This document shows positions 1 to 64,000 of a stretch of DNA of 64,000 nt, one piece after another. This DNA is from Epiperipatus broadwayi (taxonomy: Eukaryota; Animalia; Onychophora), in the NCBI GenBank assembly GCA_028023455.1, contig JAQFVV010000009.1, forward strand, positions 744,001 through 808,000, in the 5' to 3' direction. The position numbers and the translations under genes are program-made. Numbering within the stretch: position 1 is the first letter of the stretch; each line of letters begins with the position of its first letter. A model generated the notes under the pieces. That model was not told where the DNA came from. It saw nothing but the letters and a program-made list of their open reading frames with translations, and did not search any database.

Positions 1-87
1 CAACCTATTTATTCACAAAATGGCTTTGAATATGAGGATCCCGACTTTCAAAAGCGCTTAGCCACATACTTAGATACATATATTTAG
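1..87 (+). CDS. Probable 3' end of the terminal coding exon of an upstream host gene (QPIYSQNGFEYEDPDFQKRLATYLDTYI*); product not identified
   Basis: Frame 1 is open for 28 codons to TAG at 85-87, with protein-like composition and higher GC than the AT-rich, 3'UTR-like sequence that follows. The start lies outside the window. Confidence 0.45.
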   Translation, partial: QPIYSQNGFEYEDPDFQKRLATYLDTYI

Positions 88-3044
88 TTTATATCAATCT
101 ACAGTATTTAAGATTTTTTTGTCTTCAACTTTGTGTGCTCATGTGTTTTAGCACATTTTATATATTTATACATTGGAATAATTAGCCACAAAGTCTAAAC
201 GTTTTGCTCATTAATGCCTTCCATTTTTTTTAATTGTATTATTGAAGTTTGATCATTTTTTTCAATCATTCCATTTACCTTTTTATTATAGAGTTTTTTT
301 TTTTTACATGATCAATGTTTCTGTCATTCAGTTTCAAATATTTCAGCCATAAAAACAATTCTACTCCATAACTAGGTTCTTTGAATTTCTGTTGTATGTA
401 AATATCTGATCAAAGAGTTTTTTTCAGTGGTTGATGTGTTTGCCACTAAGAAGCATTCTATATACTATGAATAAACATTAGCAGGAAAAGCAGTTAATTT
501 GTTCTAGAATCATTGAGCATGATATACATATATGCAATTCCAAAGTTCTGATGGCTAAGGTCAATGTTTGAAATTTTATGTAAAGATTAATGAGTATTTA
601 TAATACATTAAAATGTGCTACAGAATATCTATGATTCTAAGTCATGAGATATTGTTAGGGACCATAGATATCTTCTGAAAAAACCATAAAACAGAATACA
701 TGGTTAATGTTTCTATCCATTTACATAACATCTTTTGGCTTGTCTTAGAATTGTCATGTCATCATGATATACTATGGTAAAGGTTTCATGATATACCCAG
801 AGCTTTTGGTACTTCATTAGATCATTAACCAGCCATTCTTCAGTCCATTTTTTGAAGATTTGATAATCACTATTCTTCTGCTTTGCTGATAATTAATTTA
901 GAAAGCATTTTTAAAAACTTATGTTATTTTGGATCAGAAATGTTATGTTTAATTGGTATTCAGGATAAATCAACAACATTCCTATCTTTTCATGTTTATA
1001 ATAAATTGTTGTATGCATCTAACTCATAATTGTGTAGAAAGTAGGAGCTATCAATTTAAATTTTTTACTATATAGATACTGGTGATTTTTTTATGCACCA
1101 GTCATTACTATTATGGATTTCTTATCCACTTGATGAAATCTTATTCTATGTTTTGATGAGATGTATTTAGATAAGTAGTAGGACTTTGTAAATGATTTGA
1201 GTGCTCCTATGTCATATGTGATTCATTATGTTTTAAAATAATATCATTTAAATAATGTGTGAATAGCTGATCATGATGGCAATCTTTTGCTGCTTCAAAA
1301 GCTGCACATATTTGTCTTTTCTAGGTATTTTATATATATATAGTAAAGCTTATAGTACTTGAATTCCATTAGCCTTATTTTTGAGGAATGACTAAAGAAG
1401 ATGTCTTGTAGTTTCTTTTACATTTTTAAATACCAATGTCTTACATACTGCTTCTGCTTTAGCATTTAGTCTCACTCTATCTTTTATAAAGTGTTCAAAC
1501 AATTTTTTTTATAAATTCAGTCTTTATATTAACAAGTACGATACATATTTAAAAAAAATGGACCAACTTCTATCACTCTTGGTAGGATTTTCATTTGGCA
1601 ATGGAAAATATTTGATGATATAATTATATCTTATATCTAAAATAAACCTATGTTAATGATTAGTGTATTCCAGCTAATTTCTTTTTAAGTGAAATGTAAT
1701 AATAAAAGTTGAGAGAAAATCTAATTTATTGTAATGGGTACTGTGATGATGTGATGCCCTGTGACTTCACCTTATATGGAGTCAGGAATCTCTCAGCAAC
1801 TATGCCCAGAAAAACCTGTTAGCCACTTTAACTTCCCTTTCCATTCCCTACCCTAAGTTTTCCCATATCCTGTTCCATTCCATTTCCACAACATTATCTT
1901 TGTCAACTCCATGGCCTTTATATCTAAATCCCCCTTATCTTTTCCCAAACTCAGCATAAAAAACAATAACCCACTTTCTGTATAATTGCTTTGTTTATAT
2001 TTATTCTTCCACAACTTCATTATTTGTACCCTTTCTGCTTTCATGCATTTATATTCATTTAAAAGATGCTTAATATTTTCTATGCCTTCCTCACACAACT
2101 TACAGACTAAATCACCCACATTTTTTTCATTTATGTGTATATTCCTTTGTTTCTAAAAATCCTGTTCGAACCTTAAACAGTAAACTATTTTTTTTGCTAT
2201 AATCATAAATTAACTCTCACCCAATATTCTGTTTACTTTTATATACAGTATATTTAAACTCTTTTTACTCTCTATACTAGTTCTCTATCTCTCCAACTCC
2301 CTAGTCTTTATTAATGCATCTATTCTTCTATTCCATTCCTTAATACTATAACATTCAACAATTCTCCTAACACAATCATCCCATCTTTTGTATAAGTATA
2401 CTGACATAAATTCTTTATCCAAATCTTCGGCATATCACATTACCTTTCTCACCCATCTTGTTGTCTGCCCTTTATTCATAACCCAATCAAATACTATTTT
2501 GGCTATTCTTTTATTATCCATAAACTGCAATCTACTGAACATTTTCATTTTGCTTTTTGCATCTCATATAAAAACTTGGCCATCCCATTTCACCTTGAAT
2601 TGCCTCCTTTGCCATCCACACATCTACATTTAATGCATGTCTTTTTACTTCTCTTTGTACTTTTTCTAAGTAATCTAATACCCCTTTACTAACATATAAT
2701 GCATCATTACCATATGTCAACCCTGCTACTACCACTCCCATACAATTGTAGCTACATCATACTTATTATATGAGAACACTTAATTTCTTTATCAATCCCT
2801 TTTTTTTCTTTGCTTCATTTATCAATTTTTTCTCCCATTCATCCAAATAATGTCTTTGATTACTTAAGATGATTCCCAAATAGTTATATTTATTCATCAC
2901 ACTTATATTTATTCATCACACTTAACTTTATATCCTCCAATAAAAATTCTCTGCCTTTTATTTCCCCAGTACTAAGCATCATTACTTTTGATTTTTATTC
3001 ACTAAATTTAATCTCCATCTCTTTACCAACCCTTGCACATGTCC

Positions 3045-3806
3045 TCAGCATAACTTCCCTTCTTTCTCATACAAAATGACATCATTCACAAATAAAAGAT
3101 CTGATAATGTATATACTCCCTTGCCACCTATTAATGGTATCACTATCCCTCTTCCTAGTCTTTCTATTGCACTCTCCATTTCTCTCAAATACAACAAAAA
3201 CAAAATAGGTGACATAGGGCATTCTTGCCTTAGTCCCACCCCATTTTCAACTTTAACTGATTTTATATTCCCTAATTGATAGCTATAGTAATTAATTTTA
3301 TAGAATTTCTTAATAATATCCACTAAAGCTCCAGCCATTCCCAAATTTACTAAACTTGACCATAATCTTTTTCCATTTACTATATCATATGCCTTCTCTA
3401 TATCTATAAAACACATATATAATTGCCTACCCGTATTCCTACTCATATCCAAATGTTGTGTAACTACAAATAAACTATCTCCTATACACCTATCTGATCG
3501 AAAACCATCTTGCATTTCTCCCATTATATTATTTTCTTCCATCCATTTTACAACCCTTTCAGTCACCATGTATGAGAAAACTTTATATAGCATTGACATT
3601 AGTGCTATCAGTCTATAATTGTTTAACTTCCTGTGATCCTTATTCTTTTCTTTAAATAGTAGCCTTACTCTTGTATTACTCCAATTACCTGAAAAATCTC
3701 TCTTCTGTGCCATCTTATTAAACAATTTTAATTTTGCCCTATGTTCTAAATTCATTACCATCTTTGCTGCCCATCTATCCAAACCTCTTCCCTTTCCACT
3801 TTTCAA
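3045..3806 (-). pseudogene. Reverse transcriptase domain of the LINE (disrupted)
   Basis: The ORF track peptide carries RT motifs (NYRLIALMS..KVF, QDGFR, DIEKAYD, GLRQECPMSP, FVND in place of YADD). Confidence 0.9.
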
Positions 3807-4521
3807 TATCTTACCTATCTTATTTAGTTCACTTTCTATAAACCTAATATTCCCATTACTATGTGCTCTTTTCTATATCCATTACATATTTATTTAAGAT
3901 TATCTCTTATTCTTCTATAGAGCTGCACTCTAAAACCTCATCATCTAGTAATACTATTCCTATCTCCCCTACATTCCTTCTTTTAATGTATTTCCAAAAT
4001 TTTTTACTCCCATCTCTTCCACTTTTATTAATATTCTTCAACAATTTACTATTCAATTTTATTCTCTCTATATAATTATATATTTTAGCCATCTTTTTTC
4101 TATACTTTTCCCATTTAGCATTAACATCTTTTTCACTTTCTTTGTTTTTAATAGCACACTTATATTCTCTGCATGCCTTTTTCATCTCTTTTACATTTTT
4201 ACTAACTCTCACTTTCCTATTGCTTTTATTCTTATGAATATTCTCACCTAAAACCTTATTTTCCACTCTTTCTAATTCACCACACCAGTCCTTATACTCA
4301 TTCCCAACCAACTCTTCCATGGTTTCTTCAACTTTTATTTTATAGTCTTCTAACTTATTATTATCATTCACTCTCCATCCACATCTTTCACTATACTTTC
4401 TACTTTTATTATCATTTTCCATCACATTACTAACCATTTCTATTATAAAGAAGTTATGATCACTATTATATACTCCCTTTTCATTATCAAATACATTAAT
4501 TCTCCATACTTTATTCATTCC

Positions 4522-5125
4522 CTATTTCTCTACTAATACATAATCTATTGTGTGGAAAATATTATTTCTAGCCCATGTGTATTGTTTCTCATAAATATTT
4601 GATAAATTTCCAATGTTCAAATTCATTCTCTGGCAAAAATTCTTCAAAAGCTGTCCATTCTTATTACCTACATCATCAATTTCTTCAATAAGCCTATTCG
4701 TATCCCCTATAACCATTATTCTCTTCCCCTTTTCTTTGAAACTGTGTGTATCCTTAACTAGGCATTTATATATGCTACTGTTCCACTCCATTATAGTTTG
4801 ACTATCTCCAGTGGCTATATACATTATAGCCACTATCCATTCTTGTCTTCCTAACCGTATCTCAAATCACAAATGTTCTTGACATTTAACAATATTTAAA
4901 TATTTTTGGACATAATTTCTACACCACCACCCCTTTTTTCTTTTTTATTTATACCCTGCCATATCGTGTCTTCCAGTATAGGTTCTTCTTCTTCTCTTAG
5001 ATGTTTTTCCACTATTGCTAGTACCTCAAGGTCTTCATTTTTAACTGCTTCATTTAATTCCAGTTACTTTTCTGATCTCCTACCACAATGCCTATTCACA
5101 TATCCAATTTTAACATTTCTTCTTT
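4522..5125 (-). pseudogene. APE-type endonuclease domain of the LINE (disrupted)
   Basis: APE motifs N..G, E.H, GGGV, GD.N, NG..L..FC, TW, IDYVLV read on the - strand. Confidence 0.85.
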
Positions 5126-6089
5126 TCTAATTATTTTTATTTTAAAAATATATTTATTGACATAATAAAATTTGTACAGATGAATACTAAATACACTTTA
5201 CTAATGTTGGCTTAAATCTATTGCTGGTATTGGCTTCTTCCACCAAGGCTGAATAATTACTCTTTTATAAATATTTGTTGAATATAAGCAGAGGATGTCA
5301 TGTGTTGCTTTGTTGGTATGTACAATTCTAACCAAATGATAAATAATATTCTGTATTTTCAGATTTGCACATACAATTTTCAATATCTACTTTTAAAAAG
5401 TTAAACATCTTTATAAAAGGTATATTGGTACATAAAGTCAGATCATTAGACCCATTGACTCAATTACAAAGATAAAAAACATTAACTCATTTATTAAAGA
5501 TGTATTGCAATTTTACTCTTCATGATGCCAATAACAATTCATATAATCACATAGATAGCTCTAACCACATTGTCATATTTCAGGATTGACCCTTAAACAT
5601 TATATATTTTTTTAAAAATCTAAGTATATACCAAACAGTAATGAGACATATGGAATAACTCTGCTAGATACAAATGCTTTAGAAAGGCATATATATTTTT
5701 TAAGAGTAATGGTATATGAGGAGTACCATTAAGAATGCTATAAAACGTAATAATGAAAATAAATTATTACAGTTGTCAAAAACTATATGCCATTGAAATT
5801 GATAAATAAATAATGAAGTCGGACTAGTGCAACTTGGCAATTATTTTATATACAATAAAATTAGCTCAAATAAGAGCACAACCATTGATAACATGATGTG
5901 CCTTTTTTGTTAAAGTGAAATTAATTGTTTAAGGAAGGTCTACTAAAAATGATTGTTTTTTTTATTTTCAAGCAATATTGTTCATAAATCATAAACTGAA
6001 GTGCTTATTTTTTTTAGACATGAAATGTCTGTTGATATATTGGGTACTCAAAAATACATTGAGTACAGCAGATTTAAAGTAGGCAAAAA

Positions 6090-6270
6090 CTCTCCATATG
6101 TATTTCCACTCAATGCAAGCCAGAGTAATCAATGGATGCCAAATCCCCATATAGTGCCTACTCATCCAATATCCCCAGACTAGTTTCTGGCTTGTGGCCT
6201 TCATCACTTCTGTTTTAATAACAGTTATAAGCAAGCATAAGAAATGGTGATCATGTAATGTTTATTGGCA
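6090..6270 (+). repeat. Dispersed repeat family A, copy 1
   Basis: Shares GCAAGCCAGAGTAATCAATGGATGC...GTGCCTACTCATCCAATATCCCCAGA..TTTCT.GCTTGTGGC with copies at 6632-6830 (-), 11290-11375 and 11772-11972. Confidence 0.75.
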
Positions 6271-6631
6271 GATTTAACGTACACATAAACACTGTAGAAG
6301 ACTTATATAATGTAATATTGTTTTTAATCTTGGACAATATGGAATAATGTGTGGATAAATTTTATGAATTGAGATGTCATTTCGGATAAATTTCAATTCA
6401 CTTGAAACTTGTTTTGACTGTGAACTTATAAAAAGACAAGTTTAGAATAAATTAAGCAAGACCAATATTACAGGAAAAAGAACACATAAAACATTGATTG
6501 GTGACCCATAATTAAATATTGACAAGACCTCCCACCCAGTAATTAAAGATCAACGACCACCAAAAAGTATTCCAATAGAAAGGTAAAATGAAAAAAGTAG
6601 TATTAATATTAAAAGAACATATGCTGCGGGA

Positions 6632-6830
6632 GTGAAGCATTAGATCCTAAGATCTAGATGCAGTGCTCTCAGATCCAAGGCTCCTCACTGATTTTTGCCA
6701 CAAGCTAGAAATTAATCTGGGGATATTGGATGAGTAGGTATTAGATAAGGGTTTATATACAAATCTTTCTGCATCCATTGATTATTCTGGCTTGCACTGA
6801 ATGGCACTACTGTATGAAGAGTTTTACCTC
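6632..6830 (-). repeat. Dispersed repeat family A, copy 2 (inverted relative to copy 1)
   Basis: Its reverse complement aligns to 11772-11972 over ~200 bp, including the TAGTGCCATTCAGT and ATCTTAGGATCTAATG blocks. Confidence 0.75.
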
Positions 6831-7109
6831 TATGTAAGAACAGGTTTGGTTTGTAAGAATGAAGTTGAGGCATTTGTCAGTTAACTAAATAAATATTTAT
6901 GTCTATGAATAAAATGTGATGGCAGGTACATACAATTGGAAAAATAATGTTGCTGAAGAGATGATTGCTATCAAAACAAAAAAAAAAAATTAAAGTTGGG
7001 TTAACATAAGTTTAACATGGTCTTGGTAAAAATAAAAAAGAATAAAGTAAAAAAAGACTTTTGAAAAGACTGAATATGAGACGAAAGCAGATCAACAAAG
7101 AATGTACGA

Positions 7110-7430
7110 TCTAGAGCCATTTACTATAAACTTGAGTAAACAATGGGCATAAGATTGACATAAAATATCCCTCTCTAAATTGACTTTTGTCTTCATCAGG
7201 GAAATCTAGGATTCACAACTAGAACTAACGCACACGTACTTAGTAGTCATATTTTATCTCTTTACCTTATTTAAGTTAATATGAAATATATAGCAATCCA
7301 AGTAAAGTAACCTGGATTTAAAATCTTATGACTTTTTTTTTAAATTTCAAAACTGGTTTGAAATTGAGGATTTTATAACACTATAGCATCTGCCTATTAA
7401 TTACTCAAGCTTACAATAGATGGCTCTAGA
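7110..7430. mobile_element. MITE, family B: ~40-bp terminal inverted repeats ending in TCTAGA
   Basis: TCTAGAGCCATTTACTATAAACTTGAGTAAACAATGGGCA (7110-7149) is the imperfect reverse complement of TGCCTATTAATTACTCAAGCTTACAATAGATGGCTCTAGA (7391-7430). No coding capacity. Confidence 0.75.
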
Positions 7431-8319
7431 GTAGAATGAATATAACTGCTATTGGAAGTATATGAGAAAACATAGAGGAGATCATGTGATATTATTATTG
7501 GCAATTTGTAAGAAAAAAAATTTTTGAAATTTTTTCAAATCACAAGCAGGTATAGAATTCCCCCCCCCAGTCCATTGATAGTTCATTGCCAATTAAGCAT
7601 GCTATTTTTAATACTATAGCTAGAGAATAAAAAATCCAACATTAATCTGGCTTATTCAAATGATTACTAATGCACAGATTGCAAAAACAAAAAATAGTAC
7701 AATGTGGCTTTCATCTGCGAGGAGTAATTGCCTTACTTGTGCTAAGTTAATTTTATTAAGGAGACAATTTGTATAAGATATATATATATGTCAGAATATT
7801 TAAATTTATATTTATTTTAAAGTAAATTCATAATACCTACTTATCCGGATCTATAAACATTAATACTAATTTATAGAGTATCCCATTATAGCTTGTTTTT
7901 TGGCAAAAATATTTTTTAATTTTCAATCTCTGGTTAAATTAGCATTCATACACTGTTGGTAGATTTTGTCATTATTTATTATATATACTCCTATGCATAG
8001 AGTATATAAAAGTGTGCGCTATGTTTTTGCTTTGTTTTTTTCTGCTTGAAAACTGATTTTTAATATCTGACCAAAAATATTTAAATAGATCAAGTGATTT
8101 TTCGTATTATGGTAAATAAGTTTTTATTAGGACTGTACAGTTGCATTATAAACTTTAACAATTACAGTATTTTTTCCCTATATACACAGAATAATAAATG
8201 GAGGCAAAATTGAATTTTCTTAGCAACGATGAAAACTATAAAAACATTAACTTAAAATGAAACTATAAAAAAAAAGTTTTTGTTATTTAACTTTAGAATG
8301 TTCCAATAACGCGTGTTAC

Positions 8320-8430
8320 TTAATGCATTACTACATTTCGAATGGTCGTAAATGAAATGGCAAAGATTCCTTACGAGTCTCTTAGTTTTCGTTACCATAG
8401 CAACAAGCAAAAGCCCAGCGACGTAAATAT
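8320..8430 (+). promoter_or_regulatory. CpG-retaining promoter region upstream of the MGC... exon
   Basis: Local cluster of CpGs (AACGCGTG, TTCGAATGGTCGTA, TTACGAG, TTCGTT, AGCGACGTA) in an otherwise CpG-depleted window, ~130-240 bp upstream of ATG 8564. Confidence 0.6.
8391..8404. promoter_or_regulatory. RFX X-box (GTTACCATAGCAAC)
   Basis: Near-palindromic match to the RFX consensus GTNRCCN0-3RGYAAC, ~160 bp upstream of the start codon, inside the CpG cluster. Confidence 0.7.
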
Positions 8431-8563
8431 TTATTGGTTCTTGGGTCAAAAAGTTGATTTTAAGTTTTGTAGACAACTACATGATTAAATAAAAAAAGTT
8501 TCATGTATGTTTTTATAAAACTTTAGAACTTTTATTATTTTGAATATAATATGTTAAATAATA

Positions 8564-8744
8564 ATGGGTTGTACGCCAAGCACTCTGAGGCCAAAATGCA
8601 ATTCAGTGACAGAAGATAATCTTCCTTCTAATCAAGTTCAAATCAGTTGTGGAAATCAAAAAATTATTGTTAGTCCCCCACCAGAAGATGGAATAGAAAA
8701 TTTATCAAAATGTGAAGATGTTGAAACCATCCCGGATACAAATA
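8564..8744 (+). CDS. First coding exon (60 codons + 1 nt) of a host gene with an N-terminal MGC lipidation motif; resembles the N-terminus of arthropod cAMP phosphodiesterase 8 (not proven)
   Basis: ATG GGT TGT ACG CCA AGC ACT CTG (MGCTPSTL...DTN) ends at a GTAAGA donor (8745, phase 1). The ORF-track extension beyond it is AT-rich intron. The PDE8 resemblance rests on recalled MGC(A/S)PS N-termini only; no REC, PAS or PDEase exon was found. Confidence 0.7.
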
Positions 8745-10210
8745 GTAAGATATATATATTTGTTATATATGTACCGTTTTATTTATAAATTTGTTTTATT
8801 ATCTGTATAGCAAAAATTAATTAAAAACTTTACATATCAAATATGTAAGATCTATTATTATCATAAACGATATTCTGATTATTGATATACATTTGTTTGA
8901 GATGGGTAATTAAACAAAATGATCTGCTACAACTGCCATTATATTAAATTGATTTCAGTTAAAAGCTTGTTTCTTAAATATATTCAACTCAAAATCTGAA
9001 ATATATAGTATGAATTTTTTTTAAAACGTGAAAATTGCTTTTACAAACTAATATATGAAGTATATAGCACCAAATTTTCAGTAAGAAAATTTCTCCCTAT
9101 TACTGAAGATATCAAGTATCCGGATTCAAAGTGACTGAAATACTTAATATGATTACTGAGTGCTACCTTACTTTTTAAACACTATATTAGTATATTTTAT
9201 TTAATTTAATATTAACCATAGTATATAGCTTCTATAACAAGAGATTCTACAATTTATTATTATTTATTTTTTAAAGTAATCTTAATTTCTAATCTTTATT
9301 CTTATTTATTTATTATACAAAATTTCAACAGGACATGGTTTCTTTTGTAGATATATATTTTGATTCTCCCATTGTTTGTCTGTGATTTTTACAGTTTACC
9401 TTGAACTAAAACCTGCATGAGAAATTTAGTCTTATATTTATGAAACAGATAAGCACATTGGTTGGACATATCCTTGAATCTATTGATATCTAATTATTTT
9501 GGGGGGAAATCAAATATATCTAGATAACTATGGTAAAAGAGATTTGTCTAATACCTTTCAGAAAGTCTAACATTTGTGCTATAATTCTATTATTAATGAA
9601 ATACTTGTAGTTGAGCTTCCTTAAAAAAAGATCTTGATTTGGAATGATAGTTAAGTAACAAATACCCCTAAAGAAAAGTTTAATTTGACATTAGAAAATT
9701 TGATAGAAACACTTTTTTTATAGTAGAGACAAATTTTTCAGCAGTAGAATATTAAAGTGTTAAGAAAATCACTATTAGATTGTTTAAAGTGTTTTTGAAC
9801 TTTTGTGTATAAAAAGCTTTATTGTTGTAGTAAAACTTAAAACAATATATTGTAATAATATATAAATTTAATGGATAAGATTAATTACCACAGATAATGA
9901 ATAAAAGCATTTTTATCACTCAATCATGATACCTTTTGACATATGTATTTTTAGAAGTAGCAATCTATTTTCTCAGCACAATTATCACATATATAAACAA
10001 ATTCAACTACAAAATAATGAACAATAATTGAATATATTTATCAACAATTCTGACCTAATATCCCACATTAAAGCATCATTTGCATCAGTTTTACCAACCA
10101 TTTTTCACATTAATACTTTAAACTCTTAAAATGGTTAAGTTATATTAAATTCAAGATTTGTTTAAACAATTATTGACATAAAATTGAAATAGAGTGATTC
10201 TACAATTCTA

Positions 10211-10402
10211 TGATAGAGCTATCTATTGCAAGCTTGAGTAATCAAAGAAACCAGATATTATTTCAAACCAAATTCCTAAAACTGTGTAGTTATGACATTA
10301 AATCAACATCTATATGTTTTAATAAATTTTGCAAAAGAGAGTCATTTGATACTACAATATACCATCCAATAATTATTTATGCTTACAATAGATGGCTTTA
10401 GA
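10211..10402. mobile_element. MITE, family B, shorter copy
   Basis: TAGAGCTATCTATTGCAAGCTTGAGTAATCAA at the left and GCTTACAATAGATGGCTTTAGA at the right match the 7110-7430 TIRs. Confidence 0.65.
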
Positions 10403-11289
10403 ATAAAGTCATAGAGTGAGTTACAATCTTGCTGACAAAAATACATGGGTTTTTTTTATTTATACTATCTTTTTTCCCCAAAAGATCAAAAGTTCCTACA
10501 GTTAGCACATAGCTGAGGTTACTGAAATATTTAAATTCTGACCCAATGACAGATACACATACAAGTTAGTTTGTCTGGAAAATCTCAGGGGTTTGAAATT
10601 AATTCATTATCTTAATGTACTATGAGAGAAATAAAAGTTATCACTGGATGTGTTTGCACAATCCAATGCTACTTACTGTTGATGGTGTCACTAAGCATCG
10701 ATGTCTATTGGTAAATCATGAATACAATATATAACTGCCTAACAAAGCAATAAAGAACTCTTAGTGCAAATATTAAATGTAAAGTGGTAGAGAGTTGTAA
10801 TTTTTTTGGTATATATAAAGTTTATGCTTCCATCAAATCTATTTTTATATTTATTAATTTCATTTATTCTTTTATAAAACACAAAATCTAACTAATAATA
10901 TTATAAAGACATTTGAATGCTGGTATGGAATAATTATTTTAACTAAAGCCAAATACACAAATAGTGCTGGGTAATTATAAAAATACAATGGTAAAATCAC
11001 AAGATCAGTCAATATGTTCTTAACATGCTGGCAGTGATATCATAGAGTCCATTATTATAAAAGCACATCTTAGCACACATATCAAATGAATGAAAGATAT
11101 AAGAGTTTCTAAAAAATATTTACTTGAGTATGGCTTTTATGGGAGAAACAGATTTTGTTTAAGATATGGATGAGAATAGAATATAGTGAATAGATATAAT
11201 TAGACACAGTATTTAAATCTTTTAAAAAAAGAGTTTTCTTCAGATGTTAAAAGATGGCTTTCCAAAACATTAAACAAACAATCAGGCAA

Positions 11290-11375
11290 AATTCACTATA
11301 TGTACTTCCACACACAGCAAGCTAGAGTAATCAATGGATGCCAGAAGGTTTGTGCATGGTGATCATGTGATGTTT
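11290..11375 (+). repeat. Dispersed repeat family A, copy 3 (partial)
   Basis: GCAAGCTAGAGTAATCAATGGATGCCAGAAGG...ATGGTGATCATGTGATGTTTAT matches copy 1 segments. Confidence 0.65.
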
Positions 11376-11771
11376 ATATTTATAATCTATGGATTAATTT
11401 GTATAGTAATAATATAACTCATTCCTAATACATATTTTTGGCCTTCCTATTTTTCTCATGGAATTGAAATGGTCATACTTGTTTTGCGAATGGTAATCGT
11501 TATTGATAATAATGCCAATGGTATATTATATCAGTAAAGCAATTCCTTATTTTTAAAATTATCTAGTTAAATAAAACTTTTGTAGAAAACTAATAATTAT
11601 TTTTGTTGTATTACATATTAAGATTTAAAAGCTAAGTATTTGGCAAAATTATATAAAAATAAAGTTAATAATTTGCCTTGCATATGTGCACTTGCCAATG
11701 TGTAGATTGTTTGAGTGTATTGCATACTCACAATACTAGAATATCAAAACAGGGAAATAAACATACAGTAC

Positions 11772-11972
11772 CAAAATCTCTATACAATAGTGCCATTCAG
11801 TACAAGCCTTAGTAATCAATGGATGCAAGAAAGTTTGTGCATAAAATTGCTATCTAGTGCCTACTTATACAATATCTCCAGAGTAGTTTCTAGCTTGTGG
11901 CTTCTATCAATGAGAAGCCTTGAATCTGAAAGCACTGCACCTAAATCTTAGGATCTAATGAAATCCTCCAGA
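11772..11972 (+). repeat. Dispersed repeat family A, copy 4
   Basis: Colinear with the reverse complement of 6632-6830. Confidence 0.75.
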
Positions 11973-12499
11973 ATCCATGTTTTATCTATTTGGTTAACTA
12001 TAAAATTATGAGCCAAAGATGAAAATACCTTTTCAATCCAAGTCATTTGTGGGTGTCGTCACATAGATATGATCCCAGTTCAGTAGCAGTATATTTTGAT
12101 TTTTTTTGTTTTTTAAAAACCATAATCACCATCATTCTATGGGCAGCTTGTGTATGCATAGGAAATGGTGTTCATGTGAAAATAAATATAGCTAAATATA
12201 GTTGAAATAAGTGAGTTTGGATAATAGTTAGAGGTGTATGCCACTACATTATTTTTCTAAGTTTAATTGCTAATGTTCAAATTGAATTAGGTTAATTCTG
12301 GATTTTGATGTTTTGTATAGTACTACTTCAGGCTTTATATTATATAGATTTAACGACATATTATAATTATTTATTTAGAAAGATATTTTCAGACAATAAA
12401 ATGTTCATAAATGACAATTATCACAGGGATGAATAGTAAGTTTCCATAAAGGCATATAGCTTTATTATTTAGGAGTTCTTAAGAAATTCAAGAGCCAGG

Positions 12500-12575
12500 C
12501 CTATAAGAGGCATAATTAATTTTTCAACTTCCTGAACCTAAGTCTGATTCTCTATCAACTGCACCAAACCACCCA
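12500..12575 (-). mobile_element. Possible old tRNA-derived SINE head
   Basis: The - strand reads GGTGCAGTTGATAGAGAATCAGACT, resembling the TAGCTCAGT.GGTAGAGCATCAGACT of tRNA-Lys-type heads. No clear B box or TSD. Confidence 0.3.
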
Positions 12576-15190
12576 GGGTAGTGAGTTTCCATTAGTTTTC
12601 ACAAACACAAATAATAAGTTAGGTTACTCAAATGCAAAACAGCATCATAGTGGAAACAGAGATAAAATTAATAAAATCTAAAAGGCCAACTTTCTCTATT
12701 GCATATAGATAGTCAGAGAATGGTAGTATATATGAAACTGATTTATCCACTGCTTTTGCCATAAATATGAACATTTTTTTAACAAAATAAAATTTAATTT
12801 TTCTAATTTATATTGAAGCTTCTAGCCAGTACAAACAATGTGTTTGAAATAATAATAGCCTAATATCAATTTATCAATTAGATATTGTATCACCATTAGT
12901 TTTTATCAACCTATTATTTGCAAAATGTATATGTAGATATTTATTTTTAATATATATATAATTAAGTGCTTAAGTACACTTTTTTTTTCTAACTTATACT
13001 AATTAAAGAATTCTCATTGCTATTGCTTATATATATATTGATTTAAACTTTTTATAGACGCTTGCTAATTTTTTAAAAAATGGTTGCTTTTTAGCTTTTA
13101 TTTAAAATTTTTCTTTTTTAAAATCTTTCAATGATAAAAGTGGGGGGGGGGGATCTTTGCAAAATTAAGATGAAGCACACAAAAAATAATTGTTTTTACT
13201 ACTTTAAAATGTTTTAATAATAGTTAATTGTATGCTGTATTTTCTATTTAAAAAAAAAAATCTGTTGACTCTTTTTTAATTCAGTCATTCAATAAATAGA
13301 AATTAAATAGATCATTAACAAATGTCCACACACACACTAAAATTTTTTGATTCTAAATACAATATATTTTTAAAAAAATTCTAATTAATATGAAAGTGTA
13401 TTATTGCACTCATTTTTATATTATAGCATATTATAGATGTATATGCATATTTTTATGTGTAAGTTAAAATATTTGGGTATTTTTATATACTGTATTTAAG
13501 AGTGCTTTAAATTCATGTATGTACACTTATAAGTTCTTATATAAAGGATTGTAAACAAGCAAAATATCCATTGCCTCACATCATACATTAAGGGTCTTTT
13601 TTGGAACAAAATATAGTAGGCATAAGAACTCCACTATTTTATGAACAAAAAAATTTTTGTAGAAAAACCATGTTATTGAATTATTGAGAAAATTTGTATT
13701 TGGAAAAACAAAAAACAAATGCATATTGCCTGCACTTATTTTATTTTACAAAAGTAATGAGTAAAATTTATTTTTATTGTTGAAATTCATTTTTTAATTA
13801 TCCTAAGTAATAACTTCATTTCAATTAATTTTATTAGTTTAAGGTCATTAGTTCTGTTGTTTTTCAACTTCTACATAATAGGTCTTAATAAAAGTATTGG
13901 AATCTATATCTATAAATGAAATATTAGTAGGAATTTTGTTGCTTCAAATTTATATCATTACCTGGGAAGCTTGAATCAGTGTTAATGATGGAAAATTCAA
14001 TCCATTATTAACATTTTAAAAATAAGTTTTATAAAATTAATAACATTTTATCCCACTCTAGTATTAAGATGGGTATGCAATCAGTGCACAAAATGATAAT
14101 TTAAATTTATAAACACCTATTTTATTTAAGAACATTTTTTTCAAAATTATCTCTATCCTAATGATACATTTCACCTGAACCACCTCCATGCATCTTAAAA
14201 TATGCTTAGACTTACATTTCCTATATTTTGGGGAATTTTAATGTCCAAAAATATTTGACATATAACTGATGCCAGGGCATTTGAAGTGACTGGTTTAGTA
14301 GAAATGATTACTGAAGTAGTATTACATTTTTTCTGATGTCTTTGGAAAAAGATATTCTTTGTAAAGTAGATGAATTGATAGAAAAAAAAGGTAATAATGT
14401 TATTAATGCATATGTGTTTAGGAATTCAAATTTCATACATGTAGTAAAAATTGATGAAAGTAAAATGGTAATATATTTAAAATAATTTAAAGTTTTATTT
14501 CAAAAATATGAAATGTAATATTTCCATTTTTACTGTAAAATTATCAAGTTTATTTTATGAAGTATAATAATATCTAAATTGTAAGTTCAAAGTTCATGTG
14601 GTAAAAATTACTATCTATAAAAAGTAGTTATATTTAATCTTTAAAATAATTTAATGTTATTTATCAAATGTACAAAATTTAATAATTCTATGTTTATGAT
14701 GTGATTATCAAAATTTACTTTGTCAGTTACATTAATATCTAAATTGCTTAAGATTAGTCATATGAAAAAAATGTTTGTAATTTATAATGAGATATCATAT
14801 TTTTAAGAATACTATTGAAGGAATATGATACTTATGAACATTTTTCACTCCCAAAAAGATTTTCAAAAAAAATTTTCAGTTTAAATGATATTACTTTTTT
14901 CTCTCTCTCTTTTTATCTCATGTTTTTAGAAATCATTATTTTTTTGATTTAGGTTTTTTTAGATTGTAACACTTTACAAAAAGATATTATTAAGTATAAA
15001 ACTTAGTCTCTGTCATAAAATACAACTTAATATCTTTAGAAAGTAATGAGATATCTTTGCTGGTAGAAGACAAAATGGTGGCACAGTATTATTATTACAA
15101 ATATTTAATGCTATAAAATTGTTTTTGGCAAAAGCTATATAGAAATTTTAACTATTTTCTTATCTCTATGAGTTTTCACCACTCATGATA

Positions 15191-15817
15191 TGTTACTGTT
15201 GTGTTTGGTTGATTTACAGGTTCAGTTCCAAACCAACAGAAAAAGTAATGATAGACTACTCAACAATTAATATGTATAATTTATTAGTTACAAATACACA
15301 CATGTTAATTAATCAATAATAAATAGTTTATACAATTAATGATGAGATAGTCATACTGGGCAATGGAACTTTCAGATATCTGATTAGCCTGCCTTGCGAG
15401 TTCAAGTAAGATTCTTCTGGCTGTACAGGACATCTTGCCTAGAGTTAGCTCTAGTTCAGACTCTTCCAGCTGCACTTAGACAGCTTGCCTTGAGTTGACT
15501 GCAGTTGTAGCAGTTTCCAGTCCTAGGTAGACTTGTCTCATTGTGTAGGCATAGTGAAGACACCCTTGCTGTAGGTAGAGGTTTTACTGGAGTGCACATT
15601 CAGTCATTCAGGTTGACAATTTAACGCTCTCTGCCTTGCCTCCAAAAAGGCTGACAATTTATTGTCAGATCCCTTACCTTATTGGGAACACTCAGATTTG
15701 GAGTGCAAACCCCAATGAAGGATTCGTCACCATTGGATAGCAACCGGATGTTAGCTGATCAGGCAAGGAATCTGGAATAGTCCACTTCTGAAGGCAAGGT
15801 CAGATATGACAGTTACA
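15191..15817 (-). mobile_element. Probable solo LTR (627 bp)
   Basis: Sharp GC-richer island bounded by TGTTACTGT...ACAGTTACA (TG..CA, 8/9 inverted match). There is an AATAAA on the - strand at 15280-15285 near its 3' end. No clean TSD. Confidence 0.55.
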
Positions 15818-17920
15818 ATATTTGATAATGAATGTATATATAATAAACAAGTATATAAAATACTGATGTATTTAACTGTGGATGGAATAAATAATATTTA
15901 TGAATGCTGTAAATATTAGTTTGATTATATATATATATTAATTTCTGGTGTTTGTAAAACAGCAACTGATAAACATAGTATATAAATTAGGAAGCTATAA
16001 ATGATCTGAAAATTCAGGAAGAAATAAAATTAGATTCATTAGGTACAAATAGTATAAAAATTCAATATGTAAGTGAATAAATATATATAAATGAATACAT
16101 ATAGAAATATTACGTAACCATAGAATTGAAAATGTAAAAATATGCAGTTTTGTTATAAGTAATTATTTCAATAAATATTTAAAATAATAATTTTTAAATT
16201 TAACATAATAATATATATTTAACAAATAGATTATAAAAATTCAATTAATAAAAATCTTTCTTTTAAAAATTGTAAGTTAAGAGTAAGTCATTCTCAGATA
16301 AATTCATGTAAATAATTTAAATTGCTCTCATAAATTTATTTAAAAAGTTTTAATCTAGTCTTAAAAGCAAATTATTAACAATAGCAAGTCTAAAAATGAA
16401 ATTAGAAATAAAAGTTAAAATTGCAATTATTTTGTTTGTAAACTTAGTTAATTTTCTTAATTAATGGTAAACTCCAGATAATATTAAACTTGGATATTCC
16501 CACATGGAAAAAAAAATTATAAAAAAGTAGGGTAGAGTAGCAATTATTTATTAGATTAGAATATATTTTCTGGGGGGGGGGGGGAATTAGCCAATGAGAA
16601 AGTGTTTAATAAAACTGAACTGATAATATTTCAGTGCCTATAAATTTTTTTGAAATCTCCAATATCCTTTGTTCAAAATAAATCCCATGTCAAGAAGATA
16701 AAAAAAATATGTGGGTAAATAAGGCAAAGATCTCTCGACGATACCACTCTGAATAACAAGCTCTAATATAAATCTTTCTAGGCAACAAACACGAAAACCC
16801 TGAAACTAAAAAAAAGTATTTGAATGGCTAAGTAATACCAATAATAACAGCAACAACAAAACTATAGTTAAAATTATATAATTGATAAAAATAAAGTCAA
16901 CATCATAAATAAACTGCAATCAAAATAGATTAAAGAGTAAAATAAGGCCAGCAGTCATAAATGAAAATGTCTGCAGGCATGAAAAGAAAGCTTTAAATGC
17001 TTATAAAAGTTCCTGCAAAAGATTGTCTCCTGAACAGCCATTTACATTTGGCTTTAAAAAACCTTAACAATCAATTATGTTTACCTATTAAAAAATATTA
17101 GTTATTAGAATGTTTCAATGATATACATGTCAAAGTGAAATAAACGTTTTATTGTGAAATTCACAAACCTCAGGAATTTCTATGAATAAGTAAATGACAT
17201 TTTTTAAAAAAACTCTGAGATGGATAATGAAAGTACTCTTTCAGTTACTTTTAAAAATTCATTTATATAATATTAGACTTAGTTTTAAAATGGACTTTAA
17301 ATGTTTTATTAAGGTTTTTTTTATTTATTCCGATATAATGAGTGAAATGCATTGTAGGTGAAAATTATTAACGTCAAAAAAAATTGTGCAAGATTTAAAA
17401 ATTAGAATTTTATTTAAGTCATTTTTTTTTTAATCTCTTTTTAAAATTACCCTCAAATATATACTTTCTTGGTTTTATTTAAACACTAAACAAATATAGG
17501 TTTTAAATATATGTTGTGATCTTTTGGAATCACATAAAATGAATAAATAAATTAGAATTGATCATTAATCTGTAATTAGTACAAATAAGCAATAAATCTA
17601 CGAAAATATATATGTATAAATTTGATAAGAGAGAACTGAATAACTTTCTTCTAATTAATAATATTTAATGATAGCATTCTTGATAAAATAAAATTCCATT
17701 TAGTAAAAGACGAATAACGGCTGTTTTACATGTTTCAAAATAATTACATCTTACATAATCGTATTATTTCATAATACAAATTAATCATGTATAAAAGTAA
17801 AACATTTAAGATGCCACAATACAACTTTTATGATAATTAATTAAAAGAACTATTCAATTTTTAATAGATTTTAAAATACCATAGAACTAATTTATCATTG
17901 ATAAAAAGGAATTCAATTGT

Positions 17921-18040
17921 TGTCAAGCGTTGTTAGCCGAGAGGTCAGCGCAGCTGCCTTGCAAGCAAGAAGTTGTTTGTAGACGGTTGTTTGCGGGTTC
18001 GCCTCCCGGCCGATGCTATGACATATGAAAAAAAAAAAAA
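17921..18040 (+). mobile_element. Young tRNA-derived SINE or retroposed tRNA-like RNA with poly(A) tail and 18-bp TSD
   Basis: A box TAGCCGAGAGG (17934-17944), B box GGTTCGCCTCC (17996-18006), loop CTTGCAA with TGC at 17960-17962, and A13 tail (18028-18040). The direct repeat AAAAAGGAATTCAATTGT occurs at 17903-17920 and 18036-18053. CpGs are retained. Confidence 0.9.
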
Positions 18041-19112
18041 GGAATTCAATTGTGTATTATGTGTAGAAATGGAAATAATACAGTATCATTTTTAGAATAG
18101 TACACATAAGATCATCTAATCATTATTTAGATAAACATTAGTTTACTCATATATTCATCATATTTGCTTAATTTATATATAAACTTTTTAAAAATTATTA
18201 ATCATGATAAATGAACATAACTCACTTTAATAGGTCATAAGTTTTCAAGAATATCATGAAACCATGATTTCCTCATGGATAGAAAGGCAGTTTAATTGTC
18301 ATTGGTTAGCTTATTAATGGCATATTGCAAAGGAAGATACAAATTGGTTTGTGGGAAAAGTATACAGTGAGTGAAAGTTGAGTGAGTTGATATAAGTTCA
18401 ATAAATTAATTAAATTATATTATTATCAGAAGTAATAAAATATGAAAATGAATCAGAAAATGGAATCAAATCTTATTATTGGAGTTTCAATTCCTCTATA
18501 ATTTCATAGTAGGTAAAGGAATGAGGAATAATAATGATAATGTTGAAGTGTATAAACAAAATCATGAATCCAATATTCAAATCTTATATTTAATAATGAG
18601 ATTGTAAATAAACTTCCAACCATATATGTAAATTTTTTATGGATCCTTTTCAGAAAAAAAAAAGTTAGAATTAGAGTGAAATGTAAGGACCAACCATTAA
18701 AATATATATATAATATTAGAATTCTTAATAAATTTTTAGACCAACTGCATAGAATCTTAAAATATATACTGAAATTTTAGCAAAATAATATTGGCTTTCA
18801 ATTGTGTAAAGTTGTTATCACATGGTTGTTACAAAGGTGTAAAAAAAATAGTTAAGAATTGTAAAAAAAGTCAAACACATGAAATCACAGAACAAAATAA
18901 AACAAATTAAAGAGTGCTTTTTTTTTTGTAGGATTAAAGCAAAAACAATAATAATCAAAGACTGAAAATTTGAAGTATTAAGAATTGATTGGTTAGATTT
19001 GAGTTTAGTTGATTGTTTTTTTTATTATTATTATTAATTGTGTAAAAAACAAATTCTTTCTAATTGGTGGTAATTTACTTTATGGTCATCTTTTTAACTA
19101 TAATCATTATTA

Positions 19113-20110
19113 ATGATCCATGAAAAGGCTTGTCCTGTATCTAAAACTATATTCGTCAAGTTTGTGAATATCTTATTCTCTCTTTTAAAAATTCAGAGTA
19201 TTTCCTTATTTAATATCTCAAGCATTCTTCTATTTCATTTCTCTTATTCTCTAGACCTTTTCAATATATCCTTCATAATCCCTCTTGCCTATGAGTATAT
19301 ATTGAATCCAAACTCTTTAATTTTATTAAAAAATAATCTTTTTTCACCTTACTATTTTCAACATTTCTGCATTTTATTTTTCTCCAAATCTACATCTCTA
19401 AAGTTTCCATATTTTTTTACTTATTTTAATTATCCAATTTATGCTCTATATAAATCTATATTCCATACAAAACATTTAATAAGACTCTTTCTTAGATATA
19501 TTGTCTTGCATCATTTAGAATACTAGTGGAATATGAACTTTGGAACTCAAGGTCCATAGATCATAACTCTAACTCTGTCATTTCCGGTGCTAACATTTAT
19601 TATGAAATCCCAGACAATAAATGATTCATTTATTATTTTTTTTATATCTATTTACTGTAACTCACAGAATAACTTTCTTCCTTCAATAAAAATCTGTTTA
19701 ACCATCGAAATTCCTACGGTAATTTTTTTTAATCACTTCTTTTACCGTTACTTAACCAATTTTTAAATATTTAAAAGTATTAATCTGTTCTATAGTTTTT
19801 TGTCCAGTGCATATTCTTAATTATTATTATTTTCTTATATTTTCATTGTTTTAGTTATATTTACATTTTTTTCTATTTCAAGCACTCTACAAATTCTGTC
19901 AATTCTACATAATATTTTATTAAACTCATCATCTACAAATAGTAACATATCAACAAATCTGATACAATTAACCCTTTAAATCTCCATTTTAATATCATTT
20001 TTTAAAAATAACATTTATTTAATAATTCATTTATATTAAATAGAGTGGAAGATAGGCAATGTCCCTACCTTATATCTTTTTCTACATCTAAAATACTACC
20101 ATCACAAACC
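19113..20110 (-). mobile_element. Heavily decayed LINE RT fragment
   Basis: The - strand reads DIR*GHCLSSTLFNI (~20030-20080, the RQGC.LSP.LF motif) and MLLFVDD (FVDD at 19928-19939). Confidence 0.7.
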
Positions 20111-20947
20111 TTCAGGAAAATACTAATATACATATTTCAAATATATATTGTAATGGTCTGCTCTATATGATTAAATTGATTTAAGTGCCATCTAATAATA
20201 CTTTCAAAAAATATATAACATATATTTTTTGTTTATATATTTTAATAGGATTCAGAAATATTTTCCTTAAAATGTGATGATGATATTCACTACATAACAC
20301 ACTATTTGAAATGTCTGGCCAAATCACATCTACACTATCTCCAATGAAATGGACATGGAAATAATATGTTGACCAGACAACTTTATATATATATTAAACA
20401 CACTATTAAACAAATAGCAAAATAATAATTTATTTACAAAGTATGGCAATTGTCATAAAATATATAATTTTTATTTGTCATAAACATAGTTCCATTACTC
20501 ACTATATAATATAAGAATTCATATTATTACTACTGGAAAATTTTCTTTATAATTTAAATGCCTTTATGGATATAATTTAATCTAAAAAATTTAATTGATA
20601 ATGATCTATTTAGTAAATATTTCTTAACTATCTCTCAACTCATGACTCACATACACATGCAGAAAATAAATATGAAACAATCATACTTTTTGTAAAATAT
20701 CCAAGATTTATCTTGATTAATTTTAAATAATTAATTTTTTAATTACATATTATATTGCTAATATAATTATATGATTGAGTAGCCTTGTCATCAAATAAAT
20801 TCCTGGCCTTTAATACACCTAGATATAATTCTACGCATGGCTGACCATTACAAATATAATACATTTATCCCTATCTTTAGTTTCATAGCCATGTCACACA
20901 CATATATCTAGTATGGGTTATTATAACAAATACACAATTCTTATAAT

Positions 20948-21422
20948 GTAATTATAAATTTATTTAACGCACATTGATTACGTAAGTAATATTTACTAAG
21001 ACAATAAACCTCAAGAGTATGCACTTGAAAATGCAAAGGTAGGAACCTGTACAGGTCTTAACCACAAGCTTACACTTTGGAAGAAAAGAGGGGAACCCCT
21101 CTTTACTTCAACCTACTTTCTATATAAATAGGTGAAGCTGAAGCAGTTAGATCTGAGAGTGTGAAGCTATTCAATATTTCACTCATTAAGTCCACAATTC
21201 CTATTACACATTAGTACTCATGAACTCTTGATTTACAAGTCAATGGAACGATCTTATAGTTAGAAATCTATTACGATAATTTAAAGTAGTAATTATAAAT
21301 TTATTTAACGCACATTGTTACATAAGTAATATTTACTAAGGCAATAAACTTCAAGAGTGTGTGCTTGATTGTGCGCATTTTCAAATGCACACTCTTGAGG
21401 TTTATTGCCTTAGTAAATATTA
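20948..21422. repeat. 341-bp unit flanked by ~80-bp direct repeats and ending in a 42-bp fold-back
   Basis: Copy A1 at 20948-21034 and copy A2 at 21289-21368 are direct repeats. The inverted copy at 21381-21422 pairs with 21327-21368 across a 12-nt loop. Confidence 0.85.
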
Positions 21423-23344
21423 TTAATTCTTATAATGATAATTCTAGGGGATGGCCACTTTAGGTCAAAATCTTTTTTTAATAATAACCCAAACTTAAAT
21501 AATTGAGGTGGTTCTTTTGAATTTGATCTCAAATTTAAAAAATGAAACTGAATAAATTTACAATGATATATTTTAACATTCAAACTAGTGATCTAAACAA
21601 CTACAAAATATATGTTCTAACACATATAAAATCTAATTCAAGGTAACTAATGTAAGGGGTAATTCGTGTACAAATGAACTTGGTGGAATTAATAACCTTT
21701 AATTTAATTTAAATCTCCAATAATTATGCTACCATTTGTTCTTAACTAGCATTCCTTATTTTTAATACTTGGACACTCACATTAAATATTTTTACATGCA
21801 TGCATATTTTATTCATTTAAAATGACTATTGCTTATTATTGCTATTTTTTTTCAATTCACTGATGATTTCAATATGAAAAAAAGTACCTTTTTCTTTTTT
21901 TATAAAAAAATTACAATTTTAACTAATCTATATATTAAAGAAAGGACAAAGTGAATTTTGTATTTTAGCTACTTTAAACACAGCTAGAATATTTATATAT
22001 GCTAAGCAGTAAATATTCACTTTTTCCTTTAATCTATCAATCAATATATTTATTATACACATATAAATATTATATACCTAATAAAATGTAGTTATAATTA
22101 AATTACTCTAACTGTCATCTTAAAATAAATCTTAAAATGAATAATACTTTAGAATATCTGTTTAATTGATAAACATTTTTAAAAAAACATATACAGTATA
22201 TGAATATCATTTAGCATAAAGTATTGTAGCTGGTATTCTCTCTACAGATCATTGTGAGGATTTCTATATGAGCTAATATTTCTCCTTTAATGACATGCAT
22301 TAATTGATTTATTTTATTTTCCCATTTTTCTTTTTTCCAAGTCACTATATCGTTCTTTTACCAGTTCCCTAGACAAGCAGGAATTCCTTTCCCCTGATAT
22401 ATAATCTAAAATGCATTCTTGGAATTACTTAATATTTAGGTTTTTTTTTCATGTAGAGTAGAGATTCCTTTAAAATAGCTTTATCAGGTTCGTCAATGTG
22501 GCTCCAAAACAATGTTTGGTAGCTGATAGTTTTTCCGCTTTTCTATTCTGTTATCGTAATGATTGTTCACTAAAGATTGAATACATTAAGAATTAAGACT
22601 AAAAAATTTCAAGAAATCCCTGACTGTCTATACTACTGCCTTTTTATTTACAACATTATGATGTCCTCTTTATTTTATTAATCTAGGTGACCTTGGTTTA
22701 TTTTAATTATATTTAAGTTTCAAAACACCATAATTATTTAATTAATTTAATTTTTATCTTGTTTTTGGATTTCTTATCTCCAAATTCAAAATGCAATTTT
22801 AAAATTAAAAATCCATACAGTTAAACCAAAATGTAGCTAATCTAATTAAACTTTTAAAATCCATTTCTTTTAATAAATGTACTTAATTGTGTTGTTTTGC
22901 AATAGATTCATGCCAATATAAATTTAGTTATACATTCCATTTTTAATCTTTAATAATAAAAAAATTAATGATACTGTCTCTTATCTATTTTATTACTTAG
23001 TTTCTTTACAAATTTAATCTTTTATAATAAAACATTTTACAATAGTTACAATTATTTTAAAATATTACTTTTAATAATTCTAAAATTTCAACATTACCTA
23101 TTACTATTACTTTTAATAATTTATTTTAAGATATTTTTATTATTTTATATAAGATTTTTGTAATGCTATTTCTATTAGCCATTCTCACAACTGAAAACCA
23201 CCTGATTGCCATGTGGAATTGATGTGGCTGACCATGAAATGAATGACACTTTTAACTTTTATATATATATATAAGAAAAGATTATTAAATTTAATTTAAA
23301 ATAAAACTAATAAAATTAATTAGGAAGTTTAGGAAAACTTCGAC

Positions 23345-23670
23345 AAGTGATTCTAATATTTTCAAGGCTTTTGATTGAGTTTTCATACACTTTTTCTAAG
23401 TAGTTTCCATCATCTGAATTCTGAAAATAGATATATAGATATTATTCCATCTAAGTTAAGTGAAATTTTATATAATATTTTTTTGGTTAGTCATATTTCT
23501 GTATCTAATTTGTCTTTTTTCTTATATAAACAATATTTATTTTTATTTTAGCTAAACCAATTCTATTGGTGCTAATGATAATATTCTATCCTATCAATAT
23601 CATGTGATCTTTTATAAGCAATTCATATGCTTCTTAAAGCAGTTATCTTCACTCTAATGTGGATCCATAA
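23345..23670 (+). mobile_element. Possible very old LINE RT remnant
   Basis: SNIFKAFD*V (~23355-23385) resembles the D.SKAFD.V RT motif; the rest is barely alignable. Confidence 0.3.
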
Positions 23671-23679
23671 TGATGTAAA

Positions 23680-23750
23680 CTTGAGTAATCAATAGTTACT
23701 AGATGGAGATTTTACAGTATTTTACATCTAGTGTCTATTGATTACTCAAG
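23680..23750. mobile_element. MITE, family B, minimal internally deleted copy
   Basis: Perfect 16-bp inverted repeat CTTGAGTAATCAATAG (23680-23695) / CTATTGATTACTCAAG (23735-23750), plus inner TAGATG/CATCTA. Same core as the family B TIR. Confidence 0.7.
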
Positions 23751-26700
23751 CAAAATAACTGCCCTTAATATTCTACATTTTAATTTTTTTAATCATTGGA
23801 TTTCATCTTTATGTACTCACTTCATATGAACAATGCCTACAGTTTTTTTTTTCATTAATTTCTAATCTTCAAAACACTTTGAAAATATTAATATAATTAA
23901 GTTCTATAAATCAATCCTATATTTTTAAAAAAACATAAATCAAAATTATTATAGATCTAATTTTTGATTCTGAAAATTGTAAAACAACTTTTATATTGTT
24001 AATCAATGTTTCTGTTTACAATGTTAAAGTTAATCAATTAGTTCAGTGCCCATGAATATAGAACTTCTTTCTCATATTTTACTTTATAATATTTTTTTAT
24101 GAGTATCATATTAAGATTTGCCTGATTATTTCATATTATCATGGGATTTTTACCCTTCATGTAAAAATAATTTTGATATTCATTTACCATTCAATATTCA
24201 AAGAAATTTTAAATTAATCTGAGAGATTCTCAGAACATTTTAAGCTCCATATAGATTTGGATTTTGCATCCTGAGAAGGGCAGATGATGGCATGATGTTC
24301 TTGAATGAAGACCTCATGTACTTTTATAGTGAATAATGTTTTTAAAAGTTGGTTGAACAATTTTAGTCATTTATATAAATATATATTGAGATCGTTATAT
24401 GTCTCATGGCATACTACCATATAGTAGTGTGTGTGCATATATACATAAAGTGGAAAGGAAACGTAAAAATAAACAAAAAATTTTTGTAGATATTTTTTAT
24501 ATTACACTGAAATAACAGTTAAGCATTAAATAATTTTGAATTTAAAAAAAATTATTATGAATTAAACATTTAAAAAGATCTAATTAATATTTTATTAATT
24601 CTGATTTTGAAATTAAAACAAGCATATTTTTTGTTATAATAGATATACTGGTAATTATAAAATTTCACTATTTATTTTGATTAGCAACTTTTTCTATAAT
24701 TAATGTATAACATACTTTGATAAAATTCCACAAAGTTGTTTTTCAAAGAATTAAGTTGAATTGAAAAAAGAGTCATAAACTTTTTTCAATCAAGATGGGG
24801 AAACACATTTTTAATTACTGTATTCCCCCCCTCCACCTTGACTTTAAAAGGTTGGGGAAAATTAGAGTGGAGTTTTTCATAAGATTTTTACAGATTATAA
24901 TAGGGTTACTATGAAGAGATAACTGAAGGTAAAGGACAGTTGGTCCAGTTACTGCTGCTAGTAGAATGTTGGAGGGGTTTTGATTCACATGGGGGTCTGG
25001 GTAAGCTTTTCTGTGGTTCAATAGTCCATATAGTATATTAGACAGTATACCTGAAGTCTATCCAATTCTAGACTAAATGCAGCTGATTGAATGTCATCAG
25101 TTACCCATCTCGAAGATGACAATAAGCCAGTATAGTGTTTGAAGGGACCAGCTTACCTAGAGTCCAACAGCTTGCAGAAAAATTAGTTTCTATATACACC
25201 ATTTTATTTATATGCAAATAAATATACTGTGGCATAATATAAAGTTCAACTGGTGAGTTGTATTACATATATTGAGAATGATAGAATTTTAAATAATTTC
25301 TTGAAATTACACTTAAAATTTCTAATTAACAAAATTTAAAAGTAAATGACTTTTGTCAAGTAAAAATAAAACAAGGAAAGAAAATATTAAATGACATTTG
25401 TGTCTAGAAGATTATTTGTTCCTAATATTGTTTATAAAAAAAAAGGAAGAGAGAAAAACTCTGAATATTTTTTTTAAATATTGAAAATGAAATTACAAGG
25501 ACCTGAATTTACAATGAAAATTTCCAAATGATAATAGTTTTTTTTTTTTTTAAGAAAAACATTACTTATCACAAAAAAAATAAGAGTAGCTAATTAATAG
25601 TTTTAATTCATATCTATTTTTATATACACACATCATACATGTGCATTTATGTATTATTAAAAATGATTGAACTTATTTATAAGTCTATGACAATTTGAAC
25701 ATATTAATATTTAAATTATTATACAGCACATATGAGTGCTTCCATATATCTGTGAATTTATATATATATTTTAAACTTGGAATTAGTTGTGAAAAATATA
25801 TTTTTAATAAATCTATTATTTTGAATAATTAAAATATCATATGATATAAACAATAGTGTGCACACACATTTCTATGGGTCCTCACATATATATGTGAAAA
25901 CAGTCATTATTTATGTATCATTAAAATGTGATAACATTTTTTATATGACAATTCCCTTATGTTATGACATGTCCATATACTTATATTGATCCATGTCAGA
26001 TAGACACATATATGTTAAAATTAATCGTATTTTTTATTATTATATGACAATTCAAATATGTTCATAAATTATAATGCATGTGTGTGTTTATATATGTGTG
26101 TTTTATGTATTGACACATTTGTAAATTACAATGTGATTGCTTTTAAAATTGATTAAATCAAAATCTTAATTTTTATTCTGCAGATCTTAATTTTATTTTA
26201 ATTGTTATTAATAAAGTGATATTTCATTGTTAAAGTTATTTTAGTTAATTTATTTAATCCTAAAAATATAAATTATTATATGTTTTATTATATCTCTTCT
26301 TCACAATAACAGATATAGAGCTTTTGTTTCTGAGCTAGATTTAAGCATAATGGTCTGTTATATAAAAAGTGATTTATATTTAGTGTTTATGGACATCCAG
26401 TTTGATGATCCTAGTTTGACACAAAGGGAATGTTCTTTAAAGCCTATACACTACATTTTATATACTTTAATATTTATTAGAAAATAAATTTATAGTTGGC
26501 GAGTAAATTAATGGTACTAAGTGGCTAGAGAATTGATGATGATCAGTATGTTTTAGTATCAAAGCATTATTTTTTAATTGTTATATTCTTATGAATTAGC
26601 ACTTAAGTTTGTGCACCCAAATTATTGTCTAAATAATCTGCCCCAAGCCGACATGGGCTAAATAATTAGCCTGGTCTATAATAGACCTATTTTAAATCCA

Positions 26701-27496
26701 GTCACAAGATTGACTGATGATTTATTTTGAATTTTTGATTATTTATAATGAGAAATGATTTTTACTGTTTGGTGATAATGGTGAACTTATAGTTACTTCT
26801 GTGCTGATCTATCATGCTCATTATATTCATTACTCATAGTTTTCATCATATATAATTTTAAATTTTGTTTACTTGGATATGATGATGTTGATATTCAATC
26901 AGTCGAGATTCACCTTGTGTTTTTCATATCATTACTATATATATATATTGTAAGGGGAAAAATGTATATATACATATATTAATGGGTTATTATGAGAAAA
27001 GCAGTTTCTTCAAATGCCCCACATATTTGGGCAAGCCAAAAATGTAATGGATACACTCAAGTAATGATTAGAACTACTTGCTTTCATTCACCACAAATGA
27101 ATTTATAATCATCTAAATCCATATTGTAATAGACTATGAATTTTTAAGGCAACAATGAGTCTATGCATTGAGAAGTATTTTTATGTGATAAATAAAAATT
27201 ACTATCTAATGAATATATAGTCTGGAATATGTGAATCAATGTTTTCAAAGTAAAGTAATTTATAGAACAGGTAAATCAAATAATGTGTAAATTAATAAAA
27301 AAGATATACGTTTATTATGAGAACACCAAAAGTTAATTCACCAATTATAATTTAAAATAACCCATCGTCTTATCATATGTTTATGCTATATTGCAATTGC
27401 TAACATGTGATCTACATCTTAAAGATACTTAAACATATATGTTCTAAAGAGGGTTAATATATATGATCTTTCACACCGTATGAACATTTTTTAAAA

Positions 27497-27572
27497 AATA
27501 TCTCAGATCAAGTAATACTTTAATTATAATATCTAATATCTCAGATCAAGTAATGCTTTAATTATAATATCT
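27497..27572. repeat. 38-bp tandem duplication
   Basis: AATATCTCAGATCAAGTAATRCTTTAATTATAATATCT occurs twice with one mismatch. Confidence 0.9.
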
Positions 27573-29133
27573 TGTTTTTATATGTTTAGAATAAACTTTA
27601 AATGTTAACTACAATTTAAACTTTGATTTGTTTTCTAAATATTAATCTTGTCATATTTACTTTATTAATTAGGTCAGTATCAAATAATATAAACTGCTAA
27701 TAGTATAAATTTTAAAAGAAAGAAATTTGATGGATGTCTATCAGCATATTATTATTACTGTTTTGAATATTGAAGATAAAGTAAAAGTTAGTTTAGCAAA
27801 GACTTTTTTTTTTATATTTGTGTTTACTACCAAGATCAACATTTTAATATTTGAATTGCAGCTCGATTCTTTCACAATATCTTTTTTTAATATTCCTTCG
27901 AAGGTAAACGATAATTTAGGATTCTAAGGGCATTATTACTAGATTGTGTCCAACTATTCCTTTTTATTAAACACTATGGTTCATATCAAATCCAAAGGTT
28001 CAATGTTTTGAACTGGTTCAGCATAGTATTTGTTGTTGCCTATATCATTTATTCTTGCAGATATTAATTGAGGAGGGTTCATGCGCTCTCTCTCCTCTCT
28101 TGTAGTTTATACTTCAAGTACATATAACTTATATCAAAATCCACAGAATATTAAAAAAAATTAGGTAAATAAAATCTTTTTGAAAAAAAAAAAAGTATAT
28201 GTGTTCTTTTTGCTGAGTTTTCCATTACATAGCAACAACACATTCTTTAAAACTAGCTCCTGGAATGTGAATGTTTCTTTTAATCTCAAAGTCTATTGCT
28301 ATTATTCAATACAACAAAGCAAGTATTTTATTTTTTCTCTCATGTAAATAAATCATTTATTCAGTCTGCATTCACTCTAAATTTGTACTTATTTATTAAA
28401 CAAATGATTTCTAATTATTTTATTTATTTATTTATCTGTGAACTATAGATAGATAATACTGATGGATGTTCATGTCACAATATATTATAAGAATCAAAAT
28501 GTGCCGTCCAACAAAGTCAATTCTAAGAATTAGGGAATGACCTTTAACTAATATGTGTGTGTGTGCATATATAAACCCATATAAATATAACCACAAACAA
28601 TATAAAGCCAAAACATCATTACTTACAGCTCCCAGAATCTTCACCTGGTTACAGCACTTGGTATTACCAGCCATTTTTCTTTTATATCTCTCTAGATCAG
28701 GGGGATACATGAGATTAAAATAAACTATATCAATTATAAATACATCATATCATGGAAAATAATACAATATGCAGAGATAATGAGTATACTAGGATTTTAT
28801 TAATATTATAACAACAGCAAAAAAGGAAAATAAAATTATAAATGCATTTACATATATATATAGAGAGAAGGGTAATTAATGACCCTTGTTCTGCAGGTAC
28901 AAAATATTATGATACATCACTTGGGAGTTGAACACAGGATAATTTATCACACTTTTTGATACTCCTAGGACAAGTATTATTTAAATATTGTCAGGTTACA
29001 AATTAAACATATAATCTAGAGTATATCTTGATATTAATTGAGTCAGAGTTTAAATACAGTGTACTGTTGACCATCTTTTTTGGACAAATTTGATCTTCTA
29101 ATTTCCTGACATTATACTAGCAGAATACTAAGA

Positions 29134-29134
29134 A

Positions 29135-29166
<32 letters not shown>

Positions 29167-29216
29167 GATGTCATCATCATCATCATCATCTCATCATCAT
29201 CATCATCATCATCATA
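29134..29216. repeat. Compound microsatellite (AAT)n(ATT)n(ATC)n
   Basis: Read directly from the sequence. Confidence 0.95.
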
Positions 29217-30450
29217 CTAAGCTGAATTTTCTCATTCAGCTGCTTTGATTTTATATTTTGTTAACTGAATCTTAAAACTACTTGAAAAAAAAAAATATGA
29301 GCAGCATGGTAAGGGAAATGTGACATTTAAACAATTTATAATTTTCAATATGATCTCTTTAAATCAATGAGAATGTCTGGGTTATTATTATTCAGTACAT
29401 AGTCGCACAAAGGTTGCCCTACTGTTCAACAATAAACATGTAAAATATATGTTCATAGAGTATAAGGTACTAATTAAGGACATACTCTATGACTAATTAT
29501 AACAATGGAAATTTGCATGGTGAAGACATTAGTACAATACAAAAATTATACACTAAATTTAGGATGCACAAAATATATACACAAGAAGTTACTGACATTT
29601 TACTATGATTAATTACTTACATGCAGGAGAAGCCTGGGATTTAAATATGATTATGTTCATGAGTAGGTTGCTTAGCTTCTCTAGAGATTATTCTTTATTC
29701 CAGACTTTTTTGGTAAAAATATATATATAACTCTCACTTGCAGAACATCTTAATTTACAGAGCATTTTTAATTCACTTATCAAGATACTTTTGAATCGCT
29801 TTTTAGTTTACACAGCATTTGACATTTATTAATTTAGTTAATAATTGAAAAGTCTTAAGTTGTGGCATAAATATTTCTTTATCACTGTATTCTTATTGGA
29901 CTCTTTGGTAAATGTTTCTTCTACTTTGCTAAGGCAGGTATTTCTTAAAATGATAAGTAAATGACTGATTTTCTAGAAACAATGAGATGGACCGTCTTCA
30001 TGCTGGAGCACTGTCACACAGTCAGAAAAACAATTAATTGGAAAGAGCTCAATGGTTTTATCCCACTATTCTATACATTGTTCGTTTTGGCTTTCCAGAT
30101 ATAGCTTACAGCAATAAATGATTTAAAAACTGTTAAAACATGTTTTACTAGGTTTTATATTAAATCTAAAAAAAATTCCCCAGAGATTCTTCAATTAAAA
30201 TTTCCTAGAAGATTATCTAATTAAAATATTAATAGAAATTTGTTTTTCCCAATAAGAAAATTTAACTACTTGTATTTTACCTGTTTACACTTTCATCTTC
30301 TAGACACCTGTTATTTATGGTTGAATAGTTTTATACATATTTTTACAAAATTAAAATTTAATGCAAAGATAAAATTAACACAAAAGAAAATAATTTTGAC
30401 AACAAAATTAAAAACTTCTAGTTTAAAATGAAGCAAAAGAGGTTTTCTTT

Positions 30451-32874
30451 TAGTAAAATGGGTATCAACACAGGAGAGAGGGGGAGTACATCTTACTAGG
30501 GTCAGATTTTGTGTAGAATGCAAATGATTACATAATAAAATACATAACCAATAATTGTGTCTGCTTCCACTAGACTGGCTCTGTGTATTTTTATTAACAT
30601 GGACACAATTTGGAATAGTTCATCAAGTTCTCACCCCTTTCTGGCTTCATACCATAGTATTCAAACTCAGGGAGTAATTGCTTTACACTCTCTTAACAGA
30701 GAACAAAATTACACTGATCAGTAACTATTGCATCTCTATATAGATGATGATTGGTTATCCAAACTCTTTAAATATTCTCTTGTATCACCACACGTAGAAT
30801 AAGGTGTGTGTATATATATATATTCAAGGTTATTATATTAATTGGTGTGAATACCTATTTGTGATAATACTAGTAATAGTAATGATGATGAACTATATAA
30901 TAATAATGAGTTAGAGACCAGATTAAAATAATAAATTCTGTAAAATTTATTGAATGATAACAAAAAAATAACACAAAATGATTTAACAATAGTAAGTTAT
31001 ATAATCAGTTATGTCAGTGATGAGCTTTTACCATATTGTTATTTAAAATAATGAAAATCATTATCCCTAACCCATGGTAGAAATTCGTGTACTTGTTACT
31101 AATTATTTCCAAAGTATATAAAAAAAAATTTTTTTTTTTTTATAAGATCACGAATCTGGATGGCTAAATCAATACTATTTACAGTCACATTTAAATGATT
31201 ATCCTTGCCCATTTTATGTTAATGGTTATTGATTTTCTTGGGGACCCTTCCTTATCTATGAATACCTCTAATATTAATAAGGAAGAACATCCATGCAAAT
31301 GTTAGTCAATTATACTGAAAAATGAAAAAAAAAACACATAAAATATTAGTTAATGATAAACAATTAACAAAAAAAATTGCTGTGCATTTAGTGTACATAC
31401 TTACTGTGGGACATTATCAAAATCATCCTTCCTTCCCCATTAGTATGTCAGAGTTATATTGGTGATGGGATGGCAAGCTGACCTAAATTTTATTTAATAA
31501 CAAAAAATGCTTAATTAAACTTTAACTGCTTCCTACCCTTCTTAATCTTAAAATGAACTTTTCCGAGATTTAGACACTTCTTCTTGTAGAAATGAAAAAA
31601 TAATAATAATAATAACAGAAAACAAAAATCAAAATTTCTAATCAATTATGGTGGTTAAAGTCTGATGAGTTTGCTGGGAATGTCCTTCATATTATGAGTC
31701 CATTCTTTTCAAGACCGATCTCCTTGGATAATGATAACACTGCTCCTTTGGAAGGTGGTATAATCATGCTTGAAACAATAGGACCACTCTTCTCTAGTTG
31801 ATTTTTCTTGGTTCATATGTAAGCATTTTTCCAAAGACAGTAGATGTTTCTTTAGGCTTTGTGGCAATGGACAAGTGAAGTCACTGTGCTTTCATGGCTC
31901 TAAAAATGATCTTTGCTCCTATGGCATCATTATTTTAGCCAGAAGACATTGTACAGCAATCTATATCATATACAGATCTCATGTAATTCCAGTTTAGCAT
32001 TCAATAGCAATATATGTATAAGAATTATTTTGCTTCTTTCCCTCAGTTATTAATGACTATTTACTTTCTTTCTCCTCATGTGTAAATAGAGTTAATGTTT
32101 CTTAAAATAAAATTTAAAAAAATTTATTTACTTCTTTAAATTGAATGGTTTACTTATCAATTTTGAAATTAATTGCTGGTTTGGCTTTCTAATTACTTTA
32201 GTGCTATTCAAAATCTATTTCATTTCAGATATATACTTTCATTTTATAACATTTGAAGTTTAAGCATAATGTGGTTGACTTTTATTTAATGAAAGCATTA
32301 TTTTGAAAAAGAAAGAATGAACATTTGAACCATTTTTATACAACATTCAGTGTGAAAATGAAATTAATTTATTTCCAACTATTGATGTGTTGAATCTTGC
32401 ATTTTCTTATACACTTCTATGATTTCCTATTGTTGTGTATAGATTTTATTTATAGAAATTGGATTAAAACAATTATTTATTGAAGTTTTAATTTCATTTC
32501 TGCAAATGGTGACCTACTGATTAATTTGAAATTCTCATCAAAGGTCTTTATTATTGTTCTGGTTTAGTTTGTGATATACAGCACTGATTTTTTTAGTTTT
32601 GATGTTAATCTACATACATATTTGACTGATCTTTTTGGAATGTTTAGTTTGAGTACTCATAATTTTATAACTTTTTCATTATGATAGAAAAAATTAAGCC
32701 GTTATGGGATTAAGTGTTTTAGTCACTAATAAATCAAATGTTTAAAGTGTATTTGTAAGTCTTAAAAATATACTAAATTGCTTAGTAATCTAGGGGTTAT
32801 GCACATATTTTCCATGGATTAGGTGCTGTGGGTTAATCTGAGATGTTATGACAAGGTTGTAAACTACACTTACA
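30451..32874 (-). repeat. 3' LTR (~2.4 kb)
   Basis: Colinear with 38995-41648 from CAGGAGAGA.GGGGAG to GTTAATCTGAGATG..AAGGTTGTAA. Ends in TTACA at 32874; the left boundary is approximate. Confidence 0.85.
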
Positions 32875-32885
32875 ACTCCCTTGCC
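32875..32885 (-). other. Polypurine tract
   Basis: The - strand reads GGCAAGGGAGT immediately before the TGTAAG start of the 3' LTR. Confidence 0.6.
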
Positions 32886-33199
32886 ATTACAGGCTTAAAA
32901 TACTAACTCACAATTAGAATTTTAACACACATATATAAGTATTGATTTATTCTTGGATTGTTGTTGGCCTAATAGAAATGTTTGAAATTTGCTCCCATGT
33001 TGCTTATGCTTCACTAGCTATTTTCTTTTGATCTTTTATGGATTCATTTGATGACTAAGCCATATCATTCAGGGTGTCATTTAGACAGTTTTGATGGTCA
33101 GGATCTAACTGGTAATGTGTTTCTATTGCAGATGGCCCATGAATTTATTTTCTAACCTTCAACCTACTTCTTTTTGAATCTTACTGGATTTTTGAAGGT

Positions 33200-34400
33200 C
33201 TAACTAAATATTGGAACATCCATTACTCTGTATGGATAGACTCTTAGATCTTTATTATTTCAAGGTAACCCAGTGGTTGCTTCTGAGTATCATCTCAGGT
33301 ATACCCTTATCAAACTAGTTTTTGGCATAAATCACCTATATACATTTATTTTTATCGGTTCCACTATTGTGTATGTTCTAACTAATACTTTTGGTTATTT
33401 TCTATCTGGATTGTCAGTTCTATGAAGTAACTATGTGGTCATTTGGAGAGTTCAGAATATGGTTTTAAGATGCAGGCATTATATGTACTCCATACCTCTC
33501 CTCCAATATCAATCCAAAATGAATTGTGACCAGATAGCTTTATGATTGTAAATGGTCCTTCATATTGATTGAAATATTTATGCCAGGTATTATCCTATGG
33601 TTTACTTACATGTGGTGTTTTCAAAAAAGTCTTTATCTCCTACTCTGAAAATATGCATTTCTTTCCTTTTCCTATCCTTGTTTCTTTAGTTAGCCATATT
33701 TGTGAGCCTTTCATATGCTTTTAATCTTTCTTTTTCTGCATCTATTTCAGTGGATTTACTGGGGGTTGATATGTGATGAATAGTGTAGGTGAAAGTTCAT
33801 TTAGGTATAGTCTAATGGGTGCACATCCTGTTGATTCATTTACACTCTGGTTAATGCAATTGACTACACACCTTGTGATCATCTCCCAAATAGGTCCTAA
33901 ACAAATGTACATGCTCATGCATTACACTTTCACAAGGGTTTGATTGTGATTTACTAATGGATGTAAGCATATGTTTTATGCGAGATTTTTCCACCCATTT
34001 TTTCTATTCCCTTGATAGGAAAGGGAGGGTGTCTAATATCTTGATTGTATGTCTAGTACTATCTTGGGGTATCGGGTAAGCAGAAATGCATTTAGAAAAG
34101 AGATTTAGGTGACCATCAAGTATTTTTGCTTGTTAAATGGGGATAATGACCTATAATAGACTATCACTAGGATCTCATTTGGTCTTTCAGATATTATTGA
34201 TTTTATAGAACTACTATAGTTTTGGTTTACTAGTTTAGCTCTTAATCAAACCAGATCATCTCAAAGTGAACTCAAGATGTCAAGATACATTTTTGGCCAG
34301 TAAAACGAGTTTTTAATGGTATGCTCAGTTTTGTGGCCACCATACCCTTCACTCATCTCTATATTGATTTATATTATATAACAAGACCTGTTTTTCTCTT
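33200..34400 (-). pseudogene. Gypsy integrase remnant
   Basis: The - strand reads EGYGGHK (~34330-34350, HHCC region), KYLMV..NLFSKCISAYPI (~34070-34125) and ESTGCAP (~33820-33840). Many stops. Confidence 0.7.
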
Positions 34401-34719
34401 TTATATGATTTTTTGGCTCTTTTGGCACATGTAGAAGTTTCTCTTCTTTCAAAGCTTTAATTATTGGGTTTAGTTCAGAATCTTTTGATTGTGTCTCTTA
34501 CAGGTCTTCCAAATCATTCTCTACATTTTTGTCAATTATTAGATCAATGTTAGTAATGTATGTGTTATCTACTGACAGGTGATATTGTTCTGACCCACAT
34601 GGTTTCAGATGAGCACCTCTGCTACAAAATTCTCAAAACCTTTGCAATATTAGACTGTGTAGTTGAATTTCTGTAACAACAAGCTCCACCGGATTAAACA
34701 ACTGTTGGTCAAGTAGCTG

Positions 34720-35000
34720 TGGTTCAGAAATTTGATGTTTTGTGGTCAGTGATCACTATTACCTCTGATCCAAGAAGCATCTGTCAAAATTTTTGGAAGG
34801 GCCACACTATTGCTAGTACTTCACTCTTGGTAATTGTGTGATTTATTTCTGGACCCTTTGGAGGTGGCTGATAAAGTAGAGAATGCCAGGCCAGCTATGC
34901 TCCTGGATCTGGGATAGTGTTACCCCTTATCTGAAACCACTATTATCTGTCTGGACAATAAGTGGTTTATTAAAATCAGAGAAGGCTAACATGCTTTGCT
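34720..35000 (-). pseudogene. Gypsy RNase H remnant
   Basis: The - strand reads LAFSDFNKPLIVQTDNSGFR*GVTLSQ and EINHTITKSEVLAIVWPFQKF*QMLLGSEVIVITDHK. Confidence 0.9.
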
Positions 35001-35089
35001 CTTAGAACCCTGTTTTAATATTTGCAAACACCTCATCTTTCTCACTAGTCCAGTTCCATTTTCCATCTTTTCTAATAAGTTTTAGAAAT

Positions 35090-35700
35090 GGTTCCATGTG
35101 GTCAGAGAACTTTTGATAAAAATGATTATAAAAGTTGCAGTCCTAAAAATGATCAAATTTGTTTATTATTAGTGGGTTTTGGAAAGTTCTGAATGGCACT
35201 TATCTTTACTGGATGCAGTCTTATCCCATTGCAACTAATGATATGACCTAAGAAGACTACTTTGTTGCAAACTAATGTACTCTGATTGAAGTTGATTTTT
35301 ATACCTTTCTCATAGCACTTTTTAGATTATGAAGTTCTTCAATCATGGTAGATGTGTTTATTAATTGCATCACCCACATAAATGGTAGTGAACTGTTTAA
35401 CCTTAAGGGATAGCGTTTTGTCCAAGCACCTTATTAGACCAGCACCACTATTATCAATCTAAAAGGCATTCTATTAAACTGATAGGTGAAACCCTCATAT
35501 CAGAAGGTAGCACAATGGTTATCATCTGGATGGAGCTCAATCTGCCAATAGCTAGAGGTTAAATTGAAGGTGGAAAAAACATTCACAAATTTCATAAATT
35601 TATGGATGGGTGGTGGGATGTTCCTATCAGGGACTGTAATTTTGTTCAGTTGGCAAGAATCCAAATAAAATCTCATTGACCTGTATTTCTTTTTCACAGT
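35090..35700 (-). pseudogene. Gypsy reverse transcriptase remnant
   Basis: RFYLDSCQLNKIT, FSTFNLTSSYWQIEL (35500-35697) and YVGD at 35369-35380 in place of YVDD. Confidence 0.9.
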
Positions 35701-36177
35701 TACAACTGGATTACAGTAAGGTGAAGAACATTTGAAAATAAACTCACCAATTTGGCATCTTGTTGATTTGTTTTGTTTATCTCATTGCAATAGTGATATG
35801 TAATAGGATATGATTTGGATTGGAATGGTTGGTCATGAATCAGCTTTATTTCTGCTGGAAACCCTCTATTATCCCTGGTATTTTTGAGAAAATTGGGCTA
35901 AATTGATTTATAACTGCTTGCAATTGTATTATACTATCATTCCCAATCAAGTTGGATTCCATGATTTTATTTTATATGAATGCTTCTGGGATGTTAGATA
36001 TTATGCAGTCAACTTCAGGTAGATCATATCCAGGAAACAATGTCATCTCCAAGACCTCATCACTAACCCTGTTTTATCAGAAATTAATATTACAATGGTT
36101 CCAGTGTCGAAAGTCTGCCCCCAGAATGACATCGTGTATTAGCCAATTAGTATCAAAAATACACAATAGATAATTGT

Positions 36178-36441
36178 TTAGCCAATGTTCAACGGAACCC
36201 AGATTTGTTTTTGTGTTATTTTAGCCTTTCTATTGTTACCCATGGTAATTTGTACTGATTTCAGTAGTAAAGTCTTAATGTTTGGATTTTTGATCAGAAC
36301 TTTATGATAGAACTCATCTGATATTACTGAAATCTGGCTATCAGAATCTAATAAGATCTTTACTAGCAAACCCTCAAACAAAATCTCTATCATGGGGCAA
36401 CTCTGCAAAGGAAAGTTGGGCACTTTGTCTTCCATGAACAC
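36178..36441 (-). pseudogene. Gypsy aspartic protease remnant
   Basis: VKILLDSDSQISVIS matches the retropepsin LLD(S/T)G(S/A) motif with G changed to D. Confidence 0.85.
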
Positions 36442-37492
36442 ATTAGATTAGTGATTTCTCATATTGTGATTTGGCTGGCATTCCTCATTGTTTTCTTGGC
36501 ATCTTAAGGTGAGGAACATGATCTCAAGACATTTCTGTAAGATTGTAGGTGTGTAGTTACTACACCCTGGCTGTGGAGTCTTCTCTGGGGCATTAGGAGG
36601 ACTTGTGTTTTTCAGATTATTATCTTGGATCTTATTGACATCCATGTGTAAGGCAAAGTTCTTCATATGGATTTCCCTTTCCAATAATATAGGGCATTGT
36701 TGTTCTTTCTCTTTGTGTAATAGATAGTATTAATGACAATTTCTCTTTCTGTTTATCTGGTGTCCTATTTAATACATTAGCTGCATTCAGGTCAATGTTA
36801 TTCATTAGTTCAGCCACCTTTTTAATGCTTCTGGCATTGATGCATAGTAGTGCTTGTTCAATTTTAAGTAGTAAGTTCCTTTTGATAATTCTTATTATGT
36901 TGCTTTTACTCAGGTGATAGGTGTTTAAAGTTTTCAGCTTGGTGACCTGGCAGTGAAAGAATTTCATAAGTGTCTCTCCTGGTGTTGGCCATATTTCTCT
37001 TGAAACAGTTGGTAAAATAGAATGTCTTACCTTTCCCTGTTCCAGAAGTTCTTCACTGGGAAAGTTTAATAGTCATTTTATGTGAATGTAGATTGGAATA
37101 ACAATTCCCATCACATCAGCACATCACCTTGTTGGTGGCTATAAGCAATGAAGAGGTTTTCAGTCTCAGATAAATTGTGGTTGACAGAAAAGATAAATTA
37201 AGGCTCCTGGGATGTTCTATAGGGGCCTTGATGACTAATCCCTTGAAAACTTTCAACTTTAGAAATTGATTAATTGCACTAATTTGAGTTATACAGCTGT
37301 TCACACTGATCATATCCATGGGGTTAACTAACTGGGTATGCACTTGTCTGACCTGCCTTACTTGGTATAAACTTGGCAGTGCTGTTTGATGTGGCAAAGT
37401 GGATCCCAAGCAGGAGTCACTTACCTTATTAATGTATTTATTTGAAAGCAACCTCCAGGATGTACCCTAAATCATCCCAAATGTCTGTTATT

Positions 37493-38548
37493 CTATGCTA
37501 ATTTATCAATTTCAATATGTAATATCCTAATTGTCTGTGGTCTTTGGTTTAGCTGGAACTTGAGCATTTCAAATCTGTGATGGACAACTTTATCCATATA
37601 GTCCATCTGGTCTTGAATCTCTTTTATGCTCTCAATTACTTTTTCTAAATTTATGTTATTCAGGAGGGTCTCCAATTCACTAAAGGCTGTCTTATCTTCT
37701 AGATGTGTCTAACTTTGACTCATAGTTTCAAAAGTCTTATCACAGGTATTTCTGCTTCGGCATTTAGTTGGGAATGGATTTGATCCATCCTGCCAGTCAG
37801 ATCTTCTTGGATTTTGTTTTGAAGTTTAACTTGTTCAGCATATATTTCCTCATTTAGCATATATTTCCTCCTTGAAATGTTCATAACTCTACTGCATTTT
37901 GCTACGTTTAGCATTTAGTTGACTGGTGATGGTGTGTTTGAAGTCTTCTAGTCTCTGTTGACATCTCATGTCTTTTTCATCTATTTCTATCCTCATTTCT
38001 CTCACAGCTTGTTTTAAGTTTGCATTGTCTTTCTGAACACCCTTTAAGCCTAAAGACAGCTGTGTCATGTCCACAGATAGTCTATTTTCAACCTCTTTCA
38101 TTTTTGTTTCCATGTTGCTGTTTATTTTATTCTTATCTTCCATGGTTTCCATGCTATCTTTCAAATTATTCACATCTTCCTTGGTTGCCATGGCATCTTT
38201 CATATTATTCATATTATTATTTATTTATTTCATAGCTTCCCTCATTTTTTTCATCATCACTTGGAACATCTGTATCATGTCATCTCATTCCCGATAGTCT
38301 GCTCTAGGTTGTTGACTGATTTCAGTGGCAGGAGTCTCTTGAGTTTGCGAAGCTACCTGGCTCCCTTCCTGCACCTGTAGAAAGTGTTCAGTTTTCATTA
38401 TAGAATACCCAGGTATTTGACTATACATAGGTCCCTCTTCATTATTGACAGTAGCATCTCCCCAATTCACTATCATTACTGGTTTTTGCTTTAAGTAAGT
38501 GTTTTCTATCCATGTACAATAAATACTTTTTACATCATCCTTTGCCAT
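37493..38548 (-). pseudogene. Gag region remnant (coiled-coil rich)
   Basis: Series of - strand ORF fragments with heptad-like K/E/L composition, lying between the PBS and the protease. Confidence 0.65.
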
Positions 38549-38974
38549 TATTCTTTGGTTCCAACTTCTCTCTTTTTTTTGTATATTAATTTTTATTGCC
38601 TATTTTTAAGCCTAGTCTTTTATTTTCCCTGATTCATCTATTTTAACCTCGGTTTCTTCATTGGTTAATTATTTAATTATTGGCTTCAGCTCATTTCATC
38701 ATTTATATTTCTCAACTTATATTCATTATCTTAGACATAATTTTCACTTGTTATGTTTGTTTAAAGTAATTTTTTTTAAAAAAAAAGGATTGTTAGATAC
38801 ATTCATCAATATCATAGTTGCATGTATCAATCATATAGTATATGTGTAAGTTCCTGGTGGTTACATGTTACAAAAGTTTAAGGGAAAGGAGATTCAAAAA
38901 GAAAAAAAATATTCTTTTTTCTTTTTAATTATAAATTCAATAGTTGAATATACCTAAAAACTTGATGTCCATGG

Positions 38975-38992
38975 CCAACACATTTGGCACCA
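38975..38992 (-). other. Primer binding site
   Basis: The - strand reads LTR end ...TTACA, then TC, then TGGTGCCAAATGTGTTGG. TGG complements the tRNA CCA end. The priming tRNA cannot be assigned confidently. Confidence 0.65.
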
Positions 38993-38994
38993 GA

Positions 38995-41648
38995 TGTAAT
39001 GGGCTGAGGGATTACTCAGGAGAGAAGGGGAGCATATCTTATTATGATTAATCTTTGGGTAGGATGCAAATGCTTATGCGATAAAATACATGACCAATGA
39101 TTGTGTCTGCTTCCACTAGAATAGCTCTGTGTATTTTTATTAACTTGGACACAATTTGGGATAGTTCATCTTGTTCTCGTCCCTTCCTGGCTCCATTATA
39201 TCACAGTATTCAAACTTAGGGAGTAATTTCTTCAGACTCTCTTAACAGAGAACAAAATTAAACTGATCAGTAACTGTTGCATCTCTATATAGATGATGAT
39301 TGGTTATCCAAACTCTTTAAATATTCTCTAGTATTACCACATATAGAATAAGATGTGTGTGTGCATATACATATTCAAAGTTATTATATTAATTGGTGTG
39401 AAATACTTATTTATACTAATGATGATGCACTACATACTAATGATGAGCTAGAGACCAGATTAAAATAATACATTTTGTAACATTTATTGAATCACAACAA
39501 AAAAAAAACACAAAGTAGTTTAACAGTAGTGAGTTATATAATCAGCTATGTCAAGGGTGAGCTTCTACCATATTATTATTTAAAATAATGAAAATCATTA
39601 TCCCTAAACCATGGTAGAAATTCATTACTTGTTACCAATTATTTACAAATGCATACATATAAAAAAATTTTTTATAAGACCATGAATCTGAATGGCTAAA
39701 TCAATACTATTTACAGTAGCATTTAAATGATTATCCTTGCCCAGTTCATATTGATGGTCATTGACCTTCTTGGGGAACTTTCCCTATCTATGAATATCTC
39801 AAATATTAATAAAGAAAGAATGTCCATGCAAGAATGTTAGTCAATTATATTGAAATGCAAGAATGTTAGTCAATTATATTGAAAAACAAAAAGAAACACA
39901 TAACAAAATATTAGTTCATTCATGATAAACAACAAACAAAAAATTCTGTCCAGCATTTAGTATATATACTTAATGTGGGATATTATCAAAATCTTACCAC
40001 TTTTCATTCCCCATTAGTATTTCAGAGTCATATTAGTGATGTGAGGGCAAGCTGACCTAAATTTTATTTAATAACAAAAAGAAGCTTAATTAAATGTTAA
40101 CAGCTTCCCACCCTTCTTATTCTTTAAATGACCTTTTCTGAGTTTTAGACACTTCTGTTTCCAAATGTAGGAACAAAAATAAATAATAAAAATAATAATA
40201 GAAAATTGTGTGTGATTAGGTGGGTCAGCAATATAAGATGGCATGGAGAGTTGAGGTCATGTGAAAGTCTGAGTTTGAATCCCTTATATATTACAGTATA
40301 TATGTGCAGGTGTGTGTAAGCCTGTACAGTGTAGTAAATTAAGTAATAGAAAACAAAACTCAAAATTTCCAATCAATTATATTGGTTAAAGTCTGATGAG
40401 TTTGCTGGGAATATCCATATTATGAGTCCATCCTTTTTAAGGCTGATCTCCTTGGATAACAATAACACACTGCTGTTTTGGAAAGTGGTGTAATCATGCT
40501 TGGAACACTCTTCTCTAGTCGATTTTTCTTGGTTCAAACACTGGCATTTCTCAAAAGACAGTAGATGTTTCTTTAGGCTTTCTGGCAATGGACAAGTGAA
40601 GTCACTATACTTTCATGGCTCCAGTGCTTTCTGGCAATGGACAAGTGAAGTCATTGTACTTTCATGACTCCAGAAATGATGTTCGCCCCTATGGCATCAT
40701 TACTTTAGCCAGAAAACATTGTACAGTGATCTATATATACAGACTTCATGTAATTCCAGTTCACCATTTAATGGTGATATATGCATAAGAATTATTTTGC
40801 TTTTCCTCATTTATTAATGGCTATTTACTTTCTGTCTCCTCATCCATGAATAGAGTTAATGTTTCTTAAAATAAAATTTAAAAAAATTATTTACTTCTTT
40901 AAACTGAATGATTTACTTATTAATTTTGAATTTAATTGCTGGTTTGGCTTTCTAATTACCTCAGCGCTATTTAAAATCTATTTCATTTTAAATATATACA
41001 TCCATTTTACAGCATTTTAAGTTTAAGTATAATGAGGTTGACTTTTATTTAGTGAAAGCATTATTTTGAAAGAGAAACAAAGAAGATTCAAACTATTTTT
41101 GTACATCATTCAGTGTGAAAGTGAGATTTAATTCATTTCTGACTGTTGGTGTGTAGAAGCTTGCATTTTCTCATACATTGATATGATTTCACTGATATGA
41201 TTTCCTATTGTTGTGTAGATTTTATTTATAGAAATTGGATTAAAATAATTATTTATTGAAGTTTTATTTTTATTTCCACAGTTGGTTGCCTAGTGATTGA
41301 TTTGAAATTAGGTCATTATTTTATGCACTAATTTGTGACATACAACATTGATTTTTTTTTTTTTGTTTTGATGTTAGTCTACATATATATTTGACTGAAC
41401 TTTTTAGAGTGTTTAGTTAGAGTACTTATAATTTTATAATTTTTTCATTATGTTAGAAAAATTAAGCTGTTGTGGGATTAAGTGTTTTAATCACTTTTAA
41501 ATCGAATGTTTAACATGTATATGTGAGTCTTAAAAAATATATACTAAATTACTTAGTAATCTAGGAGTTAAGGACATATTTTCCATGGCACAATTTGGTG
41601 ATGTGTGTTAATCTGAGATGGTGTGGCAAGGTTGTAAGCTACCCTTAC
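38995..41648 (-). repeat. 5' LTR (~2.65 kb)
   Basis: Starts TGTAATGGG at 38995, is colinear with the other LTR and ends CCCTTACT. Roughly 85-90% identical to the other LTR by eye. Confidence 0.88.
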
Positions 41649-42545
41649 TGTATATATAAATTGAATATTCTGATTTAATAATAAGATTAATATATAGGAT
41701 CAAACTCTAATTTAGACATGGCCAATAATTGTTAGTTTATTTTAACCTTAGGTGAACTAGCTATGGGTTAAAACCAATTATTGATGAGAGAGTGTGTCAA
41801 TTTTAGCATATGTGTGAAGACTAGTTGCTTCCACAATATTACAGATATATAAATACTATATTATTAACTACAACCTAATATATATATATATATTGTAACA
41901 GTAGCCAGGTTCAAACCCTGTTACAAGGAAGTTACATAAGATCTCCCAACTGCCCAGATTAGCATGAGTCCAATAAATTGGATTCAGTGTGCAAATATAT
42001 ATATATAAAGAATTAGATATATATGTCGAAGAGAGAGATAAAGTTGAAGGTTTTTTTTTTATTATTTACAGAAAAAAAAAAAGAGGGAGAAAGATGTATA
42101 TAGTTATTTGTTTTAAAATACGTTCATAAAAATGTTAATAAATTGTGGGAATGCAGTTATATGCAAATATATAAATTTTTTTGTATTATTATTTATTTCA
42201 AATGTATATTTTTCTTTTGTTTTATCATATATCGTATGTTAATGAGAGTAATGAAAGAACTTTGATATGTCTACCTTGAGGCAATTTTGTGTCTTTTTTT
42301 TCATTACTTAAGATCACTCAAAATTCCAGGGAATCATAAGTAAAGGTATGGCAGAAAAAGAAAAATGTTAAAAGCATGCCTAAGAAATAGAGATCTGAAT
42401 ACTGATAAACTATTTTGGGAAACAAGAGGAATTTGAAAAATTAATTAGTTAGAAAGAAAAATTGGAACAAGTAAGCAGGTTTTTTGAACTGATATATTAT
42501 ATTATTGTTTTTTTATTGCTAAGTTGCCTGATTCAGCTATGCTTG

Positions 42546-42897
42546 TATTATAAAATGAAACATTAAAAAATCCTTCAATCAACCATCGGGAGAAGAAAAT
42601 GGATTTAGCAATAGCAACTCATACCATTGCTACAACTGTAATGCAGGAGTAGAGCAATATGTGTAAGGCTACCATCCTAAGCTCTGAATATGTAGCTGTT
42701 GCTGTTAAGTGCCTGCCCCTCTATTATAAAATGAAACATTAAAAAATCCTTCAATCAACCATCGGGAGAAGAAAATGGATTTAGCAATAGCAACTCATAC
42801 CATTGCTACAATTGTAATGCAGGAGTAGAGCAATATGTGTAAGGCTACCATCCTAAGCTCTGAATATGTAGCTGTTGCTGTTAAGTGCCTGCCCCTC
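42546..42897. repeat. 176-bp tandem duplication, two near-identical copies
   Basis: 42546-42721 and 42722-42897; one substitution seen (AACTGT vs AATTGT). Confidence 0.95.
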
Positions 42898-43097
42898 TAA
42901 GAACCATAGGGACCTCACTGATATGCCGCTAAAACAATCCAGAAAGGAAAAAAACATCAAATTGTGTACACTAAGAATGCCTCCAGTAAGCCATCATTAT
43001 TTCCTTGATCCAACTAATACCACAAAATGGATGTTTATGCCATTAACAGAACAATTTTGTTTTATTCTTTGACAGTTAAAGAATACCTAGATTTCAG

Positions 43098-43166
43098 TTG
43101 GATCGTCAAAATCAAGCTTACGTGGAAATAAACTTGTTCATATAAAAAAGTCCCGGGTACTCCAAG
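43098..43166 (+). CDS. Candidate 69-nt phase 1-1 internal exon ((I)GSSKSSLRGNKLVHIKKSRVLQ(G))
   Basis: TTTCAG acceptor, AAG/GTAACT donor, open frame compatible with the phase-1 donor at 8744, and three CpGs. No homology recognised. Confidence 0.3.
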
Positions 43167-44796
43167 GTAACTATGACTAGTTTTATTGTCTTAAAAGAAC
43201 TGAAAACTGCCTATCGTTACTCTCTAAAGGTTCAGTCATTATGTGAAATTATATATTTTAATTTACAATGTATAAATGCATTCCTACACATGTTGTTCAA
43301 TTATATGTTCTTTTATATTTAACTAATTCATTTTTGTCTTTTATGCTATCATTTGATATATAAATTATATATATGTTTCTCTTTCTCAATATTTAATTAG
43401 CCATGGTAATAAAATTGTATACTTACATTAAAATATTATTTGTCTCCCATTAATGAACATATTTACCACTTATATTGGTCTAGTTTTCTTCCTGGCAGAA
43501 TATCAGAATGAATGAAGTATGCTTTTCAGATTAAGCAATTATATTACATGTAATTTTAAATTCTAAACCATAGATTTGATAAAAAAAATAGATCACGTAT
43601 AGAGGGAATAAAGTAGCTAATTTTAAATGACATGTGATCTAATTTAAGGGGTATAGAAAGAAAACTCTTACTAATACGTAAGTTTAAATATACATGACTT
43701 AAGTTGAGAAGTGTACAAAGCAGGGAAAGCTTGTTTCAACTATGTAAATTTAGCCATTTATCTCCATTCAGCCTGATGGGTATTGTTACCTCCTAGCCCT
43801 GGGATTTGAGCTAGCTAAAAGAGCCAGGCACTTAATTAGTGATAGTTTTAAGATTTCTTAAAAGGGAAAAGTATAATTCTTATGGTACTAGTGAGATTGG
43901 TGCTTGGGGTCAGTATAAATTTATTGATGCTCATAAATATACTTTTTTGTTGTTTGTCTTTTTAAATGAAATAATGACCATTAGGTAGATTTTTTATCCT
44001 GATATAGAATACGTAGATTTTATTTCTTAAGATATATTTAAGAAAGGGATTCGTATTTGACCCCAATACAGTAGATAGTATTCAAATTCTATCTGCAGGT
44101 GGTATGGTGACTATACAGCCATAGTTTTGCGTTTACTACCCTATGTGGTCAACAAATTCAATTTTTGATAGACAATTATATAAACAACAAAATTAATACT
44201 GAGGTTGCCTGTTAAAATATATATATATATATGTGTGTAGTTATTTATGGTCCATCAAGCAAGATATCCATATCATTGTCATTATCAACACTATGGGTTA
44301 AGCTCAGAGGGGTTACTAAATGCTATATGCTACAATAAAAAGAAGTCACAAGGAAAATAATAGCAATTAATAAACATTTTTGGATGAGAACTATCAACTC
44401 ATTCTCACACATAACATGAGGGCTCTTAATATTGGAAGTGTATATCATAAAATAATTAGGTTATATTAAATCTTCTTCTTTCTAACATCTCTTCCCACTA
44501 CAGCAATTTTAATAACCATCGTCAGCATCTTATTGCCATGATTAAATCTACATTTATTACTTTTGATAAATAATGTGTTTTCTTATTTTTTTGCCACATT
44601 ATTTTTCTTTTGCAAAACATTTTTTTTAATAATCATTTCTATAAATTAAAATTCCAGGATTCTGTAATTAAAATTTTATAATACTAAAAATTTACTCTTT
44701 TCTTTTCATTTAAGTATTATTAGGCAATAAATGGAATACTAATAATTAATATGGAGAGACATACTTTTATCCATAAGATAATGTCTACCTAAATTA

Positions 44797-46182
44797 CAGG
44801 TTGTCTTTTGATAGCCAGTCACGACCACTTGATGGCATTGTTTATGTGTTAAAACACATAAAAACACCATTTCATGGCCTACATTTATGGCTAAGAAAAC
44901 AGTTGTGTTTATCTTATCTATTGCAGGCTGCTTGATGGCATTGCACAAAATCATTGGGGCCTGTTTTGTTCTTTGCAATATTTTATGTGAATTCGCACAA
45001 TTCACTTATCACTACCATTTCGTCTGACAGGGTTTGGATTTCAAGTGACCACAAGTTTTGATATCTCCATAGCAGAGCAATTTCATTTGTATTTAAATCA
45101 CATAGTCTGACTCACTAAGAATTGTCACACTATCCCCACCCTTCCCTACACAATTTGGAATTTGCAAAACATTGGGAAAGCTCACGCAAAAACTCATGAT
45201 TTCATGATAAATTATACGAGACAAATAAAATGATGCACAAATTGTGCTATGTACCAATGTCTGTCAAGCTCCTGAAAACGAAGGTATTCAATCCATAATA
45301 ATAAAATATTAAAGACATAGTAGATAAAAATAAAAGAATCCAAAAATGTAATTAATAGTAAGGGCAAAATAAAAATCGTGTAATTCAAATCACCATATAG
45401 TCAAAAAAAAGTCACTGTATTTTAAACCTGAAAAAAGGAGGTATATGAAACATGTAAAAGTCTGGATTTTTGATGTTATTGGAATTTTATTGTGGTGCTG
45501 TGTTGAAAGGATCAACAAATGTAATTAATAGGACATATTTTTTTGTCAAAATTGCAAAATAGATATCATGTAATAGAAATAAAGGCAAAAAATAAAAAAG
45601 AAATCACCGTCTTTAAAAAAAAAAAACGAAAGTTAAAAAAGGTCAAAAGTTTTTATCTTATTTTAATGTTTGTGGGGGGAGGAGAGTAGGTTGAGAAATA
45701 CTTTGTCTTCACTGAGACAAAAGATAGAGATGGTTTGTTATTATTTGTAAAAAAAAGATAATAAAAATTGGTTTTAAAAATAAAAGTTGTCGTATACAAA
45801 TAAAGCCAAAAACAAAAATCGCCTTATAGGCAAAAATCAAGTGGCAGTATTTTTAAACAAAAACAAAAAAATAAAACTTGAATCAAGTTTTGATGTTATT
45901 TTAATTTTTGGGGAGGTAGGTGTAGGGTGTGGATTAAGAAATACTTTGTAAAAGTTAGAGGCAGAAGTTATTTTTTGTTTGTTTTTATTTTTTAAAAAAG
46001 GTAATAAAAATTGATGTAAAAAATAAAAATTAAAGCCAAAAAAAAAAAAAAAAACCCTAGACAGAGTAGACAAAATTAAAGGGATCAAAAAAAGTTGCCA
46101 TATTTTTAAAAAACACAGCCTGGTAAATAACACATAAATAATGCCATCAAGCAGCCATGACCAGCTAACAAAAGACAAACAA
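44797..46182. mobile_element. Non-autonomous DNA transposon with ~50-bp TIRs, possibly Tc1/mariner-like
   Basis: TTGTCTTTTGATAGCCAGTCACGACCACTTGATGGCATTGTTTATGTGTT (44801-44850) is the imperfect reverse complement of 46129-46178. The left end reads TA|CAGGTTG. No ORF. Confidence 0.65.
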
Positions 46183-46839
46183 ATTATAACAATAATAATA
46201 ATAATAATAATAATTTGGTAGTGTTCTGTTCTATCATGTCAGCCATTTGATGGTGCTATTTCTAGCTAAATTGCTAGAAATATGCCATTTCCATGGCCGC
46301 AGCCAAGCAGATAGCCTTCTTTGTATGATAAAACACAAAGAGTCTGTTTACTCGGCTGCCGGCTACCACTGTCGCTTTTTTCTAAACTAAAAGCACAGAA
46401 AAATGCCTTCATTGGCTGCCATAGTTGCTTGTGTTATACTTTATTGTAATGCTGGGTTATCTATTTTTGCTACGGTATTATGTGAGGGTGTGCTGACTGC
46501 ATCATGTCTAAATAATTTAACTTTTCAGGTCCAACTTTTTTTCATGTGAACTGACCTACTGGTACCTTCTAACAGTTTTAACAATGTCGTCACTGTTTTA
46601 TCAGGATTGTGTAACCCTCGCAAATTGGATTTTAGTGTGTGGCAGAGAACTATTTTGAAAATCATGATGAAAGTAACATATCATGAGAAATCATCTGAGA
46701 CAAGGAAGATGGCTGCTTCAAACTCTGAAAATTGGCAATTGTCAGATACCAGAGCCAGATTTCATTTTAATAGTTTGTTATAATTATTAACTTTAGTTGG
46801 TAAATTGCAATCTAATTTACCCCCCCCAAAACACAGTAT

Positions 46840-47190
46840 CTGATTAATTACTGTCCAAAAAGGGGTAAATTTTATTTATTTATTATTAAAAAAGTACCAT
46901 AACTTTTCCGATCCACTATATGTACTATTATTTGTTATTAAAAAAGTAATGTAATTTTATATATATATGATATATATCATATATATATATATACACACAC
47001 ACAAATGCCACTCTGAATAATTACTGTCCCAAAAAGGTTAAAATAACCTTTTATTATAAAATTTTGTTTGAATTACTGTCCAAAAAAGTTTCTAATGTAC
47101 TATTATTTGCTATTCGAAAGTAGTATAATTTTTTATTGATATACACACACAAAAAAGCCAGTCTCTGATTAATTACTGTCTTCTAAAGTC
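46840..47190. repeat. Degenerate short tandem array built on (CT)CTGA(T/A)TAATTACTGTCC
   Basis: The motif recurs at ~46840, ~47010, ~47070 and ~47163; longer units of ~150-170 bp include ACACACACAAA.GCCA. Confidence 0.7.
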
Positions 47191-50100
47191 CAAAAAGTCG
47201 GCTTTCATTTTTATATTTTCTTTGAATTTTTTAATTTTATGGAAATTGTAGTTTTATAGAATCACTGGCTTGGGATTGTTATATCAATGTGTTTTTGCTT
47301 AGTATCAATGCCATCGAGTGGCTGACACTATAGATCAGAACACTACCATAAATTTAAAAAAAATATTTGATTTAAAATAAGTACATAAAAAACTCTTAAT
47401 TTGGAATAAAAGAATATATTGAATAGCATTCACCTATAATGAATGGATAAAGAATTTTATGGCCACTCAGAATACCACCTAACATTCCTATTAAATCTTT
47501 CTTTAAGAATTTGATTAATAATATGCTGATGCATTGTGGTGAAACTTTTATGTATTAATTTGTAGGCTTTTTTATATATTCTAATTTGCAGACTATTCTA
47601 ATTTGGTATAAATAATTTCATTATTTATACTTATGATATCTAATGAAAAATAATCATCTGAATAAAATAAAATAATTTATTACAAAGACAGTCTTTTTTA
47701 AGAAATACAATTGGTTGAAGTTATTATTTGATAATTAAGAAAATGAATAATTTAATTCTTAGATGCTCTCTTTGGTTTTTTTTTTTTTTTTTAAAATTTT
47801 TTAAATTGTTGGTTTTTGTTGTTTTTTTTTTTTTAAAAATTATATTTTTTTAAAATTAAAAATTAACATCGACATGTAAATTTGAACAAAATGATTATTA
47901 TATTGAATTTCGTATGTTCATGTAATTTTAATGTTCAATATAAAGATAACTTCATAATAGGTTTTATAATATTAAGATTTCTGAACAATATGTGTAGATG
48001 ATGATAGAAAGACTATAAAACCAAAATTAACAATAAAAACATTTATTTTAACAATAAGTACGTAGAACAGATAACAACTTTGGAAATATACAATATCACA
48101 AAATGAATTATTTAAACATTCTACTGTATAATTCATTGCAGAGAAATGATTTTTTTAAAGTTTACAGATAAAATAAATTAAATTGACATATTAAAAATAA
48201 TAATGAAAATTATTATTCTTGTCTGATTAATGAAAATCTTTATCATTATTAATATTATAGCAAGAAGTTCTCCATTTTAACAATACAATCATACAATTCT
48301 GTTATTCCCAAATGAGTATATCTAAACCTGAAATAGGACTTTACCAATTCAGTGATTGAAAAAATACTGAAGGAAATGTGTATCAATTATTGAGGCCCAA
48401 AATTACAATTTTAATTTTTAAAATAACTTTATTAGTTTTACAGCCTATAATACTGCAAAGCACATCAAATAAACATACACATTAAGAACAATCAATAACC
48501 TACACTCAGAATATTAAAGAGTGCACAGAAGAGAAATATGACATTTCTCAGAATTAACTACAATATCAATTGCCAAAATATCATGGTGGTATCCACCTAT
48601 GACTTTATACAAAATAAATACTGATACAATACATATACAATTTAAAGATAAATAAAGCAATGAAAATAAGTGATGGCATGAACTCAAAAGGTAGCACCTA
48701 CTTTCAATGTAATAAATATGCTAGGACGTAGTCTCTAAACATAAGAATGATGACAATGAATCATCAAAATATAATAGGAGCAATAATAATTGCCATAAAC
48801 AAAGCATTTTATGCTTAAAATGAAACACAAAATATATAACTCACAGAATATATAATATGAAGAAAGACATGGCAACCATCTCTACAAATATACTAGCAAA
48901 ATAAATATCCATAAGAAAGAAAGAAAGCTACATCTCTTGGAAAAATACAAAAATAATGGCAAGTTAAAACAACAATAAAAGTAAGAGAGAGTTTAATGCC
49001 ACTATCTCTTAAATATTATAATTATTAACTGACGTGTAAAATCAATAATGTAAAAATTGTTCATCAAATCTGGCTTAATAAAAGCATGGCCTGAAATAAA
49101 CAATAAAAATATACAACATCTTCAATTTATCCAGCATTAACATATACATTCAAATAGATAAATAACTCATGATAAGAGACAACTAGCACTTTAAAATATA
49201 GCATTATAATTCAGCATACAAATAATTCATATAATCATAGACAAAATGCATAAAATAAAAATATATAAATTATAATAGCATAATACCAAAACATAAAATT
49301 ATGCCCAGTTTATTAAAATAATTATGAGTTTTTCATCCTGGATGATCTATCATTTAACAGAATACAGTTTCTGTAATTACCAATCTGCAAACACTAAAAT
49401 TTTCTTCTATTTGTTGAAACACAACAAATTTAAATTATTTGTACAGCATTCAGATATTGTCAATAATAGATTTGCTATATGATAGTGAGCACAAATAAAC
49501 TTTTCAAAAATACATATTAAAGACAAAATACACATCATTTATTTTTTGACATAATAGCTTTCTATTGTAGATCAGATTTTGAAACTAATAATAATGATAA
49601 TGATGAATTATAGTAGATTTATAATAAAGCAGGATAATTGCACAATAAACTTGAATTAAAAAAATTAGAAGCATTTATGTTTCATTCATATAGGATATGC
49701 CTTGTTCCAATTATTTAGTACAATCAATAATTTTAAAATAATAATGAGAGCTTTGAACAAATATCCCATTAATATTTTAGAATATTATTTTTTTTTAAAG
49801 TACTTTAGTCATATAATAATTTTTGGGAACAATAACTTAAGTCAATAATTTTAATTTCACTGACTTAGGAAATATCTTTTCTGGTACTAATCTAAAGTAG
49901 AATTAGGAAATATATATGACAATATTTTGTAAGTGAATAATTTCTGACCTGCTACTATGATAATGGTAAATAAATAAAAATGTCATTTCAAAAATAATAA
50001 CATTTGAAATAATTTACATTTTAAGAAATGAATGTTATCTTTTTTAAATTGATGTTAATAATAGCAAATGAATATTAGGATAATTTAAAAAGTCATTCAT

Positions 50101-50477
50101 TACTGATAGGTCTTTAAGATACATTGATGAGTAATTAGTAAATATCAATTTGATATCAATTAAATGTTTTCTATTTATATTATAAATAAATTTGGATAAG
50201 AAATGTATAAAATTCTATTATCACCAAACAGATTCTACTATTTGAAATTTAAAAGTCTATTCATTTTAAAAATAAAAAACTTGAAAGAAAACTATTAGAT
50301 ATGAAAAATTTTAAAACTAAAGTTTTTTTTTAAAATATACATATTTAAACACTTTAGAGTCCTTTGACAATCTTCTTATTCTCAGCATATAATATTTTGA
50401 GCAAAAGCATTTTTTACACAATTAAGAACTGCTTTAAAATAACAAAAATGCAGCTCTAATATTCTGGAATATAAAAC

Positions 50478-50491
50478 ATTAAACCAAATAA
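50478..50491 (+). repeat. Left copy of the 14-bp direct repeat (putative TSD) ATTAAACCAAATAA
   Basis: Identical to 55380-55393; abuts and overlaps the left arm terminus. Confidence 0.65.
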
Positions 50492-50632
50492 GATGTGATA
50501 TGTTGGACTATTTCCATCATTTATGAGTGAATGTTGAATGTGTAAAAAATTTTAAACTTTATCTAAACTTTTCAAATACAAACAACTTTGTTAGTAATAA
50601 CACACAAATAGACAATACAGGTTAGTAATTAC

Positions 50633-50677
50633 ACACAATGTTTCGAGTAGTATTATTCTCCACTCTTATTCAGGTGT
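50633..50677 (-). ncRNA. Degenerate minimal type I hammerhead ribozyme (left arm)
   Basis: The - strand reads ACAC CTGAATA A GAGTGG AGAATAATA CTACTC GAAA CATT GTGT. Core G8 is mutated and the stem III CpGs are decayed. Confidence 0.65.
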
Positions 50678-50697
50678 TGCTGGCCTATATGCACAGT

Positions 50698-50787
50698 GAC
50701 AATATTCGCTTAGAAGTTGAACTCACACCTTTAGATTCTTGAATATTGAATTTAAGACAAACACTCCACCAACTGAGCTATTCTGTC
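50698..50787 (-). other. tRNA-like A/B-box cassette (left arm)
   Basis: The - strand reads GACAGAA TAGCTCAGTTGGTGGAGTG...GTGAGTTCAACTTC..GCGAATATTGTC. Confidence 0.55.
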
Positions 50788-53700
50788 AAAGGCAACATAT
50801 AGTAGAAATTTGATGTATTTATGTATGAGGGTTGGTTCAAATCCTCCTGAGTCCTTCAATTTTTTTTAATGTAATTATTTTTTAGATTTTTTCCTAAGAG
50901 CAAGATTAATTAGAGGCTTCCATACATTGTGTATTGCCACACTGGGTTGATTTATAGGATTATTTACAATTGTCATATGAGCAGCTTCCTTGAATTTTCT
51001 TCTATGCATTTTTTACTCTTTATCCAATATCTTTGTATTTTCCCACTTAAGCATATAGTTATTAGTACATACATGATCTGCTGTGGTAGACACATCTGTT
51101 TTTCTCTTTTAACCATTAGTTTGTGTTTCTTCAATCGCTGTTCAACAGGCCGACAGGTCCAGTTTAAGCTTAGTAGAAGTAAGCAATCCTCAAAGTGTGG
51201 TATGGCTTTGGAATGCAAATCTAATGTTATATTGACTGCAGATTTTCTTTAATTTGTCCGCCATTCCTGGTATGTATGGATACACTACCATACCAATAAC
51301 TGTTTTTTTTTTTGGTGTCTCTTTGTGTTGTCTATTGAAGGTTTTCCTGATGACTGCTGATGGATAACCATTCTTCATAAGCATTTGTTCTTTTCTTTTT
51401 CCAAATCACTGGTTTCTGAACAAATCTCCTTTGCTCTGTTCCATAGAGATAGTACAATTCCTTGTTTAGTGCTTCTTGTATGATTGGATGTATATGCCAA
51501 GTATTTTCTAGTGTGTGTTGGTTTCCTGTATGCTGTTGTTTTTACTTTGCCTTGAGGGAGTCTTGTCACAAGAACATCCAAGAATGCCAATTTTTGTTCT
51601 TGTTCTGATTCCATTCTGAATTTAATTGTAGAAGATATGCTGTTAATGTGCTTCCAGAATGACTGTAATTTTTCCTCACCATGTGGCCATACCACAAATG
51701 TATCATCAACATATCGAAGCCACACTTTAGGTGGACATGGAGTAGCATTTATATCTGTGGTTTCAAGTTCTTCCATGTTAATGTTGCTGAGCAAGGGTGA
51801 CAGTGATGATCCCATGGCCATCCCTTGATTTTGTTGAAAGAATTCTGAGTTATATTGAAAGTATGTTGTTGTTACACAGAATGTTAATAATTCCATTATA
51901 CTATCAATAGGTAGAGCTGTTCTAGTTTGTAGAATATTATCATCATATAACCTTTCCTTACAATAGACAATGCCTCATCACATGGTACATTTGTAAACAG
52001 ACTGTCCACATCAAAGCTTACCAATATGTCAGTTCTTTCCATTTTCATGTTCCAGACTAATTCTACAAAGTGCTTAAAATCCCTGATGAAAGACTGTGTC
52101 CTATACGCCAATGGACTAAGAACTTCGAGAAGAAATCTTGACAAATTTTGACTTAGTGAAATTTCTAGAACCAACAATAGGTCTTAATGGAACATTGTCT
52201 TTATGGATTTTAGACAGTCCATACAGGTGAGGGATCTTGCTGAAATACGAAGTTAATTTTCTTTTCTCTGAATCACTGAAATACCTGCGATGCTTCCGGA
52301 GTAATGCTTGTAATTTTACCTCTGTATTTGGAATTGGATTTTTTGCTACTTTTTTGTATTTTCCTGCTGTGAGAAGACCTTGTATTTTATTATCATAATC
52401 AATTTTATTATCATAATCAGCTTTATCCATTACAACTGTAGTGTTACCTTTGTCAGCAGGAAGAATGATTATAGATGTATCTTGTTGGAGAGATTTAATA
52501 GTTTTCCTCTCATCACATGAAATATTCGACTTCCGCTTGTGCAATCGATGTCTTTCAAGTGTTCTTTTTACTCTCCAGTGTAACTCTACTGCTTATTCTA
52601 TAGTCAAGTTTTGGGTCACCTCATCAGTGGCATCCATTATATCCAATAGTGGAACAGTAGATGGTGTAATGTCAAAATTCAAATCTTTTTCAAGAACTGA
52701 TAATTCATAATCGGTAAGTTGTTTAGAACTAAGATTTTCCTCCAAGAGAGCTGAAAAAATTATTCAGAGAGCAAATGAGGCCTTACTGAGAGAAAGTATA
52801 AAGGTTCAGCGGTTTACCAAGTATCAAACATTGCAATCTATTAGAAATATTGGAATCGTTTCTACAAAACAAAGTGGAATCGTTTCTATAAAACAAAGTT
52901 ACAGGTGAAGATTTCTCAAGAATTTGTCAAGCAGTGAACAGATCATATTGTAAGTTACATGGAAGAATAAAAGAACTTAAGAAGAGGAAGCTTGAAAATC
53001 TACATAGGCAAGTCAAAAGTAATACTGCAACTAGTCTATCCTCGTCATCAGTGAAACATCTTAGTTCTAAACAACTTACCAATTGTGAATTATCAGTTCT
53101 TGAAAAAGGTCTGAATTTCACCATTACACCATCTACTGTTTTTCTATTGGATATAATGGCTGACACTGATGAGGTGACCCAAAACATGACTAGAGAAGAA
53201 GCAGCAGAGTTATACTGGAGAGTAAAAAGGACACTTGAAAGACATTGAGTGCACAAGCAGAAGTTGAACATTTCATGTGATGAGAGGAAATCTATTAAAC
53301 TCTCAAACAAGATACATCTATAATCATTCTTTCTGCTGACAGAGGTAACACTACAGTTGTAATGGATAAAACTGATTATGGTAACAAAATACAAGGTCTT
53401 CTCGCAGCAGGCCGATACAAAAAAGTAGCAAAAAATCCAATTCCAAATACAGAGGTAAAACTACAAGCATTACTCTGGAAGCATCGCAGGTATTTCAGTG
53501 ATACAGAGAAAAGAAAATTAACTGTATTTCAGCAAGATTCCTCACCTGTATGGACTGCCTAAAATCCATAAAGACAATGTTCCATTAAGAGCTATTGTTA
53601 GTTCTAGAAATTCATCATGTCAAAATTTGTCAAAATTTCTTCTCGAAGTTCTTAATCCATTGGCATATAGGACACAGTCTTTCATCAGGGATTATAAGCA

Positions 53701-54628
53701 CTTTGCAGAATTAGTCAGGAACATGAAAATGGAAAGAACTGACATATTGGTAAGCCTTGATGTGGAAAGTCTGTTTACAAATGTACCATGTGATGAGGCA
53801 TTGTCTATTGTAAGGAAAAGGTTATATGATGACAATAGTCTACAAACTAGAACAGCTCTACCTATTAATAGTATAATGGAATTATTAACATTCTGTGTAA
53901 CAACATACTTTCAATATAACTCAGAATTCTTTCAACAAAATCAAGGGATGGCCATGGGATCATCACTGTCACCCTTGCTCAGCAACATTTACATGGAAGA
54001 ACTTGAAACCACAGATATAAATACTACTCCATGTCCTCTTAAAGTGTGGCTTTGATATGTTGATGATACATTTGTGGTATGGCCACATGGTGAGGAAAAA
54101 TTACAGTCATTCTGGATGCACATTAACAACATATCTCCTTCAAATAAATTCACAATGGAATCAGAACAAGAACAAAAATTGGCATTCTTGGATGATCTTG
54201 TGACAAGACTCCCTCAGGGCAAAGAAAAAACAACAGTGTACAGGAAACCAACACACACTAGAAAATACTTGGCATATACATCCAATCATACAAGAAGCTC
54301 TAAACAAGGAATTGTACTATCACTATGGAACAGAGCAAAGGAGGTTTGTTCAGAAACCAGTGATTTGGAAAAAAAGATTCACATAGAACAAATGCTTATG
54401 AAGAATGGTTATCCATCAGCAGTCATCAGAAAAATCTTCAATAGACAACACAAAGAGACACCAAAAGAAAAAACAGTTATTGGTACGGTAGTGTATCCAT
54501 ACATACCAAGAATGGTGGACAAATTAAAGAAAATCTGCAGTTAATATAACATTAGAACTGCTTTCCAAACCACACTTCAAGGATTGCTTACTTTTACTAA
54601 GCCTAAACTGGAAATGCTGAAGAACAAA

Positions 54629-54955
54629 AACTGCATCTATGAAATTCCATGTGAATGTGGAAGGAAATACATTGGTGAGACCTGTCAACCTGTTGAACAG
54701 CGATTGAAGGTGCACAAACTAATGGTTAAAAGATAAAAAACAGATGTGTCTACCATAGCAGATCATGTATGTACTAATAACCATATGCTTAAGTGGGAAA
54801 ATACAAAGATATTGGATAAAGAGGAAAAAATGCATAGAAGAAAATTCAAGGAAGCTGCTCATATGACAATGGTAAATAATCCTATAAGTCAACCCAGTGT
54901 GGCAATACACAATGTATGGAAGCCTCTAATTAATCTTGCTCTTAGGAAAAAATAA
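54629..54955 (+). pseudogene. GIY-YIG endonuclease domain of the Penelope-like element
   Basis: CIY...YIG motif with CECG spacer, RLKVH, and downstream H/E residues (KFKEA). Confidence 0.9.
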
Positions 54956-55050
54956 AAATAATTAGATTTAAAAAAAAATTGAAGGACTCAGGAGAATTTG
55001 AACCAACCCTCATATATAAATATATCAAATTTTTACTATATGTTGCCTTT

Positions 55051-55140
55051 GACAGAATAGCTCAGTTGGTGGAGTGTTTGCCTTAAATTCAATATTCAAA
55101 AATCTAAAAGTGCAAGTTCAACTTCTAAGCAAATATTATC
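55051..55140 (+). other. tRNA-like A/B-box cassette (right arm)
   Basis: A box TAGCTCAGTTGG (55058-55069) with D-stem GCTC/GAGT, and B-box-like AGTTCAACTTC (55115-55125). The 3' half does not form a canonical cloverleaf. Confidence 0.55.
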
Positions 55141-55160
55141 ATTGTGCATATAGGCCAGCA

Positions 55161-55205
55161 ACACCTGAAGAAGAGTGGAGAATAATACTACTCGAAACAT
55201 TGTGT
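55161..55205 (+). ncRNA. Minimal type I hammerhead ribozyme (right arm), stem III CpG-decayed
   Basis: ACAC|CTGAAGA|A|GAGTGG-AGAATAATA-CTACTC|GAAA|CATT|GTGT. Intact CUGANGA and GAAA, 6-bp stem II, 4-bp stem I. ACATT is explained by two CpG transitions from ACGTC. Confidence 0.75.
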
Positions 55206-55379
55206 AATTACTAACCTGTATTGTCTATTTGTGTGTTATTACTAACAAAGTTGTTTGTATTTGAAAAGTTTAAATAAAGTTTAAAATTTTCTATATATTC
55301 AACATTCACTCATATATGATGGAAATAGTGCAACATATCACATCTTATAATATACCATCATTACAAACCTCAGACAAAT

Positions 55380-55393
55380 ATTAAACCAAATAA
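55380..55393 (+). repeat. Right copy of the 14-bp direct repeat (putative TSD)
   Basis: ATTAAACCAAATAA, 31 nt beyond the end of arm-to-arm homology (55348). Confidence 0.65.
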
Positions 55394-56572
55394 TAGTGTC
55401 TATTATTAATGAGAAAACAAGAATCATCTAAAGTTCTTATGCAATAATGATGGGTCACAGAGAATTCCCTCAAAGTATAAAATCTAAATAAAAATAACTA
55501 TTATTGTTAAATATTTAGTTAAAATTTCCATTATATTTTCCTACTATGTAGATTTCAAACTTTTTAGTAATTTCAGCTTAGAATTTCTGGCCTGGATGAA
55601 AATTAATTAGCAACACATATTTAACTTTAAGCAAACAAAAATTTATTATAAGTAATTAAACCGAATAATATTAAATATAATTAATTTTGCAAGCAATTTA
55701 TCAAGTAAATTTCTCCAGTAAAATTACACAAGTCCACATATGTGCATAAGACTTCCTCTATTTATATTGCTGATCATGTGAGTGATTTTGATAGATGAAA
55801 CTGACACTTGATCTTAAAATTCATTAAAGTTTAAAGATTAACTGGTATCCTGAATGACATAGCTAAAAATGAACTCATTTACATAATTGTCTAGATTTTT
55901 AATTAAATGTTGCATTTTAAGATAAATTATTTATAAAAGTAAAATTATTATAGTGAAAATACAATAAAACAATGCATAATATATTACATTATTTCATATA
56001 GAATATTAATTTACATTATTTTTTTAAAATAATTTTCTACACTACTTAAGTCTAAGTTCCAAGAATATTTTTTAAAGACTTTTAAAATAAAATATTTAAG
56101 AATAACTTTTAATATTACAACAAAAAAGTTAAAATAATCAAGTTCACCATGCACATTTATTACTGTTTTTTTTATTTGATACTAATAGCTTTTACTAATA
56201 AATTAATTCTTTATCTTATTTAATTATCTAACTTAATCATACTGGACTGAATTAATTTTTATTATAATTGGCATTAAGAAAAATATATTTTTGATTAGCA
56301 AACATATTACAATAATTTTAACTCTTAATATTTTTCCAGTATTAACTCATTAACATTTAGGTAAGGATATCCCTAAACTAAGCAATTCAAAGTTATCTAC
56401 AACTACATATGGGTTTAAAGCATTATAAAAAGATATTAGGATGTATTAACATTTAAATATTAAGTTCTAACAAATTGGCTTACTATAGAAATTAACTTAC
56501 TGAAAATGTTTTTTTTTAAATACTAATCAATTAGATAACTGGAGATTTAGCTTTACTGATAAACCTAAAGGT

Positions 56573-56575
<3 letters not shown>

Positions 56576-56644
<69 letters not shown>
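56576..56644. repeat. (TA)n microsatellite
   Basis: Read directly; one C interruption. Confidence 0.95.
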
Positions 56645-56647
<3 letters not shown>

Positions 56648-58113
56648 AAAAAATAAATATTCTGAAATATATCAGAACAAGGCTAAGGAAGCAACATTGT
56701 CTCATAAATAGCAATATTTCCTACTATGGAAGTTGGATGAGCAAAATTTAAAGGAAAACTTATAAAGATTGCCAAACTGTAAAGCTAGAGTAAGTACTGT
56801 TCACTGAATGAATAGCTTGCATATTTAAATACAATAAAATATAACAGCATGACTTGCTGGCCTATAAGTGCCTCATACATTTCAGCAACCACATATTATA
56901 AATAAATCATGAACCAATTGGTTTTCTCCACTTATATACTAATTATTTGGGCTTTATAAAATATATTGCATAAGTGTTGTACTTAGGTAACTAAAATAGA
57001 TAAATAAATATATTGATTCACAAATGGCTCTTTGGCAGTTTAAATTTATATTTACAATGGACTCATGAATTTTTAAGGTACCAGTGGTCCAGAAAATAAG
57101 AATTTTGCTTGGCAAAGAAAATAAATTCAGTAAATGAAGACTTGCTTAATGATAAAGTATGGTATGGGATTAAAATAAATTATCTTAATTGTAAAATAAA
57201 TTATTGAATAAAACAATTTTATAATGATTGATGCAATAGACAAATCAAAATACTTAGGTTAATAATAATAATATAAATTTATTGAAATACATTAACTTAT
57301 TGAGGTGGATAAAATAAAGATTATAATTCTAATTTACCAAAGCAATCTAATATCCTATCATATATTTTATAATTTATCTCCCCTCCTCTTTTTCTTTTAA
57401 GATCGCAATTGATATATATGATATACATTTAAATTATAAAGCATATCGTCATGAAAGGGTTAAACAAATTCTTTAAACAAATCAATAAAAGTTTTAATAT
57501 TTTTTTTAAAAAAATATTTCTCATATAGTTCAAATGATAATAAATGCCAAGTAAGTTATATTAATGGATAATAATAATAATAATAAACTTTAATAAATGT
57601 TTATCATTAAAATTATCATTGTGTTTTATTTTTACTTTTTAAAATAAAACTTATCTGACAGTGTTAATTTAAAAGAAGGTTTTTATTAACATCTGTTACC
57701 ACAATTCTGCATATATATGACTCCAGCTCATATTCCATTATTCAATTATATTTCTTTTGGTATCTTTTTTTATTAGCAAAAACACAAACATAGGGATCCA
57801 TAAGCAATTTGAATCATTAAATAATATTCAATTATTCCTATTGACATTACAATCCAAGATGAATTCAATTATTTTATCTCCATAGCAGTCAGCATAGCAT
57901 CTGTCATATTCATTTTATTTTAATCATGAAGATACCAAATGAAGATGAGGGAACTCATGCTTCTTCTCTCTAAGTTGTCTTATTCACAGTGTGTATTTCT
58001 TTGCTATATGCCTTGAATATATTTATAAAAAGTAAGATAAAAATTTCAAAATATAAAAAAAAGCATAAATTTTTAAGCAAAAGACAGTGTGTCTTCTCAC
58101 TAAAATCATTTCT

Positions 58114-58127
58114 GTAGCTATGGCAAC
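58114..58127. promoter_or_regulatory. Second X-box-like motif GTAGCTATGGCAAC
   Basis: Fits GTNRCN0-3RGYAAC, but there is no CpG cluster or exon nearby. Confidence 0.3.
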
Positions 58128-61100
58128 ACATAATTCAGTCTTTCTTTTTTTAAATACTGGCTTGAGATCACATGGCTCTTTTCCTTCTAATAAGGCATTG
58201 TTATCATTTGCACAGTAATAATTTAAATAAAATCTTTCATTTTTAAAATTTAATAAATAAATGGTTCATTTATTTCAAATTCATTCAAAACAATAATTTT
58301 TTTTTTATTTAGCCATTTATATAGTACTATGAAACTATAGATGGCAACATGTATATGTCACAATATATATATATAAATCTTTATAAGATCAGATAATTTA
58401 GACAATCAGTAATTTATTCCTTACTTCTTATTTTTACTTATATCATTATTTAGAAACTGATCTTTGCCTCTTCTATATGATTCCTTTTCTCTTGATTATT
58501 TTTATTCCAAACATTTCTAGGTAGTTCACTCTAATATGTATCACACTTTTCAATGTTGTTCAAATCATCTCTTCTGTCCTATTTTATTATGGATTTTTTT
58601 TTATTTAATGCTCTTTTCTCCAATTCATTATTTTAATGTTAAGATAGTTACATGTAAACTCCAAATATATAAATTATACTTGTATTCAATCAAATATTTT
58701 AATGTTAACAAAATAAAATCCTTGAGTTCAAATAGAATAAAAATAATTTATATATTTTATCCAATTGACTTCTCTCAGATTTTTTAATATTGAAATTGTT
58801 TTTATTGGAAAGGCAAAAACCATTTAAATTAAAGAGATTTTCTTAAAACTGTAATATTAATTGCTTTTGTTAGTAGAATATAATTTAAGATACAATACAA
58901 TGAAAAGCTATAATTGATCAAGGTGCTGTTCAGAAAGGAAAATTTGCTAATAGAGAGATTGAAAGGCAGTATCACAAGATATCAAATAAAAGTCAAGAAT
59001 TAGCATGTAATATATATAGATATCTTGATTTATATAATCATCTCACAATTCATCTTTATTTATTTTTCTTGTCTTTTGATACCACCATACACATATCAAA
59101 GTATACCAAAATAATCGAATCGATAAGTTCCATTTTTCCATGAAAAATCAAAAAAAAAAAAGTGTGTAACATTTGAAAACATAAATACAATATTTATTTA
59201 GAAAATAAAATTAATGTATTTTTATAATAAACAATAATTGACAAATACCACCCAAAAATTTCAAATATATGCGCACACACACACTATTAGTTTTTATTTT
59301 TATAAATAATATTTTTTGTTTATATTTGTACATCCCTCATATATATATTTAATAATAAAAAAATTCATATAAAATCTATTTCTTTGAAAAATATTTTGTA
59401 AATGGAAATATTTTTCACTTTAAAAAAAAAAATGGTATCATTAAAAAGTTTATTTCTTTGAAAATTTGTTTGATTTGTAAATATTCTAAGTGTTTGATTT
59501 TCAATTAAATTAAGCAGATTTTAAAAGCATTTAATAAAAATTTTTAACATTTTTTACTAAGGTATTTAATGCAAATAAACAAAATAAAATAATTAAAAAA
59601 ACAACAACATTCCTTTGTTTTCATGGTGTTGTAGTGTGAACTGAATATTTGATTTTGGTACAATCATATAATCACCACCATCTCCTTTATTTCCCGAATA
59701 AATATTGCTGAGACAATAGAGTGCAAGATAACTCCTGAGACAATATTATTTTTAATATACTATATATTGTTATCTCACATTTGCAATACCTATATATATA
59801 GATCAGCTTACTAGTTTGCTGGTGCTAATAAAATTGCAATACCCTAATAATAAAATAGGGAAACCGGAAAATGCTCAGTACAGCAATTAATTAGAGAGGG
59901 TGATTATGTGCAATGCTTAGCATTATGACAGAATGATTATTTAGAATTTATTTTATCAATAAGCACAATTACCACATTTATTGTGTTTCTTAGCCAATGT
60001 AGGTTCTATTTCAAGAAGAAAGAAAAAAGATGGCAGCAAATACTTATCTTGCTTAGGGTTCTAAAAAGACCAATTATAGCTCTTTATACATATATTATAT
60101 AATTTTAAAAATATATTTTATGGTTTTTGAAATTGAAAAAATGCATATATGTTGTCGCTCTTTTAACCAAAACATTTGCACATTACTGAAATATATGATA
60201 AAAGAATTTTGCAGAAACCAAAGATATAGGAATTTTGTGGAAATTGTATAAAATGTGAAATTAAAGCTGCTGAGGATGTTATTATATTATAAATAAAGAC
60301 TGAAGACTTTTATTTATTAATTTATTTAATAATAATCAAAATTTGTAAAATGTTATTATATACATATAAAACTGTAATGAGAAAAGTGGCAAATACATTT
60401 ATGAAAATCTCTTTAATATCAGATTTAATAAAAAAAATAACCAAATTTTTATATTTGCCTTTACATTTTATCTTTCATGACATGTTATTTTAGTTGTGTT
60501 TATAATGCAAATATTAGTAGCATTTTTAAATTGATGTGGATATTTTTTCTTGGACACTACAACAAAACTTAATGAGTTTCTTAAAAATCTGAATACAATT
60601 TTTATACCCTGTTGTACTAAAATTCATTTATTAATCGTGTACTTTGAATGAATATTTCATCTATAATTGATTCTAAAATATCATGTATTGATCACTTGAA
60701 AAATATTGTCCATGAAGTTATGAATATTTTTCAAACATTGAAATATTTCATTATATTCATTTTTTTTTTAAAAAAAAAAAAACTCTTTGACAATATTTAC
60801 TTTTAATTCCATTCACAAAGTGTCTAAGCATTGAAAAGCTTTCTTAATCTCAATTATGGGTATAAATATTTTGAAAATTTTTAATTTTTATCTGTTTTAC
60901 TATGTCTTTTTGTAAGTTCTTTGGATATATATAATGTCACTGTGATTGAAAAAAATAATTTTCCAATCTTGCATTTCAAGCTTATATCCGTCATTAAAAT
61001 GTGAAGAAGAATATTATAAATAATCAGTGGTTTAGCTACAAAAAAATGGATCAGAAAGCAAAAGTCTCAAAAACCACTCCTCTCATTTCAAAATACTATT

Positions 61101-61959
61101 CCCCCTCCCATTCATTTACGTTATTTTTTAAAATTATTTATCATATAAAACAAATTAATAAACTCACTTGTTTTAAAACCAATTCTCTTGGCCTTTGGGT
61201 TTGCAAAGTCAATTACTTTTTCAGATTCATTTTTGAATGTCTTCTTAATGGTCAATAATTAGCATTGCAAGATCTTTAAGATTAGTTTGGCTATTTAAAT
61301 TTCATTGGAAATCTTTTATTTGTACACTATTAAAAAGTCTTCCATGTTAACCATAATTATCAAAAGTGTGAAAATCAATAGGGAAATGGTACATTCATTT
61401 CCCTAGCAATAGCTAACAATTTTCAGAATTAATTTAATTGACAATTTTTTTGATAAGATACTTTCAATAATAAATCACTTAACTAATAATCAAATTGTTT
61501 TAAGAAAAGATTAATACTATAATTATGATTCTAATCCATTAAAAAAGATTACAAATTTATTAAGGCAAAATTAATCGTGTTTTAAAAATAAGTTTTTGAG
61601 TTCTTTAAGCTTGTGTAGCCCACAGTCGTTGCCTTCCTGAGACTTAGCAGCTAGATCACTGTAAATAAATATTCTTGTATTGATAAATTCTAAAATAATA
61701 GCTGTTTTAAATAAAATTTAGAATAAGATTATTACAGATTATGACAAAAAAAAGTGTTTTCTTTTTGTTATTCCATGTAGGCATGAATTACAAAACTATT
61801 TACCAAAAATATCTTTCTGGTAATGGTTAATAAATATACTAATTTATGATGGTATTTTAAACTGATAAAGTAATTTTATCATTTTTTGAATAATGATATG
61901 AAAATTGAGATGACAACATTAATGACATCTCTCTTCTCTCTATTGATTTAAATTTGATC

Positions 61960-63130
61960 AAAGGTGTCCAGCTTAGTAAAGTTAAAACAGCTCTTTATAA
62001 TTTTTAAAAACTGAAGGCTGTCGATTTTGATAAGATACCTGGAAAATATTTCAAATAAGTTTTGGATGTGTGAGCTTTAAAAATATTGGAGCTTTTTAGC
62101 ATTTATGTACATGATATTCAGTATGATTTATTGTTCCAATTTTTAAAAATAAAAGGGATAATATAGACATTACTGCAATAATTATCGCAGAAATCATTGT
62201 CATCCATCATAAAAAAAATATTTTAAAGCATTTTATTGAATAGATTACTTCCACATAAGAATGATTATCAAAGATTCAACGTGATTTTAGAGAATCAAAA
62301 AGCCCTATAGATATACTTCATCTTGCCAAAAAAAAATTCAAGAAAAATATGGATTGTTTGAATTTAGTTGATTGTCAACCGATGTGTGTTCATACATTAA
62401 AGTTTTTACATGTCAGTGTGAAAAAAAGAACTAATACTGCAGGTAGAAAATCTGAGGTATGAAAATAAAGAAAACTGATGTTAAATAAAGATGTAATTTT
62501 ACTTTCATTTATCATGACAGTGTGATTTCATGAATGGAGATCAATTTGTGACGATGATACTTTTAATTTGAATTAATTAAAAATGGGGCTTTTGAATTTG
62601 TAGTACACTGATGATTATGTTATTTTTACAATTGAAAAAGTAACTTGTCATTATGCTAAATATGTCGAATGCAATATGTAAAGATTTTTGGTTTAGTAAT
62701 TAATGTTCAAAAAACTCAAGTTCTTTATCAGCCAGTGATGGAAGAGAAATCTTCTGCAACTTTTAGCTTGGATTGTTTTCATATTATTGTTATTATCTTG
62801 AGAACATTACCTAATTTAAATGTCTTCATACATTATTAAGTAGTAAGATGGACTTAGATATTAGGATGCTACAACTGCTTTTAAAAAGTTAAAGATAAGA
62901 TATTTCATTGCATTGATATAACTCCTGTAATTAAATTTGTTACACAGAGAATTATTTTTTCATCTAATCTATTGTGTGGAAGTGAGACATGGACACCCCA
63001 ATGATATAACATAGACTTTAGGAAACTTTCATCCAAGGATATTCTATAAAATTCTAAAAATATGATGGCAAAATCATGAAACTAATCAAAATGTTTTTTA
63101 AATTGATGGGTATGATAAATGTAGAGTTTT
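61960..63130 (+). mobile_element. Heavily decayed RTE/L2-type LINE ORF2 remnant
   Basis: Fragments KAVDFDKIP (~62015-62045), IVPIFK / SILLNR (~62130-62245), Q.DFR (~62275), and LLCGSETW..IFYKILK..WQNH.TN (62965-63090). Confidence 0.6.
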
Positions 63131-63495
63131 TATTGTAAAGTAACATCTTTGTTGGATTCAATATGTGAAATTAATTAACAATATAAGACTTTTCTTTAAA
63201 AAACATTTTATAATGAACTTGGGCATGGTTTTTTATTATAAAGATTATCTCATAAACATTGTAGAGAACTGTAATAATAATTGATTTCATTGCAAAGATA
63301 TGATTGAGGATACAATGTAATGGAAAACTACAATTAAACAAGCCATCAAGGTCTTTCAGAAGAAAATCCTCTGCAAAAGTTAAAAAACAGTGTTACAACA
63401 TATATAATCGGAATAATGGATCAGCATGCTATAAGTGGATGTATTTGTGTTTTATGGTTTGGTTTATATGGTGCAAAACTCACCTCTAGTATAGA

Positions 63496-63615
63496 ATTAT
63501 TATTATTATTATTATAGCTGTGTGGTTGTTGTTGTTGTTATTATTATTACTACTACTACTACTACTACTGCTACTACTACTACTACTACTACCACTACCA
63601 CCACCACCACTACCA

Positions 63616-63646
<31 letters not shown>

Positions 63647-63684
63647 CACTACTACTACTACTACTACTCTACTACTACTACTAC

Positions 63685-63726
<42 letters not shown>
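63496..63726. repeat. Compound trinucleotide microsatellite (ATT)(GTT)(ACT)(ACC)(ATT)
   Basis: Read directly; it explains the poly-L, poly-Y and poly-T ORF-track artefacts. Confidence 0.95.
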
Positions 63727-64000
63727 TCTACAAGTAGCATTAATTTGCCTCCCAAGAAAATATTAAATTTTATTTCACAATTTAACTAATAACTTGCTGA
63801 GCTTTTGACCTGGACGGATGTAATCAAAGTGTTCAAACATAAGCAAAACTGGTATTATTTGAAGAAAACATGACATTAATACTCAGTGGTTAATATGTAA
63901 ATTTGTAATTTACATATTCCAATTTTATGATAATGATATACAAAAATCTTTTTTGTTTATCATGTGGCTACTATACCTTTTAAATTTTCTTTTCCAATTG

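Follow-up and report, generated by a model that had tools for sequence, protein, structure and literature searches.

The locus at positions 50478 to 55393 of the window (the whole 64-kb stretch of DNA that we analyzed) consists of two decayed, 5'-truncated copies of one Penelope-like retrotransposon (PLE), placed head to head within a single 14-bp target site duplication (TSD). We consider it probable, at roughly 65%, that both copies date back to a single old event, in which a canonical PLE with an endonuclease inserted at one staggered break and reverse transcription was primed from both 3'-OH ends. The initial annotation treated the dimer as an unusual structure, and this is not borne out: head-to-head PLE copies with a TSD and a 30-40 bp tail on one side only are a standard, already published insertion form (PMC3846280, PMC8557442). 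The locus is a clean but ordinary example of this architecture and contains nothing that is categorically new.

Coding content and kinship of the two copies

The left arm (50488-52739, reverse strand, 2252 nt) has its 3' end at 50488, which is the putative tail-less end position of the element, and the right copy (52740-55348, forward strand, 2609 nt) is the longer of the two. The first part of the right copy, 52740-53052, is private to it, and homology to the left arm covers the remainder, 53053-55348. A blastn comparison of 50488-52739 with 53053-55348 returned two blocks with 92-94% identity (E = 0), and in a global alignment the arms overlap by 2.25 kb and are 94.6% identical over 2216 aligned columns, with 15 indels, one of them 66-68 nt long. 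The element 3' ends point outward in both arms, and there is no poly(A) at either outer end; the initial description of 5'-truncated copies with outward 3' ends and about 2.3 kb of shared 3' sequence therefore stands. Raw arm-to-arm divergence is 5.4% (K2P 0.057), and stops, frameshifts, and indels are found in both copies. In the left arm, a deletion of 66-68 nt at 51158/51159 eliminates the GIY-YIG motif, and 18 nt are duplicated at 52384-52419. The window holds no family copies besides the two arms and the locus no direct pLTR; ARAGORN detected no tRNA between 50300 and 55600.

Judged by its coding content, the element appears to be a canonical, endonuclease-bearing (EN+) PLE, because an RT domain is present in both arms and a GIY-YIG domain lies C-terminal to it in the right copy, an architecture that a passage of PMC8557442 gives as specific to PLEs. 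The RT fragments were detected with PF00078 at 53627-54055 on the forward strand in the right copy (E = 1.7e-8) and at 51375-51896 on the reverse strand in the left arm (E = 1.3e-8). The GIY-YIG endonuclease motif region (CIYEIPCECGRKYIGET) of the right copy is located at 54545-54733 on the forward strand, downstream of the RT domain and in the same reading direction; its 63-aa fragment matched PF01541 with E = 5e-4 and 20.7 bits, just below the gathering score of 22.6. Together, these domains support the original assignment to Penelope-like elements. The best relatives of the RT in the searched protein collection were animal RT proteins with ~50% identity; as none of them exceeded 57%, the search yielded no same-family loci from elsewhere. 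A hammerhead core-like CUGAAGA...helix...CGAAAC motif is present at 55165-55198, and a similar one occurs in a related PLE locus (L032, see below); Rfam searches of 49500-56500 (E <= 1) and of the 361 nt at 55040-55400 (E <= 10) revealed no hammerhead and no other credible family.

Their variants suggest that the arms are sisters of equal age. We compared the locus with the family majority at the 40 best-supported of 303 variant sites, a selection that is biased for this reason, and 30 of the sites shown were comparable in both arms. At these 30 sites, the departures from the majority comprise 16 minority letters shared by the two arms, seven private to the left arm, and seven private to the right. 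Several of the shared letters, for example those at 54015, 54096, 54241, and 54260, are found in no more than 1-4% of the family depth. Summed contig depth climbs toward both outer (3') ends of the dimer, as expected given that the family is very abundant and its copies are mostly 5'-truncated.

Outer boundaries, tail, and junction

The 14-mer ATTAAACCAAATAA is found twice in the window, at 50478-50491 and 55380-55393. Both occurrences are at the outer ends of the dimer, in agreement with the initial annotation, which had the repeat enclosing the whole unit. Based on 100,000 random position pairs in the same AT-rich window, the chance of a match of at least 14 nt between comparable end windows is ~1.6e-4. 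The final four nucleotides of the left copy of the repeat (ATAA) are also the first four of the left arm, and the true duplication is therefore 10-14 bp long. The insertion is in very A+T-rich DNA: GC content of the flanks is ~20%, and the flank that follows the tail, which is the right copy of the repeat, opens with ATT. An 18-mer repeat with one mismatch (50474/55376) was considered as a longer duplication and dropped, the four extra nucleotides on the right being the end of the family tail. We found no paralogous empty site within the 64-kb window, and none of the listed short-read contigs bridges an empty site at the locus.

The two outer ends are not alike. On the left, the 14-mer overlaps the arm by 4 nt, whereas on the right 31 nt (55349-55379, forward strand, 74% A+C) separate it from the end of arm homology. 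The arms thus end at different positions of the element, 31 nt apart, the left without a tail and the right with one; the initial annotation placed the 14-bp repeats correctly and overlooked this asymmetry. The same tail is present in other copies of the family, whose contigs continue through ...TCAGACAAAT before they part into varied A+T-rich flanks, and rough depth ratios suggest that about one-third of the copies in organism A and about one-tenth of those in organism B carry it. The right-end extension matches the known optional PLE tail of 30-40 bp, which is usually found at one end only. When the 3' end and tail were folded as RNA, the A+C-rich start region showed no significant stem-loop relative to shuffled sequences (z = 0.17). 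A metagenome scan with an 18-nt pattern from the 3' end returned 30 loci, none of which was homologous to the element by blastn and which are therefore chance matches.

Arm homology ends at 52739/52740, and there is neither a palindrome nor microhomology at this head-to-head junction. The direct fusion without a spacer noted initially agrees with this, homology ending one base to the left of the 52740/52741 that had been given. We assign the 313 nt at 52740-53052 to the longer right copy rather than to a spacer, because an open reading frame (52934-53248) crosses their boundary and their depth is at family level: summed contig depth is 2-3.5e4 here, like that of the adjacent element, and 4e2-1.4e3 in the flanks. 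A filler of a few bases may be present at the junction itself. One of the three junction-spanning 31-mers sampled was present in short-read runs, a weak indication with three words only; it was found in contigs from three organism A runs and two organism B samples, and no listed short-read contig bridges 52739/52740. The contig layout also contains many "skip" joints between the arms, the short sides of which measure 21-28 nt; we did not count these as evidence for other dimers.

Origin of the head-to-head structure

According to the reading that we favor, the GIY-YIG endonuclease of the element would have cut both strands of the target ~14 bp apart, and each free 3'-OH would have primed reverse transcription of element RNA. 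Synthesis from a distal start site would have produced the right copy with its tail, and synthesis from a proximal start site, 31 nt upstream, the left copy without one. The two cDNAs would have grown toward one another and been joined at 52739/52740, in the simplest case by template jumps or end joining; each would then have served as the template for the other strand, and both copies would have decayed after insertion. Dual priming is reasonable, and it is supported by the TSD, the shared rare variants, the equal numbers of private changes, and the different end positions, as well as by in-vitro work on a purified PLE protein (PMC11167929, see below). The initial annotation had already proposed a single event with priming from both 3'-OH ends, and this part of its proposal agrees with the TSD, the sister arms, and their unlike ends. 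Its statement that the cDNAs were joined at their 5' ends does not hold, however, as it is the 3' ends of the cDNAs that meet, and these represent the 5' ends of the element sequence. The overlap of the arms excludes, as template, only a single one-unit RNA used once. The separate RNAs of the initial annotation may have served, and so may one tandem transcript of several units or one RNA copied twice.

Several other routes to this structure can be weighed against dual priming. In one of them, which we regard as unlikely, the left arm was made by self-copying: a single cDNA, primed at the right end, would have formed a fold-back 313 nt from its 3' end and used itself as the template. Self-priming has been proposed for PLEs, namely those of rotifers (PMC3846280); moreover, the strand geometry permits it, with the longer right copy made first, and the rare variants in common and the equal number of private changes agree with arms that started out identical. 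However, a fold-back should continue through the tail into an inverted version of the primer DNA, whereas the left arm ends 31 nt short, lacks the tail, and adjoins a directly repeated copy of the target. At the junction, the arms are offset by 313 nt, no palindrome or pairing is seen at the turn, and the outer ends are not identical. It is generally known that long palindromes lack stability and frequently lose their central part, which would fit a symmetric palindrome or other structure that was remodeled later, either by a central deletion of ~313 nt in one arm together with loss of the left tail or through an inverted duplication after insertion. The arms do already differ by 15 indels, including the one of 66-68 nt. 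Nevertheless, we find such remodeling quite improbable: loss of the left tail would have needed a deletion that reached exactly to the boundary between element and target and spared the 14-mer, and an inverted duplication at the DNA level would not leave the 14-mer directly repeated at the two outer ends.

In a family of such extreme abundance, neighboring insertions are common, and a second copy could have inserted at the 5' end of a copy already in place, with the match of the 14-mers being coincidental. The low chance of such a match, the lack of separate duplications for either arm, the rare variants common to both arms, and the equal counts of private changes all speak against two independent insertions and make them very improbable. 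Least probable of all, by a little, is an assembly or sequencing fold-back artifact. Inverted structures of PLEs are known to trouble assemblies, and no bridging read was seen; but technical fold-backs have identical, symmetric arms, whereas the present arms show 5.4% divergence, 15 indels, and a 313-nt offset. The recurrence of one junction-spanning 31-mer across the runs and samples of both organisms weakly points the same way.

We tentatively suggest, as an idea that is rather less likely to be right than wrong, that the combination of one tailed and one tail-less end may be systematic, with the two protomers of a dimeric PLE particle, one per DNA strand, using different RT start sites. If so, head-to-head insertions would always carry exactly one tail, and the "tail at one end only," for which an explanation has long been lacking, would be linked to target-primed reverse transcription on both strands in vivo.

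Comparison with known systems

The closest known counterparts are the inverted-pLTR PLEs of Adineta vaga, for example Pen2a_Av (PMC3846280), and the general scheme of Craig et al. 2021 (PMC8557442, Fig. 2). As in the A. vaga elements, an inverted 5'-truncated copy adjoins the 5' end of another, one short TSD surrounds the unit, and only one of the ends has a tail (31 bp in A. vaga and 31 nt at the present locus). In contrast to them, the locus has no direct pLTR or partial tandem, its members measure 2.25 and 2.6 kb where A. vaga has a short inverted pLTR, and its TSD is 14 bp rather than 8-10 bp long.

In vitro, a purified PLE protein, Poseidon PAc from Anolis carolinensis, cuts both DNA strands and extends them (Frangieh et al. 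2024, PMC11167929). The tail is delimited by two adjacent internal RT start sites, and the protein prefers 5'-ATT-3' in A+T-rich DNA; the authors themselves do not trace the inverted structure back to extension of both strands (PMC11167929). By analogy, the locus reads as a genomic footprint of a reaction of this type: it shares with the Poseidon PAc reaction an A+T-rich target with ATT and an A+C-rich start region. It differs from Poseidon PAc in that no significant stem-loop is predicted.

The product of L1-type twin priming is of another kind. In that process, which is said to go back to Ostertag and Kazazian in 2001, a second primer reportedly anneals internally on the same RNA and yields non-overlapping segments with one poly(A) 3' end. 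The initial annotation set the dimer apart from L1 twin priming, and the 2.25-kb overlap of the arms bears this out; with both outer ends being element 3' ends and without poly(A), we ruled out such a product.

The value of the locus is modest: every boundary (the TSD, the tail-less end, the tailed end, and the asymmetric junction) can be read, which makes it a textbook-quality natural PLE example, and for the RT fragment of its family the searched protein collection offers no relative exceeding 57% protein identity. Because the family is extremely abundant, the genome is suited to a family-wide survey, which could ask whether cleavage and extension of both strands, as observed in vitro in 2024, are behind the head-to-head forms and one-sided tails known since the mid-2000s.

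The same layout is present at two related PLE loci in other public assemblies, one from the termite Cryptotermes secundus (L031, 13184-13774) and the other from an ENA assembly (L032/L033, 6981-9505). They represent families other than the present one, their neighboring RT genes having ~45-50% protein identity to the RT described here, and their arms are much shorter than those described here. In the termite locus, 255-nt arms are placed head to head and point outward with their 3' ends; one copy of a 12-bp duplication (ATATTTATGTTA) directly adjoins the arm that lacks a tail, and a second copy of ATATTTATGTTA follows a 41-nt tail on the opposite side. In L032, the arms, again head to head with outward 3' ends, measure ~0.5 kb versus 2 kb, and there is a 34-nt tail on one side only; the duplication is ambiguous because the target is a tandem repeat. 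Both L031 and L032 have hammerhead-like CUGANGA...GAAAC motifs near the 3' end.

Two Penelope-like copies arranged head to head

Self-comparison of positions 49000-57000 revealed a single long inverted repeat, interrupted by small indels alone, with arms at 50488-52739 (minus) and 53053-55348 (plus). In a global alignment, the arms share 94.6% identity over 2216 aligned columns, with a K2P distance of 0.057; 15 indels separate them, and the mismatches comprise 81 transitions and 39 transversions. CpG to TpG/CpA changes make up 12 of the 120 mismatches, with merely 7-15 CpGs left per arm, and these mismatches fit in-place decay. By coding sense, the right arm reads along the plus strand and the left arm against it, which places the 5' ends at the centre and both 3' ends on the outside, in agreement with the initial annotation. 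Neither copy can be active any longer: several stops and frameshifts interrupt them. In the left arm, a loss of 66-68 nt at 51158/51159 has taken out precisely the GIY-YIG motif, and positions 52384-52419 hold an 18-nt duplication.

Open reading frame (ORF) fragments of both arms match the reverse transcriptase (RT) model PF00078 (E = 1.3e-8 and 1.7e-8). In a protein database search, the closest relatives of the RT fragment were uncharacterised RT proteins from termites, beetles, damselflies, and sea urchins, mostly at about 50% identity and at no more than 57% over most of the query; these protein homologues led to no copy of the same family. Canonical Penelope-like elements (PLEs) are defined by an RT with a GIY-YIG endonuclease C-terminal to it (PMC8557442). 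On the downstream side of its RT, the right copy encodes ...CIYEIPCECGRKYIGET...RLKVHK..., and a 63-aa fragment of this copy matches PF01541 (GIY-YIG) with E = 5e-4 and 20.7 bits, slightly below the gathering score of 22.6. An ATGATG at 55316 begins the reading frame MMEIVQHITSY..., which reaches the tail-less end after 11 codons and the tail end after 21. This parallels a rotifer PLE in which the first 12 aa of the ORF, or 22 aa with the tail, are encoded in the pLTR, and suggests that the ORF of the present family may start within the 3'/pLTR region.

Central junction and outer ends

Arm homology ends at 52739|52740 (...GATTTTC|CTCCAAG...); the head-to-head junction proposed initially therefore stands, one base away from the 52740/52741 first assigned to it. 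The following 313 nt (52740-53052) belong to the right copy, extending it further in the 5' direction, and are not a spacer, because the ORF at 52934-53248 continues in frame across the 53052/53053 boundary and the contig depth is element-like: across 52592-53327, contigs sum to a depth of 1.7-3.5e4 (first run) and up to 4.9e4 (second run), as in the adjoining arm sequence, and 4e2-1.4e3 in the flanks. Within this extension, which the left arm lacks, positions 52837-52900 hold about 2.5 tandem 24-nt units (TCTA..A.A...TGGAATCGTT). There is no palindrome or pairing potential at the turn, and the junction may include a filler of a few bases. Among the contigs listed, none bridges the junction and none crosses an empty site. 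We sampled three words from a 60-nt junction-only query in short-read data from organisms A and B, two organisms whose contigs carry this PLE family. One of the three was found, in three organism A runs and two organism B samples; this supports the junction weakly, because a word with just 1-2 bases across the junction lacks specificity.

The 14-mer ATTAAACCAAATAA occurs just twice in the 64-kb window, as a direct repeat at 50478-50491 and 55380-55393, bearing out the earlier claim that it encloses the whole unit. A direct match of at least 14 nt between end windows of this size has a chance of 1.6e-4 (100,000 random position pairs from the window). That it is still intact is unsurprising, because the 5.4% arm divergence gives 0.946^14, or about 0.46. 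The left 14-mer and the left arm overlap by 4 nt (ATAA). The initial description placed the 14-mers correctly at both ends but overlooked an asymmetry: on the right, 31 nt (AATATACCATCATTACAAACCTCAGACAAAT, 55349-55379, 74% A+C) lie between the 14-mer and the point where arm homology ends. This tail is element sequence rather than target: around 55370, contigs of other copies, in four runs spanning two organisms, continue through ...TCAGACAAAT before splitting into varied A+T-rich flanks. By a rough depth calculation, about 36% of organism A copies and about 10% of organism B copies would have the tail, values good to an order of magnitude only, since per-contig word depth is flat. The flanks (50200-50487 and 55394-55700) are moderately repeated, with several overlapping contigs at about 90% identity; thus, the pair may be nested within a different, older repeat, and the genome might contain a paralogous empty site at some other location.

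Origin of the pair

Positions at which the family majority differs from the locus were taken from a comparison of contigs with the locus, and each was mapped to the opposite arm for the best-supported 40 of 303 sites. At 16 of the 30 comparable sites the arms have a minority letter in common, and those at 54015, 54096, 54241, and 54260 amount to about 0.1-4% of family depth. Private minority letters number 7 in each arm, and at most of these sites the opposite arm agrees with nearly all other contigs. Thus, on these best-supported sites, the arms are sister copies of one rare source lineage with equal private change since, rather than members of different subfamilies or ages, which by the initial description would have refuted a single event.

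We consider dual target-primed reverse transcription at one break the probable origin (probability roughly 0.65). The target duplication points to one staggered break, which would have yielded the 14 bp. Reverse transcription would then have been initiated independently on RNA at each of two start sites, tailed and tail-less; the template could have been two RNA molecules, a single RNA copied twice, or a single tandem transcript of several units. The cDNAs would have met at their 3' ends, which are the 5' ends of the element, and not at their own 5' ends as originally worded, and would most simply have been joined by mutual template jumps or end joining. Dual priming itself was a reasonable proposal, with published in vitro backing (PMC11167929) and tailed and tail-less ends as predicted.

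The occurrence of one tailed and one tail-less end is our main reason for preferring this over fold-back, in which a single cDNA copied itself to give the left arm. Sister arms are compatible with either, and the geometry of a fold-back requires the right copy to have come first, with copying starting 313 nt inside its own 3' end. Such copying should run off the template end into the tail and then inverted primer DNA; the left arm instead halts at the tail-less position, followed by the direct target copy, and we regard fold-back as unlikely. Later remodelling of a symmetric palindrome seems less probable still, and two independent insertions are highly improbable for arms that are sisters within one target duplication. 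An assembly artefact is scarcely credible: technical fold-backs have identical, symmetric arms, and those of the locus are neither.

The structure is a known, standard form of PLE insertion. In rotifers, Arkhipova and colleagues described inserts completed by an adjacent inverted pLTR with a 9-bp target duplication around them, head-to-head being the commonest inverted arrangement (PMC3846280), and PLE insertions often have a 30-40 bp tail at one end only (PMC8557442). Frangieh et al. (2024) reported that a full-length purified PLE protein cleaves and extends top and bottom strands, that two adjacent internal sites start reverse transcription, the tail being the sequence between them, and that cleavage favours 5'-ATT-3' in A+T-rich DNA, with initiation within an A+C-rich region (PMC11167929). 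The locus is alike in each respect: its tailed and tail-less ends lie 31 nt apart, its tail is A+C-rich, and the target flank after the tail begins with ATT in surrounding DNA of about 20% GC (vs 33-36% within the element). What is new is an instance from another PLE family, sharpened by the 31-nt tail; the architecture itself was already known.

Distant relatives and the shared 3' region

DNA around two distant homologues in other public assemblies contains inverted PLE pairs of the same layout. In Cryptotermes secundus (NEVH01002704.1, 13184-13774), directly downstream of a PLE-type RT gene model, two 255-nt arms, 98% complementary, lie head to head with 17 nt between them, each with a canonical hammerhead motif, CUGAUGA...GAAAC. 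The 12-bp target duplication ATATTTATGTTA has one copy at 13184-13195, next to the left arm, and the other at 13763-13774, with a 41-nt extension (tail) on the right side only. In ENA ERZ18545498, a 0.5-kb inverted copy (6981-7477) is followed by an RT-bearing copy of about 2 kb ending at 9471 and by 34 nt more on the right, after which the tandem-repeat target continues (structure 6981-9505). It occurs on two contigs that differ in sequence, atg000073l and ptg000013l, one of which has an extra 1035-aa RT gene downstream; these are probably two haplotypes, one with a further insertion.

The right arm contains a hammerhead-like core (CUGAAGA-A-GAGUGG...CUACUC-GAAAC, 55165-55198) about 150 nt from the element 3' end; its counterpart in the left arm (50640-50673, minus) reads CUGAAUA, with the G8 position altered. 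No Rfam hammerhead family matched over 49500-56500 (E <= 1) or 55040-55400 (E <= 10). The ERZ18545498 relative has a similar CUGAAGAAGACCC..GGGUCGAAAC motif in the same relative place (about 9370-9395). A tRNA-like box-A string, ATAGCTCAGTTGGTGGAG, is present in the 3' region of both arms (55057-55074; 50764-50781, minus), and ARAGORN called no tRNA in 50300-55600. Over the last ~180 nt (55168-55351), summed contig depth is 5-9x that of the preceding bin; loose contig ends are numerous at 55152 and 55248, and in numerous contig joints about 140-150 nt between 55107 and 55260 are skipped. In organisms A and B, the terminal ~100-200 nt of the PLE seem to be shared with a far commoner short element, perhaps a non-autonomous or retrozyme-like one.

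Elsewhere in the window, an unrelated repeat of about 190 nt occurs in two inverted copies (6638-6824 and 11773-11960), about 82% alike and 4.9 kb apart, with no ORF of at least 90 aa between them; each is probably a short interspersed copy in its own right. At 56572-56672, 1.2 kb to the right of the PLE insertion, there is a (TA)n microsatellite of about 70 nt.
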